Shown: positions 1 through 64,000 of the stretch, one piece after another
Layout of the letters: each line of letters opens with the position of its first letter
How positions within the stretch are numbered: the first letter of the stretch is position 1
NCBI RefSeq assembly: GCF_055900595.2
Contig: NZ_JBVWEU010000003.1
From: a plasmid
Strand: one strand, 5' to 3'
DNA: 64,000 bases
Translations under genes and position numbers: made by a program
Notes under the pieces: model-generated
Told to the model about the DNA's origin: nothing
The model's input: only the letters and a program-made list of their open reading frames with translations
Databases searched by the model: none

Positions 1-864
1 CTGAACCAGACCTCATTTACTGAAAGCACATACCGTCAGGTAAAGAACCCGAATCCGGTATTCACACCCCGTGAAGGTGCCGGGACGCTGAAGTTCTGCG
101 AAAAACTGATGGAAAAGGCCGTGGGCTTCACCTCCCGTTTTGATTTTGCCGCGCATGTGGCGTATGCCCGTTCGCGCGGCCTGCGCCGGCGTATGCCGCC
201 GGTGCTGCGCCGCCGGGCGATTGATGCGCTGCTGCAGGGGCTGTGTTTCCACTATGACCCGCTGGCCAACCGCGTGCAGTGCTCCATCACCACGCTGGCC
301 ATTGAGTGCGGACTGGCGACGGAGTCTGAGGCCGGGAAACTCTCCATCACCCGTGCCACCCGTGCCCTGAAGTTCCTGGCTGAGCTGGGGCTGATAACCT
401 ACCAGACGGAATACGACCCGACAATTGGCTGTAATATCCCGACCGACATCACGTTCACGCCGGCACTGTTTGCCTCACTCGATATCTCAGAAGAGGCAGT
501 GGCTTCCGCACGCCGCAGCCGCGTGGAATGGGAAAACAGGCTGCGCAAAAAGCAGGGGCTGGATGCGCTGGGTATGGATGAACTGATAGCGAAAGCCTGG
601 CGTTTTGTGCGCGAGCGTTTCCGCAGTTATCAGGCAGAGCTTAAGTCCCACGGCATGAAACGTGCCCGTGCGCGCCGCGATGCAGGCAGGACCCGTCAGG
701 ACATTGTCACCCTGGTGAAACGGCAGCTGACGCGTGAAATTGCGGAAGGGCGTTTCCGGGGAAGCCTGGAAACCGTGAAGCGCGAAATCGACCGTCGCGT
801 GAAGGAGCGCATGATAATGTCGCGGAACAACAACTACACACGGCTGGCCACAGCCTCACCCTGA
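1..864 (+). CDS. repA: Replication initiator RepA1/RepZ family, 5' end outside window
   Basis: Frame 1 is open from base 1; translation (…[39 protein letters not shown]…RLATASP) matches my recollection of FII/I-complex RepA1 proteins. Confidence 0.85.
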
Positions 865-899
865 GAGTGACCTCATCTGAATAATCCGGCCTGCGCCGG

Positions 900-1400
900 A
901 GGCTTCCGCACGTCTGAAGCCCGGTGACGCACAAAAAAGCAGCACAGCACACAAAAAACAGCCTCATTATCTGCCTTCCGGCTCGCCTTGCTCCCCCTGT
1001 TTTTCACGCAAAACACGTATCACAGACGGGGAATTCTGTTTATCCACATTTAACTGCAAGGGACTTTTCCGTAAGGTTACAACCGTTCATGCTATAAAGC
1101 GCCAGCCGCAGGCGTTACAGGGTGCAATGTTTCTTTTAAACCCCAGTACTGTATTTCCTTTAAACTACTTAATTACTTCCATTTAAAAAGAAAACCTGTT
1201 CAGTGCCTGTCCTGTGGACAGACAAATATGCACCTCCCACGCTGACGCGCGGGCCCCGAACCTCACCGTTCTGGAACCACAACAAAAAAACATCAGAAAT
1301 AAAAACACCACACAAACGCAGCACCGTGCCCACCCCTCATAACTGAAAAGCGAGGCCGCCCCCGCCCGAAGGGCGGGAACAACATCGCTTTTAATTATGA
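900..1400. other. Putative replication origin region downstream of repA (DnaA box TTATCCACA near 1040-1048, AT-rich stretch near 1140-1200, GC hairpin near 1360-1385)
   Basis: Perfect DnaA-box consensus and adjacent AT-rich tract immediately 3' of repA, as in FII-type oriR; extent not determined. Confidence 0.45.
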
Positions 1401-1819
1401 ATGTTGTAACTACATTATCATCGCTGTCAGTGTTCTGGCTGGAAGTTCTGAGTACACGCTCGTAAGCGGCCCTGACGGCCCGCTAACGCGGAGATACGCC
1501 CCGACTTCGGGTAAACCCTCGTCGGGACCACTCCGACCGCGCACAGAAACTCTCTCATGGCTGAAAGCGGGTATGGTCTGGCAGGGCTGGGGATAGGTAA
1601 GGTGAAATCTATCAATCAGTACCGGCTTACGCCGGGCTTCGGCGGTTTTACTCCTGTGCCATATGTAGCCACATCATGCCGCCTTCCATGCCGCTGGCGC
1701 GGCATATACCGGCAGTACAGCTATCTGTGTTTGATAGTATTTAAAGCGACGTTTTTTTCTTGAACCTGTGTCACTTATAAGAGACAATATACACAGGTTA
1801 AGGGAATGAGGGCGGCAAG

Positions 1820-2155
1820 ATGCCTTACACGGCGAAACGATATCAGACAGAAAACGGTGAGATCCCATACACCGACTGGATGAAAAAATTAAGACGCAAA
1901 GACCAGGCCGCAGCGTTAAAGGTGGATTCCAGAATTGCCCGCGCTATGAGCGGAAATTTCGGAGATCATAAATTTGAAAGGGACGGTGTCTGGGAATTAC
2001 GGATTGATTACGGTCCTGGTTACAGGGTTTATTATTCAATCGAAGATGGCGAAATAATTCTTCTGCTCATTGGCGGGAATAAAAAAACTCAGACAGCCGA
2101 TTTAGATAAAGCCGTTAGTTATCTGCAAGATTTTAAAAAGAGGTCAAAAAAATGA
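1820..2155 (+). CDS. RelE/ParE-superfamily toxin (HigB-like addiction module killer)
   Basis: 111-aa basic protein; 4-bp ATGA overlap with the downstream HTH antitoxin gene; toxin-first order typical of HigBA. Confidence 0.7.
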   Translation: MPYTAKRYQTENGEIPYTDWMKKLRRKDQAAALKVDSRIARAMSGNFGDHKFERDGVWELRIDYGPGYRVYYSIEDGEIILLLIGGNKKTQTADLDKAVSYLQDFKKRSKK

Positions 2156-2502
2156 CAGCCACCAAAAATGTGAAGGCGCAGAAAAATGGTTATCCGGCAT
2201 CCGTTGATCACAATGCCGCCATGATTGAAGAATTGCGCGCAGATCCTGATTATGCAAACGCTTATCTTGCTAATGCCCTGGAAGAAATAAACGAGCCTGG
2301 TGGTTTAGGCGGTTTTCTTGTTGCGCTACGTCAGGTCATCGAGGCGCGAGGGGGGATTTCCGAAGCTGCCAGGAAATCTGGCCTTGCCCGTCAGAGTATT
2401 TACCGCGCATTATCCCCGAACGGGAATCCGACCATCACAACACTTGCACAACTTACATCAGTAGCCGGATTACAGTTCACTCTCAGTAAATCCAGCCACT
2501 AA
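2152..2502 (+). CDS. HTH antitoxin (HigA-like addiction module antidote)
   Basis: 116 aa with a C-terminal HTH-like segment (SGLARQSIYRAL…TITTLAQL); translationally coupled to the toxin. Confidence 0.7.
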   Translation: MTATKNVKAQKNGYPASVDHNAAMIEELRADPDYANAYLANALEEINEPGGLGGFLVALRQVIEARGGISEAARKSGLARQSIYRALSPNGNPTITTLAQLTSVAGLQFTLSKSSH

Positions 2503-2631
2503 TCTCTCCGGTTCCCCCTGAGCGGGGGAATTTCACTGGCACTTATTGCGGGGAACAAAACCATCGGACGGGGGAAACATCTGTATTTCTGTGTGTCCTG
2601 GTGTAATACGGTGGATTTGTGTGTGTCTGGA

Positions 2632-2668
2632 AGCTTAATGCTAATGTATGCGTACATTAGCATTAAGC
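2632..2668. promoter_or_regulatory. Long near-perfect palindrome (GCTTAATGCTAATGTA…TACATTAGCATTAAGC)
   Basis: 16-bp arms read directly from the sequence in the noncoding gap between the TA pair and the finO-like gene. Confidence 0.4.
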
Positions 2669-2844
2669 CTGTTTTCCCGTCGTGTCGGGGTCAGTCTGGG
2701 AAACGTACAATATTGTGTGTTTCTTGCTGTAGGGGAACGAGGTAACGTTTACACACTCGCGAGTGAGCGGATGAAATAATATCTCATTCAGTACTCTTTT
2801 TATCTGCTGCCGTTTTTTCCGGTGATTTTTTTTCTGCATACAGA

Positions 2845-2878
2845 AAAAAAGCCTGCCCGGAGGGCAGGCATGAAAGAC
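2845..2878 (-). terminator. Rho-independent terminator-like hairpin on minus strand
   Basis: GCCTGCCC-TCCG-GGCAGGC stem followed by a T-run when read on the minus strand. Confidence 0.35.
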
Positions 2879-3220
2879 AATCGCACAGTCAGTGTTGAAA
2901 TTAATGATGTCACGCATTTTCCCGGCGGATACACAAACCATCCCGGCCAGTACCGGCGGCATCGTAATCAACGTCTGCGGGCTGTGCAATGCTCTTTTTG
3001 CTGATTTAAGATAAAGTTATTACAGCCCCTGACGGAGACGAAAACAACGGCAGACAATATACGGGAAATATAATCAGACCGTTTTAATATTATTTCCAGG
3101 AACGCGACGAAGTCAGGCAGATTTATATATTTCTGGCCGGGCTGACATTCCGGATTGGTGTATATAATAATACGTTTGTGATATATTTATAATCGGTTTT
3201 ATTATGTTGCCGGGGTATTT

Positions 3221-3844
3221 ATGGCCAGGAATCAGGAAAAGAAAACGCCCGTCATTGTGGTGAAAAAACGTCGCGTTATTTCACCTCCTGTCGTCGATAA
3301 AACAGAGACTGTCATTCCGCCTGTACCGGAAGTGGCGGTACCACCGGCAGCTGCTGATGCGCAGCTGCCAGCCCCCATCCCGGATGCGTCTCCTGCGCCT
3401 GCTGCCGTCGGAAAGAAAAGGAAAGGAAGACCACCACGCAGGCTCCTCAGAGAGCACTGGACACGGGAGTTCACCGACCAGTGCATGGAAAAGGTCAAGG
3501 CAATTTTCCCGCATCTTCGCGCTGAAGGCGGCGGTTTTCTGCCTCTCAGGGTCGGTATCTCCCGCGATATTACTGCCTGGCTGGCTGAGCACCCTGAAGC
3601 CGGACTCACCCGGGATGAATGGGACTGTGCCGTATCCTGTATCACCTCCCGGCGTGTCTATCTGTTGCGTACCGCTGTCACCGGTGCCACCCGCTATGAC
3701 CTCGATGGTAAGCCTGCCGGGCAGGTTTCTGAGGATGAGGCAAAAAATGCTCAGCGCTGGCTGGCCATCCGGGACCGCCGGTGGGAGAAAAAACAGGCCG
3801 CTCTGGCCGGGGCAACAGGCGGGGAGAATACGACCGCAAAATGA
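3221..3844 (+). CDS. FinO/ProQ-like RNA chaperone domain protein (tentative)
   Basis: 207 aa; Pro/Ala-rich N-terminus with basic KKRKGRPPRR patch, then a C-terminal domain that resembles FinO by pattern; family assignment is from memory only. Confidence 0.4.
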   Translation: MARNQEKKTPVIVVKKRRVISPPVVDKTETVIPPVPEVAVPPAAADAQLPAPIPDASPAPAAVGKKRKGRPPRRLLREHWTREFTDQCMEKVKAIFPHLRAEGGGFLPLRVGISRDITAWLAEHPEAGLTRDEWDCAVSCITSRRVYLLRTAVTGATRYDLDGKPAGQVSEDEAKNAQRWLAIRDRRWEKKQAALAGATGGENTTAK

Positions 3845-3947
3845 CTCAGCTCCCGGCCGGGCAAGCCCGTCACTCTCCGACCGCCGAACCGCAGGTTGTC
3901 ATTGACTGGCTGGCCAGAAGCTGGGGCTGGTTGCCCGCGCCATGCTG

Positions 3948-4931
3948 TTACTGTTTACGGTGCTGATTCCCTTCGCCGTAAATTTGACAATCTCCGCGCC
4001 CGGGGTGCGGAGATTGTCGCTCGTTATATGGTTTGAATGCCTGTTTTTGCTGTTTCATTTCATTTATCAAAAAATCAGTAAATGCTCTTACTTTGGGGGA
4101 CAATTGCCTGTTAGTCGGCCACATTATCATTAAGTCTCCAAAAGGGGCCATGAACTCGGTCAACACGGGATATAATTCACGTGATTCTAATGCATCATGA
4201 GCAACATATATGGGAAGGTGGGCCAGACCTAACCCATTTACTGCTGCATATAACCCCGCGTATGTGTTATTGAAAATGAAGTTTTGAGGTAGTGTTATAT
4301 TTTTATATGGTGGAATGAATGACCATGGAGCGATCTTTCCATTAGATGGATATTTAAAATGAATACAGCTATGTTCTGATAATTCCGATGGGATTTGTGG
4401 AGCGCCATATCTGTCTAAATAGGAGTAACTACCACATACAACGAAATGTTGCTTCCCTATATATCTGCTTACTAACCTTGAGTCTACGGGATTACCGCTT
4501 CTTATTGCTATATCTATACCTTCTTTTATGATATCCACAACATGGTCTTCAAAGTCAATATCTAAATGGATTTCAGGATATAATAAATTAAACTTTGATA
4601 TTAACGGCATTAATAGTTTATGCCCAAATATATGAGGTGCTGTGATGTGCAAGGTTCCCCTGGGAGTACACATATTTGATGAAATGATTTCTTTTGCACT
4701 ATATAGTTCATCTAATATTAAACAGCATCGTTCATAAAACAAGAAACCATTTTCTGTTAAACTAATACTTCTTGTTGTTCTATGGAAAAGTCTTGTTCCA
4801 AGTTCATCTTCCAGCTTTGATATACTTTTTGCAATAGCGGAGGGAGATAGCCCAAGAACTCTGGCAGCTTGTGCGTAGCTATTATGTTTTACCGCATATA
4901 CAAATGCGGTTATACCTTGGAAACCCTTCAT
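3948..4931 (-). CDS. LysR-family transcriptional regulator
   Basis: N-terminal HTH (YAQAARVLGLSPSAIAKSISKLEDELG…LFHRTTR) plus ~300-aa co-inducer domain; divergent from the adjacent operon; AT-rich codon usage. Confidence 0.85.
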   Translation of the reverse strand: MKGFQGITAFVYAVKHNSYAQAARVLGLSPSAIAKSISKLEDELGTRLFHRTTRSISLTENGFLFYERCCLILDELYSAKEIISSNMCTPRGTLHITAPHIFGHKLLMPLISKFNLLYPEIHLDIDFEDHVVDIIKEGIDIAIRSGNPVDSRLVSRYIGKQHFVVCGSYSYLDRYGAPQIPSELSEHSCIHFKYPSNGKIAPWSFIPPYKNITLPQNFIFNNTYAGLYAAVNGLGLAHLPIYVAHDALESRELYPVLTEFMAPFGDLMIMWPTNRQLSPKVRAFTDFLINEMKQQKQAFKPYNERQSPHPGRGDCQIYGEGNQHRKQ

Positions 4932-5053
4932 GATAACTAATATCTGGATTAGTGAAAAAGAGTCATGATTATAATGACTGAATTTGATATTTACAATGGG
5001 GGGAGGGGTAATAAAATCAAATCGCCAGTAATATGATTTCTCTGTAAATAGTA

Positions 5054-5906
5054 ATGGTAGGTATATTTATGAGTTACATGCCCAAGAAAATTGAAGGGGC
5101 TTCTGTTGATGAGCTTGTGCTAAAAGGGGTTAAGCATATTATTAATAATGGCGAGAGAATATCCTCAAGAGCTGGAGGGGCTATTCAGGATTACGGAGTT
5201 ATATATGTTTTGTCCGATCCCCTAAACAGAGTTCATTCCTTGAGAAACGGAGCTATGAGGTATTTTGCAAGAGAGTTGATTGCCTATTTTTCAGGGAGTC
5301 TAAAGGTTGAGGATGGATTGGCTAAGGCATCAAAGTTTTGGGCATCGCTTGCAGATGAGAACGGGAATATAAACTCAAACTATGGATACTATGTGTTCCA
5401 TGAGAAAATAGATAAATATACAAATCAATATAATTGGGCTAAATGTGTCTTGTTAAAAAACAAAGATACCAGACGAGCCATAATCAATATAAATCAGGTT
5501 CGTCATAAGTCTGACACGAAAGATTTTCCCTGTACTGTAAGTATTCAGTTTTATATTAAAGATAATGAGTTGTACTGCGAAACTAATTCTCGAAGCACAG
5601 ATATTATAACAGGATTGCCATATGATATGGGATTTTTTTTCGTTTGTTCATGAGTTAATGTGGAAAGATCTTATCGAGAATGGATTGGAAGATTTGAAAC
5701 TTGGACCAACTATAATGAAAACAACATTTACTCAGATTTATGATAAAACAATAAATAAAGCATATGAAATTCTGAATAATGAATGTAATGATCTTAATGT
5801 TATAAATATGCCAAGTGTAATATCTGCTCAGGATACTTTAAATGATATAATGTCAGGAAGTTCGAAAACGGATGTTGTTAAGTGGATATATAAATATGCA
5901 GAGTAA
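5054..5906 (+). pseudogene. Thymidylate synthase-family enzyme (ThyA / dNMP C5-hydroxymethylase-like), split by a +1 frameshift in a T8 run near 5633-5640
   Basis: ORFs 5054..5653 and 5622..5906 together align with ThyA: DTRRAI versus DSRR, FPCT versus catalytic PCH, GLPYDMGFFSFVHELMW versus GLPFNIASYALLVHMM. Seven T's would restore a single ~280-aa frame. Confidence 0.7.
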
Positions 5907-6438
5907 AAAGAAAATATTCTTAACATCAAACAATCCAGCTAAAGTAGAAGCTGTCAAAATAGTTTGTTCTAAATTATTTGATGTTTTTTCTATCAAGCAT
6001 GAGGATATAGCGTCAGGTGTTAGTGATACTCCATTTACAGATGATGAGGCTATTTTAGGATGTTATACAAGAATTAATTCATCTGAGCATAATTTAAGTG
6101 AGCATGTGGATTACATTATTGCATTAGAAGGATTGATAGAGAAAAAATCATTTGGACAATTTGTTTATGGATGGGCTGTTATAAAGGAAATGGAAAGTTC
6201 GAGTTTTTTTTATGGATGTAGTGGGAAAGTTTATTTGCCAAATCGTGTTATGCAAAAGATGTCTTCCCAGAAAAGATTGTCTGATGTTGTTCTTGAGTTG
6301 TATCCAGGAACAAGTGCTGATGAGTTAAAGTTGATAGGAACGAATGGTGTATTGACCGGTGGACTATATACGAGAGCGATGGAGTTCGAGACAGCTTTAT
6401 TGTGTGCTTTCGGTTCTATGATGACAAGTAAAGTTTAA
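5896..6438 (+). CDS. YjjX-like non-canonical purine NTP phosphatase (inosine/xanthosine triphosphatase family)
   Basis: Aligns along its length with my recollection of E. coli YjjX (NNPAKVEAV; SGVSDTPF; YGWAVIKE; C-terminal GVLTGGLYTRA). Start taken at the internal ATG (MQSKKK). Confidence 0.6.
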   Translation: MQSKKKIFLTSNNPAKVEAVKIVCSKLFDVFSIKHEDIASGVSDTPFTDDEAILGCYTRINSSEHNLSEHVDYIIALEGLIEKKSFGQFVYGWAVIKEMESSSFFYGCSGKVYLPNRVMQKMSSQKRLSDVVLELYPGTSADELKLIGTNGVLTGGLYTRAMEFETALLCAFGSMMTSKV

Positions 6439-6453
6439 AAAAAAGGTGATATT

Positions 6454-7734
6454 ATGTTATTTAAAAAAGTAAATTTTCTTGATCATCATGATATGAGCTT
6501 TAGAAGAGGTGATATCCGTGTGATGGGTAATATGATCGTACAAATAGATGATGATCTGCAACCTATTGGAGATGAAGAGTTTGTTACATTGGATCATATG
6601 ATTGTTTTACCTGGGATTGTAAATGCACATCTACATCCAAGTAAGGAGATATATGGATGTTTATATGAATCAATGAACATAAATGATGTTCTTAACTCTG
6701 TTCATAAAAACAATAAAATGGAAACATCTGATGTGCAGTTTTTGTCTTCAACTAAAGCGTTAGTAAATGCATTAAAGAAAGGTGTTACAACATTAGGGTT
6801 ATTTACTAGTAGAGTTGATAGCGATTATGTTGCTGCTAAATGTGTTGGTGGGCGTTATGTTATAAATTTTTGTCAGAGTAATTACTGGTGCGCTGATGGT
6901 GTTCCTCCTGAAAGAATAGAGATCAGAGATATTATTAAAAACTACGATTTATATAGTAAACAAAAAAATGATTCTAAGATAATATTCTCAGCTGCAACAG
7001 CTTCTGAGTTATCTGCTGATGACCAATTGATCAAAAAATGTCATGATTATGCAGCAAGTAACAATTCAAGGTTTTTTATCCACATACATGAAGGTGCTGA
7101 ACAGGTTGCAAAACATAAATTACATTTTAATGAAAGTGGCATTAGTCGATTGTTTAGACTAGGGGTTTTAGATGAATATACAACTCTAATCCATGCAACT
7201 CATCTCTTGGATAGTGATCTTGATATTATTACCAGATCTCACTGTAATATAATTCATTGCCCTGTGAGTAATAGCTTTGTTACAGCGGGAACAATGCCAT
7301 TAAGAAAAATGATATCAGTAAATAGATTTGTTGGATTGGGTACTGATGCAGCTATGGTTAATCCAGTTAATGACATTACATTTGATGCACTTTTTGCTCT
7401 ATATCATCATGGTGACAGAAATTCTAACTTGAAAGTATCTGCCAGTGAAATAATAAATATGATCACATTTAAAGGAGCTGGAGCATTAGGATTGGATAAT
7501 ATAGGACTAATTAAAGCTGGTTATAAAGCAGATCTTATTTTTTTTGACTTGGAGAATATTGATGGCGATTATATAAATACGCCCGTATCTATATTGAAAA
7601 TGTTGCATAAAGAAACACCTATACATGTAATGGTTGATGGCAAGTTTATTATATACGAACATATGTTCGTGAATTGTAATTTTAATGATGAGCTTGAAAA
7701 ATACGCTTCTTTAAAAAAAGAGATTGTGAAATGA
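6454..7734 (+). CDS. Metal-dependent amidohydrolase-superfamily deaminase (cytosine/guanine/MTA-deaminase-like)
   Basis: 426 aa with N-terminal HxH metal motif (VNAHLHP) and downstream HATHL, HCPVSN, GLGTDA motifs typical of nucleobase or nucleoside deaminases. Confidence 0.75.
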   Translation: MLFKKVNFLDHHDMSFRRGDIRVMGNMIVQIDDDLQPIGDEEFVTLDHMIVLPGIVNAHLHPSKEIYGCLYESMNINDVLNSVHKNNKMETSDVQFLSSTKALVNALKKGVTTLGLFTSRVDSDYVAAKCVGGRYVINFCQSNYWCADGVPPERIEIRDIIKNYDLYSKQKNDSKIIFSAATASELSADDQLIKKCHDYAASNNSRFFIHIHEGAEQVAKHKLHFNESGISRLFRLGVLDEYTTLIHATHLLDSDLDIITRSHCNIIHCPVSNSFVTAGTMPLRKMISVNRFVGLGTDAAMVNPVNDITFDALFALYHHGDRNSNLKVSASEIINMITFKGAGALGLDNIGLIKAGYKADLIFFDLENIDGDYINTPVSILKMLHKETPIHVMVDGKFIIYEHMFVNCNFNDELEKYASLKKEIVK

Positions 7735-8339
7735 AAAATGTTGCATTTATTTTTTCAGGGAGAGGTAGTCTCGTTACAACTGTTTTGGATGCTATTAGAG
7801 ATAGTAAGACACAATCCAGATTATCCTTAATGATTACAAATAATGTCGAGTTTGATGAGAAATTTACCCCTAAGGGTGTTGATTTGGTTGTTTTAGACCG
7901 GAATGAGTATGTGAAAAGGAATGATTTTGAGAAAAAGATAATATTTGAGTTGAAAAAAAGAAATATTAGCTTAGTTATTCTTGGAGGTTTTAAATTCATT
8001 TTTTCAGAAAAATATGTTGATCTTTTTGGAAACATTACAATAAATACACATCCATCATTACTTCCTGCTTTTCCTGGAGATAAGGCGCAACAAAGGGCTT
8101 TAGCTAAAGGAGTTATATATACTGGTGCAACAATTCATTTTATAAATGAGCATGTTGATGATGGACCTATTATTGACCAAGAGGTTGTCAGGGTTGAAGA
8201 GGGTATGACGGAGTATGAGCTAAAGGAACAAATTATTGAAGTTGAAAAGATAATGATTTACAGATCTGTTAAGGCATTTCTCGACGGAAGATTATATTTA
8301 AAAAACAATCAGGTTATATATGGGGTTGATGATGTATAA
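7731..8339 (+). CDS. PurN-like formyltransferase (GAR transformylase fold)
   Basis: 202 aa; N-terminal FIFSGRGS, NTHPSLLPAFPG (Asn/His catalytic pair) and DDGPIIDQ (catalytic Asp) match the PurN family; ATGA overlap with the upstream gene. Confidence 0.8.
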   Translation: MKNVAFIFSGRGSLVTTVLDAIRDSKTQSRLSLMITNNVEFDEKFTPKGVDLVVLDRNEYVKRNDFEKKIIFELKKRNISLVILGGFKFIFSEKYVDLFGNITINTHPSLLPAFPGDKAQQRALAKGVIYTGATIHFINEHVDDGPIIDQEVVRVEEGMTEYELKEQIIEVEKIMIYRSVKAFLDGRLYLKNNQVIYGVDDV

Positions 8340-9519
8340 GATCAAAAATGATATACTTGCAGCTAGTTGTGTTGCCAGTATTCTGTTTGTGGCTATTATA
8401 TGTTTAGGATTGTCACTGGCAATATTACCCTTGTTTGTGAATAAAATATTACACTTGTCGCCTTTATTCGTTGGAGGAGTTATCTCTGTTGAGTCGATCT
8501 CTACATTGTTATCAAGAGCATCTTCTGGACGGTATTCAGATAAAAATGGCCCCAAAAAAGGAATGATTGCTGGTCTTACATTGATTGTTTTATCTGGTGT
8601 TCTTGTTTGTATATCTTTTGTTCTTAAAGAGAACGTTATTGCTTCATATATAGTGCTTATTATATCACGTATTATTATGGGGGTTGGTGAGAGTTTGGTT
8701 TTTACATGTAGCGGCACATGGCCTATAGGACTGGTTGGCAGGGAACATGCCGGGAAAATAATGTCATGGGTGGGGATTGCTATGTTCATGGGGCTGGCTT
8801 TAGGAAACTATATTGGTGTCTGGTCATTCTATAAATATAATATTATGGTGTCGGCCATTAGTATTACATTGTTTCCATTATTAGGGTTTATTATTGTCTG
8901 TATTGTCAGAAGTGTTCACTATCATCCCGATGTTATTTCTCCATCAATTGTTTATGGCATAAGAAAAATATGGAGAGCAGGAACAGGTTTTGCTCTCGCA
9001 AATATAGGATATGCATCAATCACCACATTTTTAGTTTTGCTTTTTATCGATAATGACTGGGGGAGATATAGTGCTCTTGGTTTATCTCTTTTTGGTATTG
9101 GGTATGTTACTTCCCGCTTAACAATAGGATGGGCGGCCGATCATGTAGGGTTAAAAACAACAATATTTTCACTTGGTCTTGAAGCTTTAGGATTATTATT
9201 TGTTGGTTTGTCAGTTAATATGTATCTGTCTATGTTTGGGGCTTTCTTAACAGGCTTCGGATTATCAATGGTGTATCCACTGTTGGCATTACCTGCAATT
9301 AAAAACATGCCAGAAGAAAATATTGGATTTGCAATTAGCCTTTATGAATCATGCTTTGATATTGGCATACTCATTTCCGGTTTTTTAGGCGGTCTGATTG
9401 TATCTTGCTTTGGGCTTCAATATATATTTTACTTTTCTTTTATATGTTGTCTGATCGCGATTCCTCTTTCTGTTATGGCATATCAGGTATCATCCACGTT
9501 AAATAAAGAATGCAGATAA
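8320..9519 (+). CDS. MFS transporter (likely efflux)
   Basis: 399 aa, about 12 predicted hydrophobic helices with glycine-rich loops; overlaps the purN-like stop, so probably co-transcribed. Confidence 0.8.
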   Translation: MGLMMYKIKNDILAASCVASILFVAIICLGLSLAILPLFVNKILHLSPLFVGGVISVESISTLLSRASSGRYSDKNGPKKGMIAGLTLIVLSGVLVCISFVLKENVIASYIVLIISRIIMGVGESLVFTCSGTWPIGLVGREHAGKIMSWVGIAMFMGLALGNYIGVWSFYKYNIMVSAISITLFPLLGFIIVCIVRSVHYHPDVISPSIVYGIRKIWRAGTGFALANIGYASITTFLVLLFIDNDWGRYSALGLSLFGIGYVTSRLTIGWAADHVGLKTTIFSLGLEALGLLFVGLSVNMYLSMFGAFLTGFGLSMVYPLLALPAIKNMPEENIGFAISLYESCFDIGILISGFLGGLIVSCFGLQYIFYFSFICCLIAIPLSVMAYQVSSTLNKECR

Positions 9520-9529
9520 ATCGGACAAC

Positions 9530-9793
9530 TTGTATGCTGCCAGGATGTTGAAATACTTCTGCTGTGACTGCCAGCACGGTACATTGTACGAAGGGACTCG
9601 GGGGGATACTGTGATGTTGCATGAGGATTTTCAGGAGCTTGAGCAGCCGGGGCCGGACAATGTGCAGGAATTTGAAGAGAAACGGCGGGATGAACTCAAC
9701 CTGCTCTATGTGGCGGCCACGCGGGCCCGGAAGACGCTTGTTCTGAACAGTGTACTTCGCCAGATTCTGGCAAACAGTCGCTTCACCGGATGA
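9530..9793 (+). pseudogene. C-terminal remnant of a UvrD/Rep-like helicase
   Basis: 87-aa ORF ends with the helicase C-terminal motif LNLLYVAATRARKTLVL; no N-terminal ATPase domain upstream; composition jumps back to GC-rich exactly here. Confidence 0.45.
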
Positions 9794-10054
9794 TTGCCTG
9801 GCCGTGACGAAAACAGCATGATACCGGTACTGGAACCGTGTTTTCAGGGAGTACCGGATATGTGGTTTTTTTCGACAGTTCTGTTTCTGCTCATTGTTAT
9901 CTGTTGCGTGGCTGGCGTTGTGAATGCACTGGCGGTGCAGCGTGAATTACATGCACGCAGGGAGCAGGAATATCATGCCCGGATACGCGCGGAGACAGGT
10001 GAGCGTATCCGGCGGGAATGGTATGAGCAGTGCCGACAGAAAAGAACACAATAA
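9794..10054 (+). CDS. Hypothetical small membrane protein
   Basis: One hydrophobic helix (FFSTVLFLLIVICCVAGVV) followed by a charged tail; no recognisable family. Confidence 0.3.
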   Translation: MPGRDENSMIPVLEPCFQGVPDMWFFSTVLFLLIVICCVAGVVNALAVQRELHARREQEYHARIRAETGERIRREWYEQCRQKRTQ

Positions 10055-10349
10055 ATAAAAACAGCGGTTACGAAGCAAAATGCATCGTGAGAGTACATTC
10101 AGTTATTTTTTGTTATTTTGTTTTTTATAAAACAAAATAACAGGCATGGTTAATGCGAGGTGTTTTATAGAAAAATGCCCTCAGAGGAGATAGTGAGGGC
10201 ATAAAGTAAAAACCGATTCGATGGATAGTCTGTTAATTATAATTTTAAATGGAAATTTTAAAACATGCAGAAACAGGATACAAACCGAAAGATAAAAAAT
10301 GTGATACAGAAAACAGAATATCACTATATCACGGTCAGCATGATGGCTG

Positions 10350-10561
10350 TCATTCTGCTGATGAGCAGTTGCTTAATACAGGTCTGTCATTCCCTTCTAC
10401 CAGATCGGCTTTTTTCCCTTTTGTGTACAGTTTATATGAGTAGTTTTTGTTGATGGCTTCGTAATTCGCTCCGGAGGCCATTTTCATAAGCTGCATGGGT
10501 ATCATCTCATCCATCTGATTTATCACTGCATAGGAGTTTCCGGCAGTGGTGTTGATATAGA
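10350..10561 (-). pseudogene. mliC-like lysozyme inhibitor gene, C-terminal part (displaced by the IS66 insertion)
   Basis: Minus-strand translation from the target duplication gives …YINTTAGNSYAVINQMDEMIPMQLMKMASGANYEAINKNYSYKLYTKGKKADLVEGNDRPVLSNCSSAE*, with the MliC-type SGA.Y motif; in frame with the N-terminal part at 13261-13395. Confidence 0.6.
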
Positions 10562-10591
10562 GTAAGCGGCTCGTCAGAACCGTATTGATAT

Positions 10592-12163
10592 TTACTGAGA
10601 GCTCAGATCAACTTTCCAGGGCAACAGATCGCGTACCCGGTTTGCCGACCAGTCCTGGATATGTTCAATGACGTAACGCAGCCACTTTTCTGGCTCCACA
10701 TTGTTCAGACGGCATGTGCCGATCAGCGAGTACAACACCGCCGCATGTTCACCACCGCTGTCGGAACCCGCGAACATCCAGTTTTTCCGGCCTACGGCCA
10801 CTCCCCGTAAGGCGTTCTCTGCGATGTTGTTGTCGATTTCCACCCAGCCATTACTGCAGTACACGTTCAGTGCATCCCACTGTTTCAGCAGGTATGCGAA
10901 CGCTTTTGCCGTATCTGAGTGACGCGACAGTGTTTTCATCTGAGTCTGTATCCAGTCGTACAGTGACTGCATCAGTGGCGCAGCTCTGGCTTTTCTTGCC
11001 GCCAGACGCTGTTCTGCTGAACATCCCCGGACCTCTGCCTCGATTGCATACAGTTCACCGATACGCTGCAGGGCTTCCGTGGTGATATCGGTAGGCGCTC
11101 TTGCATGCACATCGTGGATTTTTCTCCGGGCATGGGCCATACACGCGGCTTCCGTTATTCTGCCGGATTCGTATAACGCCCGGTAACCACCGTAAGCATC
11201 GGCCTGAAGCACACCGCTGTAACCGGCCAGGTGATTCTGTGGATGGATACCTTTCCGGTCCGGGCTGTACGCGAACCAGACCGCCGGGGGCATCTGTGAA
11301 CCGGTGTTACGGTCATCACGGACGTAAACCCACAGCCGGGCAGTTCTTGTTTTACCACTGCCCGGCTCCTGGACCGGAACGGGGATATCATCCGCATGGA
11401 CTTTACCGGGCATCAGCACATACTGGCGCAGCACGTCATACAGCGGCTCCAGCAGTTCAGCAACGGCACTGGTCCAGCGCCCCAGCGTGGCGCGGCTCAG
11501 TTCCACGCCCTGACGACGGTATATTTCTGACTGGCGGTATAACGGCAGATGGTCTGCATACTTCCCGGTGACGATATGAGCCAGAAGCCCCGCTCCGGCA
11601 TAACTGCGTGCAATGGGTTTTGAAGGTACTGGTGCCTGCACGATATGGTCGCACCGGCAACAGGCCAGTTTCGGACGTTGTGTTTCGATAACCTTAAAGG
11701 CGCTGCTGATAAGCTCCAGTTGCTCTGACACATCACATCCCAGAGAACTGAGTTCGCCACCACAAGCCGGGCAGCATTCCTCTTCCGGCCGGATAACCCG
11801 GGATTCACGGGGAAGTGCAGCCGGTAACGGTTTACGGGCTGAAGACTGGCGCAGGGAAGATGGCAGTGCCGGGTCATATTGCTCACCCAGTGTTTCCGCC
11901 ATTTCTTCCTGAAGTGCGCTGATTCGCTCCTGTGCTTCCTGTATCTGTCGTTCGGTTTTTGCGCGAAGTTTTTCTGAGCTTTTACCGAACTGCATGCGCT
12001 GCAGTTTTGCAACCAGCGCCTTCAGCCGGTTGATTTCAGAAGCATAAGCCGCCACCCGCTGTGAGAGCAGGCAATTGTATTCGGCCATCTGGCGGATGGT
12101 GTCCTGTTGCGCCTGCAACAGTGCCCGCAGGCGGGCGTTCTCATGAGCAAGTGAGGTGTCCAT
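10592..12163 (-). CDS. tnpC: IS66-family transposase TnpC
   Basis: 523 aa with an N-terminal coiled coil, a Cys cluster (CPACGG…CCRCDH) and a DDE-type core characteristic of IS66 TnpC. Confidence 0.9.
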
Positions 12164-12182
12164 ATCCTCACTTTACAACGGG

Positions 12183-12530
12183 TTATATGCGGATTCCAGC
12201 GCGTTCCGTTCGTTTTGGATGTTTCCAGTCGATGCCCTCAAGAAGCATGGATAACTGGGCCGGAGTAAGGTGCACCTTGCCGTCACGGGTGACCGGCCAG
12301 ACGAAGCGGCCCCGCTCCAGGCGTTTGGTGAAGAGGCACAGTCCGTCGCTGTCAGCCCACAACACTTTTATCTGGTCACCCCGGCGTCCGCGGAAGATGA
12401 ACAGGTGTCCGGAGAACGGGTCATTCTTCAGGACGTTCTGAACTTTTGAGGCCAGGCCGTTAAAGCCATTTCGCATGTCGGTGATACCGGCAACCAGCCA
12501 GATACGCGAACCTGCAGGGAGAGATATCAT
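12183..12530 (-). CDS. tnpB: IS66 Orf2 (TnpB)
   Basis: 115 aa with the conserved IS66 Orf2 signature (WLVAGITDMRNGFNGLA…GHLFIFRGRRGDQIKVLWAD). Confidence 0.9.
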   Translation of the reverse strand: MISLPAGSRIWLVAGITDMRNGFNGLASKVQNVLKNDPFSGHLFIFRGRRGDQIKVLWADSDGLCLFTKRLERGRFVWPVTRDGKVHLTPAQLSMLLEGIDWKHPKRTERAGIRI

Positions 12531-13207
12531 CAGTGGCTGCTCCCTTTCATTTCGCGGATAAGTGTCTGTAATAAGGCCGGTGTCAGTTCACCTTTCAGCC
12601 TGAGAGTTCCGGCCGGCAGAACCAGCTCACAGCACAGACTGTCGGACGGTGTATTTATCTGCTCTGGTTCCTGTGCCGGAGCCGGGATTTTATTATCCGG
12701 CTCCGGCGTTAACGTCACGGGAAGCAGTGCAGGCATATTTTTTCCGGAAGGCAGCAGGCCACCTTTCCGGTATTGATGGCGCCAGTTGAAGAGCAGGTTA
12801 TCGTTGATTCCGTTTTCACGGGCGATCTGCGCCACACAGGCTCCGGGCTGCAGTGACTGCTCCACTAAGGCGATTTTAAACTCATAAGGAAAATTAGGCC
12901 GCCGGGGACGTTTTTTTACCACCGGGACTTCGGACATAACGGTGTTTTCAGTAAGTACGACAGGTACTGTGGAGGCACTCCCGTAAAGACGGGCATCAAG
13001 TTCCCGCTCCGACATACCTGCGGGAAGAGGCCATGAAAGGCCAGCTTTGCGGAAGCGCACGAACATACCACAAACTGTTGATTTTGGTACGCCCAGGCGA
13101 CGTCCGGCCACAATCCGTGGTAAATGTTCTTCAAAGTGAAGACGTAAAGCTTCGGTGATCCAGGTCCGGTATTCCATACGATAGTGTCCATTAAAAATGA
13201 TGGACAT
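12530..13207 (-). CDS. tnpA: IS66 Orf1 (TnpA-like) with N-terminal HTH
   Basis: 225 aa; sits first in the three-gene IS66 arrangement and overlaps Orf2 by one base. Confidence 0.7.
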   Translation of the reverse strand: MSIIFNGHYRMEYRTWITEALRLHFEEHLPRIVAGRRLGVPKSTVCGMFVRFRKAGLSWPLPAGMSERELDARLYGSASTVPVVLTENTVMSEVPVVKKRPRRPNFPYEFKIALVEQSLQPGACVAQIARENGINDNLLFNWRHQYRKGGLLPSGKNMPALLPVTLTPEPDNKIPAPAQEPEQINTPSDSLCCELVLPAGTLRLKGELTPALLQTLIREMKGSSH

Positions 13208-13395
13208 TATTTTTGTGGAGCCGGAGGAAACAGACCAGACGGTTCAGATGAGGCGCTTACGATATAGACAACCTCCATTGTCTTGTTTCCATCACAGACA
13301 TAGGCTTTTTTTGAGATTTCTTGTGTGGCAGCGGAGGCTGTCATACAGGAGCAGGCGAGAATGAGTGCAAGGACGGCTGAAGAATATTTTTTCAT
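13207..13395 (-). pseudogene. mliC-like lysozyme inhibitor lipoprotein gene, N-terminal part interrupted by IS66
   Basis: Signal peptide with lipobox (LILACSCMTA) then YVCDGNKTMEVVYI; the original frame leaves at the target duplication and the ORF runs on into IS66 sequence. Confidence 0.6.
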
Positions 13396-13848
13396 AACAA
13401 CTCCTTCTGTAGGTTAAAAAGAGAGGTGCTTTGCCGGAGTTATATTAATAATTCATTCATCAGAGAAAACTTTTTTTTGTTACGGCAATAATAATGAGAC
13501 AATTCCAGGTAAGCCCGGTGCCGTTCTACGGTTGCACCGGGAGGGCTGGAACTCAGTGCGGAGATTTTTTACCATCCTGGTGATATAAATGATCATGTGC
13601 TGTTTTGCGGTCCCTGTATATGCCCATTAGACTGGCCCCCTGAATCTCCAGACAACCAGTATCACTTAAATAAGTGATAGTCTTAATACTAGTTTTTAGA
13701 CTAGTCATTGGAGAATGTAATGAACGCATCCCAACTATTTGAGTATGAAGCCGGGGTTGGCAGGAAAAGTGTGGAGCCTCGCAGATTTCCGGCATCATAG
13801 TGCCCAATACGGGATGCATAAAGCTCCCTCAGACTGGAGACTCCACAA

Positions 13849-14436
13849 ATGAAATATACACCGGTTGGCGTTGATATCGCAAAACATGTCATTCAGGTTC
13901 ACTTCATCAATGAGCACACAGGGGAAGTGGTGGATAAGCAGGTTCGTCGTCAGGATTTTCTGGCGTATTTCAGTAACCGCGAACCCTGCCTGATTGGCAT
14001 GGAAGCTTGTGGAGGCTCCCTGCACTGGGCGCGTGAATTAACAAAGCAGGGACACAAAGTCCGATTGTTGCAGGCTCGCTTCGTTAAAGCATTCGTCATG
14101 GGCAATAAGAATGACGTGATGGATGCGCGAGCTATCTGGATGGCGGTACAGCAGCCAGGCAAAGAAATCGCCGTCAAAACAGAAGAACAACAGTCAATAC
14201 TGGTTCTGCACCGTTCCCGCAGACAACTGGTGAAGTTCCGGACCGCGCAAATTAATGCCCTGCACGGGAGGTTACTGGAGTTTGGTGAAACCATTTCTTT
14301 TTCAGTCTGTATCGCAGAACTGCGTAATAATCTGAAGGAGAACTCTTCCTGGCTGGTTGCTCTCTGTGATTTCATTTTTGCACGTTTCAGGCAGTGCTGT
14401 ATTCGTCTCTGGATACAGATCCGATCATCTTCCTGA
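13849..14436 (+). pseudogene. IS110-family transposase, truncated or frameshifted
   Basis: The first ~150 aa (MKYTPVGVDIAKHVIQVHF…GMEACGGSLHWAREL…) match the IS110-family DEDD N-terminal domain; the ORF stops at 195 aa with a non-conserved tail. Confidence 0.55.
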
Positions 14437-14551
14437 AGGTAGTTCAGCAGCAATTCCTGCCAGCGTGCAGCGGCTCTGCGCCATAATCCCCGCTGTTCGA
14501 GCTCTTCAGCTTTTTTATCAGTAATCATATTCACCTCTGCTCTGGTCGGTC

Positions 14552-15352
14552 ATGCTTTCTTCCCGGTATGTTATAGTTATTAAGATACTTTTGTCCCTGT
14601 TCTGTTCCGGAGTGAACATGATTTTTGTCTGTTCTGTTGTACTGGCTGGCAGGGCATTCACCCTGCAGTTTGCCGGGAAAATGCTGTCCCTTTCTGCAGG
14701 AGATGTGCTTCTGATTGATGATGCTGATCGTGAGGATTTTCAGCCTCATGCTGAGCATATCACTGAGGTGAGGCTGGATGAAAATATCATCCGCAGATAT
14801 CTGGAGAGTTGTGGCGGCAACCGGGAGGCCGACAACACGGTTTCTTCTGGTTTCATCAGAGTGGCCTTTGCTCATCCTGCGTTGTTGCGTGACGTTATGC
14901 ATCATCTGAATTCGGGAGGATTTGTTCATCCCGGATTTTCCGAGCAGATGTTTTTTTCCTGCATTGCTGTCTTTGCATCAAAAAAAGGCTTTCTTCCTTT
15001 GTTGCTGGGCGGAATGCTTTCTGTGGCCGGGAGAGTGAGGCATATCATCTGTACTGACCTTTCACGCCAGTGGAAGCTGCGGGATGTCAGCAGTCGTTTG
15101 TATATGAGTGAAAGTCAGCTGAAAAAGAAACTGAAGGAAGAAGGATGTTCGTTCACCGGAGTGCTTCTGGATGTGAGAATGGGCTATGCACGCCGTCTGT
15201 TACAGGCCCGTCTGCCGGTCAACAGGGTGGCCGCGCAGTGTGGTTATGTAAGCACATCTTATTTTATCTGCGTGTTCAGGGAATGTTTTGGCGTCACGCC
15301 TCACAGGATGCTGGCGCTTCAGGAGCACGGGCAGCATAAAAGTGAATGCTGA
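14552..15352 (+). CDS. AraC-family transcriptional regulator
   Basis: C-terminal double HTH (RDVSSRLYMSESQLKKKLKEEG…VAAQCGYVSTSYFICVFRECFGVTP); the true start may be the internal MIFVC. Confidence 0.7.
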   Translation: MLSSRYVIVIKILLSLFCSGVNMIFVCSVVLAGRAFTLQFAGKMLSLSAGDVLLIDDADREDFQPHAEHITEVRLDENIIRRYLESCGGNREADNTVSSGFIRVAFAHPALLRDVMHHLNSGGFVHPGFSEQMFFSCIAVFASKKGFLPLLLGGMLSVAGRVRHIICTDLSRQWKLRDVSSRLYMSESQLKKKLKEEGCSFTGVLLDVRMGYARRLLQARLPVNRVAAQCGYVSTSYFICVFRECFGVTPHRMLALQEHGQHKSEC

Positions 15353-15535
15353 GTTTGAATTATTCTGAAGAACGGCGGGCATTTTATGGAAACGGCACAT
15401 TTCCGTGTCTCTGTGGTCATTCCCGATTGCTGTTGACGCATCGCCACTCACCGGAAATGTGCCGGAATATTTTAATCGTTCTTCACCGTCTGTGAAGGTC
15501 CTGTGCTTACATTGCTGAGCGGAAAATGGCTGGTA

Positions 15536-15573
15536 GGGGTTTGAGGTCCAGTGGAACGAAAACGTACGCTAAG
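15536..15573. mobile_element. Tn3-family 38-bp terminal inverted repeat (GGGGTTTGAGGTCCAGTGGAACGAAAACGTACGCTAAG)
   Basis: Matches the Tn3/Tn21-type IR consensus (GGGG…GGAACGAAAAC…ACGCTAAG) read directly from the sequence; the element interior lies to the right. Confidence 0.6.
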
Positions 15574-15662
15574 AGAGTAATTCGTTGTTTTTAAATAGCT
15601 TAATACGTTGAATCCGGGAGAGTTTAGCCTTCCCGGATTAGATGCGACGTAATCCCATTACC

Positions 15663-15880
15663 TCACATTCAGCGATAAACCGAACGTGCAATGCGGGTAT
15701 ATGTATGCCTGACTCCGCGAATGGCAATACTATAAGCTAGGATGTTCTCCGGTAGTGCCATCCCCATATAGCCGGTATCACCAATATGGTGCAGATCGGC
15801 CCCTGCCATTTTGCTCATTAACGCTATTTGACGAATGGTGCTTATATCAGCACCTTCCTGGCGGTTCCGGCGTAGAACCC
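15663..15880 (-). pseudogene. Probable 3' remnant of a Tn3-family tnpA
   Basis: A minus-strand frame ending ~90 bp inside the IR, oriented as tnpA is relative to its IR; assignment rests on context, not on recognised sequence; truncated before the par iterons. Confidence 0.3.
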
Positions 15881-15934
15881 CCTATTAATATTTGTTTTGT
15901 TTTAGGTTCTATTCAACATAGGTCATCCTAAAAT

Positions 15935-16015
15935 ATATTGAAGATAACAAGATAACAAGATAACAAGATAACAAGATAACAAGATAACAAGGTGTTATCT
16001 TGTTATCTCAAGGTG
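15935..16015. repeat. Iteron array: tandem 8-bp AAGATAAC units (about 6-7 copies) plus inverted GGTGTTATCTTGTTATC copies, downstream of the par operon
   Basis: Direct read of the sequence; a related array lies upstream at 17065-17120. Confidence 0.6.
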
Positions 16016-16318
16016 TTATCTTTGTTTTACTTCTGCTATCAATCGTGATACCTCTGTTTTTGATAGTGTTTTAAGTGCTTCTACCGCCGCCCTGACAACA
16101 TCAGAACGATTCACTCTGCCTTTACCTGAAACCATCTCAGCCGTTATAAGGGCATCAATGTCTTTTAGGTTTTCTTCAAAAAAAGAAATACTCACTGGTT
16201 TTGCTTTGCTTACAACCGATGATTTATCTGATGACTTTTTGGTATTATCAAGGCCAGCCGTGCCACCGTTAATAAATGCTGCCTCGTCACGAGGTGAAGT
16301 GTTTGCTCTATTTCTCAC
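16016..16318 (-). CDS. Small partition/centromere-binding protein (ParG/ParB-like, tentative)
   Basis: 100 aa, overlaps the parA stop; basic N-terminus; non-ATG (GTG) start per ORF track. Confidence 0.45.
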   Translation of the reverse strand: MRNRANTSPRDEAAFINGGTAGLDNTKKSSDKSSVVSKAKPVSISFFEENLKDIDALITAEMVSGKGRVNRSDVVRAAVEALKTLSKTEVSRLIAEVKQR

Positions 16319-16941
16319 AGAATAACCTCTTTCACTAACGCTTCGATTTCTTGCTGGGCTTTATCATTTTGCGTTTCAAAAATTGTCATTGATTCGGCCC
16401 AAGCATCTCGATGTGCTTTACGATCACATACCCGGGAGTTTGCCAGATGCATTTCAGGGTAATCCTTAAGTACTTCAGCTGCCTCATTGGCTTCATTAAC
16501 AAACATATTTGTGGGCGTCATGTTTAAAACGAGATATCCCCGAACATCCCCATTAAAATCTTTTGCTGCTGTAAAAACGGAGCATGTATGAGGCACAACA
16601 TCCAGGTCCATCTGAGATGGGCGCAAAGGAGAAATGAATACATCTGCGGCCATCAATCCACTACGCATTTCTGCGCTATCACGGCCAGCACAGTCTGCAA
16701 TAACAAAATCATAGGATTTTTCGTGTTCCTTTAACATGGCTTTGATGTTACCTGTCGCGCCTGTAACCGGAATATGAGGGAGATCTTCAGGGCGATTGTT
16801 GTACCAGGTTAATACTGATTTCTGGTCATCTGCGTCGACAATAATCACTCTATTGCCTAGTGACATCAGATACGCAGCTATAGATACCGCCAGTGTACTT
16901 TTACCTACCCCACCCTTTTGACTACCTAATACTATTATCAT
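16315..16941 (-). CDS. parA: ParA-family partition ATPase (type Ib)
   Basis: Deviant Walker A motif KGGVGKST at the N-terminus; 208 aa. Confidence 0.9.
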   Translation of the reverse strand: MIIVLGSQKGGVGKSTLAVSIAAYLMSLGNRVIIVDADDQKSVLTWYNNRPEDLPHIPVTGATGNIKAMLKEHEKSYDFVIADCAGRDSAEMRSGLMAADVFISPLRPSQMDLDVVPHTCSVFTAAKDFNGDVRGYLVLNMTPTNMFVNEANEAAEVLKDYPEMHLANSRVCDRKAHRDAWAESMTIFETQNDKAQQEIEALVKEVIL

Positions 16942-16949
16942 TATAGCCT

Positions 16950-17120
16950 CATATTAAGTTGTTAAGTTAACAACTTAATATTGCCATCTGAACGCGAATC
17001 ATGCAATTATTTTTGTTATATTAACAACTTAACAAGTTATTAAGTATTTGATTTATAGATTAATTAATATAACAAGATAACAAGACAACAAGATAACAAG
17101 ATAACAAGATAACAATATTA
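16950..17120. promoter_or_regulatory. par promoter/operator region with palindromes (AAGTTGTTAAGTTAACAACTTAA) and upstream AAGATAAC iterons
   Basis: Read from sequence immediately upstream of the parA start. Confidence 0.5.
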
Positions 17121-17136
17121 TGGGTGGATTACATAT

Positions 17137-18408
17137 TCATAACTGGGCTACTGGCAAATCTGTCCATCTGGTGGTATACGCAGGAGAAAGCATTTCCCGT
17201 TTCATTTGCCACTCAGGGGCGGTTCCTCGCCCCGCAAACCACACTTTCCCTTTTCCCGACTGGTTCAGTTCATCGAGTGTTTTCATTAACTTTTCACTGT
17301 TTTTACGGGGCTGGATTTCATCAAATAATCCCGGCTGCGCTATACCCGATGGTGTGAAATCAGCCAGCATGACTCCTGCCTTCATATAGCGGTACCCTTC
17401 ACGCCAGACATGGTTTAAGGCCCTGCATGCGGCGGCAATAATGTCCCGGCTGTCCTGTGTGGGCAATGAAAGCTTTTCCACAGCGGCATTGCTGTAACAG
17501 GGTTCTTTTACTGCAAAGGGGGATGTCCGTACAAATGTCGTCACCTGCCGGCAATACTGACGTTCCCCACGTAGTTTCTCTGCGGCCCGCTCTGCATACT
17601 GAACAACAGCCTGGTGCATGGCATCTTTGTCTGTGATTCGTTCACCAAAACTGCGACTACAGACAATCTGCTGTTTTGCCGGTGGTGCTTCTTCCAGGGA
17701 TATGCAGGACTCGCCGTTGAGTTCGCGTACCGTACGCTCAAGAATGACGCTGAAGTTTTTCCGGATGAATGCCGTGTTAGCCTGCGCCAGCTGCAGTGCT
17801 GTGTTAATACCCAGCGCATTCAGCTTTTCCGTCAGTCTGCGTCCTACTCCCCAGACCTCACCAACTGGCTGCAGCCCCAGTAGCTTCAAGATCCGATTAC
17901 GGTTTTCTGCCGTCAGCGCGACCACACCGGAAAACTGTGGCCATTGCTTTGTTGCCCACTGTGCACTTTTAGCCAGCGTTTTTGTAGGCGCAATGCCCAC
18001 CCCCATGGTGAGTCCTGTCCAGCTCTTTACCTGTTCCCTGAGCTGATGACCAAAAACCTCCGGAGAGATGCAATGATTTATCCCCCGCAAATCAATGAAC
18101 ATTTCATCAATTGAGTAGGGCTCAACTGCGGGAGAAAGCGACTCCAGAACAGCCATAACCCGTTGGCTCATGCTGTGGTACAGCGCATAATTGCTGGAAA
18201 ATACATGTATTTTCTTCTCCAGGCGCATCTGTCTCACCTGAAACCAGGGCTGCCCCATTCTGATGCCAAGGGCTTTTGCCTCCGGGCTGCGCGCGATCAC
18301 ACAGCCATCGTTATTGCTGAGTACGATGACCGGTTCGTTGCGAAGGTCCGGGCGGAAAACTTTTTCACATGAGGCGTAGAAACTGTTGATATCAGCCAGT
18401 GCAAACAT
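17137..18408 (-). CDS. impB: Y-family error-prone DNA polymerase subunit (UmuC/MucB/ImpB)
   Basis: 423 aa starting MFALADINSFYASCE…, the conserved Y-family polymerase N-terminus. Confidence 0.9.
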   Translation of the reverse strand: MFALADINSFYASCEKVFRPDLRNEPVIVLSNNDGCVIARSPEAKALGIRMGQPWFQVRQMRLEKKIHVFSSNYALYHSMSQRVMAVLESLSPAVEPYSIDEMFIDLRGINHCISPEVFGHQLREQVKSWTGLTMGVGIAPTKTLAKSAQWATKQWPQFSGVVALTAENRNRILKLLGLQPVGEVWGVGRRLTEKLNALGINTALQLAQANTAFIRKNFSVILERTVRELNGESCISLEEAPPAKQQIVCSRSFGERITDKDAMHQAVVQYAERAAEKLRGERQYCRQVTTFVRTSPFAVKEPCYSNAAVEKLSLPTQDSRDIIAAACRALNHVWREGYRYMKAGVMLADFTPSGIAQPGLFDEIQPRKNSEKLMKTLDELNQSGKGKVWFAGRGTAPEWQMKREMLSPAYTTRWTDLPVAQL

Positions 18409-18845
18409 CAGCGTAACTCCCGCGTCCTGTGTATCACGTGAGTGACAACACCAAAAATACAGATGTTTTCCGGATACAGTGTGCGGAACTCCGGGCTGTC
18501 TGAAACCGGCTCCAGTGCCGGGCGTGGGCGCAACAGCAGTCGTTTGACGGTGAACTCACCGTCGATCTCAGCGATAACGATGTCCCCGTGTTGTGGTTTT
18601 TCGGCCCTGTCCACTACCAGCAGATCACCATTCTGCACGCCAGCCTGGTTCATCGATTCACCGCTGGCGCGCAGAAAGAAGGTGGCTGCAGGTCTGCTGA
18701 TGCAATAGCTGTTCAGATCCAGTTCCTGCTCAGCATAATCAGTGGCAGGCGAAGGAAAACCGGCCTGGCAACGATCGGCAAACAACGGTCGCACGTAACT
18801 GTCATCGCCTGAAGGGTCAGCCGGACGGTGATAAACGGTACTCAT
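18408..18845 (-). CDS. impA: UmuD/MucA/ImpA-like LexA-type self-cleaving protein
   Basis: 145 aa with S24 peptidase-like signatures (GESMNQAG… and a downstream Lys); overlaps the impB start. Confidence 0.85.
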   Translation of the reverse strand: MSTVYHRPADPSGDDSYVRPLFADRCQAGFPSPATDYAEQELDLNSYCISRPAATFFLRASGESMNQAGVQNGDLLVVDRAEKPQHGDIVIAEIDGEFTVKRLLLRPRPALEPVSDSPEFRTLYPENICIFGVVTHVIHRTRELR

Positions 18846-19090
18846 GCTGCAGGCAGCCAGCTGTCGTCCTGCCAGATTTCTTCCAGCAGAGACAGGATAC
18901 GTTCTTTATCCTTGTCGTTGCGGGCTCCTGTGACAGATACAGACGGGGCGCTGCCCTGGTCTATACGCAGCCAGATTTCCGGGTAGTGTGGTTTCAGACG
19001 TTGTTCGATTTCATTCTGTAGCGCCTGAAGTGTGCCTGATTTGAGGTTTTTTGTGCTCTGGCGGTCGAAAAGAATTTCAATGCGGATCAT
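18842..19090 (-). CDS. impC: DinI-like protein (ImpC)
   Basis: MIRIEILFDRQ…LLEEIWQDDSW resembles DinI; start taken at the internal ATG; the longer ORF to 19150 begins with GTG. Confidence 0.65.
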   Translation of the reverse strand: MIRIEILFDRQSTKNLKSGTLQALQNEIEQRLKPHYPEIWLRIDQGSAPSVSVTGARNDKDKERILSLLEEIWQDDSWLPAA

Positions 19091-19113
19091 GTTCTCATCT
19101 CCCTTTTCTTTTG

Positions 19114-19129
19114 CTGTATGTATATACAG
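19114..19129. promoter_or_regulatory. LexA (SOS) box CTGTATGTATATACAG
   Basis: Perfect CTGT-N8-ACAG palindrome immediately upstream of impC. Confidence 0.7.
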
Positions 19130-19777
19130 TATTCTAATAACTGAATCCACACACAGTCAAATGTCATTATTGTGACTAAAAAACGCTCAATTCTCTGAGG
19201 GTGTGGCTGTATGCCTGCTGTGGACTGCTGTGTCCAGCTTATCCACAGCATTTTGCGCACGGTTCTGTGAATAAAATACCTGGTTACCCAGGCCGTGCCG
19301 GCACGTTAACCGGGCTGCATCCAATGCAAGTGTGTCGCTGTCGCCGGCATCCTCACCAGGTCACTCAGCAGTCAGGGAGAAAAATGGCGGATGAAGTATG
19401 ACGGAGACGGTCGGGCAAGTGCCCGTTTCTTTTCCGACAAAGGATGTCGCCGTGCTCCTCTTTTTACTGCGCCGGCTGACGCGGCGCGGCATAAACGCTG
19501 CCTGTGGTCAGTGTCCCGCGTCCGGCGGGCACGGGACGGGCGCTTTTACCGCTCCCGGCTGGCGTCGGTGACAGTGTACGCCAGCCCGTCGCCCTTTTCT
19601 GATGAACGCCCTTCAAGCCGCTTTCGCGGCATAGCCTTGCCGTCAGAAAGACGACGGCTGCGGTATTCCACGGTCGGCCTGACCCGTTACCGGACGCGGT
19701 GAACAGCCCACAGGCAGCGGGGAACGGGCACCACAGGGGTGCCCTCCCGGTGCCTTCTGTAAGAGAAGGAGGCTTTT

Positions 19778-20461
19778 ATGTCCCGTTTTATCCTGGGTGA
19801 CTGCGTGCGAGTTATGGCCACGTTTCCGGACAATGCTGTCGATTTCATCCTCACCGACCCGCCGTATCTCGTCGGTTTCCGTGACCGTTCCGGGCGCACC
19901 ATCGCCGGCGATAAAACCGACGAATGGCTGCAACCGGCCTGTAATGAGATGTACCGCGTGCTGAAAAAAGACGCGCTGATGGTGAGCTTCTATGGCTGGA
20001 ACCGCGTCGATCGCTTTATGTCTGCCTGGAAAAATGCGGGATTCAGCGTTGTTGGTCACCTGGTCTTCACCAAAAACTACACATCGAAGGCCGCATATGT
20101 GGGCTATCGCCACGAATGCGCCTACATCCTGGCAAAAGGCCGTCCACGTCTGCCACAAAACCCGCTGCCGGACGTGCTGGGCTGGAAATATTCAGGCAAT
20201 CGTCATCACCCGACGGAAAAGCCTGTTACCAGCCTGCAACCGCTGATTGAGAGCTTCACACACCCGAACGCAATTGTGCTGGACCCGTTTGCAGGCAGCG
20301 GCTCAACCTGCGTTGCCGCCCTCCAGTCCGGACGCCGGTATATCGGTATCGAGCTGCTTGAGCAGTATCACCGTGCCGGACAGCAACGACTGGCCGCCGT
20401 GCAACGGGCCATGCAGCAGGGGGCCGCGAATGATGACTGGTTTATGCCGGAGGCTGCGTAA
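19778..20461 (+). CDS. Orphan DNA N6-adenine/N4-cytosine methyltransferase
   Basis: DPPY catalytic motif near the N-terminus and a C-terminal FAGSGST SAM-binding motif; no adjacent restriction enzyme. Confidence 0.85.
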   Translation: MSRFILGDCVRVMATFPDNAVDFILTDPPYLVGFRDRSGRTIAGDKTDEWLQPACNEMYRVLKKDALMVSFYGWNRVDRFMSAWKNAGFSVVGHLVFTKNYTSKAAYVGYRHECAYILAKGRPRLPQNPLPDVLGWKYSGNRHHPTEKPVTSLQPLIESFTHPNAIVLDPFAGSGSTCVAALQSGRRYIGIELLEQYHRAGQQRLAAVQRAMQQGAANDDWFMPEAA

Positions 20462-20683
20462 ATGAACTATGCCGGACACGAAAAACTTCGCGCCGAAGTG
20501 GCGGAGGTGGCCAACACCATGTGTGACCTTCGGGCCAGGCTGAACGATATGGAGCATCGCTGTCGTTTTGATTCCGATGTGCTTGTTGAACGCCTGACAC
20601 GCCAGACGCTGTATCGCGCCAATCGCCTGTTTATGGAGGCGTATACCGAAATTCTTGAACTGGATGCGTGCTTCAAAGATTAA
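20462..20683 (+). CDS. Hypothetical protein (leading region)
   Basis: 73-aa ORF directly after the methylase stop; no family recognised. Confidence 0.4.
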   Translation: MNYAGHEKLRAEVAEVANTMCDLRARLNDMEHRCRFDSDVLVERLTRQTLYRANRLFMEAYTEILELDACFKD

Positions 20684-20695
20684 GGGGGAGACGAA

Positions 20696-21130
20696 ATGTA
20701 CGGAACATGCGAAACGCTGTGCCGGGAGCTGGCAGCGCAGTATCCGGGAGACACGCCGCTGATGCTGGTTGTCTGGTCCCCGGAAGAGATTCAGGCACTG
20801 GCTGACGGTATGGATATTTCTCTGACCGATCATGAAATCAGGACCGTCCTGTCGCGCCTGGAGGACATCCCGGAAGACCAGCGGAGTGAATCCGGTATTT
20901 CTTCCGGTGCGGCGATGGAGATCATCAATAACGTGAGAGAAAACCGCCAGGTGACCGTCCCTGCTGAACTGCTGGCGTCCCTGATTCAGACCGCCGAACA
21001 GGCACTGTGGAAACGTGAGTGGGCCGCCCGTGATAACGGCCTTGCCGTCCCGGAATGTGTTACCCGCCGTCAGGCAGTGATTAATCAGGCCCGCACCCTG
21101 CTGAAAAACAACACACACGAAAACAACTGA
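20696..21130 (+). CDS. Hypothetical protein (leading region)
   Basis: 144-aa acidic protein preceded by a GGGGAG Shine-Dalgarno-like sequence. Confidence 0.45.
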   Translation: MYGTCETLCRELAAQYPGDTPLMLVVWSPEEIQALADGMDISLTDHEIRTVLSRLEDIPEDQRSESGISSGAAMEIINNVRENRQVTVPAELLASLIQTAEQALWKREWAARDNGLAVPECVTRRQAVINQARTLLKNNTHENN

Positions 21131-21179
21131 TGTTATCGCCGCCTGCCCTGCGGGCGGCGATACAGGGAGACCATGAATC

Positions 21180-21950
21180 ATGAACGAAACGCTGAATGCA
21201 CTGGTTTGTCGTCACGCCCGTAACCTGCTGCTGGCGCAGGGCTGGCCGGAAGAGACGGATGTTGACCAGCGAAATCCGAACTATCCGGGCTGGATCAGCA
21301 TTTACGTGCGGCTGGATGCGCCCCGGCTGGCGACGTTACTTATCAACCGTCACGGCGGCGTACTGCCGCCGCTCCTGGCCTCTGCCATTCAGAGACTGAC
21401 CGGAACCGGGGCGGAACTGGTACTGTCCGGCAGTCAGTGGCAGTCGCTGCCGGTACTTCCGGCAGACGGAACGCAGGTGTCTTTCCCGTATGCCGGAGAA
21501 TGGCTGACCGAAGACGAAATCAGGGCTGTTCTTGATGCGGTGCACGATGCGGTACGAAGCATCTGTTACCAGGTGGCAGAAGATACGCGGCGTATCCGTG
21601 CGGCGCTGACCACCACCGGTCAGACGTTGCTGACCCGCCAGACGCGCCGCTTTCGCCTGGTCGTGAAGGAAAGCGATCATCCCTGCTGGCTCGATGAAGA
21701 TGACGAAAACCTGCCCGTAGTGCTCGATGCCATCGTGAACCGGGGCGCACGTTTTTCGGCAGTGGAAATGTATCTGGTCAGTGAGTGTGTGGAGCATATC
21801 CTGTCCAGTGGGCTGGCCTGCGATGTGCTGCGTATACCGGATGAACCGCCCCGCCGGTGGTTTGACCGTGGTGTTCTGCGGGAGGTGGTCCGGGAAGCCC
21901 GGGCCGAAATCCGCAGCATGGCGGATGCCCTGGCAAAAATCCGGAAATGA
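21180..21950 (+). CDS. Hypothetical protein (leading region)
   Basis: 256-aa ORF in the same-strand gene array; no family recognised. Confidence 0.45.
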
Positions 21951-22011
21951 TGACACTGGCGGGGTAAATCCCCGCCTTTTTCCTGCCGGTCCCCGGACAG
22001 AGCACAAAGGA

Positions 22012-22350
22012 AGTCGCCGCAGGCTCCGCTTTACCCGGCCATGCGGGGCATGGCCTTGTGGGTTTTCAGTTATGTGGCCTCAGCGTCGTGTGCGGGCTGT
22101 GCCGTGCCTCCATCGTAGCCGGGCTTCTGCGGGCGGGTTGCAAGGTAAGGTGAACCGCTGCGGTCACCCGGTCCCTCCTTCCCGTCTGCCGTGATTTTCC
22201 GGTCGTTCACCCGCTCAGATTTCGCGGTCTCACCCTCCAACTCCCGTCAGCCGTGTGCGTCAGGCTGCGGCTTCCCTTGCGCCCTTGCAACCCTGCAGGC
22301 CCGGCAAAGATGGAGGCACGGCACCGCCCGGTGTCGCGGAATATGTGAAC
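22012..22350. repeat. Leading-region structured repeat, family A, copy 1 (upstream of klcA)
   Basis: About 340 bp nearly identical to 28968-29306; GC-rich with multiple hairpins; the ORFs drawn across it are probably spurious. Confidence 0.7.
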
Positions 22351-22366
22351 AACGGAGGAAAACATC

Positions 22367-22792
22367 ATGCAATATGCGAAACCTGTCACTCTGAACGTTG
22401 AAGAGTGCGACCGTCTGTCTTTTCTGCCTTACCTGTTTGGCCTGGATTTTCTGTATGCCGAAGCGTCTGTATACGCGCTGGCGAAAAAAATGATGCCGGA
22501 ATATGAAGGCGGATTCTGGCACTTCATTCGCCTGCCGGACGGTGGCGGTTACATGATGCCGGATGGCGACCGTTTCCACATGGTGAACGGTGCAAACTGG
22601 TTTGACCGTACCGTGAGTGCTGATGCCGCAGGCATCATCCTTACCTCCCTTGTGATTAACCGCCAGTTGTGGCTGTACCACGACAGCGGGGATGCAGGGT
22701 TGACACACCTGTACAGGATGCGTGATGCGCAGTTGTGGAGCCACATCGAATTTCACCCCGAATGCAACGCGATTTACGCGGCACTTGACTGA
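22367..22792 (+). CDS. klcA: KlcA/ArdB-family anti-restriction protein
   Basis: 141 aa; LSFLPYLFG…GGFWHF…DGGGYMMPD…SADAAGII follows the KlcA/ArdB pattern. Confidence 0.8.
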
Positions 22793-22838
22793 TTAACGGA
22801 CGGGGCGGCAATGCCGCCCCTGTAAAGGAGACGAGAAC

Positions 22839-23261
22839 ATGTACTGTACTGTTAAAGAAATCATCCGCGATGTACTGGATACAGACGTGCCGGACAGTGA
22901 ATGCGTTTTTGCCGTGGTGCTGACCCGTGGGGATGTGCGTCACATAGCCCGGGACTGGAACCTGTCAGACGATGAGCTGGAAACCGTCATGCAGCGACTG
23001 GACGATGCCTTTGAGCATGGTGCGGATGTCAGCGTTGTTCACGACGTTGTTCGTGAACTGATGGAAGAAAAGCGCGCCAGCCGTCATGTGACAGTCCCGG
23101 CGGTGATGCTGGAAAAAGTGATGGCGCTGGCAGGCAGTGAAATGAAGCGCCTGTATGCCGTCGGGAGTGAGAACGGGGGCGACGGTGACGCATTCGTCAG
23201 GGAGGAACGCGAAGCAATGGACGTTGTGTTACAGGCGCTGGACGGGGAGACGATGTCATGA
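22839..23261 (+). CDS. Hypothetical acidic protein (leading region)
   Basis: 140-aa ORF preceded by AAAGGAGA Shine-Dalgarno-like sequence. Confidence 0.45.
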   Translation: MYCTVKEIIRDVLDTDVPDSECVFAVVLTRGDVRHIARDWNLSDDELETVMQRLDDAFEHGADVSVVHDVVRELMEEKRASRHVTVPAVMLEKVMALAGSEMKRLYAVGSENGGDGDAFVREEREAMDVVLQALDGETMS

Positions 23262-23449
23262 ATATCAGCACAGAAACTCGCGAAATTCTGCGTAATTACA
23301 GGGCCGTGATTAATGCGCGGCGTCGTGAAATGGGGCAGAAACCGCTCACCACCGCGCAGATTGTTGATGAAATCTGCGATTTTGTGGCGAATCAACAGGC
23401 GGTTTTCCTGGGCGGTCACTACATCTTACAGGGCAGCAGAAACAGGTGA
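23258..23449 (+). CDS. Hypothetical small protein
   Basis: 63-aa ORF overlapping the upstream stop (ATGA). Confidence 0.3.
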   Translation: MNISTETREILRNYRAVINARRREMGQKPLTTAQIVDEICDFVANQQAVFLGGHYILQGSRNR

Positions 23450-23652
23450 TACAGGGGCAGGCGGTGGAGGGCGCCTGTCAGCCCGCGCGAAAACCCCTGG
23501 CAGGCTGGCGCCTGCCGGAAACGCGGGGTGCAGCGCCTGCGGCGCTGCCGGCCCGGCTTTCCGGTCAGAAGGTAGTGTATGGCTGTATGCCAGGAACAGG
23601 TGTGATGTTCCGTGACACTGTCACCGTTTCTGGCTGTTTTTTGTTGCGCCCA

Positions 23653-24150
23653 CTTCGGCTCCCGGCTGCCTGACGGCATCCGGTCGTCAGGCCCGACTCC
23701 GACAGGCAGCTGCTGGCGCACCCGCCAGTCTCCGCCGAACCCGCTGGCGCGGTTTCGGGCTGTCGCTACGGTCCGATGCGTGAAAACCCGGGCTTGCAGC
23801 GACCGTTCCGGTCGCGCCGCCCCTGTCGCGCCGTGACCTGCGCTCCCTGCACACCTGACGGTGTGTGAGGAAACTGCGCCTGATGGCGCAGCAGTCCTCC
23901 CTCCTGCCGCCACCCCTGCGGCCTGTTTCCCGCTGTGGACTTTCCGGGGGGCAGACGTAACCCCCTCCCGTTCCATCTGTCCAGGGTGAGATGCACCGGC
24001 CACAAAATTTTTAGCCATGAACCCGGCAAAAAATTTTGCGTCCGCCCCCGGACAGCTGCCCCGTGAGGCGGTAAACGGGCCCCCATCGGAAAGGTCCACT
24101 GCGGGGAGAAACCCCTGTGAAGTGGACGGCAGGAGGAGCTTTCGCTCCTC
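23653..24150. repeat. Leading-region structured repeat, family B, copy 1 (upstream of ssb; single-strand-promoter-like)
   Basis: About 500 bp shared with 30005-30512 and, in part, 33030-33365; contains hairpins CACACCTGACGGTGTG and CTGCGCCTGATGGCGCAG. Confidence 0.65.
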
Positions 24151-24219
24151 TGAAGGGGCACATGAACGTCCCGTCGCCGGTATCCGGTTTATCTCACATC
24201 TTTCAGTCAGGAGGTTCTT

Positions 24220-24747
24220 ATGAGTGCACGTGGTATCAACAAGGTCATCCTCGTCGGGCGTCTGGGCAATGATCCGGAAGTCCGTTACATCCCCAACGGG
24301 GGTGCAGTGGCAAACCTGCAGGTGGCTACGTCAGAAAGCTGGCGCGACAAACAGACGGGGGAGATGCGGGAGCAGACGGAATGGCACCGCGTGGTGCTGT
24401 TCGGCAAGCTCGCGGAAGTGGCAGGTGAATATCTGCGCAAGGGCGCGCAGGTCTACATCGAGGGGCAACTCCGTACCCGTAGCTGGGAAGATAACGGTAT
24501 CACCCGTTACGTCACTGAAATTCTTGTTAAGACCACGGGCACCATGCAGATGCTGGGGAGTGCACCACAGCAGAACGCTCAGGCGCAACCGAAGCCTCAG
24601 CAGAATGGGCAGCCACAGAGTGCTGACGCGACGAAAAAAGGTGGCGCGAAAACGAAAGGCCGTGGACGTAAGGCCGCGCAGCCCGAGTCTCAGCCGCAAC
24701 CGCCGGAGGGGGAGGATTACGGGTTTTCAGACGATATCCCGTTCTGA
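24220..24747 (+). CDS. ssb: Plasmid single-stranded DNA-binding protein
   Basis: OB-fold N-terminus ([23 protein letters not shown]…), Gln/Pro-rich linker and acidic tail DDIPF. Confidence 0.95.
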
Positions 24748-24765
24748 CTGGCCTGACTGTGATAA

Positions 24766-25038
<273 letters not shown>

Positions 25039-25101
25039 GAGAGGTGCCGGACGGGAACGCGTCCGGCAGACATACAACCATCCCGGTCAAAGGAGAAATA
25101 T

Positions 25102-27060
25102 ATGTCAGTTACAGAGTCTAAGACAAAAACGGAGCGTAAATCCAGCCGTAAACCTGCAAAAACGCAGGAAACAGTCCTGTCTGCCCTGCTGGCGCAGACG
25201 GAGGAAGTGAGCGTGCCGCTGGCCTCACTGATTAAGTCACCGCTGAATGTGCGCACGGTGCCGTATTCTGCGGAGTCCGTCAGTGAACTGGCTGATTCCA
25301 TTAAGGGGGTCGGCCTGCTGCAGAATCTGGTTGTTCATGCCCTGCCAGGTGACCGCCACGGTGTCGCCGCAGGTGGTCGCCGACTGGCTGCACTCAATAT
25401 GCTGGCAGAGCGTGGCATCATTCCGGCGGACTGGCCTGTCCGCGTGAAGGTTATTCCGCAGGAACTGGCGACGGCGGCATCAATGACTGAAAACGGTCAT
25501 CGTCGGGATATGCACCCTGCTGAACAGATTGCCGGATTCCGCGCAATGGCGCAGGAAGGCAAAACACCTGCACAAATCGGTGATTTGCTGGGCTATTCAC
25601 CCCGCCATGTCCAGCGAATGCTGAAACTGGCTGACCTTGCGCCTGTCATCCTCGATGCGCTGGCAGAAGACCTCATCACCACCGAGCACTGTCAGGCGCT
25701 GGCGCTGGAGAACGACACCGCTCGTCAGGTGCAGGTGTTTGAAGCCGCCTGTCAGTCAGGATGGGGCGGTAAACCGGAAGTGCAGACCATTCGTCGTCTG
25801 GTGACCGAAAGTGAAGTGGCGGTGGCGGGGAACAGTAAATTCCGCTTCGTGGGGGCTGATGCCTTCTCGCCAGATGAACTGCGCACCGATTTGTTCAGCG
25901 ATGACGGGGACGGTTATGTCGACCGCGTGGCGCTCGATGCCGCCCTGCTGGAAAAACTCCAGGCTGTCGCTGAACACCTTCGGGAAGCCGAAGGCTGGGA
26001 ATGGTGCGCCGGACGTATGGAGCCTGTCGGTTTCTGCCGTGAGGATGCCGGAACATACCGCAGTCTGCCGGAGCCGGAAGCTGTGCTGACGGAGGCGGAA
26101 GAAGAACGCCTGAACGAACTGATGGCACGTTACGACGCGCTGGAAAATCAGTGTGAGGAATCCGACCTGCTGGAAGCAGAAATGAAGCTGATGCGCTGCA
26201 TGGCGAAGGTCAGGGCGTGGACGCCGGAGATGCGTGCCGGAAGTGGCGTGGTGGTGTCCTGGCGTTATGGAAACGTATGTGTCCAGCGTGGTGTGCAGTT
26301 GCGCAGTGAGGATGACGTGGCTGACGACGCTGGCCGCACGGAACAGGTGCAGGAGAAAGCCTCCGTGGAGGGAATCAGTCTGCCGCTGCTGACGAAAATG
26401 TCTTCCGAACGCACGCTGGCAGTCCAGGCGGCACTGATGCAGCAGCCGGACAAATCCCTGGCACTGCTGGCATGGACGCTCTGCCTGAATGTGTTTGGCA
26501 GCGGAGCGTACAGTAAACCAGCACAAATCAGCCTGGAATGTAAACATTATTCGCTGACCAGCGATGCGCCATCGGGGAAGGAAGGTGCCGCGTTCATGGC
26601 GATGATGGCAGAAAAAGCCCGTCTTGCGGCCCTGTTACCGGGGGGATGGTCACGGGACATGACGACGTTCCTTTCACTCAGTCAGGAGGTGCTGTTATCC
26701 CTGCTCAGTTTCTGCACCGCGTGCAGCATCCACGGCGTTCAGACCCGCGAGTGTGGTCACACGCCACGCAGCCCGCTGGACACGCTGGAGAGCGCCATCG
26801 GTTTTCACATGCGCGACTGGTGGCAGCCGACAAAAGCAAACTTCTTCGGACACCTGAAAAAGCCGCAGATTATCGCAGCCCTGAATGAGGCAGGACTGTC
26901 CGGTGCCGCACGGGACGCGGAGAAGATGAAGAAAGGCGATGCGGCTGAACATGCAGAGTTCCATATGAAAGACAACCGCTGGGTGCCTGGCTGGATGTGT
27001 GCACCACGTCCACAGACGGATACCACTGAACGCACTGATAACCTGGCTGATGCCGCCTGA
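25102..27060 (+). CDS. ParB-like nuclease-domain protein (large leading-region protein)
   Basis: 652 aa; N-terminal ParB/Srx-like motif (LQNLVVHALPGDRHGVAAGGRRLAA) followed by HTH-like segments. Confidence 0.75.
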   Translation: MSVTESKTKTERKSSRKPAKTQETVLSALLAQTEEVSVPLASLIKSPLNVRTVPYSAESVSELADSIKGVGLLQNLVVHALPGDRHGVAAGGRRLAALNMLAERGIIPADWPVRVKVIPQELATAASMTENGHRRDMHPAEQIAGFRAMAQEGKTPAQIGDLLGYSPRHVQRMLKLADLAPVILDALAEDLITTEHCQALALENDTARQVQVFEAACQSGWGGKPEVQTIRRLVTESEVAVAGNSKFRFVGADAFSPDELRTDLFSDDGDGYVDRVALDAALLEKLQAVAEHLREAEGWEWCAGRMEPVGFCREDAGTYRSLPEPEAVLTEAEEERLNELMARYDALENQCEESDLLEAEMKLMRCMAKVRAWTPEMRAGSGVVVSWRYGNVCVQRGVQLRSEDDVADDAGRTEQVQEKASVEGISLPLLTKMSSERTLAVQAALMQQPDKSLALLAWTLCLNVFGSGAYSKPAQISLECKHYSLTSDAPSGKEGAAFMAMMAEKARLAALLPGGWSRDMTTFLSLSQEVLLSLLSFCTACSIHGVQTRECGHTPRSPLDTLESAIGFHMRDWWQPTKANFFGHLKKPQIIAALNEAGLSGAARDAEKMKKGDAAEHAEFHMKDNRWVPGWMCAPRPQTDTTERTDNLADAA

Positions 27061-27114
27061 TGAACAACCACACCGCCCCGCCGGAGACGGGGCGGCAGCA
27101 AGGGAGATACCGTG

Positions 27115-27549
27115 ATGAAAACTGAACTGACCCTGAATGTATTACAGACCATGAGTGCACAGGAATATGAAGATATCCGTGCTGCGGGAAGCGATATGCG
27201 CCGTAATCTCACTCACGAGGTGATGCGTGAAGTGGACGCACCGGCTAACTGGATGATGAATGGCGAGTATGGCAGTGAGTTCGGGGGCTTTTTCCCCGTC
27301 CAGGTTCGTTTCACGCCAGCCCACGAACGTTTCCACCTGGTATTATGTTCGCCGGGAGAAGTCTCTCAGCTCTGGATGCTGGTTCTGGTGAATGGTGGTG
27401 GACAGCCTTTCGCCGTCGTTCAGGTGCAACATATCTTCACGCCTGTCGCGATCAGTCACACGCTGGCGCTCGCCGCGACACTTGATGCGCAGGGATACAG
27501 TGTTAACGACATCATTCATATTTTGATGGCAGAAGGAGGTCAGGCATGA
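27115..27549 (+). CDS. psiB: Plasmid SOS-inhibition protein PsiB
   Basis: [26 protein letters not shown]… matches PsiB; ATG follows the track's GTG by one codon. Confidence 0.9.
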
Positions 27550-28265
27550 GCGCACGTTCACGGGCACTGATCCCCCTCAGCGCAGAACAACAGGCCGCCA
27601 TGCAGGCTGTGGCTGTCACCGAACAACGTCGTCGTCAGGGACGCACACTTTCAGCATGGCCTTATGCCAGCGCTTTCTTTCGCTGCCTGAATGGCAGTCG
27701 CCGGATTTCGCTGACCGATCTCCGCTTTTTTGCTCCTGCGCTGACGAAGGAGGAATTTCATGGCAACCGTCTCCTGTGGCTGGCTGCCGTGGATAAACTG
27801 ATTGAAAGTTTTGGTGAAGTCTGTGTTCTTCCCCTGCCATCCGATGCGGGGCACCGTCTGTTCCCGTCCGTTCCTTTTCGTGAAGGTGAGCGTCGTCGTC
27901 AGAAAACCACGCTGACAGAGCAGAAATACAGCCGCCAGCGGGAACGTGAGGCAGAACGACGGGAACTGGAATACCAGACATGTTTTGCTCAGGCGCAGAT
28001 TGACCTTGCGTTTCATACTCCCTCCACGGTCGGAAGCTGGTTGTCCCGCTGGTCTGGTGTTGTTGAGGAGCATGATCTGGAAACGATTTTCTGGGGGTGG
28101 TGCGGGCGTTTTCCGTCACTGTCATCATTTGACCGTTTTTTCTGGCAGGAGGAACCACTCTGGCGGCTGATTTTTGAAGCCGGTGAGGCCGGTCGTGGTG
28201 CACCGGTACAGGTACGTGCACTTGAGCAGTGGATGATCCCGAACAAGCTGGAGAACGTAATATGA
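27546..28265 (+). CDS. psiA: Plasmid SOS-inhibition protein PsiA
   Basis: 239 aa immediately after psiB with a 4-bp overlap; the canonical psiB-psiA pair. Confidence 0.85.
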
Positions 28266-28858
28266 TGAAATCAGACGAAAAATACCAGGTTCCCGCGTGG
28301 ATGCGACCTCTGTTGCCGTTGCTCTGCAACACCGGGGAGAACGATCCGGAAGAACTGCTGAATGATACAGAAACCACTGCCAGTGCGAATGTTGTCCGTT
28401 ATGTACTGATAGTTGCAGTGCGGTCGCAGGTTGATCTGCTGCAGCTTCTGTACAGGAAAGGGCTGTTGCGCACAGAGATACCAGGTGGCTTTTCACCGGA
28501 AGAAGCGCAGGAACTCCTGGATAATCTGGTGCGCAGCCATATCAGCAGGGCGCTGTCGGGTGAGCGAATGGCAGCCCGTGACAGGAATGCCGATCTGGCC
28601 TGGATTCGACAGCAACTGGTCGATGCCGCCTGGTTTGTCCGTGCCACACTGGAAGCGCATGGGATGAGCGTCGGAAATGAGAGTCCCCCTGCTCAGCCGG
28701 AGACAATGCCGGACATACAGACACGGGAACTGGTGATGTTGATCAAGCGACTGGCATCATCGCTGAAAGCGGTGAAACCGGACAGTTGTGTGGTGCGTGA
28801 AGCGCAGGACTGGCTGCGCGACAGAAAACTTGTGAGCATCACGGATGTTCTTCGGTGA
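28262..28858 (+). CDS. Hypothetical protein (leading region)
   Basis: ORF starting at the ATG (MMKSDEKYQ…) that overlaps the psiA stop. Confidence 0.4.
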   Translation: MMKSDEKYQVPAWMRPLLPLLCNTGENDPEELLNDTETTASANVVRYVLIVAVRSQVDLLQLLYRKGLLRTEIPGGFSPEEAQELLDNLVRSHISRALSGERMAARDRNADLAWIRQQLVDAAWFVRATLEAHGMSVGNESPPAQPETMPDIQTRELVMLIKRLASSLKAVKPDSCVVREAQDWLRDRKLVSITDVLR

Positions 28859-28967
28859 ACCAGTGGAGGTATGCTTGAGGGGCAGGGACATGCCGGTCAT
28901 GATCGTTTCGTTCCAGGGGTGGTCTGGAGATCATGCGGCGTGTCCTCTGCACTCGCCGGAATAAGGA

Positions 28968-29306
28968 CGTCGCCGCCGGCTCCGCTTTTACCCGGCCATG
29001 CGGGGCATGGCCTTGTGGGTTTTCAGTTATGTGGCCGCCGTGTCGTGTGCGGGCTGTGCCGTGCCTCCATCGTAGCCGGGCTTCTGCGGGCGGGATGCAA
29101 GGTAAGATGAACCGCTGCGGTCACCCGGTCCCTCCTTCCCGTCTGCCGTGATTTTCCGGTCGTTCACCCGCTCAGATTTCGCGGTCTCACCCTCCAACTC
29201 CCGTCAGCCGTGCGCGTCGGGCTGCGGCTTTCCTTGCGCCCTTGCATCCCTGCAGGCCCGGCAAAGATGGAGGCACGGCACCGCCCGGTGTCGCAGAACA
29301 TGTGAC
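28968..29306. repeat. Leading-region structured repeat, family A, copy 2 (upstream of ardA)
   Basis: Near-identical to 22012-22350. Confidence 0.7.
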
Positions 29307-29322
29307 TATGGAGGATTCGGGA

Positions 29323-29823
29323 ATGTCTGTTGTTGCACCTGCTGTATACGTTGGAACCTGGCACAAATATAACTGCGGAAGCATCGCCGGCCGCTGGTTT
29401 GACCTGACCACGTTTGATGATGAACGCGATTTTTTCGCCGCCTGCCGTGCCCTTCACCAGGATGAAACCGATCCGGAACTGATGTTTCAGGATTATGAGG
29501 GTTTCCCGGGGAATATGGCCTCTGAATGTCATATCAACTGGGCCTGGGTTGAAGGCTTCCGCCGGGCACGGGATGAAGGCTGCGAAGAGGCTTATCGTCT
29601 CTGGGTGGATGATACCGGTGAGACGGATTTTGACAGCTTCCGCGATGCCTGGTGGGGCGAGGCTGACAGTGAGGAGGCTTTTGCGGTTGAGTTCGTCAGT
29701 GATACCGGCCTGCTGGCTGACGTGCCGGAGACGGTGGCGCTCTATTTTGACTATGAGGCGTATGCGCGGGATTTATTCCTGGACTCCTTCACCTTTATTG
29801 ACGGTCATGTGTTCCGTCGGTGA
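29323..29823 (+). CDS. ardA: ArdA anti-restriction protein (DNA mimic)
   Basis: MSVVAPAVYVGTWHKYNCGSIAGRWFDL…DYEAYARDLFLDSFTFIDGHVFRR matches ArdA; start taken at the internal ATG. Confidence 0.9.
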   Translation: MSVVAPAVYVGTWHKYNCGSIAGRWFDLTTFDDERDFFAACRALHQDETDPELMFQDYEGFPGNMASECHINWAWVEGFRRARDEGCEEAYRLWVDDTGETDFDSFRDAWWGEADSEEAFAVEFVSDTGLLADVPETVALYFDYEAYARDLFLDSFTFIDGHVFRR

Positions 29824-30004
29824 TTTACTCCCCCGCTCCGGCGGGGGTATGGCCTGCCGGGCCGCCGGAAAACCCTGGCAGGCTTACGCCTGCCTGAAAT
29901 GCAGGAGGGCCGCGCCTGCGGCGCTGCCCTTCCTGCCCGTCATGGTGTGAGGCATTTTTCTGTTATGTCGTTTCTGTTGTTCTGATTTCCGGAGGCGGGG
30001 ACAC

Positions 30005-30512
30005 CCTTCGGCTCCCGGCTGCCTGGCGGCATCCGGTCGTCAGGCCCGACTCCGACAGGCAGCTGCTGGCGCACCCGCCAGTCTCCGCCGAACCCGCTGG
30101 CGCGGTTTCGGGCTGCCGCTACGGTCCGATGTCTGAAAAACCAGGCCTGCAGCGACCGTTCCGGTCGCGCCGCCCCTGTCGCGCCGGAAACGGCGCTCCC
30201 TGCACACCTGACGGTGTGTAAGGCCACTGCGCCTGATGGCGCAGTTGTCTGCCCTTCCGCCGCCACCCCTGCGGCCTGTTTCCCGCTGTGGACTTTCCGG
30301 GGGCTGAAGCGGCCACAACACGTTTCAGCCGTCCAGGGGAGAGATGTACCAGCCACAAAACTTTTTGCCGCAGGCGTCAAAAACTTTTGCGTCTGCCCCC
30401 GGACAACTGCCCCGTGCCGTGGCAGTCGCTGCCCCATCGGAAAGGTCCACTGCGGGGAGAAACCCCGAAGAAGTGGACGGCAGAAGGGGCTTTCGCCCCT
30501 CCGGGGAATAAC
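30005..30512. repeat. Leading-region structured repeat, family B, copy 2
   Basis: Shares the hairpin-rich sequence with copy 1; immediately precedes the ORF at 30555. Confidence 0.65.
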
Positions 30513-30554
30513 CGGTCGGCCCGGCGACCTGATTCAGCAGAAGGAGACGTTTTC

Positions 30555-30989
30555 ATGACAGTCAGCAGCACGATTTCCGTTTTTTGCCGAGACGGGGTGT
30601 TCCGTACCGTTTACTGCCACCTGCACGGTGAGCCGACCTGGAACGGTCGCATCCTGCATACCCACTATGCCACCGGTCAGCTGGCCGAAGCCCTGGTTGA
30701 ACACGGAGATATCCGTTGCCTCGGTCCCCGTTGCGACAAACCCGCCGGGCATACGCTTCAGAACCCGGTGGACGGTGTGACGGCTTATTACGGACGTGAC
30801 AGTGGTTTCCGGATGGACAGTGAAGCGCGTGAGTACCGCTCTTTCAGGGAGGCTATTGCCACTGAAAGCACAGAAGAGGTGCGCTTCCATTATGTGTTCA
30901 TCGACGGCTACTGGAAGGTGATGTACCGCACGCCGGAAGGCTGGAAGATGAAAGCGCTCGCGCTGGCACTGCGTCGCTGTCCGGAATGA
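30555..30989 (+). CDS. Hypothetical protein downstream of a family-B repeat
   Basis: 144 aa; AGGAGA Shine-Dalgarno sequence before the ATG; same position relative to the repeat as ssb. Confidence 0.5.
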   Translation: MTVSSTISVFCRDGVFRTVYCHLHGEPTWNGRILHTHYATGQLAEALVEHGDIRCLGPRCDKPAGHTLQNPVDGVTAYYGRDSGFRMDSEAREYRSFREAIATESTEEVRFHYVFIDGYWKVMYRTPEGWKMKALALALRRCPE

Positions 30990-31081
30990 AAAAAAGCAGG
31001 GCGATAAACCCTGCCTTTCTCCGCCGGCGCTTCCCCGTACGGAAGTCCGGCATCTCATTCACTAACTATGGAGATTATGCT

Positions 31082-31348
31082 ATGAGGCCATCAATTATCT
31101 TCGCAACCGCCGAGTATGTAAAGCGTCTGCGTGAAGAGTGCCGGCGGGAGAACAAACCCCTGCACCGCCATACCCGCTTCAGACGCCAGGAACTGGCACC
31201 GGATGAGATTAACCCGGACGTCCTGGCGATGGGCGGTCATATCGCCAGACGCTGCAGTGAGCGGAAGCGGGTGCGTATCCCCGCCATGAAAGTCAGCGAA
31301 TGGGGCCACCTGCTCCGCGCGCTTGAAATTGAGCGGGTCTGCCACTGA
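31082..31348 (+). CDS. Hypothetical basic small protein
   Basis: 88 aa starting MRPSIIF after a GGAG Shine-Dalgarno-like sequence. Confidence 0.35.
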   Translation: MRPSIIFATAEYVKRLREECRRENKPLHRHTRFRRQELAPDEINPDVLAMGGHIARRCSERKRVRIPAMKVSEWGHLLRALEIERVCH

Positions 31349-31412
31349 TTAACCCTTGCCGTCTGCCTGTGCAGGCGGCAGGATACGTTCAGACATCTCA
31401 CCAGGAGGAACC

Positions 31413-32330
31413 GTGAGTAAGAAGAAAACCACCACGACGCCCACGCCGCATGATGCCGCGTTCCGGTCGTTCCTGGCGAACCCCGACGTCGCCAGAGATT
31501 TTCTGGAACTGCATCTTCCGGCGGAGTACCGGCAGTTGTGCGACCTGTCCACGCTGAAGCTGGAACCCGCCACCTTTGTTGAGCCGGACCTGCATCAGTA
31601 CGCCAGCGATATCCTCTGGAGTGTGAAAACCACCGGGGGTGAAGACGGCTATATTTATACGCTCATCGAGCACCAGAGCACCGAAAATCTGTACATGCCT
31701 TTCCGCATGTTACGTTACAGTGTGGCGGCGATGCAGAGACATCTGGAGCAGCACAAAACATTGCCACTGGTGATTCCGGTGCTGTTCTATCATGGTGAGC
31801 GCAGCCCGTACCCGTACAGCATGAACTGGCTGGACTGTTTTGAGGATCCGGCACTTGCGGCTAAAATATACACAAAGCCGTTTCCGCTGGTTGATATCAC
31901 TGTCGTTGATGACAATGAAATCATGAACCATCGCCGGATGGCCGCACTGACGCTGCTGATGAAGCATATCCGTCAGCGGGATATGCTGATGTGTCTGGAC
32001 AACCTGGTCAGGGCACTGCAGGACATCCAGGATGAAGAGCAGATTACAGTTCTTTTCAACTATCTGCTTAATGGCAGCGAACATGTAACGGTTAAATTTT
32101 TGCAGACGCTGGCGCAGCGACTGCCGCAGCACGAGGACAGCATTATGACACTGGCAGAACGTCTTAAGCAGGAAGGAATACAGCAGGGAATACAGCAGGG
32201 AATACAGAAAGGCCGCATGGAGGAGAAGCTGGATATTGCGCGTCAGCTTCAGAAAACGGGAATGTCATTTGCACAAATCTGTCAGATCACCGGACTTTCT
32301 GAAGCCGAACTGAAAAAAATCGCCCACTGA
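31413..32330 (+). CDS. Rpn-family (YhgA-like) recombination-promoting nuclease
   Basis: GTG start 7 bp after AGGAGG; N-terminal HDAAFRSFLANPDVARDFLELHLP and YTLIEHQST motifs typical of Rpn proteins; C-terminal QQGIQQGIQQGIQKG tail. Confidence 0.7.
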   Translation: MSKKKTTTTPTPHDAAFRSFLANPDVARDFLELHLPAEYRQLCDLSTLKLEPATFVEPDLHQYASDILWSVKTTGGEDGYIYTLIEHQSTENLYMPFRMLRYSVAAMQRHLEQHKTLPLVIPVLFYHGERSPYPYSMNWLDCFEDPALAAKIYTKPFPLVDITVVDDNEIMNHRRMAALTLLMKHIRQRDMLMCLDNLVRALQDIQDEEQITVLFNYLLNGSEHVTVKFLQTLAQRLPQHEDSIMTLAERLKQEGIQQGIQQGIQKGRMEEKLDIARQLQKTGMSFAQICQITGLSEAELKKIAH

Positions 32331-32342
32331 GTAAACATCACA

Positions 32343-32368
32343 GCCCGGCAAAATGCCGGGCTTTTTTG
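32343..32368 (+). terminator. Rho-independent terminator after the Rpn gene
   Basis: GCCCGGCAAAATGCCGGGC hairpin followed by TTTTTT. Confidence 0.6.
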
Positions 32369-32394
32369 TCAGCAGGAGCAGAGCAAACAGCATG

Positions 32395-32550
32395 ACGATT
32401 GCAGAACGTCTTATTCAAAAAGGCGCTCTTGAAGTGGCGCGGGAAATAGCCTGCCGGCTTCGGGATATGGGCTGGACGCCGGAACGGATTCAGGAGGCAA
32501 CCGGACTTTCCGGTGAAGAACTGAAAAAACTGTTTCCTGATGAGCTGTAG
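32395..32550 (+). CDS. Free-standing small protein resembling the Rpn C-terminal tail (RpnS-like)
   Basis: MTIAERLIQKGALEVAREIACRLRDMGWTPERIQEATGLSGEELKKLF parallels the last ~55 aa of the adjacent Rpn (MTLAERLKQEG…ICQITGLSEAELKKIAH). Confidence 0.45.
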   Translation, partial: TIAERLIQKGALEVAREIACRLRDMGWTPERIQEATGLSGEELKKLFPDEL

Positions 32551-32580
32551 CCTGGCATTCTGCCAGGCTGTGAATCACGC

Positions 32581-32832
32581 TCACACATCCTCTGCCGTTT
32601 CCCCCAGTTCATTTTCCAGTCGCCTGATGATATCTGCCTTACGCATCCCCTGCATGTGAGGCAGCAGGTCACGGACTGAAAGAGCCTGGGTGGTCCTCCA
32701 GACGGTGACGTCCACCTGTTCCGCATTTTCCCAGGCGTGCCATGTTCTCTGCGTCACGCCAAATTCTCTGGCCGCTTTTTCGCGTGACCAGAGCATGCTT
32801 TTTCGCCAGATTCGCAGTTCCCAGCCGGTCAT
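32581..32832 (-). CDS. Putative small HTH DNA-binding regulator
   Basis: 83 aa; KAAREFGVTQRTWHAWE is HTH-like; divergent from the downstream operator-like palindromes. Confidence 0.4.
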   Translation of the reverse strand: MTGWELRIWRKSMLWSREKAAREFGVTQRTWHAWENAEQVDVTVWRTTQALSVRDLLPHMQGMRKADIIRRLENELGETAEDV

Positions 32833-32844
32833 AAAACACCTTTG

Positions 32845-32935
32845 AAAAAGTGAAAAAACTTCACTTTATTTTATCATCATAATCATCAAATCAGCGCGAT
32901 AAATAAGTGTGAAAAAGTGAAGAAATTTCACTTTT
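32845..32935. promoter_or_regulatory. Two operator-like palindromes AAAGTGAA-N5-TTCACTTT
   Basis: Two copies about 65 bp apart in an AT-rich spacer between the HTH gene and the family-B repeat. Confidence 0.4.
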
Positions 32936-33029
32936 TTTTGATTGTGGGTGTCGTGCTGTTTTCTCTGTTTTCACCTGTGCGGGAGTGGTGCGCCAGTGAC
33001 CACAGCATGCCGTTGTTGTGCCGTCGGTT

Positions 33030-33365
33030 TTCTCCGGTCGCGCCGGATGCGGCGCTCCCTGCACACCTGACGGTGTGTAAGGCCACTGCGCCTGATGGCG
33101 CAGCTGTCTCTGCCTGTCTGCCGCCGCACTGCGGCCCGTTCTCCGCAGACGGACTTTCCGGGGGTACATACACGACCACATCCCGTTTCAGTCGTCCAGG
33201 GGAGAGATGTACCAGCCACAAAACTTTTTGCCGCAGGCGTCAAAAACTTTTGCGTCTGCCCCCGGACAACTGCCCCGTGACGTGGTGAGCGTCCCCCGTC
33301 GGAAAGGTCCACTGCGGGGAAATCCCCGAAGACCCGGACGGCAGAAGGAGCTTCGCTCCTCCGGG
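33030..33365. repeat. Leading-region structured repeat, family B, copy 3 (partial)
   Basis: Shares the distal ~330 bp of copies 1 and 2; precedes the ORF at 33410. Confidence 0.6.
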
Positions 33366-33409
33366 AAATGACCTGGCTGACCCGGCAGTCGTGACGATGA
33401 GGAGACAAT

Positions 33410-34261
33410 GTGATGAATCAGACTTTACCCACTGCTGACCTGAATACTGCCGGCACGACAGATGTTATTCCGTCTGTGGCTATCGACCGCATCATCGCGC
33501 AGCGTAACGAAGGTATTACACTGTTCATGCAGGCGATGGAATGCCTGGCGACAGCGCGCAGGATTCTGCTCGATGCGTCAGGTGATATTTTTCTTTACGG
33601 GTTTGAAGACTGCGTGACTGATTCCGTTCGTCGCATGGATAAACCGGAAGAAGCGAAAAGGAATATCACCCGTCTTGCCGACCGGAAAATCTGGGACCGC
33701 CTGATGACAGATACGGGCATGTACACCTTCATGAGTTCATGCCAGCGTGATGAGTGGAACAGCCAGCTGATGAGCGACACCTGTCCTGAAATCACCCTGG
33801 ACAATGTACTGGCAACATTCCGCCATCTGAATGCCAGCAAAATGCAGACATTTGAACAGGGACTGATTGATGTCTACCGGAAATTGTCATGGGATTACAG
33901 AACCAATAATCCCTGCCGTCTGGGCAAGAAAATCATTATTGAAAACCTGCTGTACCGCTGGAGTAACGGGCGTGTGACGCTGGACTGCAGCGGACGGGAG
34001 GCACTGGATGACCTGGTACGTCCGTTTTATCTGCTGGAGGGGCGCAACGTTCCTGACTTCCGGAGCAGCATCGGGGCGCAGTATTGTGAATTTCTCGGGA
34101 ACGGCGACAATATCGGTGAGTTGTTTGAAGGGGAATATTTTACGGTGCGTGGCTACCAGAAAGGAACCGTACACATTGTCTTTAAGCGTTCTGACCTTGT
34201 TGAAAAACTGAATGATATTATTGCACGGCATTATCCTGGTGCATTGCCGCCACGAGTCTGA
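33410..34261 (+). CDS. Hypothetical 283-aa protein downstream of a family-B repeat
   Basis: GAGGAGA Shine-Dalgarno sequence before the ATG; followed by a terminator hairpin with a T-run (34272-34300). Confidence 0.5.
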   Translation: MMNQTLPTADLNTAGTTDVIPSVAIDRIIAQRNEGITLFMQAMECLATARRILLDASGDIFLYGFEDCVTDSVRRMDKPEEAKRNITRLADRKIWDRLMTDTGMYTFMSSCQRDEWNSQLMSDTCPEITLDNVLATFRHLNASKMQTFEQGLIDVYRKLSWDYRTNNPCRLGKKIIIENLLYRWSNGRVTLDCSGREALDDLVRPFYLLEGRNVPDFRSSIGAQYCEFLGNGDNIGELFEGEYFTVRGYQKGTVHIVFKRSDLVEKLNDIIARHYPGALPPRV

Positions 34262-34346
34262 TTAAACAGAAAAGCCCTGGTATTTATGCCGGGGCTTTTT
34301 TTTCTGTAATCATCATAATCTCAGAACACGATGTGACATTGTCACA

Positions 34347-34688
34347 TCAATTGTTGTTCATATCGATGCCATCTTTCCTGCCTGAATCTGTCTTTTTAGG
34401 TGCTGTTTTAGAGGAAGAACGGCGGGATGGTTTTTTCGATTCTGCTTCCCGAATAATGTCACGAAGTGCCTTCTCTCCTACTTCATACCCTGCATTTTTG
34501 AGCGTGTCACGAACATCTGCAAGTGTATAACCCTTTGTCCTTACCAGGACAATGATGTCATCACGAATGGCATCAAGAAAATCACGCAATGTTTTCCGTT
34601 GAGCGGTGAGGTCCGGCAATTCCGATAAGGCAGATTTTGCCAGCTGGATGTCATCATCTGAGTAAAATTTTTTAGAAGCCATTGGCAC
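34347..34688 (-). CDS. Hypothetical protein adjacent to oriT (possible DNA-binding accessory protein)
   Basis: 113-aa ORF with a basic Ser/Lys-rich C-terminus, divergent from nikA; family not recognised. Confidence 0.35.
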   Translation of the reverse strand: MPMASKKFYSDDDIQLAKSALSELPDLTAQRKTLRDFLDAIRDDIIVLVRTKGYTLADVRDTLKNAGYEVGEKALRDIIREAESKKPSRRSSSKTAPKKTDSGRKDGIDMNNN

Positions 34689-34719
34689 TGTCTCTCCGTT
34701 TCATGTTGAAGCCTGATTT

Positions 34720-34910
34720 TATCATCAAAAACTGACTCCTGGCAGGGCTGCGCCCTGCCTCTGCCGTCTGCATAAGACTATGATGCACAAAAATAACAGG
34801 CTATAATTGCATGAAAAACGGGACAGGATGTGGGAATGTCGGACCGCGCACGCGCACTCAGACATTCCCCACCTGGTCAGGGCTTTGCCCCGACACCCCG
34901 GTAAGGAGCA
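34720..34910. other. Origin of transfer (oriT) region
   Basis: Inverted repeats GGCAGGGC-TGC-GCCCTGCC and GGGAATGTC…GACATTCCC; minus-strand GGTGTCGGGGCAAAGCCCTGACCAGGTGG resembles the R64-type nick region as I recall it; lies directly upstream of nikA. Confidence 0.55.
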
Positions 34911-34914
34911 GACC

Positions 34915-35247
34915 ATGAGTGAGAAGAAAACCCGAACGGGCAGTGAGAACAGGAAGAGAATTGTAAAATTCACGGCGAGATTCACGGAGGATGAGGCTGA
35001 AATCGTAAGAGAAAAAGCGGAGTCAAGTGGACAGACGGTTTCAACATTTATACGAAGCTCTTCACTGGATAAGGTGGTTAACTGCCGTACTGACGACCGT
35101 ATGATTGATGAGATTATGCGTCTTGGCCGCCTTCAGAAGCATCTGTTTGTGGAGGGAAAACGCACTGGTGATAAGGAGTATGCAGAGGTTCTTGTTGCCA
35201 TTACTGAATATGTCAATGCTCTGCGAAGAGACTTAATGGGACGCTGA
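34915..35247 (+). CDS. nikA: Relaxosome accessory protein NikA (ribbon-helix-helix)
   Basis: 110 aa; RFTEDEAEIVREKAESSGQTVSTFIR…RLGRLQKHLFVEGKR matches NikA/MobC-like proteins; GGAG Shine-Dalgarno before the ATG. Confidence 0.85.
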   Translation: MSEKKTRTGSENRKRIVKFTARFTEDEAEIVREKAESSGQTVSTFIRSSSLDKVVNCRTDDRMIDEIMRLGRLQKHLFVEGKRTGDKEYAEVLVAITEYVNALRRDLMGR

Positions 35248-35258
35248 GATAACTGCTG

Positions 35259-37979
35259 ATGAATGCCATTATTCCGCACAAAAGACGTGACGGCAGGTCT
35301 TCCTTTGAAGACCTGATTGCGTACACGTCTGTGCGGGATGATGTGCAGGAAAATGAGCTCACAGAAGACAGCGAAATCAAGAGTGATGTCCCTCACCGCA
35401 ACCGTTTCAGACGGCTTGTTGATTATGCAACACGCCTGCGTAACGAAAAATTTGTCTCCCTGATTGATGTGATGAAAGACGGCAGTCAGTGGGTAAATTT
35501 CTATGGCGTAACCTGTTTCCATAACTGCAATTCACTGGAAACAGCTGCTGAAGAGATGCAGTACAAGGCGGACAAAGCTGTTTTTTCCCGTAATGATACA
35601 GACCCCGTTTTCCACTACATTCTTTCCTGGCCTGCGCATGAAAGCCCGCGTCCTGAGCAGCTTTTTGACTGTGTGCGTCACACACTGAAATCTCTTGAAC
35701 TCTCAAAACATCAGTACGTGGCTGCCGTTCATACGGACACGGATAATCTGCATGTGCATGTTGCCGTGAATCGTGTACATCCTGAAACTGGTTATATTAA
35801 CTGGCTTTCCTGGAGCCAGGAAAAACTCAGTCGTGCATGCCGTGAACTTGAACTTAAGCACGGATTTGCGCCGGATAATGGCTGCTTTGTGCATGCACCC
35901 GGCAACCGTATTGTGCGCAAAACAGCGCTGGTACGTGAGCGCCGTAATGCCTGGCGACGCGGGAAAAAGCAGACGTTCAGGGAATATATTGCGCAGATGT
36001 CGATTGCCGGGCTGCGTGAAGAGCCCGCACAGGACTGGTTATCTTTGCATAAACGGCTGGCCAGTGATGGTCTGTATATCACGATGCAGGAAGGGGAACT
36101 GGTGGTGAAGGATGGCTGGGACAGAGCGCGGGAAGGTGTTGCACTCAGTTCGTTCGGACCGTCATGGACAGCTGAAAAACTGGGGCGGAAACTGGGGGAA
36201 TATCAGCCTGTACCGACAGATATTTTCAGTCAGGTGGGGACACCCGGTCGTTATGATCCGGAAGCCATAAACGTGGATATCCGGCCGGAAAAAGTGGCAG
36301 AAACGGAGAGTCTGAAACAGTACGCCTGTCGTCACTTTGCTGAACGCTTACCGGAAATGGCGCGAAATGGTGAACTGAAAAGTTGCCTGGCTGTACACCG
36401 TACTCTGGCAGAGGCGGGATTATGGATGGGGATTCAGCACGGGCATCTGGTACTGCATGATGGATTTGATAAACAACAGACACCAGTACGTGCAGACAGT
36501 GTGTGGCCGTTAATGACGCTGGATTATATGCAGGATCTGGATGGTGGATGGCACTCTGTACCGAAGGATATTTTTACTCAGGTTATACCCGAAGAACGAT
36601 TCCGGGGACACAGTATTGGCACTCAGGCTGTCAGCGATTACGAATGGTATCGCATGAGGATGGGCACTGGTCCACAGGGTGCCATAAAGCGTGAACTGTT
36701 TTCCGATAAGGAAAGTCTGTGGGGATACGCTCTTATTCAGTGCAGGAGCCAGATTGAAGAGATGATAGCTGGCGGGGATTTCAGCTGGCAGGCATGTCAT
36801 GAGATGTTTGCGCGTAAAGGGCTTATGCTGCAGAAACAGCATCATGGTCTCGTGATTGTGGATGCGTTTAATCATGAACTGACACCGGTGAAGGCCAGCA
36901 GTATCCACCCGGATTTGACGTTATCCCGGGCCGAGCCTCAGGCCGGGCCATTTGAAATTGCGGCTGCAGATATTTTCGAACGGGTGAAGCCTGAATGTCG
37001 CTACAATCCGGAACTTGCTGCCAGTGATGAAGTGGAGCCCGGCTTCCGGCGCGATCCTGAGCTGCGTCGTGAGCGCCGTGAAGCCCGTGCAGCTGCGCGG
37101 GAAGATTTGCGTGCGCGTTATCTTGCATGGAAGGAACACTGGCGTAAACCCGATTTACGTTACGGCGAACGGTTGCGGGAAATTCATGCTGCCTGCCGTC
37201 GTCGCAAGGCTCATATCCGCGTGCAGTTCCGGGATCCACAATTGCGTAAACTGCATTACCATATTGCAGAAGTGCAACGTATGCAGGCGCTGATCAGACT
37301 GAAGGAAAATGTCAGGGAAGAGCGACTGGCGCTGATGGCGGAGGGTAAGTGGTATCCGTTGTCCTACCGGCAGTGGGTGGAACAACAGGCGGCGCAAGGC
37401 GACAGAGCTGCAGTGTCACAGCTCCGAGGCTGGGATTATCGCGATCGTCGCTCGCGTAATAAGGATAAAAGACGCACAACTAATGCTGATCGTTGTGTCG
37501 TTCTCTGCGAACCCGGAGGAACGCCACTTTTTAATAATGTTGCAAAACTTGAAGCTCGTCTTCAGAAAAATGGAAGTGTTCATTTCAGGGATACGCGGAC
37601 AGGAAAAAATGTCTGTACGGATTACGGAGATCGGGTTGTGTTCTACCATCACACGGACCGAAATGAACTGGCAGAGAAGCTTGATTTAATTGCGCCAGTT
37701 CTGTTCAGCCGCAACGGAAAGCTTGGTTTTGAGCCGGAAGGTTCATACCAGCAGTTTAATGATGTGTTTGCAGAAATGGTGGCCTGGCACAATGCAGCGG
37801 GAATAACCGGAAACGGACACTTCACCATTACTCGTCCGGACGTGGATTTGCACCGTCAACGCAGTGAGCAGTATTACCGGGAATATATCAGACAGCAGAC
37901 CCGTTTATCGGAGAGCCATGATGATAATTATACGTTACGGCAGGAGAAAACATGGGAGCCACCATCACCTGGAATGTAA
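35259..37979 (+). CDS. nikB: Relaxase NikB (MOBP family)
   Basis: 906 aa immediately after nikA; N-terminus contains HxDTDNLHVHVAVNRV (histidine triad). Confidence 0.85.
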   Translation: MNAIIPHKRRDGRSSFEDLIAYTSVRDDVQENELTEDSEIKSDVPHRNRFRRLVDYATRLRNEKFVSLIDVMKDGSQWVNFYGVTCFHNCNSLETAAEEMQYKADKAVFSRNDTDPVFHYILSWPAHESPRPEQLFDCVRHTLKSLELSKHQYVAAVHTDTDNLHVHVAVNRVHPETGYINWLSWSQEKLSRACRELELKHGFAPDNGCFVHAPGNRIVRKTALVRERRNAWRRGKKQTFREYIAQMSIAGLREEPAQDWLSLHKRLASDGLYITMQEGELVVKDGWDRAREGVALSSFGPSWTAEKLGRKLGEYQPVPTDIFSQVGTPGRYDPEAINVDIRPEKVAETESLKQYACRHFAERLPEMARNGELKSCLAVHRTLAEAGLWMGIQHGHLVLHDGFDKQQTPVRADSVWPLMTLDYMQDLDGGWHSVPKDIFTQVIPEERFRGHSIGTQAVSDYEWYRMRMGTGPQGAIKRELFSDKESLWGYALIQCRSQIEEMIAGGDFSWQACHEMFARKGLMLQKQHHGLVIVDAFNHELTPVKASSIHPDLTLSRAEPQAGPFEIAAADIFERVKPECRYNPELAASDEVEPGFRRDPELRRERREARAAAREDLRARYLAWKEHWRKPDLRYGERLREIHAACRRRKAHIRVQFRDPQLRKLHYHIAEVQRMQALIRLKENVREERLALMAEGKWYPLSYRQWVEQQAAQGDRAAVSQLRGWDYRDRRSRNKDKRRTTNADRCVVLCEPGGTPLFNNVAKLEARLQKNGSVHFRDTRTGKNVCTDYGDRVVFYHHTDRNELAEKLDLIAPVLFSRNGKLGFEPEGSYQQFNDVFAEMVAWHNAAGITGNGHFTITRPDVDLHRQRSEQYYREYIRQQTRLSESHDDNYTLRQEKTWEPPSPGM

Positions 37980-38198
37980 GCCCGGATAAGTGATGGTGCA
38001 AAGATTCAGCCCAAAAACGGCAGGAACCTTCGTCAATAAGGGCGGGAGTAGTCACTGAATTGAGTTTATACCCGGTTAACTCTGAATTAAGGGCCGTGTC
38101 TGCGGCCCTTATCCAGTGCGCCGTAAACCCCGGACTTAGTGAACAGGGTTTTACAGTCTGATTGACAGATATGGTCACCAGAAAATATTTGTATTCCT

Positions 38199-40499
38199 TC
38201 AGTATTTTTCGTCAGTTGTTGGTTGTGCTCCACATGATTTCTGGGGATGATCATTATTTATTGTCTGCGATTTATTATTTTCAGCGACCGGTAACAGTAT
38301 CTCCAGGGGGAGCAGGGTATTCAGAATCGCCTTCACTGAAGGTATATCTTCAGGACCGGAGTGTTCCTCTTCCGGACGATTCAGTGTGATATAACATACC
38401 CGGCGTTCTTCCCTGGTTGTGTTATTGATAGTGTGCACAGCCTTTTTCCACAGTTCGTTTGCCCGGGATTCGATATCTGTATCATATTGCGGAAGCAGAT
38501 CCAGTGATGTCTGCGCTGTTGCCAACCGGCGCTGGAATGTATCAATGATACGGTAAGGCTCTGTACGGTTTTTACGACGTTTACGGGATGGTTTTGCTGT
38601 CAGTACACCAATAATGCTGCTGACATGCTCCGGTGTGGGAAAACGGCGCTGCACTGTCCTGGGGACAAGACGGCGGAGACGTTCCAGTCGGGGGGCTTCA
38701 ACAGAGATATAACGGTTGATGACCACTGGATCACTGTCGCAACTTTTTTCGCTGTCCGGAATATACACAGAGGCTGACGGCACCACATCCCCCTGGAAAA
38801 CGGTAAAGAATTCACCGGCATTCAGTTTGATTAAATCCTGCACGTTGATTTTGCTTTCCATCTGGATTGTGATCTGGTTACCGTCCACCCAGGACTCTCC
38901 CATCACACCATCGTGGCGCTGCAGGCTGCCCATTCTGGCGCGGGCCTCTTCACCGGCGGCATTTTTCACCGTCCTTGCTGTTTTGTCGTCACTGACAATG
39001 CGTCCGGCGAATTTGGTGCCGGCGTTCTGCATCAGCGTGGCGGTGTTGGTGGCAGAAGTCTGCCCTTCGATTCGCTCCTGATCCTGCGCCGTCATTATCA
39101 GGGAGAACTCCAGTGAACGTACCTGGGTGGCCTCCACTGCAATGCGGTCCGTGTAGTAGGCACCGACTTCGTCAAGGATACAGATATAGGGGAAGCGGCC
39201 TTTGTATTTTTTGACTTCCAGGGTCTGTGCATCTGTGCCTTCCAGGCGGTAGCCCAGGTCACGGGCGAGGATCATGCTCTGCTGGGTGATGAACATACGA
39301 CCGAGTGCCGACGTGGTATGGGCTGATGTGTCCAGTGCGGGGATCATCACAATCAGAATTCGGTCGCTGTGGATACTGTCGCGAATATCGATGTCGCCGG
39401 CATCTGCCGCAAAGACGTCCCCGAAGGTTTCGGCAAAGGTTGTGAACGTTTCCGAGAACTGACCGGAGAGATAAGCATGCTGTTTACGGGGCTCCTCAGT
39501 CCAGGCTGACGGCGTTCTCACCAGTGACATATCGAATCCCGGGACATCCTGCAGGTAGTTTCGCAGTGGTGCGATAGCTTCTTCCGGCCACTGGTCATCA
39601 AGGCCACGGCAATAGAGTTTTGCCATCCCTTCCAGCGTCATATGTTCCCGTAACATATGCAGGGACATGGTTTTACCTTCCCGGACGCACCAGAATTTTG
39701 TGCCAAAGACCAGGGCCTTGTTCATGGCTATCGCCCGTGACTGCCATTCACCGCCCTGAACGTTCTGGGGCAGCATGGACTGCATGGTTTCGGCGGTGAA
39801 GGCTTCGGTGCTGAATGCGAACGGGTTCCAGGTGTTTGACTGTGGGCGGGATTTATCGCCACTCTGAATGACTTCACTGCGGGATTTTCCGCCGTTCATG
39901 AAGTTGATGACCTCGATATCATCCTCCCGGCCAAAACGTCGGGAGAGATACCAGATTGTCCTCGTGGTATCGTTCTGTGCCTTTCCGTCAACAAAGGTAA
40001 AGCCTCTTCCCCAGCAGAGCGGGTTGAGCAGCCAGGCAAAGGTGGTTTCTGTTTTACCGCCACCGGTGGTGGAAAAAAATATGATATGCCGGGTGAGGTC
40101 ATCCATGCTCAGCCAGAGCTCACGACCGATATCGTTGATACGGCGGTAACCGACATAAAAAATCCCCCGTGCGGGGGATGTTTCATCTGCTTCATACTGA
40201 AACAGGGTAGGCCAGAAGCTGAAGAGGCTTCGCCTGACCTTTCTGTCCTGGGAGGGGTCATCAAGGCTGAGCGTCATGGGCATACGCAGGGGGCATCGCC
40301 AGCGTTGCAGCGTGAATATCACGGAGGTGACCAGGGTGAACAGCAGACAGACAGGAAGGGCCAGTGGCCATATCAGGGCCGTAATGATACTGCCAGCCAG
40401 ACACAGACCAATGATGTTCAGGTTGTGCAGTGCATTCCACAGCGGGTTTCCCCAGGCCGTGCGGTGTATGAGGTCAGGATTAACGTGATGCTGGCTCAT
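38199..40499 (-). CDS. trbC: TrbC-like conjugal transfer protein (membrane-anchored ATPase-type)
   Basis: 766 aa; N-terminal transmembrane helices then Walker A STTGGGKTE; last gene of a trbA-trbB-trbC array convergent on oriT. Confidence 0.75.
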   Translation of the reverse strand: MSQHHVNPDLIHRTAWGNPLWNALHNLNIIGLCLAGSIITALIWPLALPVCLLFTLVTSVIFTLQRWRCPLRMPMTLSLDDPSQDRKVRRSLFSFWPTLFQYEADETSPARGIFYVGYRRINDIGRELWLSMDDLTRHIIFFSTTGGGKTETTFAWLLNPLCWGRGFTFVDGKAQNDTTRTIWYLSRRFGREDDIEVINFMNGGKSRSEVIQSGDKSRPQSNTWNPFAFSTEAFTAETMQSMLPQNVQGGEWQSRAIAMNKALVFGTKFWCVREGKTMSLHMLREHMTLEGMAKLYCRGLDDQWPEEAIAPLRNYLQDVPGFDMSLVRTPSAWTEEPRKQHAYLSGQFSETFTTFAETFGDVFAADAGDIDIRDSIHSDRILIVMIPALDTSAHTTSALGRMFITQQSMILARDLGYRLEGTDAQTLEVKKYKGRFPYICILDEVGAYYTDRIAVEATQVRSLEFSLIMTAQDQERIEGQTSATNTATLMQNAGTKFAGRIVSDDKTARTVKNAAGEEARARMGSLQRHDGVMGESWVDGNQITIQMESKINVQDLIKLNAGEFFTVFQGDVVPSASVYIPDSEKSCDSDPVVINRYISVEAPRLERLRRLVPRTVQRRFPTPEHVSSIIGVLTAKPSRKRRKNRTEPYRIIDTFQRRLATAQTSLDLLPQYDTDIESRANELWKKAVHTINNTTREERRVCYITLNRPEEEHSGPEDIPSVKAILNTLLPLEILLPVAENNKSQTINNDHPQKSCGAQPTTDEKY

Positions 40500-41604
40500 T
40501 GTGATTATCCTCGGTATCTGTGGCTTTCAGGAACAGGCTGACGGTAGTGGCGTCTTTCAGGATGCCGGACGGCAGGTGCCAGCCGGTATCGGATAACACC
40601 CATGGGGTACCGCCAAAACCGAACTGGCGGAAAGCCTGGTTATTGACATCGATGGCAGCACGAGCAGCGGTCAGACACTTTTCATCCGGTGCAGCCGGTG
40701 CATCGACGGTGGGTGCCATACCACCGTCTGCGGAATACAGCTGATGCCATCCGGTCGCCCGTTTTTGTGCGTCCGGTTCACACAGCAGTGGCGCAGTCCG
40801 GTTTGTGCTGGCCTCTCCGCCGATTACGGAGACCGGATAAATCACCACGCTGAATTCCCGGGCCAGTTGCTTAAGCGCGGGCTCCAGAAGACGGCAGTTG
40901 ATGCATGCGGGGTCAAGGAAGGCGTAGAGTGTGCGTTCATGACCAGTGGAGAGATTAATGGTGAACATACCCCGGTCCGCGTTGCGTTTAAGTACTGTGG
41001 ACAGATTACGGCGGGCCTCAGCGGCCTGAACGTGTTGTTCTTCCGTCACTGCCGTCGGGGCGGGGGCAGAAGAAGGTTCCTGCTGTGTGGGAGCCGGGCG
41101 GGCCGGGATGCTGTTAACATGATGTTCCGTATGTGGGCGTGGTGTCTCTGTGTCGGTTACTGGTTCAGCTCTCCATTCCTGAGATGTAGGGTAAGCCAGC
41201 GTGGAAGGGGGCTCTGCCTTCATCCAGTGGTAACCTGCAACTGTCGCCGGCAGAGCAATTCCGGCGATAAAGCCACACATCAGTGTCCGCCAGAAGCCAT
41301 ATTTCCGGGAGGGATGTTTTCCTTTTCCGGCATATTCGGCATCCAGGCAGGCATCAATCGCTGAGAGCATTCTGCCGATGTGATGTCCGGGACGTTCTGC
41401 ATCAACGGTATCAACAAGCACCGTTTCGGTTATTTCGCGAAAAGGGGAACTGAAGGACAGGTGCATCAGCCTGTTATTACGGTTAATCAGTGCGCCCAGT
41501 TCTGTTACCGGCAGGATGGCAATCACCTCCCGATTACCGTCAGGGTACAGGGCGGTCAGGGACAGGTGTTTATTATTCAGTGTTGCAGTGTAGTGGATGG
41601 TCAT
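40480..41604 (-). CDS. trbB: TrbB-like thiol-disulfide isomerase (DsbC-like)
   Basis: 374 aa with a thioredoxin-type CxxC (DPACINC) in the C-terminal half. Confidence 0.7.
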   Translation of the reverse strand: MTIHYTATLNNKHLSLTALYPDGNREVIAILPVTELGALINRNNRLMHLSFSSPFREITETVLVDTVDAERPGHHIGRMLSAIDACLDAEYAGKGKHPSRKYGFWRTLMCGFIAGIALPATVAGYHWMKAEPPSTLAYPTSQEWRAEPVTDTETPRPHTEHHVNSIPARPAPTQQEPSSAPAPTAVTEEQHVQAAEARRNLSTVLKRNADRGMFTINLSTGHERTLYAFLDPACINCRLLEPALKQLAREFSVVIYPVSVIGGEASTNRTAPLLCEPDAQKRATGWHQLYSADGGMAPTVDAPAAPDEKCLTAARAAIDVNNQAFRQFGFGGTPWVLSDTGWHLPSGILKDATTVSLFLKATDTEDNHNEPASR

Positions 41605-42962
41605 TGTTCTTTTTCCTTGTCGGCGGGATCCTGTTTTTCGGTGGTTTCGGTGGTTTCGGTGGTTTCGGTGGTTTCGGTGGTTTCGGTGGTTTCGGTGGTT
41701 TCGGTGGTTTCGGTGGTTTCGGTGGTTTCGGTGGTTTCGGTGGTTTCACCAGTGTCAGTGTCTTCGTCGTTATCATGGCGGCGGGGTATCACGTCATCCG
41801 TGAGTGACCAGCGGGTCCTGATCTGACGTTTACGATCGCGATCTGGCTGAGGTTCGTCCCATATCAGGCCCAGCCCCAGCATGTCCCGTCGAAGCCCTTC
41901 AATGGCCTCTTCCACACAGGGTTCCGGGCAGGGGAGGCCGAGACGGCTGGCTTCATTTTCTGCCCGGGCAACGGCCACCACGCCGGCCCCTTCGATGAAG
42001 CCTTTTGTGGTGTTTGCCCGGTGAAGGGCATAGAAGAGCGTCCGGTCAACGCCCTTGAGCCACAGCCAGTTCGGAGGCGTCAGGCGCAAATCATGTGCGT
42101 AAAGCCAGACCAGACCGCTGCGAACGTAACGGTGCTGCCTGAGCCACTTTTGTGCGCCTTCTGTTTTGATGACCCGGATAAAGGCGTTTCTGGCCAGTGA
42201 ATACACCGGCGTGCTGAAACGCCCCTGGTCCCGTTTACTTTTGAGCCTGCAGGAGAGATTGAGGTTGTTCATCAGGGCTACCGCTGCTTTCCGGTCACCG
42301 AGGAAGAACTGCAGGCCAAAGATGGCAAAGAGCGCTTTTTCATGTGGGGCCATGTCTTTCCAGCTGGTCAGTGGTTGCCCCAGTTGCGCCATGAAGCACT
42401 GGCGTGTGGACGCAACATCGAGCTGCATGTTGCGGATAAGGTTGTTCTGCTCCACAAAGGCTTCGGGGGTTAGTGCGACACGGCGCTCGGGACGTTTTTG
42501 TCCGTGGAAGAGTCTGTTGTTGTCTCCATCAGCCAGAACGGGGGCGATCGCCGGTGACAGAGCTGAAAAAATATGGGGCAGTGTGTGGATATTCAGTGGC
42601 CTGCGGGTAAAACGGGGCTGGGCCGGATGGTGAAACCACATCCACAGAAAGCCGAATGTCATGGGAAGCAGAATCAACCAGAGGATCCCCACTGTCCGGG
42701 ACATAACATCCAGCCACTGGCTGAAAGTGATGGTTGCCGCGTTGTTAGCAGTGATGGCCAGCAGGTTGTAACGGGGGGCGGCAAAGTTGTGAAAGGGCCC
42801 CCAGTCAATCATGCCCCACAGTGTGTGCAGGATCAGGCAGGAGGCGAAGACGATTTCAGGTAAAAAGCGCCAGATGATAATCGCAAAGAGCAGGCATATG
42901 GCACCGACGATATACCATATAGCCATTGGATCTTCGGCGGCAGACGTCTGTTGGTAAGACAC
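41601..42962 (-). CDS. trbA: TrbA-like membrane protein with C-terminal (ETT)n repeat
   Basis: 453 aa; multiple transmembrane helices; the C-terminus is encoded by tandem 9-bp repeats. Confidence 0.7.
   Translation of the reverse strand: MSYQQTSAAEDPMAIWYIVGAICLLFAIIIWRFLPEIVFASCLILHTLWGMIDWGPFHNFAAPRYNLLAITANNAATITFSQWLDVMSRTVGILWLILLPMTFGFLWMWFHHPAQPRFTRRPLNIHTLPHIFSALSPAIAPVLADGDNNRLFHGQKRPERRVALTPEAFVEQNNLIRNMQLDVASTRQCFMAQLGQPLTSWKDMAPHEKALFAIFGLQFFLGDRKAAVALMNNLNLSCRLKSKRDQGRFSTPVYSLARNAFIRVIKTEGAQKWLRQHRYVRSGLVWLYAHDLRLTPPNWLWLKGVDRTLFYALHRANTTKGFIEGAGVVAVARAENEASRLGLPCPEPCVEEAIEGLRRDMLGLGLIWDEPQPDRDRKRQIRTRWSLTDDVIPRRHDNDEDTDTGETTETTETTETTETTETTETTETTETTETTETTETTEKQDPADKEKEQ
41637..41755. 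repeat. Tandem 9-bp repeat GGTGGTTTC, about 13 copies (in-frame, encodes Glu-Thr-Thr repeats at the TrbA C-terminus)
   Basis: Direct read of the sequence; on the coding strand GAA-ACC-ACC. Confidence 0.9.
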
Positions 42963-43104
42963 GGGGATTCCTCCATAGATGAATGGATAAATTTCGGGAT
43001 TAAGTCGGGTGGCATGAATGCGAATCAGCGCCGGTAATAACCGGACAGGAATGAGTTCAACAGGACATTTTCACAGAGAAGAGCGTGGGAGACAGGTACA
43101 AAAA

Positions 43105-43135
43105 AACCGACTGGTGAGGTCGGTTTTTTTGCTAT
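43105..43135. terminator. Bidirectional terminator-like hairpin (A-run / CCGACC…GGTCGG / T-run)
   Basis: Symmetric stem flanked by A7 and T7 runs, downstream of trbA start region. Confidence 0.4.
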
Positions 43136-43292
43136 TCCGGGGCGGAGTTGGTGACTCTGACCGAAAGGGAAATCACTCTACATCTAACACCATCATAGTA
43201 GGCTGCGCTTCTCTTTTTTGCAATCAGAAAAATGACTATAATCGCTCCGTTAGCTCTGTCTGGTGATGCTTCTGCCCTTTAATAAAATATGC

Positions 43293-43469
43293 TCAGGTTA
43301 AAAATCGAAAACCTTCCTGCACTTCCTGTGCCTGTTCCCGTGAGTCAAACATGAGCCGGCTTTTACCCGGAACTCCCCAGGAAATATATTCTACATCCAC
43401 CCACCATTTTCCGTATTCTTCATATGGTCCGGATATCACTTTAGTGACAAATGCATCAACCAGGTTCAT
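43293..43469 (-). CDS. Hypothetical 58-aa protein between nuc and trbA
   Basis: ORF I translated myself (MNLVDAFVTKVISGPYEEYGKWWVD…), below the track's 60-aa cutoff. Confidence 0.25.
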   Translation of the reverse strand: MNLVDAFVTKVISGPYEEYGKWWVDVEYISWGVPGKSRLMFDSREQAQEVQEGFRFLT

Positions 43470-43619
43470 TTTTACACCTTTCTGTTATTCTGCTTATTAC
43501 GACCAGCAGACAGCAAATATTAAAAATAACGCGGCGGTAAAAATGGCAATTTTTTCCCATACTGTATTTTTTCCATTTATTTGCTTTGAAATGTTTTTTT
43601 GCTTCATATCAGTAAATGA

Positions 43620-44111
43620 TTATTTTTTATTCTGTTTCCTCCAGGCCCATGGTGGCACCGGATTTTCATCTGCCCATAATCCCCGTTTAAGGGCACGGGC
43701 ATCGCGCTGGAGAGCCGGGAGAGTATAGTCCTTGTTGTAGTCCGGGTATACCCAGGCCGCTCCCTTCCTGATTTGCTCACGATTCGCTTCAGTGCCGTCA
43801 GCGGTATAGACTCTGCCGAGAATACGGTTATATCTGTCGGTCTGTAAGTATTGTACGGTTACAGGCTTTCCGGCCACCAGGTCCTTCAGCTGAGTGGCTG
43901 ACCAGCGTCCAAAGGGCTGTTTCTTTTCCGGTGCATCAATATTTGCCAGGCGGACCCTGACAGTTTTTTTATCCTGTAATATTTCCAGTGTATCACCATC
44001 AAGAACGCGGATAACGTTTCCCTGAATCTGTGCAGCGCAGAGGGAACCTGAAAAAATAATAGCGAGAGAGAACATATATTTTATCATTTTATTACATCCT
44101 TTTTTATTCAT
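43620..44111 (-). CDS. nuc: Secreted thermonuclease-family endonuclease
   Basis: Signal peptide then staphylococcal-nuclease-like motifs (RVLDGDTLE…RLANIDAPE…GLWAD). Confidence 0.8.
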   Translation of the reverse strand: MNKKGCNKMIKYMFSLAIIFSGSLCAAQIQGNVIRVLDGDTLEILQDKKTVRVRLANIDAPEKKQPFGRWSATQLKDLVAGKPVTVQYLQTDRYNRILGRVYTADGTEANREQIRKGAAWVYPDYNKDYTLPALQRDARALKRGLWADENPVPPWAWRKQNKK

Positions 44112-44208
44112 GAAAAACAGGCGGCGTTTATATTACGGAATAATATCGTTAAGTTGAGTTTATGTTTCCGGTAATGTAATGCTTCACGCAGAGGGTAATG
44201 ACTCCAAC

Positions 44209-44712
44209 TTACTGATAGTGTTTTATGTTCAGATAATGCCCGATGACCTTGTCATGCAGCTCCACCGATTTTGAGAACGACAGTGACTTCCGTCCCAGCC
44301 TTGCCAGATGTTGTCTCAGATTCAGGTTATGTCGCTCAATGCGCTGAGTGTAACGCTTGCTGATAACGTGCAGCTTTCCCTTCAGGCGTGATTCATACAG
44401 CGGCCAGCCATCCGTCATCTATACCACGACCTCAAAGGCCGACAGCAGGCTCAGAAGACGCTCCAGTGTGGCCAGAGTGCGTTCACCGAAGACGTGCGCC
44501 ACAACCGTCCTCCGTATCCTGTCATACGCGTAAAACAGCCAGCGCTGACGTGATTTAGCACCGACGTAGCCCCACTGTTCGTCCATTTCAGCGCAGACAA
44601 TCACATCACTGCCCGGTTGTATGCGCGAGGTTACCGACTGCGGCCTGAGTTTTTTAAGTGACGTAAAACCGTGTTGAGGCCAACGTCCATAATGCGTGCA
44701 CTGGCGCGACAT
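44209..44712 (-). pseudogene. insB: IS1 insB' split by an in-frame TAG where canonical IS1 has TGG (…FEVVV*MTDGW…)
   Basis: Two consecutive same-frame ORFs (97 + 69 aa) separated by a stop at the position of the conserved Trp codon. Confidence 0.7.
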
Positions 44713-44906
44713 CCGACGCCATTCATGGCCATATCAATGATTTTCTGGTGCTTACCGGGCTGAGAGGCGGTGTAAGTGAACTGTAGTTGCCATGTTTTAC
44801 GGCAATGAGAGCAGAGATAGCGCTGATGTCCGGCAGTGCTTTTGCCGTTACGCACCACGCCTTCAGTAGCGGAGCAGGAAGGACATCTGATGGAAATGGA
44901 AGCCAC
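44631..44906 (-). CDS. insA: IS1 InsA
   Basis: [43 protein letters not shown]… is the IS1 InsA sequence. Confidence 0.9.
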
Positions 44907-44967
44907 GCAAGCACCTTAAAATCACCATCATACACTAAATCAGTAAGTTGGCAGCATTACCTTTCAT

Positions 44968-47133
44968 TTATTGTTTTATTCCGTCTTTATCATCTCCATT
45001 AATATTTTTCAGTTTTTCTTCACGAACGCCAGGTGTTCTGCGCATATTGGTATTACCTCCGGCAATAATATCTTTGACTGAAGAAACCATATTCCCCAGC
45101 ATATTAACGCCGTCACGTCCGCCCAGAAAATTAATTACATGGTCAGGCAGATAAGCCTGAAGTGCAAAAACGGCGGCAACCAGCGTGGTACAGACGCGGG
45201 CATAAATCATCAAAAATCCTGCCATGCTGAACACGCCCGTCACAGAATTTATCTGGACATTCATCAGCGCGGCGGCAAACAGCGCATTCAGGATTGTGCC
45301 GCCGGCCACGATGGCGACCGATGCAAAAAAGAACCCGAATACCATCAGCAGCGGTCTGATCATGCTGTCTATCAGGTAGATGTAACCGTAAGCGGCCCGG
45401 CTTCCCCGGTCCTGGCTTGTTCCCAGATGGGTGGCCGCCCAGAGGGGGCCAGCAGCACATCCAATCAGTACGCTAACTATCCAGTTACCAATGCCGGTCA
45501 TCCAGAAGATAAACGGAATAAACGGCAGGTAAATGGATAACGAAAAGCCGGCACAGAACAGCAAAAACAGCAGGAAGTAGAGCGGTGGAGCGGCTGCTTC
45601 CAGAAAAGCCTTTGCGGCGTCAGATAATCCGCTGACGGCATTGACCAGTCGACCAAAAACGGAGTTGCTGCCGGCCGTGGAAAGTACCCTGACGGTGGTA
45701 TAACCCGCCCAGATGGTTTCGGTTGTAACCATGGTGTAATCGCCAATGTTTTTCATTTTTATCAACGGATTTAGTTGATTAGTTGTGGTACCTGTACCGC
45801 TCAGATAAGTGGCTGTCCAGTTAGTCATTCTTGTTAGGTTAAACCCAATCAATTTTAAGATTGCTGATTGAGGGTCTTGAGTTTTAGATGCGTGGTATTC
45901 ACTGGCAGAGGTGGCGGTTCCCAGTGCAGGAGTATACGCTGAGTTCTGCAACTGTGCCTGGTAAGCTCCTCTGACTTCCTTCAGGAACTCCGTATCCCCG
46001 GCTTCGCCCAGTGACGAGACGCCACTCACAGTAGGAGCGCGGTTGGCCAGGTCTTCCAGTCGCTGGTTGGCGGTGGCAAAGGTCTGGTACCAGGCACCCA
46101 GGGCAACCCAGCCGTAGGTGGTCAGGTAGGATTTCAACTGCTCCCTGCGCTCAGTTTCTGCGTTATCTGCCGGCAACGCCTTCTGCACCGTTTCTTCATA
46201 CCGGTTGGCTGCCTTCTGAATACGGCTTTCAATATCCGGCAGGTTGCCGTTACCCGTGTCGCGTCGGGTCCGGTACGCTGACACAAATTCCTGTGCTGCG
46301 CTGTCCAGGTCACGGAGCATGGTATCCATGGCGGAGCGTTGTGCCGTCAGGACTCCCTGATACTCCGTTTCAATGAAGGGATTGAAAAAATGGGCCAGCG
46401 CGGACTGGTTGTTGCTGCCATTCCCTTTCACGGTGAGACTCACACTCCCGCAGGTGGCACTGCCATTTGAAACGGTGACGGTATACCTGCCGTTCTCTGT
46501 CCGTGAGGATTCGCTCATGGGCGGCGTTGATGAACGTGCGGTACGGTTAAAGTCATCGAGGCCCGTATTCATGGCGTGTTTGCACAGCGCCATCTCCAGA
46601 ATTCCCCGTGCTGCCGTGCGGGTGGAGACATGTACTGGCTGTACGGTCATTGAATAGCCTTCAGCGATGTTTTCTGCAGCAGTCTGAACCATGATATTGG
46701 CGGAACCGATGCCCATGATGGATGCGCCCCAGAGCATGACCAGTTGTGCCAGGCTCCAGCCGGAAGCGGTGGGCACAATCATCATAAAACCGCTCACAAT
46801 ACTGAGCATTCCGACGACGTCCCGTCCGTTGTTAAAGACATTGCCCTGGTGGCCGGTGCGGACAGCATGGCGGATTCCAATAAACAGGAACCAGACTATC
46901 CCCATAATGGCGATAATTGCGTTAAACACCATGAACAGGTTGCCGATAATGGTGTTGCTGCTGGCTGTCAGGGGATTTGTGACCACATCACCAAAAATGG
47001 TGACCAGTGCCTGGCGCGACAGGTCATCCGGATTGGTGGCGGCGCTCACAATGTCCTGATAGGTGACGAATGCCTGTGCAGGTACGGCAGCCAGCGCCAG
47101 ACCCGCACTCAGTGCTCTGGGTATGATTTTCAC
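44968..47133 (-). CDS. traY: TraY-like polytopic inner-membrane transfer protein
   Basis: 721 aa with many transmembrane segments; position before traX/W/U matches the I-type tra order. Confidence 0.65.
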   Translation of the reverse strand: MKIIPRALSAGLALAAVPAQAFVTYQDIVSAATNPDDLSRQALVTIFGDVVTNPLTASSNTIIGNLFMVFNAIIAIMGIVWFLFIGIRHAVRTGHQGNVFNNGRDVVGMLSIVSGFMMIVPTASGWSLAQLVMLWGASIMGIGSANIMVQTAAENIAEGYSMTVQPVHVSTRTAARGILEMALCKHAMNTGLDDFNRTARSSTPPMSESSRTENGRYTVTVSNGSATCGSVSLTVKGNGSNNQSALAHFFNPFIETEYQGVLTAQRSAMDTMLRDLDSAAQEFVSAYRTRRDTGNGNLPDIESRIQKAANRYEETVQKALPADNAETERREQLKSYLTTYGWVALGAWYQTFATANQRLEDLANRAPTVSGVSSLGEAGDTEFLKEVRGAYQAQLQNSAYTPALGTATSASEYHASKTQDPQSAILKLIGFNLTRMTNWTATYLSGTGTTTNQLNPLIKMKNIGDYTMVTTETIWAGYTTVRVLSTAGSNSVFGRLVNAVSGLSDAAKAFLEAAAPPLYFLLFLLFCAGFSLSIYLPFIPFIFWMTGIGNWIVSVLIGCAAGPLWAATHLGTSQDRGSRAAYGYIYLIDSMIRPLLMVFGFFFASVAIVAGGTILNALFAAALMNVQINSVTGVFSMAGFLMIYARVCTTLVAAVFALQAYLPDHVINFLGGRDGVNMLGNMVSSVKDIIAGGNTNMRRTPGVREEKLKNINGDDKDGIKQ

Positions 47134-47205
47134 GATAACTCCGGAACCGAAGGGATGCAGGGCATCAGCCTCCGGAATGAGGAAAAGGAATTGCAGACCG
47201 GACGG

Positions 47206-47775
47206 TCAGTACTGCCGGTGGGTAATGGCCAGCCATGTGGCCTGTTTCCAGCCGTGCCGGGCCTGCAGGTAATCGGGGAAGGTGCCCTGTTCGTCCTCGC
47301 TGACCCGCCGTTCATTCAGTTGCCAGAGGCGGTATGACACAATCAGGGTTTTTGAGGCACACAGTGCTGCAATGGCACTCATCAGTAACAGGCAGGCCAG
47401 TATACGTATCAGGGTGATGGCCGGCAGCGCTGTGGCAGCAAGGGCCATGCCGCACAGCAGAAGTACCGGTATCATCATCAGCCAGAATCCTGTCCGCCAG
47501 AACATCCTGCGACGTCGCAGACGCCGATCCAGTTCGTTGACCGTAAGGCCGCTGGCCCTGACGGCTTCTTCCCAGGTCATACAGACCGGAATCTCCGGTT
47601 GCCGGTCGGGCATGAGGCGCTTCAGGCGCGTTTTATGCTGGCCCAGCATATGGCGGCAGCTGCGCAGCATCCACCGGGTTTCGGCCAGTGGTGCGAACAG
47701 GTTTATCCCGATGTCACCGATGCGGCGGAGACGGGGGGCCGGTTTTTTTTTGTCGGTGCTGTTGTCGTCTTTCAT
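47206..47775 (-). CDS. traX: TraX-like transfer protein
   Basis: 189 aa with two central transmembrane helices; assigned by position and size. Confidence 0.5.
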   Translation of the reverse strand: MKDDNSTDKKKPAPRLRRIGDIGINLFAPLAETRWMLRSCRHMLGQHKTRLKRLMPDRQPEIPVCMTWEEAVRASGLTVNELDRRLRRRRMFWRTGFWLMMIPVLLLCGMALAATALPAITLIRILACLLLMSAIAALCASKTLIVSYRLWQLNERRVSEDEQGTFPDYLQARHGWKQATWLAITHRQY

Positions 47776-48977
47776 CTTACGCTCCCCTGGCTCATGGCCT
47801 GTGACAGTTCACCGAGACGCTGTCCGTAATACTGTCGTGCCGCCAGTGCCAGCTGCTGCCCGGCGATAACATTACCCTGGCGTATCTGCTCTTTCAGGTC
47901 GTTCATCTGCCAGTTCAGCAGGGCGGTAGTGCGCAGCAGTTCACGGAGAAGGTTATCGCCTTCCATGCCCTGCAGATCCTGCTGCCAGTCGGTGTTTGCA
48001 TAGCGTCTGCCGGCTTCAAAGGCCTCAAACTCCCGCTGGCTCATGTGACCACGGGTGCGGGCCTCTGATGATGCGGTCCGGTCAAAATATGCCGCAGCGG
48101 ATGGTGACTGCAGGGCTTCAGTCAGTGCTCCACGGGTGGCCTCATTAGGGGTACTGTCAGCTATCAGTGACAGTTGCGGATGAGAGGCGGCATCGATGAT
48201 GCCGTTGTATTCATTCTGCAGGCCCACATACGTGCGCCCGGTCTGTGTTCCCACTTCACCTTTCCCCGGGGCACGACCCGCTGACGGTCTGGCGGTGTTT
48301 TTCATGTAAGCCGTGGCAGCATCAATCTGTTTCTGATCCCAGGTGAGGGCGGCAGGGGTATCTGCTGTGCCTGCACCCTGATAGAGCGATCGCACCTGGC
48401 TGTCTCCGCCCGGCAGCTCGCCCACGGCAGGGCAGACATCGGTTCCGCCAAAGCGGGCATATTCAGCTTCCGTGCAGTAACCGGCATGAATGCCTGCACT
48501 GTCATATGCCTCGCGGGTTGGTGAGTCTGCTGCCCGGGAGAGACGTTCACGGATGGGTTTACTGCTGACGCCTCCTCCCTGACTCAGACGTGCAGCCGCA
48601 GACGCTGCTGCACGGCGACTTTCAGCTGCAACTCCGGAGGCGGATTCACTGCAGATGGAGTCCGGCACGCTGAAGCTCTTCCGGGCTTCCTCAAGCCGGC
48701 GGGTTTCATTACTGAATATCATCTGCTGACGGGTGGCCTGCCCATCCTGTGCGATGACAGAGGCCAGCTTCTCTGAACTCTGGTTGATGGCTGTGCCGGT
48801 GGCTGTCTGCATACGGACCATCTCTGCCATCACGCCCTGAATAGCGGCCAGCTCCGGCATGATTTGTGTGGTGACAGGCTGGCTGGCCACTACGGTCACA
48901 GAGTAGGCATGGGTGGCAGGAATAACCGCACAGCCTATCAGGAGTGCAAGCAGTGTGGTTGCAGATTGTCTTTGCAT
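47772..48977 (-). CDS. traW: TraW-like lipoprotein
   Basis: Start taken at MQRQSATTLLALLIGCAVIPATHA (signal/lipobox-like); about 400 aa. Confidence 0.55.
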   Translation of the reverse strand: MQRQSATTLLALLIGCAVIPATHAYSVTVVASQPVTTQIMPELAAIQGVMAEMVRMQTATGTAINQSSEKLASVIAQDGQATRQQMIFSNETRRLEEARKSFSVPDSICSESASGVAAESRRAAASAAARLSQGGGVSSKPIRERLSRAADSPTREAYDSAGIHAGYCTEAEYARFGGTDVCPAVGELPGGDSQVRSLYQGAGTADTPAALTWDQKQIDAATAYMKNTARPSAGRAPGKGEVGTQTGRTYVGLQNEYNGIIDAASHPQLSLIADSTPNEATRGALTEALQSPSAAAYFDRTASSEARTRGHMSQREFEAFEAGRRYANTDWQQDLQGMEGDNLLRELLRTTALLNWQMNDLKEQIRQGNVIAGQQLALAARQYYGQRLGELSQAMSQGSVR

Positions 48978-49555
48978 TCTTTTTTCTCCGTTTTCGGGGG
49001 ATACAGGATGTCTGGTACGCGATGACTGAGTGATTCCGGCAGCGGAGCCAGCGGGAAACACTGGAAGCGGCGCGTGATCCATCCCTGACGGTTACGGTTA
49101 TCGATGAGCGTGAAGGTACGACGCTTCACGCGTTTCAGTGTCGGGGTGTCGCTTTCCATGACCGGCCAGTCTCCGGCTGTGAGTGCCGGTGTGCCGGGGA
49201 CATCCGGCCACAGCCAGGTGTTGTCAGACATCAGCGCAGTGAGTGGTGCGGGCAGAAGCCAGTGAATGACATGCTGTATATCAAAAGGCGGTCGCTCCGG
49301 CACGTTAACCTGCCAGGTGGCCGTTGTAATCAGCGTGCCTGTCTCTCCGGGCAGGGCCAGGCGAATACCACTCATCTCCCCGTCAGCCCGTCTGTCACTG
49401 GCAAAAATGACCCGGGGATTGGGGGACGGTCGCAGTGTGAAGCAGGCGGACGGCAGGGTGAAGCTGAAACTGTCACCGTCCACGCGCAGCGTTTTCAGGA
49501 AGACCTGTCCCCGTGCAGGACGCCGGCAGCGGGGAGTGATGTGTATGCTGTACAT
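48938..49555 (-). CDS. traV: TraV-like transfer protein
   Basis: 205-aa ORF between traU and traW; assigned by position only. Confidence 0.4.
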   Translation of the reverse strand: MYSIHITPRCRRPARGQVFLKTLRVDGDSFSFTLPSACFTLRPSPNPRVIFASDRRADGEMSGIRLALPGETGTLITTATWQVNVPERPPFDIQHVIHWLLPAPLTALMSDNTWLWPDVPGTPALTAGDWPVMESDTPTLKRVKRRTFTLIDNRNRQGWITRRFQCFPLAPLPESLSHRVPDILYPPKTEKKECKDNLQPHCLHS

Positions 49556-52500
49556 CAGAGGTGATATCCCTGCTTACGGATGAGTTCCGCAGCCAGATCA
49601 TGGATGACGTTTTCACTGTCATGTGTACGGGCGCGGTGTTCTATCAGTGAGGTGGCTGAACCACGGGGAAAGTTTTCTGCCAGGATCTGGCGTGCCCGCA
49701 GTGACCCGAGCTCCTGCGTCAGCGCACGTCTCAGGGCGCTGTCTTTGGGTGAGGAATTCAGTGCCCACAGCTCCAGTGGACCGAGAGTGAATTTCAGGAT
49801 CCGGGCCAGCGTACCGTTTTTTACACGGAACACAGCCAGTACCGGGACACCGCTGCCATCCGGTGCAGCCCCTTCCGGCATTTTCAGGAAGCGCCGCAGG
49901 GTGACTTCAGGGACACCAAAATTATCCCGCAGAAACGGAATTTCGTCAGGGCGGTAACGCAGCAACCAGAGGGTGTTGGCGGATTTGAGAACTGCCGGTG
50001 GATAGTCCTGCAGTAGCTGGGTGCTCAGCACTGTGCGTATCCCGAACTTACGCTGCTCCAGCTCCTGGGTGTCCAGGGCTTCCCAGATGAAATTGATCCC
50101 TTTTGCATTGTGCAGTTCGTCATAGACTTTGGTCTTGACCTCCTGATCAAGCTGTTCAATGCGGCGGAAAATCACCTCATGGTAGCGTGGGTCGAGATTT
50201 TTCCGTATTTCCTCCTGATACTGCGGCAGGACAAAATCCCCGCCGGCGATTTGTCCTGCCAGCAGGTACATGATGCCGGTGCGCAGACGCCCGGCAGGTG
50301 TCTTGTCACCGGCCACATTGTTCAGATCAACGGCCACAACGCGGGTGTCGGGGCTGAGCATAAACCGGGTACAGCCGGACATCATCGGGTAGTCACTGTG
50401 TCCCTGATCGAGGGCACGGCGGATGTAGTCCAGTAACAATTCTGCTGAGTTATCGCGCTGAACTGTGCCGAACACATCCCGGATGGATGGCTGTCCCAGC
50501 AGGGCGGACATTTCAGCCAGCAGGGGCATGGCCTGGTAGTGTGCCCGCTGGGCTGCGGGGATATTGCCAGCCATATGCAGCATGTCCCTGATTTCAAACC
50601 AGGTGGCAGCATTCCACCATCCAGCGTCATGTTGTTCTGCGATGCCACTCTCTTCCAGGGCGAGATCCACAAGGGGCTCTGTTCCTGCACGGTACAGTCT
50701 GGGGTTGTTTTCGCCATACTCCCTGAAGGCCAGATCCACCAGGTTGCTTATGATTTGCCGGGTGTCACCGGGATTACAGGGCTGACCGGTGCCGGTATCC
50801 ACGCACAGTGCGCAGAGTACAGATACCATGAAGTTCTTTTCCGGGGTGGCGGGTTTTTTAGCACCGTACATCACATCAAACAGGTTACGGGTGTGTTCCG
50901 GATCATTGCTCAGAATGATCCCCACGGCTTCGTCCTTTCTCTGCTCCGGCAGGCTGTCACGGATAAGCTGTACCAGTCCCTGTGCACTGAATCCCTTGTC
51001 GATATAGGCAATGAAAGGCAGGTTCTTCTGGGCTGAGGCTATCTGGATCTCCGACAGTGCGTTGATGAGTACCGATTTGCCCAGACCGGGTGCGCCGGGC
51101 GTCAGTTCCGTGTGCTTGTTCTGTTGTGACGATGCCAGCGCGACCTCCCATGCAGAGCCGTCCTCGGTGTGCATCATCAGATTTCCCTGTCCCCGCCAGA
51201 CAGAGCCGGCCCTGTTCAGGGGAAACAGGGAAAGGGCGTGTGAAAGGGGCGGGTAAAGGGGGACTGGACCGGAACCGTGGGAGGCCGCCAGAACCGTGTT
51301 CACCCAGGCACGTCTCGGATCACCGAAGGTGGTGGTGGTGCCGCATACCCCCCAGCCTTCCAGCGCAGATTTCAGGAGAGCCTGGTTACGGGTACAGACT
51401 TCCCGGCTGTTTCCCCATGTGGTGGCAACAATGGTCATGATACAGACCGGATCATGTTTGTTGATGTCATTCAGCATCATCACCGAGTCATACATGGGCC
51501 GGAGAGGGGAAATAAAGCTGCTGTAGGTCAGCAGGGTTTTCTTGACCCCAAGCGCCTTCATGCCGCCGGGCATCAGATCCATCCGGATACGCCAGGGGAT
51601 TGCGCGGGGCACATCCCTGACCAGCTGGTTGAATGTCCGCAGATTCTGGGGGGGCAGGGTAATGGCGACCATACCGTGCCAGAGGTCACCGGCCTTTATC
51701 AGGCTGCCGTGTGTTTCAGGCTGTGTGGTGAATAACTGCAGATTCAGCGACGGTGCGTGGAATACAGAGGTATCCTCGCCCTGTCGCCAGCCGGCAGGAC
51801 GGGCATCTTCAGGCAGATGAGGCTGCCATACTGCAGGTGTGCTGTTGCGCTCCAGTTGACGGCGGATTTCCCGTCCCACTTCATGAATATCTATCAGGCG
51901 AACCAGCAGACCATCAGAATCATGTGTCAGGGCCTGCTCCAGCGTGTCCAGAAAGGCGTCATGCCGTATTTTGAGTGCGGAAAGTGTCCAGCGCCATGGA
52001 TCCTGCGCAAATCGGGCTGGCGGAGCGTGTTCAGCGAGTTTCCTGATACGGGTCTGGTGGTCCTTGCGATCGGTCCGGCTCAGCAGTTCTTCAGAGCTCC
52101 AGACGGTCAGCCAGCAGCGTTCCCGGACAAGCCAGGGGGTGAGCGTGGTGACTTTTTCATCCAGAACGTCCTGAAGCAGGATCCCCGTACGTGCGATGGA
52201 TTTTCGCTGGGGTAAGAGCATGGCTTCGATTTCATCCCTTCCACGCTCCGGATCGCGTTCGAAAACAAAACTGATTTTGTGACCGGTGTTTTTCCAGGCA
52301 GTGTTCATTCGCTCTGCCAGCGCTGTAATCAGTGATTCCAGTGTGCCGGGGGCTGTCAGGTCCGGGTTTTCATCCATTTCTTTCAGGGCACCGCTGATTT
52401 CAAAGACGGAAAGGTAATACCCCTGTTTGGTGGTGGCAATGTAGGGGGCTTTCAGCCAGGGGCGGCGTTCGCGGTCCTGCTGGTCCAGACCGATGACGGT

Positions 52501-52611
52501 GTGCAGATCACAGTAATCGGGGAAGAATGCGGAAACGGAATACCGTGACAGGGTACTGATACAGTCTTCAATGGCAAAAATAATGCGGTTGATATTCATG
52601 GCATGGAGCAC
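49555..52611 (-). CDS. traU: TraU-like conjugative ATPase (DotO/IcmB-type, VirB4-like)
   Basis: 1018 aa with Walker A GAPGLGKS and Walker B-like regions. Confidence 0.8.
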   Translation of the reverse strand: MLHAMNINRIIFAIEDCISTLSRYSVSAFFPDYCDLHTVIGLDQQDRERRPWLKAPYIATTKQGYYLSVFEISGALKEMDENPDLTAPGTLESLITALAERMNTAWKNTGHKISFVFERDPERGRDEIEAMLLPQRKSIARTGILLQDVLDEKVTTLTPWLVRERCWLTVWSSEELLSRTDRKDHQTRIRKLAEHAPPARFAQDPWRWTLSALKIRHDAFLDTLEQALTHDSDGLLVRLIDIHEVGREIRRQLERNSTPAVWQPHLPEDARPAGWRQGEDTSVFHAPSLNLQLFTTQPETHGSLIKAGDLWHGMVAITLPPQNLRTFNQLVRDVPRAIPWRIRMDLMPGGMKALGVKKTLLTYSSFISPLRPMYDSVMMLNDINKHDPVCIMTIVATTWGNSREVCTRNQALLKSALEGWGVCGTTTTFGDPRRAWVNTVLAASHGSGPVPLYPPLSHALSLFPLNRAGSVWRGQGNLMMHTEDGSAWEVALASSQQNKHTELTPGAPGLGKSVLINALSEIQIASAQKNLPFIAYIDKGFSAQGLVQLIRDSLPEQRKDEAVGIILSNDPEHTRNLFDVMYGAKKPATPEKNFMVSVLCALCVDTGTGQPCNPGDTRQIISNLVDLAFREYGENNPRLYRAGTEPLVDLALEESGIAEQHDAGWWNAATWFEIRDMLHMAGNIPAAQRAHYQAMPLLAEMSALLGQPSIRDVFGTVQRDNSAELLLDYIRRALDQGHSDYPMMSGCTRFMLSPDTRVVAVDLNNVAGDKTPAGRLRTGIMYLLAGQIAGGDFVLPQYQEEIRKNLDPRYHEVIFRRIEQLDQEVKTKVYDELHNAKGINFIWEALDTQELEQRKFGIRTVLSTQLLQDYPPAVLKSANTLWLLRYRPDEIPFLRDNFGVPEVTLRRFLKMPEGAAPDGSGVPVLAVFRVKNGTLARILKFTLGPLELWALNSSPKDSALRRALTQELGSLRARQILAENFPRGSATSLIEHRARTHDSENVIHDLAAELIRKQGYHL

Positions 52612-52774
52612 TCCGGTAAGGATGAATCATCACGGTCTGATATTTTTTGATGCCACAGCAGGGGATGTGGCATGAAAAAACAGCAGAGAAAATAAATAAT
52701 CTGTTGAGGGGCAGGTGCGTATTTCTGTGTGATTACAGTAAATAATAAAAATGTAATAAGGTGGAAACACGCTG

Positions 52775-53158
52775 TCAGCGTAGTGAATTTACTGGCGGAT
52801 AAGTGATTTTATTAATATGTACAACAATACATTTTCTTCTTTCATTTCGTATAAATACAGGGGGGATATAAAAGAAACGGAGACTGCAGAGACAGAGATG
52901 CAGTTGTTTTCCCCGTTTCCTTAATGAAAATTCAGTCAGGGGTGTGGCCGGATAATTATGCCGGGCGCTTAATTCCCTGTTGAACTGAAGTATTCCGGCA
53001 ATATTCAGCAGTATGCCGGCCAGCCTGCCGTCATCATCCCGAAGGAACCGACGGAGTAGCCGGTGCTCTTCTTTGGCGGTACTGTCAGCTTTTCCGGCCA
53101 GGTGTGCGAGGATGAGTGTTATAAGCGTCTCCGGGGATATGCGGTGAATTTTCATCAT
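52775..53158 (-). CDS. Hypothetical small protein (tra region)
   Basis: 127-aa ORF; the true start may be internal. Confidence 0.3.
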   Translation of the reverse strand: MMKIHRISPETLITLILAHLAGKADSTAKEEHRLLRRFLRDDDGRLAGILLNIAGILQFNRELSARHNYPATPLTEFSLRKRGKQLHLCLCSLRFFYIPPVFIRNERRKCIVVHINKITYPPVNSLR

Positions 53159-53553
53159 TCTTCTCCTGATTTTGTCGGGGGTACACCCGGATAAATAAAC
53201 TGCTGGCGGCGAATGAAAAAATCACAGAAGGGCATATCCGGTAATTCCGGGAGACCGGACACGGCAATATCCATCCATGAGAGATAGTTATCGACGCTCA
53301 CTGTGACGGTGATGCTGTTATGGGTACGGGATCTTTCATGAATTTCTGCAGCCAGAAAGAGCAGCCAGCCGCCGTTAAATGCCGGGTGGCGGAGAATGAA
53401 CCGGGCAATCTCTTTTTCATCTCCGTCAGGCGGAATATCGTCAGTCAGCGTCCGGATAATAAAGCGCCGGAATGCATCTGCGGAAAACTGATATCCGGCA
53501 GTGAGGGTATCCATTTTTTGTTCCTCTGTCAGTTGGGGCCGGCAGAACGTCAC
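53155..53553 (-). CDS. Hypothetical tra-region protein
   Basis: 132-aa ORF in the operon array with overlapping stop/start. Confidence 0.4.
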   Translation of the reverse strand: MTFCRPQLTEEQKMDTLTAGYQFSADAFRRFIIRTLTDDIPPDGDEKEIARFILRHPAFNGGWLLFLAAEIHERSRTHNSITVTVSVDNYLSWMDIAVSGLPELPDMPFCDFFIRRQQFIYPGVPPTKSGEE

Positions 53554-53568
53554 CGGCAGCGGTGTGTG

Positions 53569-54387
53569 TCACATGACGTACTTTTTGTCAGGAAACGAAT
53601 CCGGCAGCAGGATAAGCGCCACCCCGTCCATCTTCTCCCGCAGTGTTTTACGCTGTGCCGGCGGCCAGCGGCGCAGTGCATCAGCAAAATCCGCCGGACG
53701 CCAGGTGCGAAATTTCTCCTCAACGGCCAGACGGTTCTGTACCAGGGCATTCAGGACCGCCCGTCCCTGTCTGACACGCTTACGCTCATCGCTGAAAATT
53801 TCCTTCAGTGCCCGTGCATTGAGAGCAACTACCGAGGCCGGATGCAAATCAGGGAGCCAGACCATCACCCCCTGTGCGGCAGCGTAGCCGTTCAGGCAGT
53901 GCCAGGCGTGGCAGAAGGCACAGAGATGAAAGGGCGGGCCTTCCGGCTGCAGCAGTTCACTTTCATTTTCGCTGAGTGCATCTGTTGTGACGATTTGTGA
54001 CTTTTCCACATGACGCAGGGCCAGTCGCCTGGCCGACAGGCGGGCCTGTGCCAGGGACCGCTCCGCATCCTGCAGGGTTCGGGTGTGTTTCTTTTTTTCG
54101 TCAGCGTTTTCCGGTACCGGATGTTTTTTCAGGCGCATCACCCGGGTGAGGTTTTTTTCCAGCAGGACGACCGTATCCCGGCAGGTGTCAGCCATCTGCT
54201 GTAATGGCAATGAATCCTCCAGAATGAAGCGGTGAGTGACGGTCCTGCGACAGCAGGGACAGCGTCCGGGTGTTGAGAGCACGGGTGGTGGCAGCAGGGA
54301 TTCACCGCTGAATACCGTGTCCGGTTGCGGGAGCGGGAAAAGCCAGCGTTCCCGGGCCGGGGCGATGAGTGGCGGTGTTTTGTTCAT
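53569..54387 (-). CDS. Cys-rich (zinc-finger-like) transfer protein
   Basis: 272 aa with CPCC and CAFCHAWHC clusters; possibly DotN/IcmJ-like, assigned by pattern only. Confidence 0.4.
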   Translation of the reverse strand: MNKTPPLIAPARERWLFPLPQPDTVFSGESLLPPPVLSTPGRCPCCRRTVTHRFILEDSLPLQQMADTCRDTVVLLEKNLTRVMRLKKHPVPENADEKKKHTRTLQDAERSLAQARLSARRLALRHVEKSQIVTTDALSENESELLQPEGPPFHLCAFCHAWHCLNGYAAAQGVMVWLPDLHPASVVALNARALKEIFSDERKRVRQGRAVLNALVQNRLAVEEKFRTWRPADFADALRRWPPAQRKTLREKMDGVALILLPDSFPDKKYVM

Positions 54388-54609
54388 ACGTTTTTCTCTC
54401 TGTATACAGGGTGACGGCAGCCAGAATCAGTGCTGCGATGGCGGTGGAATAACACTCTGCAAACACAAACTCCTGATTATCCCGGTTGTCGCGGGCAATC
54501 ACGTTGCCGTGCTCTGTTCTGAGCAGGGTGAAAGGGGGCAGCTCACAGGACATGGTCTGGTCCTCTTCATTGTGTGAAGACGGCACCGGGAAACCGGTGC
54601 CGTTGTGGA

Positions 54610-55008
54610 TTAACTGATGGAGACCGGAGAAAGACCGAGCGTTTTCTGTCCACTGCTCATCATTTCCGGTACGACGGCAAGACAGGCACCGACCACAATG
54701 GACAGTATGCAGGCCAGCCCTGCTCCGGGTTTTTTACCGATTTGTTTGAGGCCAAGCAGGCCGGCAATAAAGAGCACCAGGCCAATAACCTGAGCGATGG
54801 TCACAAATGAACTGCTGGAGCCTTTTGCACCATCGCCAACGGTTTTGATCATATCGAATAGGGTGTTTGCCATCGCTGTGTGGGGCAGCAGTATCACGGG
54901 AAGCAGAAGTAACAGGCGTATCAGCCGGTCACGGCAGGCCACCAGGCATAACTGAACATAAATAAATGCAGCGCACAGATGCGCCGCCATGGCACGGAAT
55001 CGTGACAT
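54610..55008 (-). CDS. traR: TraR-like small membrane protein
   Basis: Hydrophobic protein; start may be the internal MANTLFDM. Confidence 0.45.
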   Translation of the reverse strand: MSRFRAMAAHLCAAFIYVQLCLVACRDRLIRLLLLLPVILLPHTAMANTLFDMIKTVGDGAKGSSSSFVTIAQVIGLVLFIAGLLGLKQIGKKPGAGLACILSIVVGACLAVVPEMMSSGQKTLGLSPVSIS

Positions 55009-55054
55009 ATAGTCTCCTTAACTAACAGACTGAATTACTGAAAATGAATGTGGA

Positions 55055-55585
55055 TCAGAAGGCGAGACCAAGACTCGCCAGAGAGGCATCGATGACGCGA
55101 TCGATAAAAACCAGCAGAACGCCGGCAACAAACTTGACGTTTCCTTTGCTGATGGACTCACTGCTGCTCAGGGCGGTATGCCCGTCCAGCAGGGATTTAC
55201 GCCAGATGGAAATGCCGTTCATGGCAAATCCCACTCCGGCCAGTTTTACCAGTGAGAGCATGGCATTGGCGGCACCGGCAGCGGCACCAAAGGTGGTTGG
55301 TTGTACATAAGCGATAGGGCCGAAGGAATCTGCCCTGAATCCCATCTGGGTACCCCCGGCATTGATGAAGGATGGCAGGGCGACCAGCATGCCGCAGATG
55401 ACGATACCGGCGATAAATTTTCCCGGTCCCATACTGCGACGTCCTTCTGCCCGGGCGCGCATCAGATGACCGATAAGGCCGATAATCCCCAGCAGCTCTC
55501 CCCAGGTAAAGAGAAACTCCATGCCTGCACTGAAAATACCGCTGGCAAAGTTCTCTATGGCTGTCAGGGCATCAATGCTCATCAT
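55055..55585 (-). CDS. traQ: TraQ-like membrane protein
   Basis: 176 aa with several hydrophobic helices; assigned by position and size. Confidence 0.55.
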   Translation of the reverse strand: MMSIDALTAIENFASGIFSAGMEFLFTWGELLGIIGLIGHLMRARAEGRRSMGPGKFIAGIVICGMLVALPSFINAGGTQMGFRADSFGPIAYVQPTTFGAAAGAANAMLSLVKLAGVGFAMNGISIWRKSLLDGHTALSSSESISKGNVKFVAGVLLVFIDRVIDASLASLGLAF

Positions 55586-56295
55586 CGTAATGTACCGGCA
55601 GAGGTGATGACTGCCCGGCTGGACGGGTCAATCCGGGTGATGGTGATGTTTCCCAGACTGTCGCCTTCCCGTACTGCCCAGGCACTGCCCTGCCAGCGGA
55701 TCCAGGCCATTCCTTTTTCCACCGACATGATTTGCATGCCCTGCAGGCGGGAAGGCGGGGTTTTCGTTGACTGGCCGTTATTCCCGGTCGGGATTTGCAG
55801 TGGTCCCTGCATCTGCAGGGCATGCACCTGCTTACGGGTTTCATCAAGCAACTGACGGGTTTCCTGTGCCCAGGCCTCATCTTTCCGTATGGTGTCGCCA
55901 AGGGTTGTGATGCTCTCTTTCAGCATGGTCAGGGTACGTCGGATTTCCTCATCCCGCCTGTCCAGCTCTGCTTTCAGGTCACGGGCAAGCTGCTGCATGT
56001 CTGCCTGTGGGGTGACAGGAGGCGCGGACATGGTGTTTCCGCTCCCGGTCTCCGTTATGGGCATGGGCTCTGCCCAGCTTTCGGCTGCGGGCGGTGTGAC
56101 ATCGAAGCCTGCATCTGCAGGGGGCTCTGAGGGTGTCCGCAGAAACTTGTACCAGATGGCGGCCAGGATGATGAGGGCACAGCCGGCCCAGACCGGCAGG
56201 CTGTATCCCATATACTGGCGTTTCAGGAAGGATTTGCCGGATGCCGGTGCCGGCGTTTCGCCAAAGCTGCCGGGATCTTCATGTTCGTTTTTCAT
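55582..56295 (-). CDS. traP: TraP-like protein (single N-terminal transmembrane anchor)
   Basis: 237 aa; assigned by position and size. Confidence 0.55.
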   Translation of the reverse strand: MKNEHEDPGSFGETPAPASGKSFLKRQYMGYSLPVWAGCALIILAAIWYKFLRTPSEPPADAGFDVTPPAAESWAEPMPITETGSGNTMSAPPVTPQADMQQLARDLKAELDRRDEEIRRTLTMLKESITTLGDTIRKDEAWAQETRQLLDETRKQVHALQMQGPLQIPTGNNGQSTKTPPSRLQGMQIMSVEKGMAWIRWQGSAWAVREGDSLGNITITRIDPSSRAVITSAGTLR

Positions 56296-57623
56296 GGATA
56301 ACTTTCCTGTTGTATGCCGTAGCGTTGCCGCATTTCATTCTGTTTACGGAGGACAGCTGCCTGGATTCTGTCAGAGGCCTGGTGCTCGGCCTCCGCCTGG
56401 GTGAGCGGACGTCCTGAGGATGGTGGCACTGAAGGGATACTCCCGGAGGAGGTGGGACTGATATCGTTGCTCATGACCGGCTCAACAAACAGAATTGAGA
56501 CGACCTCGCCCCGTGATACTGTCACCTGACGGTAAGGTTCGCTCTCTGCCTGGCGGGTCAGCAGCTCGCTGCCCCGTTCGGCCATGCCGCCTGCCATGAC
56601 GCCGGCCAGCGCCCTGCCATCAGGCATTCCCACCCTGCCGGTAAGACTGCCGTAGTTTCCCTGAAGGATCTGTGTGTTGGCGTCTTTGTAAAGACTCCCT
56701 CCCTTTCCCGCACCGCCAAGTATGGACGGCAGAACAATGTGCTTAAACCAGCGGTGGTTCACGTCGCTGGCCACGGTTGACATTCCTGTTCGTTCATTCA
56801 GGGCATATGCATTGACCTTCAGAAACATGCCCCGCCACATCATCCGGTCAAAGTGGATATCCATTCCCTTGCCGGCGAGTCTGGCGTCCTGGCTGTAGAG
56901 AACGGCTCCGGCCCATGGCCCGGCAGGTACGGAGGCCACCACGCGGGAGACCGCATTGTCAGAGTCCACTTCGGTGTCGATGTAAGCCGGTACGCGGGTC
57001 AGTGCCGGTATCAGCTGGATCCCCTGACGTGTAGCCGGTGTTGCCAGACTCGTCTCCTGCAGACGGGGATGCTGTGATGTAACGGTACCGGACGGTGACG
57101 CATGAGGGGCTGTCCCGGGCGCGCCGGTGGTGCTCCACATGGCAGCTGCCACTACCGGTGGCCGGGCATCCTGATGCTGTGTGTTGATACGGGCAAGCAG
57201 TTTCTGTAATGCCTCACGCCGTTTTTCCCGGGCCGTCTGATCTTCCTGAGGAGGGGATGCGTTTTGCCCGGAAGTGCCTGACTGATCATCGGGGGGATTA
57301 TCCCTTTTCTGATCGTTTCCGGTATCGGTATCCAGTCCCCGGGGCAGACTGGCGATAAACGTCTCGTTATTACGTAACGCTTCTGCAGCACCACGTTCAT
57401 TGTCAGCCCGCAGTAAATCCCGGTAGTGCTGTGTCTCCATCACGTTCCGTCCGCCGCCGGACGTTGTGCTGTTGATATTGACTGACGAGAGCGATGCGCT
57501 GTTTTCGGGGGAAAGCCAGGTGAGCAGCAGGTATCCGCCCCCGATGATAATCACGCCCCCGAGAACCAGCAGGGCTGACAGTTTTTTGCCGGACTTTGCG
57601 GCTGTGTCCTGTTCTGCGCTCAT
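56292..57623 (-). CDS. traO: TraO-like protein (DotG/IcmE-type core component)
   Basis: 443 aa with an N-terminal transmembrane anchor and Gly/Pro-rich regions. Confidence 0.6.
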   Translation of the reverse strand: MSAEQDTAAKSGKKLSALLVLGGVIIIGGGYLLLTWLSPENSASLSSVNINSTTSGGGRNVMETQHYRDLLRADNERGAAEALRNNETFIASLPRGLDTDTGNDQKRDNPPDDQSGTSGQNASPPQEDQTAREKRREALQKLLARINTQHQDARPPVVAAAMWSTTGAPGTAPHASPSGTVTSQHPRLQETSLATPATRQGIQLIPALTRVPAYIDTEVDSDNAVSRVVASVPAGPWAGAVLYSQDARLAGKGMDIHFDRMMWRGMFLKVNAYALNERTGMSTVASDVNHRWFKHIVLPSILGGAGKGGSLYKDANTQILQGNYGSLTGRVGMPDGRALAGVMAGGMAERGSELLTRQAESEPYRQVTVSRGEVVSILFVEPVMSNDISPTSSGSIPSVPPSSGRPLTQAEAEHQASDRIQAAVLRKQNEMRQRYGIQQESYP

Positions 57624-57626
57624 GAT

Positions 57627-58601
57627 TTACTCCAGTTCAGGGGTGACGTGAATGGACTGACCATTCACGGAGAAGGTGAGTAAGGGAGTCACCGGCAGTT
57701 TCCACAGACGCGTACCGTCAGCAGATGCCAGCGTCTGTTCAAATTCATCCCGCAGCATGGCCCGCGATCGCACGAGCAGATCATCGCCGTGCTGCCAGAT
57801 GGTGGTGTCCGGAACATTTCCGGAGAATTTCAGCCGACGCACGGTGGGATCATCGGGAGGAACACCGTCCAGAAAGGCCTGCAGGGTGGCATCATGCAGG
57901 GCAATCTTCTCTGATGGTACGGCTACCACAGGACTGGCAGGTCCCTGACGGGGAATGCGCAGATCCAGACGGCTGTCGATCTCCTGACTCAGGGTATTGG
58001 TGTCGGTTTCACCACTGGTGATATTCAGAATGACCGGTACAGACAGTCCTTTGAGGTAGACCGTTACATTCCCTGCAGCCCAGGCGCGCAGGGGGGTGAC
58101 GGAGACCATATTGCCGTTGAACTGCACATCAAAGTGACCGGGTGCCGCGTTATAAGGCGGATCCGACTGAGGCCACGGGGAGCCGTTGATGTCCGTGAAC
58201 GTTACCACGCTGACGTTATGCAGTGCGGTTCGGACAAGCGGCAGACTGGCCCCGGGTGACAGATTTACCGTGAGGGAGCTGATACGGGGCACCACACTGG
58301 TGACAGGTGCGCTGATGGCCCGTTCGTTATCGGCCATTCGTCCCCGCAGTTCCCGAATTTCACCTGCATTCAGGGGGGAATCCAGTGATGCGGCTTCCTG
58401 AACAAGAGGAGAGGCAGGTGGCGGCAGGGGGCCTGTGAGTTGTGTGGCTGGCGGGGGGCCGCCTGCGGGGGCGCTCCCGGGAGTCTGTCCTGTCTTTCCG
58501 CCAGCCTGTGGGGTTCGTGCGTTCTGCCAGCCCGGGTTATCTGCAGCCGTGACAGTGCCGCACACAATAAGCAGTGCGCCAAGAAGATGATGTATTTGCA
58601 T
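57627..58601 (-). CDS. traN: TraN-like secreted protein (DotH/IcmK-type)
   Basis: Start taken at MQIHHLLGALLIVCGTVTAA (signal peptide); about 324 aa. Confidence 0.6.
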   Translation of the reverse strand: MQIHHLLGALLIVCGTVTAADNPGWQNARTPQAGGKTGQTPGSAPAGGPPPATQLTGPLPPPASPLVQEAASLDSPLNAGEIRELRGRMADNERAISAPVTSVVPRISSLTVNLSPGASLPLVRTALHNVSVVTFTDINGSPWPQSDPPYNAAPGHFDVQFNGNMVSVTPLRAWAAGNVTVYLKGLSVPVILNITSGETDTNTLSQEIDSRLDLRIPRQGPASPVVAVPSEKIALHDATLQAFLDGVPPDDPTVRRLKFSGNVPDTTIWQHGDDLLVRSRAMLRDEFEQTLASADGTRLWKLPVTPLLTFSVNGQSIHVTPELE

Positions 58602-58611
58602 GATATGAGTC

Positions 58612-59307
58612 TCAGATTCCTGCTGCGGCGTTACGGGAAACCATCTGGCTGATTTCCATGCCGCCGGGTTTGATTCGTGGGTCCACGCGCCGGACAGTGA
58701 TTTCAAAGGTGAAGGCCTGCTCGGGGCGGGTGCTGGTCTGACCGACCAGACGCATCCTGACCGGATACTGGAATTTCCAGAACCAGATGCCGTTTTCCAT
58801 CTGGCCCTGATTCACCAGCGTGCCGGCCCCGATAGTGGTTGTGAGGTTAAATTTCTCCTTTTTAATGGTGTCCAGAATGTTGGAGGCCTGAAGAGCATTC
58901 ACATAGCCGGCAAAACCGGCTTCGGAAAAGCGTGGAGCCAGTGTCGTGATTTGTTTCCTGTAGTGGACAAAATCCAGATTAAAAGCTTCGCTCAGCGTCA
59001 TGCTGCCAAACGTCATGACGTCGCTCTGACTCCAGGCTGGCTGACTGGTGGGGGCCAGGCGGACCAGCCGGCCATTGTCGGTGGCAAAGTATTCGCGCGT
59101 CACGTCGGTGGCATGCCAGTACTGTATGATATTGCCGGTCAGACTGATGACGAGAGCTGCGCTGCTACACAGCAAGGCCCTGACCAGTCCGGGAACCAGT
59201 GCGGCCCGTTGTTCTGACTGTGCGATGGTTCTGAGCACGGGGTTATAAATATCTCCGCTGTTATCCGCTTCCGGTGAGACAGGGGAGGTGGGTTGTGCTT
59301 CGCTCAT
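58612..59307 (-). CDS. traM: TraM-like protein (DotI/IcmL-type)
   Basis: 231 aa with an N-terminal transmembrane helix; assigned by position and size. Confidence 0.6.
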   Translation of the reverse strand: MSEAQPTSPVSPEADNSGDIYNPVLRTIAQSEQRAALVPGLVRALLCSSAALVISLTGNIIQYWHATDVTREYFATDNGRLVRLAPTSQPAWSQSDVMTFGSMTLSEAFNLDFVHYRKQITTLAPRFSEAGFAGYVNALQASNILDTIKKEKFNLTTTIGAGTLVNQGQMENGIWFWKFQYPVRMRLVGQTSTRPEQAFTFEITVRRVDPRIKPGGMEISQMVSRNAAAGI

Positions 59308-59318
59308 GGTGCTCCTGT

Positions 59319-59669
59319 TCAGAGGTTATAGTCTTTCCAGGGGTCGATATTCCCCGGCAGATGTTCATTCACCCGATCCACGACGGCATCACAGACCTGG
59401 TTTTCCAGGTCGCGGAGGAGTTTGTCCAGGCTGGGGAACTGCGGAAGAGTGATGCTGACGTCCTTGATGCGGGACAGGCAGGACTGCAGGGAAGAGGCGA
59501 CGTCATTCTCCCGCTGTGACCATGCCTGGCTGGCTGTGCGCGCCCGCTCCCAGGCGGCTCTGCTGCCGGCTTCGGCAGCGGCCCCCGCCCGGCAGGTGGC
59601 GGCACCTGCCACCGGTGATGCCAGGGTGATGCCGGTCAGTATGACCAGCAGCGTTTTTTTCATGTTCAT
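59319..59669 (-). CDS. traL: TraL-like small periplasmic protein
   Basis: Start taken at MNMKKTLLVILTGITLASPVAGAA (signal peptide); about 116 aa. Confidence 0.45.
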   Translation of the reverse strand: MNMKKTLLVILTGITLASPVAGAATCRAGAAAEAGSRAAWERARTASQAWSQRENDVASSLQSCLSRIKDVSITLPQFPSLDKLLRDLENQVCDAVVDRVNEHLPGNIDPWKDYNL

Positions 59670-59685
59670 GGTCGTCCTTACCGGC

Positions 59686-62600
59686 TCATCGGCCGGGGCT
59701 GTGAGATTGTGCCTGTTGCAGAGTTTTTTCCTGCCTGTCCTCCGCCTTTTGGCTGTCAGACCACTCTTTCCAGGTCTGCTCAAAACCCAGAGAGCGGAAA
59801 AGCTTGTCCGGCTGCTCTTCCGGTTTATGGATGGCGGCAAACAACGGCGTATCCTGTTGCTTCAGGTGAAACTGCATCATTTGTGGGGCCGGACGCTGAT
59901 GAGTATTCTCATCGTGGTTGACAGCTTCACCGTAGCCGGCAAACTGCAGACCGTTATCCGTCAGTGCATTGATGACCAGCTGACGGTTGTTTGTTGTCGG
60001 GGTGGCCAGTGCCGGGTAGAGGGTGCCGTTCAGACGGACCACTCCCTGCAGATGCTCATCTGCGCTGTGGACCAGCAGAAGATTCAACTGACGATTGTCC
60101 TTATCGGCGGAGGCGACGGCAGGAATCAGTTCATCGGGGGCTTTACCAGCGAGGGGGAGTCGCATTGATTGATCCTGAGGTTCTGATGCAGGTTGCCTGT
60201 CTTCACCAATGTACAGATTATTGGGAGGATTTTTGGGGGAACGAACTTCCTGCATTATCTGTGGCCAGTGTTGCTGCATTTGTGACATTACCTGACTGAA
60301 TGTTTTCATCGGAAATTCCAGGATATGCTGACCAGCATGAGGAAGGTCATTATCGACGGTAATGCCGTTACTGACAGGAGTCATGGCCCAGATATTTCGC
60401 ACCCATTCCGGTTTGCCCGGTGATGAAGGTGATCTCTCCCGGGCCTGCAATGTCAGCGTGACGGGGTCGCCTTTCTGGTGGTTTTTGACCAGTTCTTCCA
60501 GGCCTTTTCCCCAGTATTCCCGTTTGCCACTGCGGTTGGTGAGCTCCACAAAAAAGCAGCGCCCTTTTCCGGGCGCATACTCTTTTTCTCCGTAGTTTGT
60601 CAGGACGGCAGTCACACTTTCACCGGGGCTGAGCTTGCCGGGCGGCTCTTCCTCCGGTGTGTCGGGTTGCTGCGGCTGTGCACTGACAGGGGCTTTTTCT
60701 GGCGCTGACGACGGGGCGGCTGGTTGTTCCGGTCTGTCGGCCCGGGGGGCTTCAGCTTTTGCCGTGACCGGCGCTTCCGGATGCGGTGTTTCAGCCGTAC
60801 TGCCTGCTGTTTGTTCAGCCTCTGCCTTCGGTGACACAGGGGGTTCCGGTTGTGCCATTGTTGTTTCTTCCGGTGACTGGCGGTTGAGTTCCGGCGTGGG
60901 TCTGTGGGTGACAATGGCATCATGCACCATCTCTTTTTCCTTGCGGAGTTTTTCCAGTGCTGCCCTCTGGGCCGGGAGTTTCATGCGAACCTTGATGTCG
61001 TATTCGACAATCAGCTGCATGGCTTTTTGTTTAAAGGCATCACTGCCGGTCAGCTCGATAACGCCGCCATAGAAGTTGGTGGCCACAGCAAGGGCAGCCA
61101 GAACCTTTTTGTCATCCGCGCTGGCACCATCCACCATTTCGAGACAATAGAGTCTGTCCAGGAAGGCTGGTTCGCCGTCAACACGGAAGAGCGCTGTCCT
61201 GTCGGGAAACTCTTCGTGCTCAAGATTTTTAATAATCTCGTCCAGGTTGTGCCGCTGCGGACTGTCGGGACGGCGGGGCGCAAAGATAATCGTGTCCGGT
61301 TCCGCTGACGATGTGTCTTCCGGGCTGTTTTCCGGTGGTGATGGTGGTGCGACCTCCTCTGTTGCTGTTTCAGCCTCCGTGGGCTTTTTCTCCTGAATAA
61401 CGGAAGGTTCTGAGGTGCGTGATTTCCCACCGGTCAGAAAACGGCGCAGACGGCTGAAAAGCGATGGCGTTTCAGGGGGGGCTGCTTCATTCGCTGTGCT
61501 GGTCTCAGTGGCGGACACAAGACGCTCTTCCTGCAGTTTATCTTCAGCCGTCGGTTCAGCGGTGGCCTGCCGGACTGGCTGAGTTTCTGCTGGTTCAGAA
61601 GGTGAGGCTGTTTCTGCTGTGCCGGTGTTGTGAACAGTGGCAGCAACCGTGGCATCGGCATTGAGCTCCTCAGGCGGTGCGTCACGGTTGTTATCGGGGA
61701 CGGCAGAGGCACTCTTTTCACTGGTATCCGTTGCAGACAGAACATCCTCTTCCTGCGGTTTATTTTCTGCCGTTGCTTCAGGGGTTGCCTGCTGAACAGG
61801 CTCAGTCCCGGCAGGTTCAGAAGGTGAGGCTGTTTCTGTTGTATCGGTGTGGTGAGCCGTGGTCATCACAGTGGCATCAGCGTTGAGGTCTTCCGCAAAT
61901 GCGCTCCAGTCGTCAGCGCTGGCCATGGAGACCTGCAGTTGTTCTTCAGTCTGCGTTGTGGTGGTGTGCTGTGTCCCGGTCGCGTCGGAGACGGAGGTTT
62001 CCGGTGTGTCGTCACCTGGGGAGAGCTCTTCTGCCTGTACGCTCTGGTTGTCAGCGGTGGTGGCAGAGGCATTTTTTTCACCGGTATCAGCGGCAGGTAT
62101 AACGCTCTCCTGAGGTTTGTCTTCTGCTGTTGGTTCAGGGGAGGACTTCTGAACAGGCTGAATCTCTGCAGGTTCAGGAAGCGTTCCTGTTTCTGCTGTG
62201 TTGGTGTTGTGAGCGGTGTCTGTACCTGTGGCGTCTGTATTGAGGTCTTCCTGGTCGCCAGCGGTAGCCGCAGAGGTATTCTCTGTGCCGGTATCAGCGG
62301 CAGACGCAATATTCTCCAGTGGTTTATCCGGGGATAACGTCTCCGTAGTTACTGACTGCAGGGATGCATAGGCGGCATAGTCATCTTCATATGCCTGGTT
62401 TTCTGTCTCTTCAGTGTGGATGTCATAAGGCGTATCCGGTGTCGCCAGCACCGTTTCCGGGGCTGTGCTCTGTTTGTTTTCAGGGGACATTTGTGGCTTC
62501 TCATCTTTTACCGGTGTGAATATCAGGTTGCCGATCACGACAGCCTCACGGTGGTCGGCAGTGTCACTGTTGGGTGTGGGGATACCGATATGTTTTAACT

Positions 62601-63717
62601 GTGCGTTCATGACATGCTGAAAGTCGTCCCGTCCCCGGCTGGCGTCCAGGTCATTGAAATCGGTCAGTCCCTGTGCTTTTTCCTCCTCCGTAAAGGCCGG
62701 AATAATGACTTCGCCATTCGTGACTTCTGCGGCTTTTGTTGCACTAAAAACCCCCTTGTTAATTTCCCGTTGATGATCGTTGTCGGCACAGAAGACAAAG
62801 GGGCTGTCAGTCCAGATTTGGCGGGCATTTTCTGCCACGGCAATCATATTGCCGGCATCAACTGTCATCAGAACCGGAAGGCCGGTGGCTTCGTGCAGGG
62901 AGGCGGCAGTAGCGTAACCTTCCGCAAATAACAGGGGACGGCCATTTTCCGGGGTTCCGAAGGTGAACCAGTTGCCGGTTTTCTCGGAGTCTTTCAGAAT
63001 GCGGGCATCCTTCCCGCCGGTGACCGGAATACGCTGGTACGAACGTATTTCCCCCCGGCCGTTGCTGAAGGGAATAACCAGCTCATTTTTATTGTTCAGC
63101 CGCACGCCAGGCGCGGCCCGGATGCCCTTGCGCGTCAGGTATTCATGTGCTGTTGCCTGTGGCAACCCGTTAATATAGGAGCGGGCATACCGGGCCTGTT
63201 TGTTGTACTGTTGCTGCAGTTTACGTGCGTTATCATCGCGCTGTTGCTGAGCGAATGCCCGCAGATGCAGTCTGGCCAGAGGATCGTGTTGTTCTCCGCC
63301 GGAAAATACCCAGTTTGTGGGACTGTCATCGGCGCTCCGGTAGTCGCGGTACCAGCCAGCGGGGCGCCCATCAAGATAGGCTTTGTATGCGCCACTTTTG
63401 GCCCCTTTTTTGTCATCCCGGGTGGCGACTCTGTGTATGGCGCCATCCATCTGTGGCAATCCCTGAATAACCAGCCCGGCGTTTTCCAGGACCTGAGCAA
63501 ATTCGGTGACCGGATCGCCGGCATCCATCGACAGTTCCTGCGGCCGGGGTAACCAGCGCTCCAGCAGAGAAAGTTCGGTACCTGCCCGGGCATACCAGAG
63601 TTTTTTTTCTGGATCCCATGCGACAGCTTTGCGGCCATTTAACGGGGGTACTGCATTTTTTACGGCTTCTGTCTCCTCAGGCGGGACAGCAAGCCAGGTA
63701 CGATATCTGGACTTCAT
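59686..63717 (-). CDS. Conjugative DNA primase (Sog/TraC-like) with a central acidic tandem-repeat linker
   Basis: 1343 aa; N-terminal Toprim-like primase motifs (LLFAEGYATAASLHEATGLPVLMTVDAGN…FCADNDHQ); the middle contains about three ~70-90-aa repeats. Confidence 0.75.
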   Translation of the reverse strand: MKSRYRTWLAVPPEETEAVKNAVPPLNGRKAVAWDPEKKLWYARAGTELSLLERWLPRPQELSMDAGDPVTEFAQVLENAGLVIQGLPQMDGAIHRVATRDDKKGAKSGAYKAYLDGRPAGWYRDYRSADDSPTNWVFSGGEQHDPLARLHLRAFAQQQRDDNARKLQQQYNKQARYARSYINGLPQATAHEYLTRKGIRAAPGVRLNNKNELVIPFSNGRGEIRSYQRIPVTGGKDARILKDSEKTGNWFTFGTPENGRPLLFAEGYATAASLHEATGLPVLMTVDAGNMIAVAENARQIWTDSPFVFCADNDHQREINKGVFSATKAAEVTNGEVIIPAFTEEEKAQGLTDFNDLDASRGRDDFQHVMNAQLKHIGIPTPNSDTADHREAVVIGNLIFTPVKDEKPQMSPENKQSTAPETVLATPDTPYDIHTEETENQAYEDDYAAYASLQSVTTETLSPDKPLENIASAADTGTENTSAATAGDQEDLNTDATGTDTAHNTNTAETGTLPEPAEIQPVQKSSPEPTAEDKPQESVIPAADTGEKNASATTADNQSVQAEELSPGDDTPETSVSDATGTQHTTTTQTEEQLQVSMASADDWSAFAEDLNADATVMTTAHHTDTTETASPSEPAGTEPVQQATPEATAENKPQEEDVLSATDTSEKSASAVPDNNRDAPPEELNADATVAATVHNTGTAETASPSEPAETQPVRQATAEPTAEDKLQEERLVSATETSTANEAAPPETPSLFSRLRRFLTGGKSRTSEPSVIQEKKPTEAETATEEVAPPSPPENSPEDTSSAEPDTIIFAPRRPDSPQRHNLDEIIKNLEHEEFPDRTALFRVDGEPAFLDRLYCLEMVDGASADDKKVLAALAVATNFYGGVIELTGSDAFKQKAMQLIVEYDIKVRMKLPAQRAALEKLRKEKEMVHDAIVTHRPTPELNRQSPEETTMAQPEPPVSPKAEAEQTAGSTAETPHPEAPVTAKAEAPRADRPEQPAAPSSAPEKAPVSAQPQQPDTPEEEPPGKLSPGESVTAVLTNYGEKEYAPGKGRCFFVELTNRSGKREYWGKGLEELVKNHQKGDPVTLTLQARERSPSSPGKPEWVRNIWAMTPVSNGITVDNDLPHAGQHILEFPMKTFSQVMSQMQQHWPQIMQEVRSPKNPPNNLYIGEDRQPASEPQDQSMRLPLAGKAPDELIPAVASADKDNRQLNLLLVHSADEHLQGVVRLNGTLYPALATPTTNNRQLVINALTDNGLQFAGYGEAVNHDENTHQRPAPQMMQFHLKQQDTPLFAAIHKPEEQPDKLFRSLGFEQTWKEWSDSQKAEDRQEKTLQQAQSHSPGR
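61400..62350. repeat. Tandem ~210-270-bp repeats inside the primase gene (about 3 copies)
   Basis: Repeated DNA blocks seen directly; the track also shows mutually similar plus-strand ORFs (61464-61664 and 61677-61886) as a by-product. Confidence 0.7.
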
Positions 63718-63780
63718 GTCGTTCTCCGGGGATTAAAGATGAGGGCGTTGTGATACGCCGGGATGATGGACAAAAGAGGG

Positions 63781-64000
63781 CTATTCTGGTCCGTGCCATT
63801 CACGGGGTAATTCTGTGCGGTGTCGGTACCACCAGGGACGTCCTGATGCCTGCTTACCCTGAAGCAGGCTGTACAGACGTATACAGAGGGTGCGGACTGT
63901 CCAGCCGGAATATCCCAGGAGCATAAAAAACAGCAGAATGCCGCTGCACACCCAGAATGTTGTTTTTGACGGATACGGAAACAACAGCAGGTAAATCATG
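63781..64000 (-). CDS. Partial membrane protein (TraK-like?), 5' end probably beyond window
   Basis: Hydrophobic ORF reaching the window edge on the minus strand; assigned by position only. Confidence 0.3.
   Translation of the reverse strand, partial: MIYLLLFPYPSKTTFWVCSGILLFFMLLGYSGWTVRTLCIRLYSLLQGKQASGRPWWYRHRTELPREWHGPE

Follow-up and report, generated by a model that had tools for sequence, protein, structure and literature searches.

Conjugation machines have few natural protein substrates, and Sog, the primase of the IncI1 plasmids R64 and ColIb-P9, is among them. Both its primase activity and its transfer into recipients are known only for ColIb-P9 and R64, and hundreds of copies are exported independently of DNA and thought to coat the transferred strand (PMC8406263; PMC6112013). 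R64 produces a SogL of 1255 aa and a SogS of 844 aa, which implies a SogS start at M412, and a second in-frame product is possible for Pri of the IncM plasmid pCTX-M3 (PMC6112013).

The window analysed here is a stretch of 64,000 nt from a plasmid (NCBI RefSeq assembly GCF_055900595.2, contig NZ_JBVWEU010000003.1). The 1343-aa primase ORF, found exactly as the first-pass annotation had described it, encodes the Sog-type primase of a conjugative plasmid of the IncK2/Z, MPF_I type. Its folded domains are 59-77% identical to the annotated SogL of pCH42, and its C-terminal 536 aa alone show 59% identity to annotated SogL by BLASTP. In the closest plasmid the gene lies between traK/traJ and traL/traM/traN/traO; the order traJ/traK, sog, traL/M/N/O is common to pPK8275-82kb and pCH42, and the position in the tra cluster is the same in R64/ColIb-P9. 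A search of NCBIfam gave no match for the primase, and a sequence search of the PDB with Sog returned nothing meaningful. The features of the locus, in gene order, are as follows.

59686-63717, minus strand: sog-type primase coding sequence (SogL equivalent), 1343-aa ORF with ATG start
63547-63702, minus strand: DUF5710 domain, aa 6-57 (Pfam PF18974, 34.9 bits, cut-off 26.5)
62626-62928, minus strand: Toprim primase domain, aa 264-364 (Pfam Toprim_3, 28.5 bits, cut-off 27.2)
61261-62559, minus strand: predicted disordered acidic linker, aa 387-819 (AF2 pLDDT <50 except for one helix)
62488-62490, minus strand: putative in-frame internal start codon M410 of the SogS equivalent (934 aa), by homology with R64
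62359-62394, minus strand: acidic-aromatic motif AYEDDYAAYASL, aa 442-453, upstream of the repeats
62122-62328, minus strand: repeat unit U1, aa 464-532 (69 aa)
61765-62121, minus strand: repeat unit U2, aa 533-651 (119 aa), made of a head, about 49 extra residues with a W motif, and a tail
61879-61938, minus strand: conserved island LQVSMASADDWSAFAEDLNA, aa 594-613, inside the extra segment of U2
61543-61764, minus strand: repeat unit U3, aa 652-725 (74 aa)
61462-61542, minus strand: partial repeat unit U4, aa 726-752, head only
60943-61185, minus strand: polyvalent-protein-associated LPD7 domain, aa 845-925 (Pfam PF18821, 37.2 bits, cut-off 27)
60673-60927, minus strand: second low-complexity P/A/E-rich segment, aa 931-1015, outside the repeat array
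59689-60672, minus strand: conserved C-terminal region, aa 1016-1343, 62% identical to R64-type Sog

The domain plan is that of IncI1 Sog, with DUF5710, a Toprim domain with EGYATA, a long acidic disordered linker, LPD7 and a conserved C-terminal region, and the identity to R64/ColIb-P9 Sog is 77% for the N-terminal domain, 72% for LPD7 and 62% for the C-terminal region. It should be noted that the Toprim_3 match was obtained with the N-terminal segment scanned alone and is absent from the full-length scan at E<=0.1. Within this domain the motif FAEGYATAASL lies at about aa 264-274; EGYATA itself (aa 266-271) is reportedly the primase motif, and its residues A, E, G, Y, T and A are invariant among the 32 aligned family members. 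The 'DaN-' motif, defined for DnaG-like Toprim domains of mobile elements (PMC5512222), is seen here as DFND in the stretch LTDFNDLD. The C-terminal region is conserved in 131 representative proteins (E<=1e-10), and the low-complexity segment preceding it aligns with the R64 type at only 45% identity and with 19 gaps.

The two proteins differ in the linker. That of the IncI1 protein is 346 aa long, only about 24% identical to the linker found here, and without a comparable tandem repeat (its best self-diagonal reaches 8/20, the one here 16/20), and the array of 74-aa units is specific to IncK/IncK2/Z-type alleles. A search of the available literature found no earlier description of repeats in sog of IncK-type plasmids.

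The first-pass annotation had proposed about three tandem repeats in the primase gene, produced by duplication at the DNA level and located between the Toprim domain and the C-terminal part. We confirmed about three old, diverged repeats, and Toprim_3 and LPD7 do flank them. The array covers aa 464-752 (window 61462-62328) and consists of units of 69, 119 and 74 aa followed by a 27-aa partial fourth; U2 is an ordinary unit, with a 27-aa head and a 43-aa tail, that has the additional ~49 residues between the two. A DNA repeat search detected direct repeats at 61472-62328 with periods of 222 nt and 357-360 nt and 72-78% identity, and a protein self-dot-plot revealed the internal periodicity, its strongest diagonals being at offsets of 74, 193, 119 and 69 aa. 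Pairwise local alignments of U1, U2 and U3 scored 142-161 against 41-47 +/- 7 for 300 composition-preserving protein shuffles (z = 13-17), while U3 against the partial U4 gave z = 5.1 by protein alignment against shuffles. Ungapped DNA identity between the units is 73-80%, with the partial U4 about 80% identical to the heads of the other units. The units arose by in-frame duplication of DNA. As the dS between units is 0.56-0.65, the duplications are old rather than recent. Tandem Repeats Finder (min_score 30, positions 59000-64000) found nothing, which is explained by the age of the units, their identity of about 75% and an indel of about 135 nt in one of them; this blank is a limit of sensitivity and no refutation. 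Shorter ORFs (84-162 aa) that overlap 61434-62337 in a different frame or on the opposite strand were dismissed as by-products of biased composition, since the host ORF is long, conserved and has a dN/dS below 1 in its own frame.

The linker was also described as acidic, rich in Thr, Glu and Pro, and disordered, which agrees with our data, Ala being abundant as well. The array contains 17% T, 16.6% A, 12.5% E, 8.7% P, 8.3% S and 8% D, with a net charge of -49 and a pI of 4.05; for the linker at aa 396-807 (412 aa) the net charge is -62, the pI likewise 4.05, and S/T/P/A/E/Q make up 67%. Scanned alone against Pfam at E<=10, the linker matched no family. AF2 places aa 387-819 below pLDDT 50 between confidently folded Toprim and LPD7 domains, both flanks at 85-95 serving as internal controls (85-95 for Toprim, 85-92 for aa 824-932 around LPD7), and as a measure of disorder this is a proxy based on a shallow alignment of 32 sequences.

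To place the linker in its family we compared 27 Toprim + LPD7 proteins: the one described here, the R64 type and 25 cluster representatives at 50% identity. Pri of pCTX-M3 and the other MPF_I Toprim-LPD7 primases have the same domain order and an acidic linker, shorter or longer than the one here (107-724 aa), and the linker is net acidic in 27/27, with charges from -10 to -64. Unrelated tandem repeats, differing in sequence and period (14, 17, 30, 32, 39 and 78 aa), are present in the linkers of P0124, P0126, P0146, P0166 and P0199; P0153 is a possible further case with a weaker self-match. The family linker has acquired unrelated repeats at least five further times. The array itself is real but otherwise a fairly ordinary case of a disordered linker, in an already known protein family, that has expanded by repeats.

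It had further been suggested that copy number could differ between plasmids, and comparison of primase lengths bears this out. Intact alleles are 1338, 1341, 1343, 1353, 1365, 1458 and 1463 aa long and all are in frame, their differences being multiples of 3 nt. Across the 60 nearest plasmids its most common span is 4062 nt, seen in 45, followed by 4392 nt in 5, 4032 nt in 4, 4026 nt in 3 and 4098 nt in 1. Alleles of three and of four units both exist, relatives 97% identical to the present allele carrying a fourth unit of 120 aa, and other alleles vary in a 12-aa mini-repeat. Long repeats are a classic cause of collapsed or expanded assemblies, and two near relatives span 4061 and 4063 nt, which would break the frame, so we considered whether the repeats or their copy-number differences could be short-read assembly artefacts. 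Against this, units only 73-80% identical in DNA are unambiguous for assemblers, the identical 1343-aa protein (P0006) occurs on 28 contigs from several sources, and the three-unit and the four-unit form are both found in many complete plasmid records that are independent of one another, one four-unit cluster having 160 member sequences. The extra unit moreover carries substitutions of its own (94% identical to its neighbour). With diverged units, recurrent forms and substitutions private to the extra unit, we rejected an artefact, to which we assign next to no probability. The differences in sog length are hence real and no annotation errors, and can be used to type plasmids of the IncK/IncK2/Z kinds, carriers of blaCMY-2 and similar genes in poultry.

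The four-unit alleles also suggest how the array changes. In pPK8275-82kb the first ~60 nt of the extra 120-aa unit match the head of U3 (NKPQEEDVLSATDTSEKSASA, identical to U3) while the remainder matches U2, a junction that is the product predicted by unequal crossing-over; a second four-unit mosaic, in P0002/P0028, has the same U3-head/U2 junction. The tail of unit 2 in the present allele is 89% identical to the tail of unit 3 in L006 but only 72% to that of unit 2 in L002, so units change position between alleles. We propose that the array grows, shrinks and is reshuffled through unequal homologous recombination and gene conversion between units, also those of different alleles. In-frame gain and loss of units by unequal recombination is shared with other length-polymorphic repeats in disordered bacterial proteins, as are relaxed sequence constraint and a retained compositional bias, but unlike that general class the Sog units, at 69-120 aa and 73-80% DNA identity, are long and diverged, which points to rare recombination events and not to frequent slippage. 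A slippage-type phase-variable repeat was likewise rejected, with units of 207-360 nt, 73-80% identical, and no frame-shifting on/off switch.

Constraint on the array was estimated from dN/dS. The folded domains have a ratio of 0.1-0.2 and the repeats one of 0.5-0.6; comparing paralogous units with one another gives 0.33-0.51. The sequence constraint is thus relaxed in the repeats, yet values of 0.3-0.6 are not neutral, so some constraint beyond composition exists. The raised dN/dS could be taken to mean that the linker is neutral filler, a low-complexity insertion tolerated between independent folds, with its repeats and polymorphism as by-products of recombination. This would also fit the nearly seven-fold span of linker length (107-724 aa), the unconserved linker sequence across the family and the repeated origin of unrelated repeats within it. 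We nevertheless consider it unlikely, since all 27 family members have the linker and in none of them is it basic, dN/dS stays well under 1 whether alleles or paralogous units are compared, and two motifs are invariant though their surroundings have diverged to 66-78% identity between alleles.

The first of these motifs, AYEDDYAAYASL, is invariant in the 9/9 IncK-type alleles examined, while identity in the pre-repeat segment around it (aa 396-463) drops to 75% when the most diverged allele is compared. Motifs resembling it occur in other family linkers by a pattern set post hoc; the broader pattern [DE]..[YFW]xx[YFW]xx[LM...], chosen after seeing the data and hence to be read as a lead, is found in 9/27 family linkers against about 1 expected from shuffles. 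The second motif, ADDWSAFAEDL, is the sole conserved island within the linker interior in comparison with the R64 type, P0123 and P0131, and R64/ColIb-P9 Sog shares it as DWxxFxxEL. The smoothed identity of LQVSMASADDWSAFAEDLNA reaches 0.58 against a linker mean of 0.20, the sole helix that AF2 predicts in the linker (aa 601-613, segment residues 347-359) falls within it, and four-unit alleles contain the island twice. As it holds both the sole conserved interior island and the sole predicted helix, the extra segment of U2 is not filler.

A shorter product may begin inside the linker. M410 aligns with M412 of R64-type SogL and is preceded by the purine-rich gatGAGAAG; the codon is kept as ATG or GTG (GTG in L006) in all alleles, with a purine-rich stretch upstream, and Met occupies this alignment column in 18/32 family members. 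We infer from this alignment that the short isoform SogS starts at M410, in which case the array would also be the N-terminal tail of SogS and not just a linker. The Shine-Dalgarno-like sequence before M410 is weak (GAGAAG against GAGGA in the R64 type), which makes the amount of SogS from this allele uncertain.

We favour, as probable though far from certain, the reading that the repeats are an old in-frame amplification in a disordered acidic region serving as a flexible charged spacer or tail. Such a spacer would join the Toprim domain to LPD7 and the C-terminal part in SogL and form the N-terminal tail of SogS. Its most likely function would be to keep the two halves of this abundantly exported protein, which associates with ssDNA, separate and soluble through its negative charge and flexibility, while the ADDWSAFAEDL helical motif might be offered to a putative partner. 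Selection would hold the array in frame, acidic and unstructured and constrain its sequence weakly, and unit number would mainly set spacer length and, in four-unit alleles, also the copy number of the motif. In an IncI1 plasmid, transfer is lost wherever a transposon lands in the sogS part but survives insertions in the primase-only part (PMC4288162); for the linker such data are uninformative, as insertions there also truncate the essential C-terminal part. The map now available, with unit boundaries, natural three- and four-unit alleles, a single conserved interior helical motif and a likely SogS start, provides ready natural variants and targets for point mutation with which the function of the segment can be tested.

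The first-pass annotation also considered that the disordered linker might matter for transport of the primase into recipients, and a putative role of the array in carrying Sog there is plausible. One specific form of this idea is that the Glu-rich array is a multivalent secretion signal read by the DotM homologue TrbA in the type IVB coupling complex, much as the Glu-rich E-block of Legionella Dot/Icm effectors binds basic patches of DotM, more units giving more export. The plasmid has an MPF_I / type IVB transfer system, its TrbA (window 41601-42962) is matched by solved DotM structures (E = 1.7e-7), and DotM binds acidic Glu-rich peptides with sub-micromolar affinity if their overall pI is low (PMC5802825). 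Here the array has its pI of 4.05 and 12.5% Glu, the acidic linker is present in 27/27 family members, and export of Sog is very abundant and DNA-independent (PMC8406263). Array and Dot/Icm E-block are alike in being acidic, Glu-containing and unstructured, in substrates of type IVB systems with a DotM homologue. In acidity the array corresponds to an E-block (pI 4.05, 12.5% E plus 8% D, charge -49) with its Glu dispersed. Membership was rejected, as the E-block is defined as C-terminal (PMC5802825) and the array is internal (aa 464-752 of 1343). We hold a secretion signal of this kind to be quite improbable. The array ends some 590 and begins some 880 residues from the C-terminus, its Glu residues are scattered among Thr, Ala and Pro and not clustered, and of the Glu-peptide-binding residues of DotM, TrbA keeps the R314 equivalent only. 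Comparing the basic binding patches R196/R197, R217 and R314/R315, and taking chain and residue numbering to differ by 145, we found VDRT in TrbA against VDRR in DotM at R314, and D203, next to K202, at the R217 position; loss of such residues in distant homologues is noted in the DotM paper (PMC5802825).

As a long shot, we speculate that the array and the DDWxxFxxDL helix might together form a multivalent internal Sog export module read by a TrbA/DotM-like, TrbC/DotL-like type IVB coupling complex, in which the number of units (three or four) and of W helices (one or two) would tune export and the TrbA (TTE)n tail would compete or regulate. That tail, a hypervariable acidic (TTE)n stretch, is a feature of the TrbA encoded by this same plasmid.

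By its sequence, the right end of the window is part of an IncI-complex conjugative plasmid: positions 39001-64000 (25 kb) show ~98% identity to IncK2/Z, MOBP, MPF_I plasmids, with the gene order trbC-trbB-trbA ... traY-traO-traN-traM-traL-sog-traK-traJ. The sog-type primase gene and its Pfam domains, all over cut-off, are as follows.

59686..63717, minus strand: sog-type primase ORF, 1343 aa, in the position of the annotated sogL of pCH42
aa 6-57, minus strand: DUF5710
aa 264-364, minus strand: Toprim_3 (28.5 bits vs cut-off 27.2)
aa 845-925, minus strand: LPD7

The Toprim_3 match was obtained when the N-terminal part of the primase was scanned by itself. The EGYATA and DFND ('DaN-') motifs are both found in the protein; the 'DaN-' motif is a feature of mobile-element DnaG-like primases. 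SogL of pCH42 shares 59% identity with the window protein across the C-terminal 536 aa, and per domain the identity is 77% (N-terminal), 72% (LPD7) and 62% (C-terminal region). The identical 1343-aa protein is found on many public contigs (P0003-P0011 in our protein searches, P0006 representing 28 contigs). The nearest complete plasmid is 97.7% identical, yet its sog allele is longer.

The first-pass annotation had placed about three long tandem repeats at 61400-62350 within this primase, and direct-repeat search, self-dot-plot and shuffle tests all found them to be real. Across 61472-62328 the direct repeats fall into families spaced 222 and 357-360 nt apart, with 72-78% identity, and the strongest diagonals of the protein-level dot-plot lie at offsets 74, 193, 119 and 69 aa. 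Unit borders were set by cutting at the recurrent [DN]K[PL][QL]E motif.

62122-62328, minus strand: unit U1, aa 464-532, 69 aa
61765-62121, minus strand: unit U2, aa 533-651, 119 aa
61543-61764, minus strand: unit U3, aa 652-725, 74 aa
61462-61542, minus strand: partial unit U4p, head only, aa 726-752, 27 aa

Pairwise local alignment of U1-U3 gave scores of 142-161 vs 41-47 +/- 7 for composition-preserving shuffles (z = 13-17). The same test gave z = 5.1 for U3 against U4p, and alignment against shuffles detected no unit in aa 406-463 directly upstream of the array (z <= 1.5). The units share 73-80% DNA identity with a dS of 0.56-0.65, hence the duplications are old; as paralogues they show a dN/dS of 0.33-0.51. 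Tandem Repeats Finder missed the array, as expected for units so diverged and with a ~135-nt indel in U2. Abundant residues in the array are T (17%), A (16.6%), E (12.5%), P (8.7%), S (8.3%) and D (8%); its net charge is -49 and its pI 4.05. No comparable repeat was seen in the linker of the R64 type, the IncI1 comparison protein. In itself the array is an ordinary sort of feature.

Unit number was compared among ten homologous genes from annotated plasmids and four further proteins. It had been proposed that copy number could differ between plasmids, and by primase length both 3-unit (1338, 1341, 1343, 1353 and 1365 aa) and 4-unit alleles (1458 and 1463 aa) were found, so the structural reading of the first-pass annotation was right on this point as well. 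The extra 120-aa unit of pPK8275-82kb (allele L001) begins with ~60 nt of U3-type head, which encode NKPQEEDVLSATDTSEKSASA just as U3 does, and thereafter matches U2, with 94% identity overall to the neighbouring U2; this is exactly what unequal crossing-over between U3 and U2 of separate molecules would be expected to produce. The substitutions in its U2-like part are those of another allele, of the type of L003 (from pEGY2), suggesting that different alleles have recombined. The junction of L001 recurs in another 4-unit mosaic, represented by P0002 (160 sequences in its cluster) and P0028, where the downstream partner differs and is of the L002/L004 type. The alleles also differ in a 12-aa mini-repeat, ADTGEENASVAT, which occurs once in L004, twice in L002 and L008 and three times in L005. 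In the 60 nearest PLSDB records sog spans 4062 nt (n=45), 4392 nt (n=5), 4032 nt (n=4), 4026 nt (n=3) or 4098 nt (n=1), and is out of frame in two (4061 and 4063 nt), one of them without an annotated gene. Judging from the unit tails, units shift position from allele to allele; the unit 2 tail of the window protein has 89% identity with the L006 third tail and only 72% with the L002 second tail. No other part of the Sog protein varies as much as the array, which has 77% identity to L002 between flanks of 99.7-100%, 66% to L006 where the domains reach 91-100%, and a dN/dS of 0.5-0.6 vs 0.1-0.2 in the folded domains. An assembly artefact as source of the repeats or of the unit differences was excluded for practical purposes.

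Mosaicism in sog extends beyond the repeats. Its C-terminal 328 aa (aa 1016-1343, window 59689-60672) show 79% identity to pEGY2 with a dS of 0.46, the remainder of the protein being 96-100% identical, which points to a C-terminal module swapped between alleles by recombination. A second low-complexity segment, rich in Pro/Ala/Glu, lies between LPD7 and the C-terminal region (aa 931-1015, window 60673-60927), with 45% identity and 19 gaps against R64-type Sog and a weak internal 19-aa periodicity.

AlphaFold2 was given aa 255-935 and an alignment of 32 family sequences, the well-folded Toprim (aa 255-384, pLDDT 85-95) and LPD7 (aa 824-932, pLDDT 85-92) flanks acting as internal positive controls. 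Between them, aa 387-819 had pLDDT <50 and were without secondary structure except for one helix, aa 601-613 DDWSAFAEDLNAD, in agreement with the earlier description of a disordered linker between Toprim and a domain on the C-terminal side. Residues S/T/P/A/E/Q make up 67% and hydrophobic residues 13% of aa 396-807, with a net charge of -62. Both pLDDT and composition thus support the prediction that aa 387-819 are intrinsically disordered.

In R64, sog gives SogL (1255 aa) and SogS (844 aa) through internal in-frame initiation (PMC6112013). From these lengths, SogS begins at M412 in R64-type Sog (TEEKT before MTPTE), which aligns with M410 in the window (DEKPQ before MSPEN; 62488-62490); most alleles have ATG as this codon, and L006 has GTG. 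Upstream of this putative start are purine-rich Glu/Lys codons (GAGAAG in the window, GAGGA in the R64 type). Most of 32 aligned family members have a Met directly after E-x-x-T at or near this point, 18 of the 32 in exactly the same alignment column. From the alignment of M410 with the SogS start, the acidic array probably serves both as N-terminal tail of SogS and as linker between the domains of SogL. Tn-seq of the IncI1 plasmid pESBL found all parts of sogS to be needed for transfer, while insertions are tolerated in the primase part specific to SogL (PMC4288162). Uninformative on the linker, this shows that the downstream frame must stay intact, in agreement with the strictly in-frame polymorphism.

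An exhaustive HMMER family search with aa 410-1343 returned 225 representative proteins, 131 of them at E<=1e-10. In a survey of 27 proteins in which both Toprim and LPD7 could be recognised, the segment between the two is 107-724 aa long and net acidic in every case (-10 to -64). Five of these linkers, all from distant Sog-family primases, have clear tandem repeats of their own that share no sequence relationship with the window array (P0124, ~78 aa; P0126, 32 aa; P0146, 14 aa; P0166, 17 aa; P0199, 30 aa), thus spacer repeat expansion is recurrent and convergent; P0153 has a weaker ~39-aa self-match. The idea that the repeats are purely neutral filler is unlikely, as the linker is retained and acidic in all 27 of these proteins and dN/dS is <1. 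Folded insertions, e.g. helix-turn-helix-like 'GIGQTSVYRILK' segments, were seen in the Toprim-LPD7 linkers of P0151, P0160, P0168 and P0199.

Scanned against three distant relatives (the R64 type, P0123 and P0131), the window linker had a mean identity of 0.20 and only two conserved islands: aa 396-411, which is the primase-domain end and putative SogS start, and aa 594-613 LQVSMASADDWSAFAEDLNA. The latter lies within the extra segment of U2, coincides with the sole predicted linker helix, is invariant across all IncK-type alleles and is doubled in 4-unit alleles. As it is conserved, predicted to be helical and invariant, the U2 'insert' is more probably a functional motif of ancestral origin, with the repeats having expanded around it. 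Upstream of the array, aa 442-453 form another invariant motif, AYEDDYAAYASL, and acidic-aromatic motifs like it, a pattern picked post hoc, are present in 9 of the 27 linkers vs ~1 expected. That Sog proteins form a family, come in two isoforms and are exported was already known; in the searchable literature we found no description of the array, the 3- and 4-unit alleles or the conserved helix within U2 (W helix).

Sog proteins are exported to recipients by the hundred in a DNA-independent process, and are believed to travel with the transferred strand (PMC8406263, PMC6112013). The best-supported reading of the array is a flexible, strongly acidic spacer or tail, kept for its length, charge and lack of structure. 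It would be reshaped through unequal recombination and bear one or two short putative binding motifs; being unfolded and acidic it may be suited to passage through the secretion channel, and might prevent Sog from aggregating with itself or on DNA. A role of the linker in getting the primase into recipients, as raised in the first-pass annotation, is plausible. More specifically, the array could be an E-block-like signal recognised by TrbA, the plasmid's DotM homologue (PMC5802825). This idea is attractive but unlikely, since the array lacks the C-terminal location that defines E-blocks, and most of the residues with which DotM binds are not conserved in TrbA.

TrbA, of the coupling complex (ORF 41601-42962, minus strand), has a perfect 9-nt tandem repeat at its end (41636-41747, ACCACCGAA x12), encoding TTE x12 and hence an acidic Thr/Glu tail. 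The repeat is single copy in the closest plasmid, and related plasmids match a 401-nt query over 302 to 401 nt in 9-nt steps, equal to ~1-12 copies; these lengths mark it as a truly hypervariable in-frame microsatellite within a component of a type IV secretion system. The TrbB-like ORF (trbB / DsbC-family, 40480-41604, minus strand) has a P/T/E/A-rich low-complexity segment, …EPVTDTETPRPHTEHHVNSIPARPAPTQQEPSSAPAPTAVTEEQ…, between its N-terminal part and the DsbC-like domain, and alongside the other acidic spacers it follows that acidic T/E/P-rich spacers recur in several transfer proteins of this plasmid. Elsewhere on the plasmid, two 8-nt tandem arrays lie ~1.1 kb apart (15941-15991, AAGATAAC x6.4; 17069-17115, ATAACAAG x5.9), their units being one 8-nt sequence in different phase.
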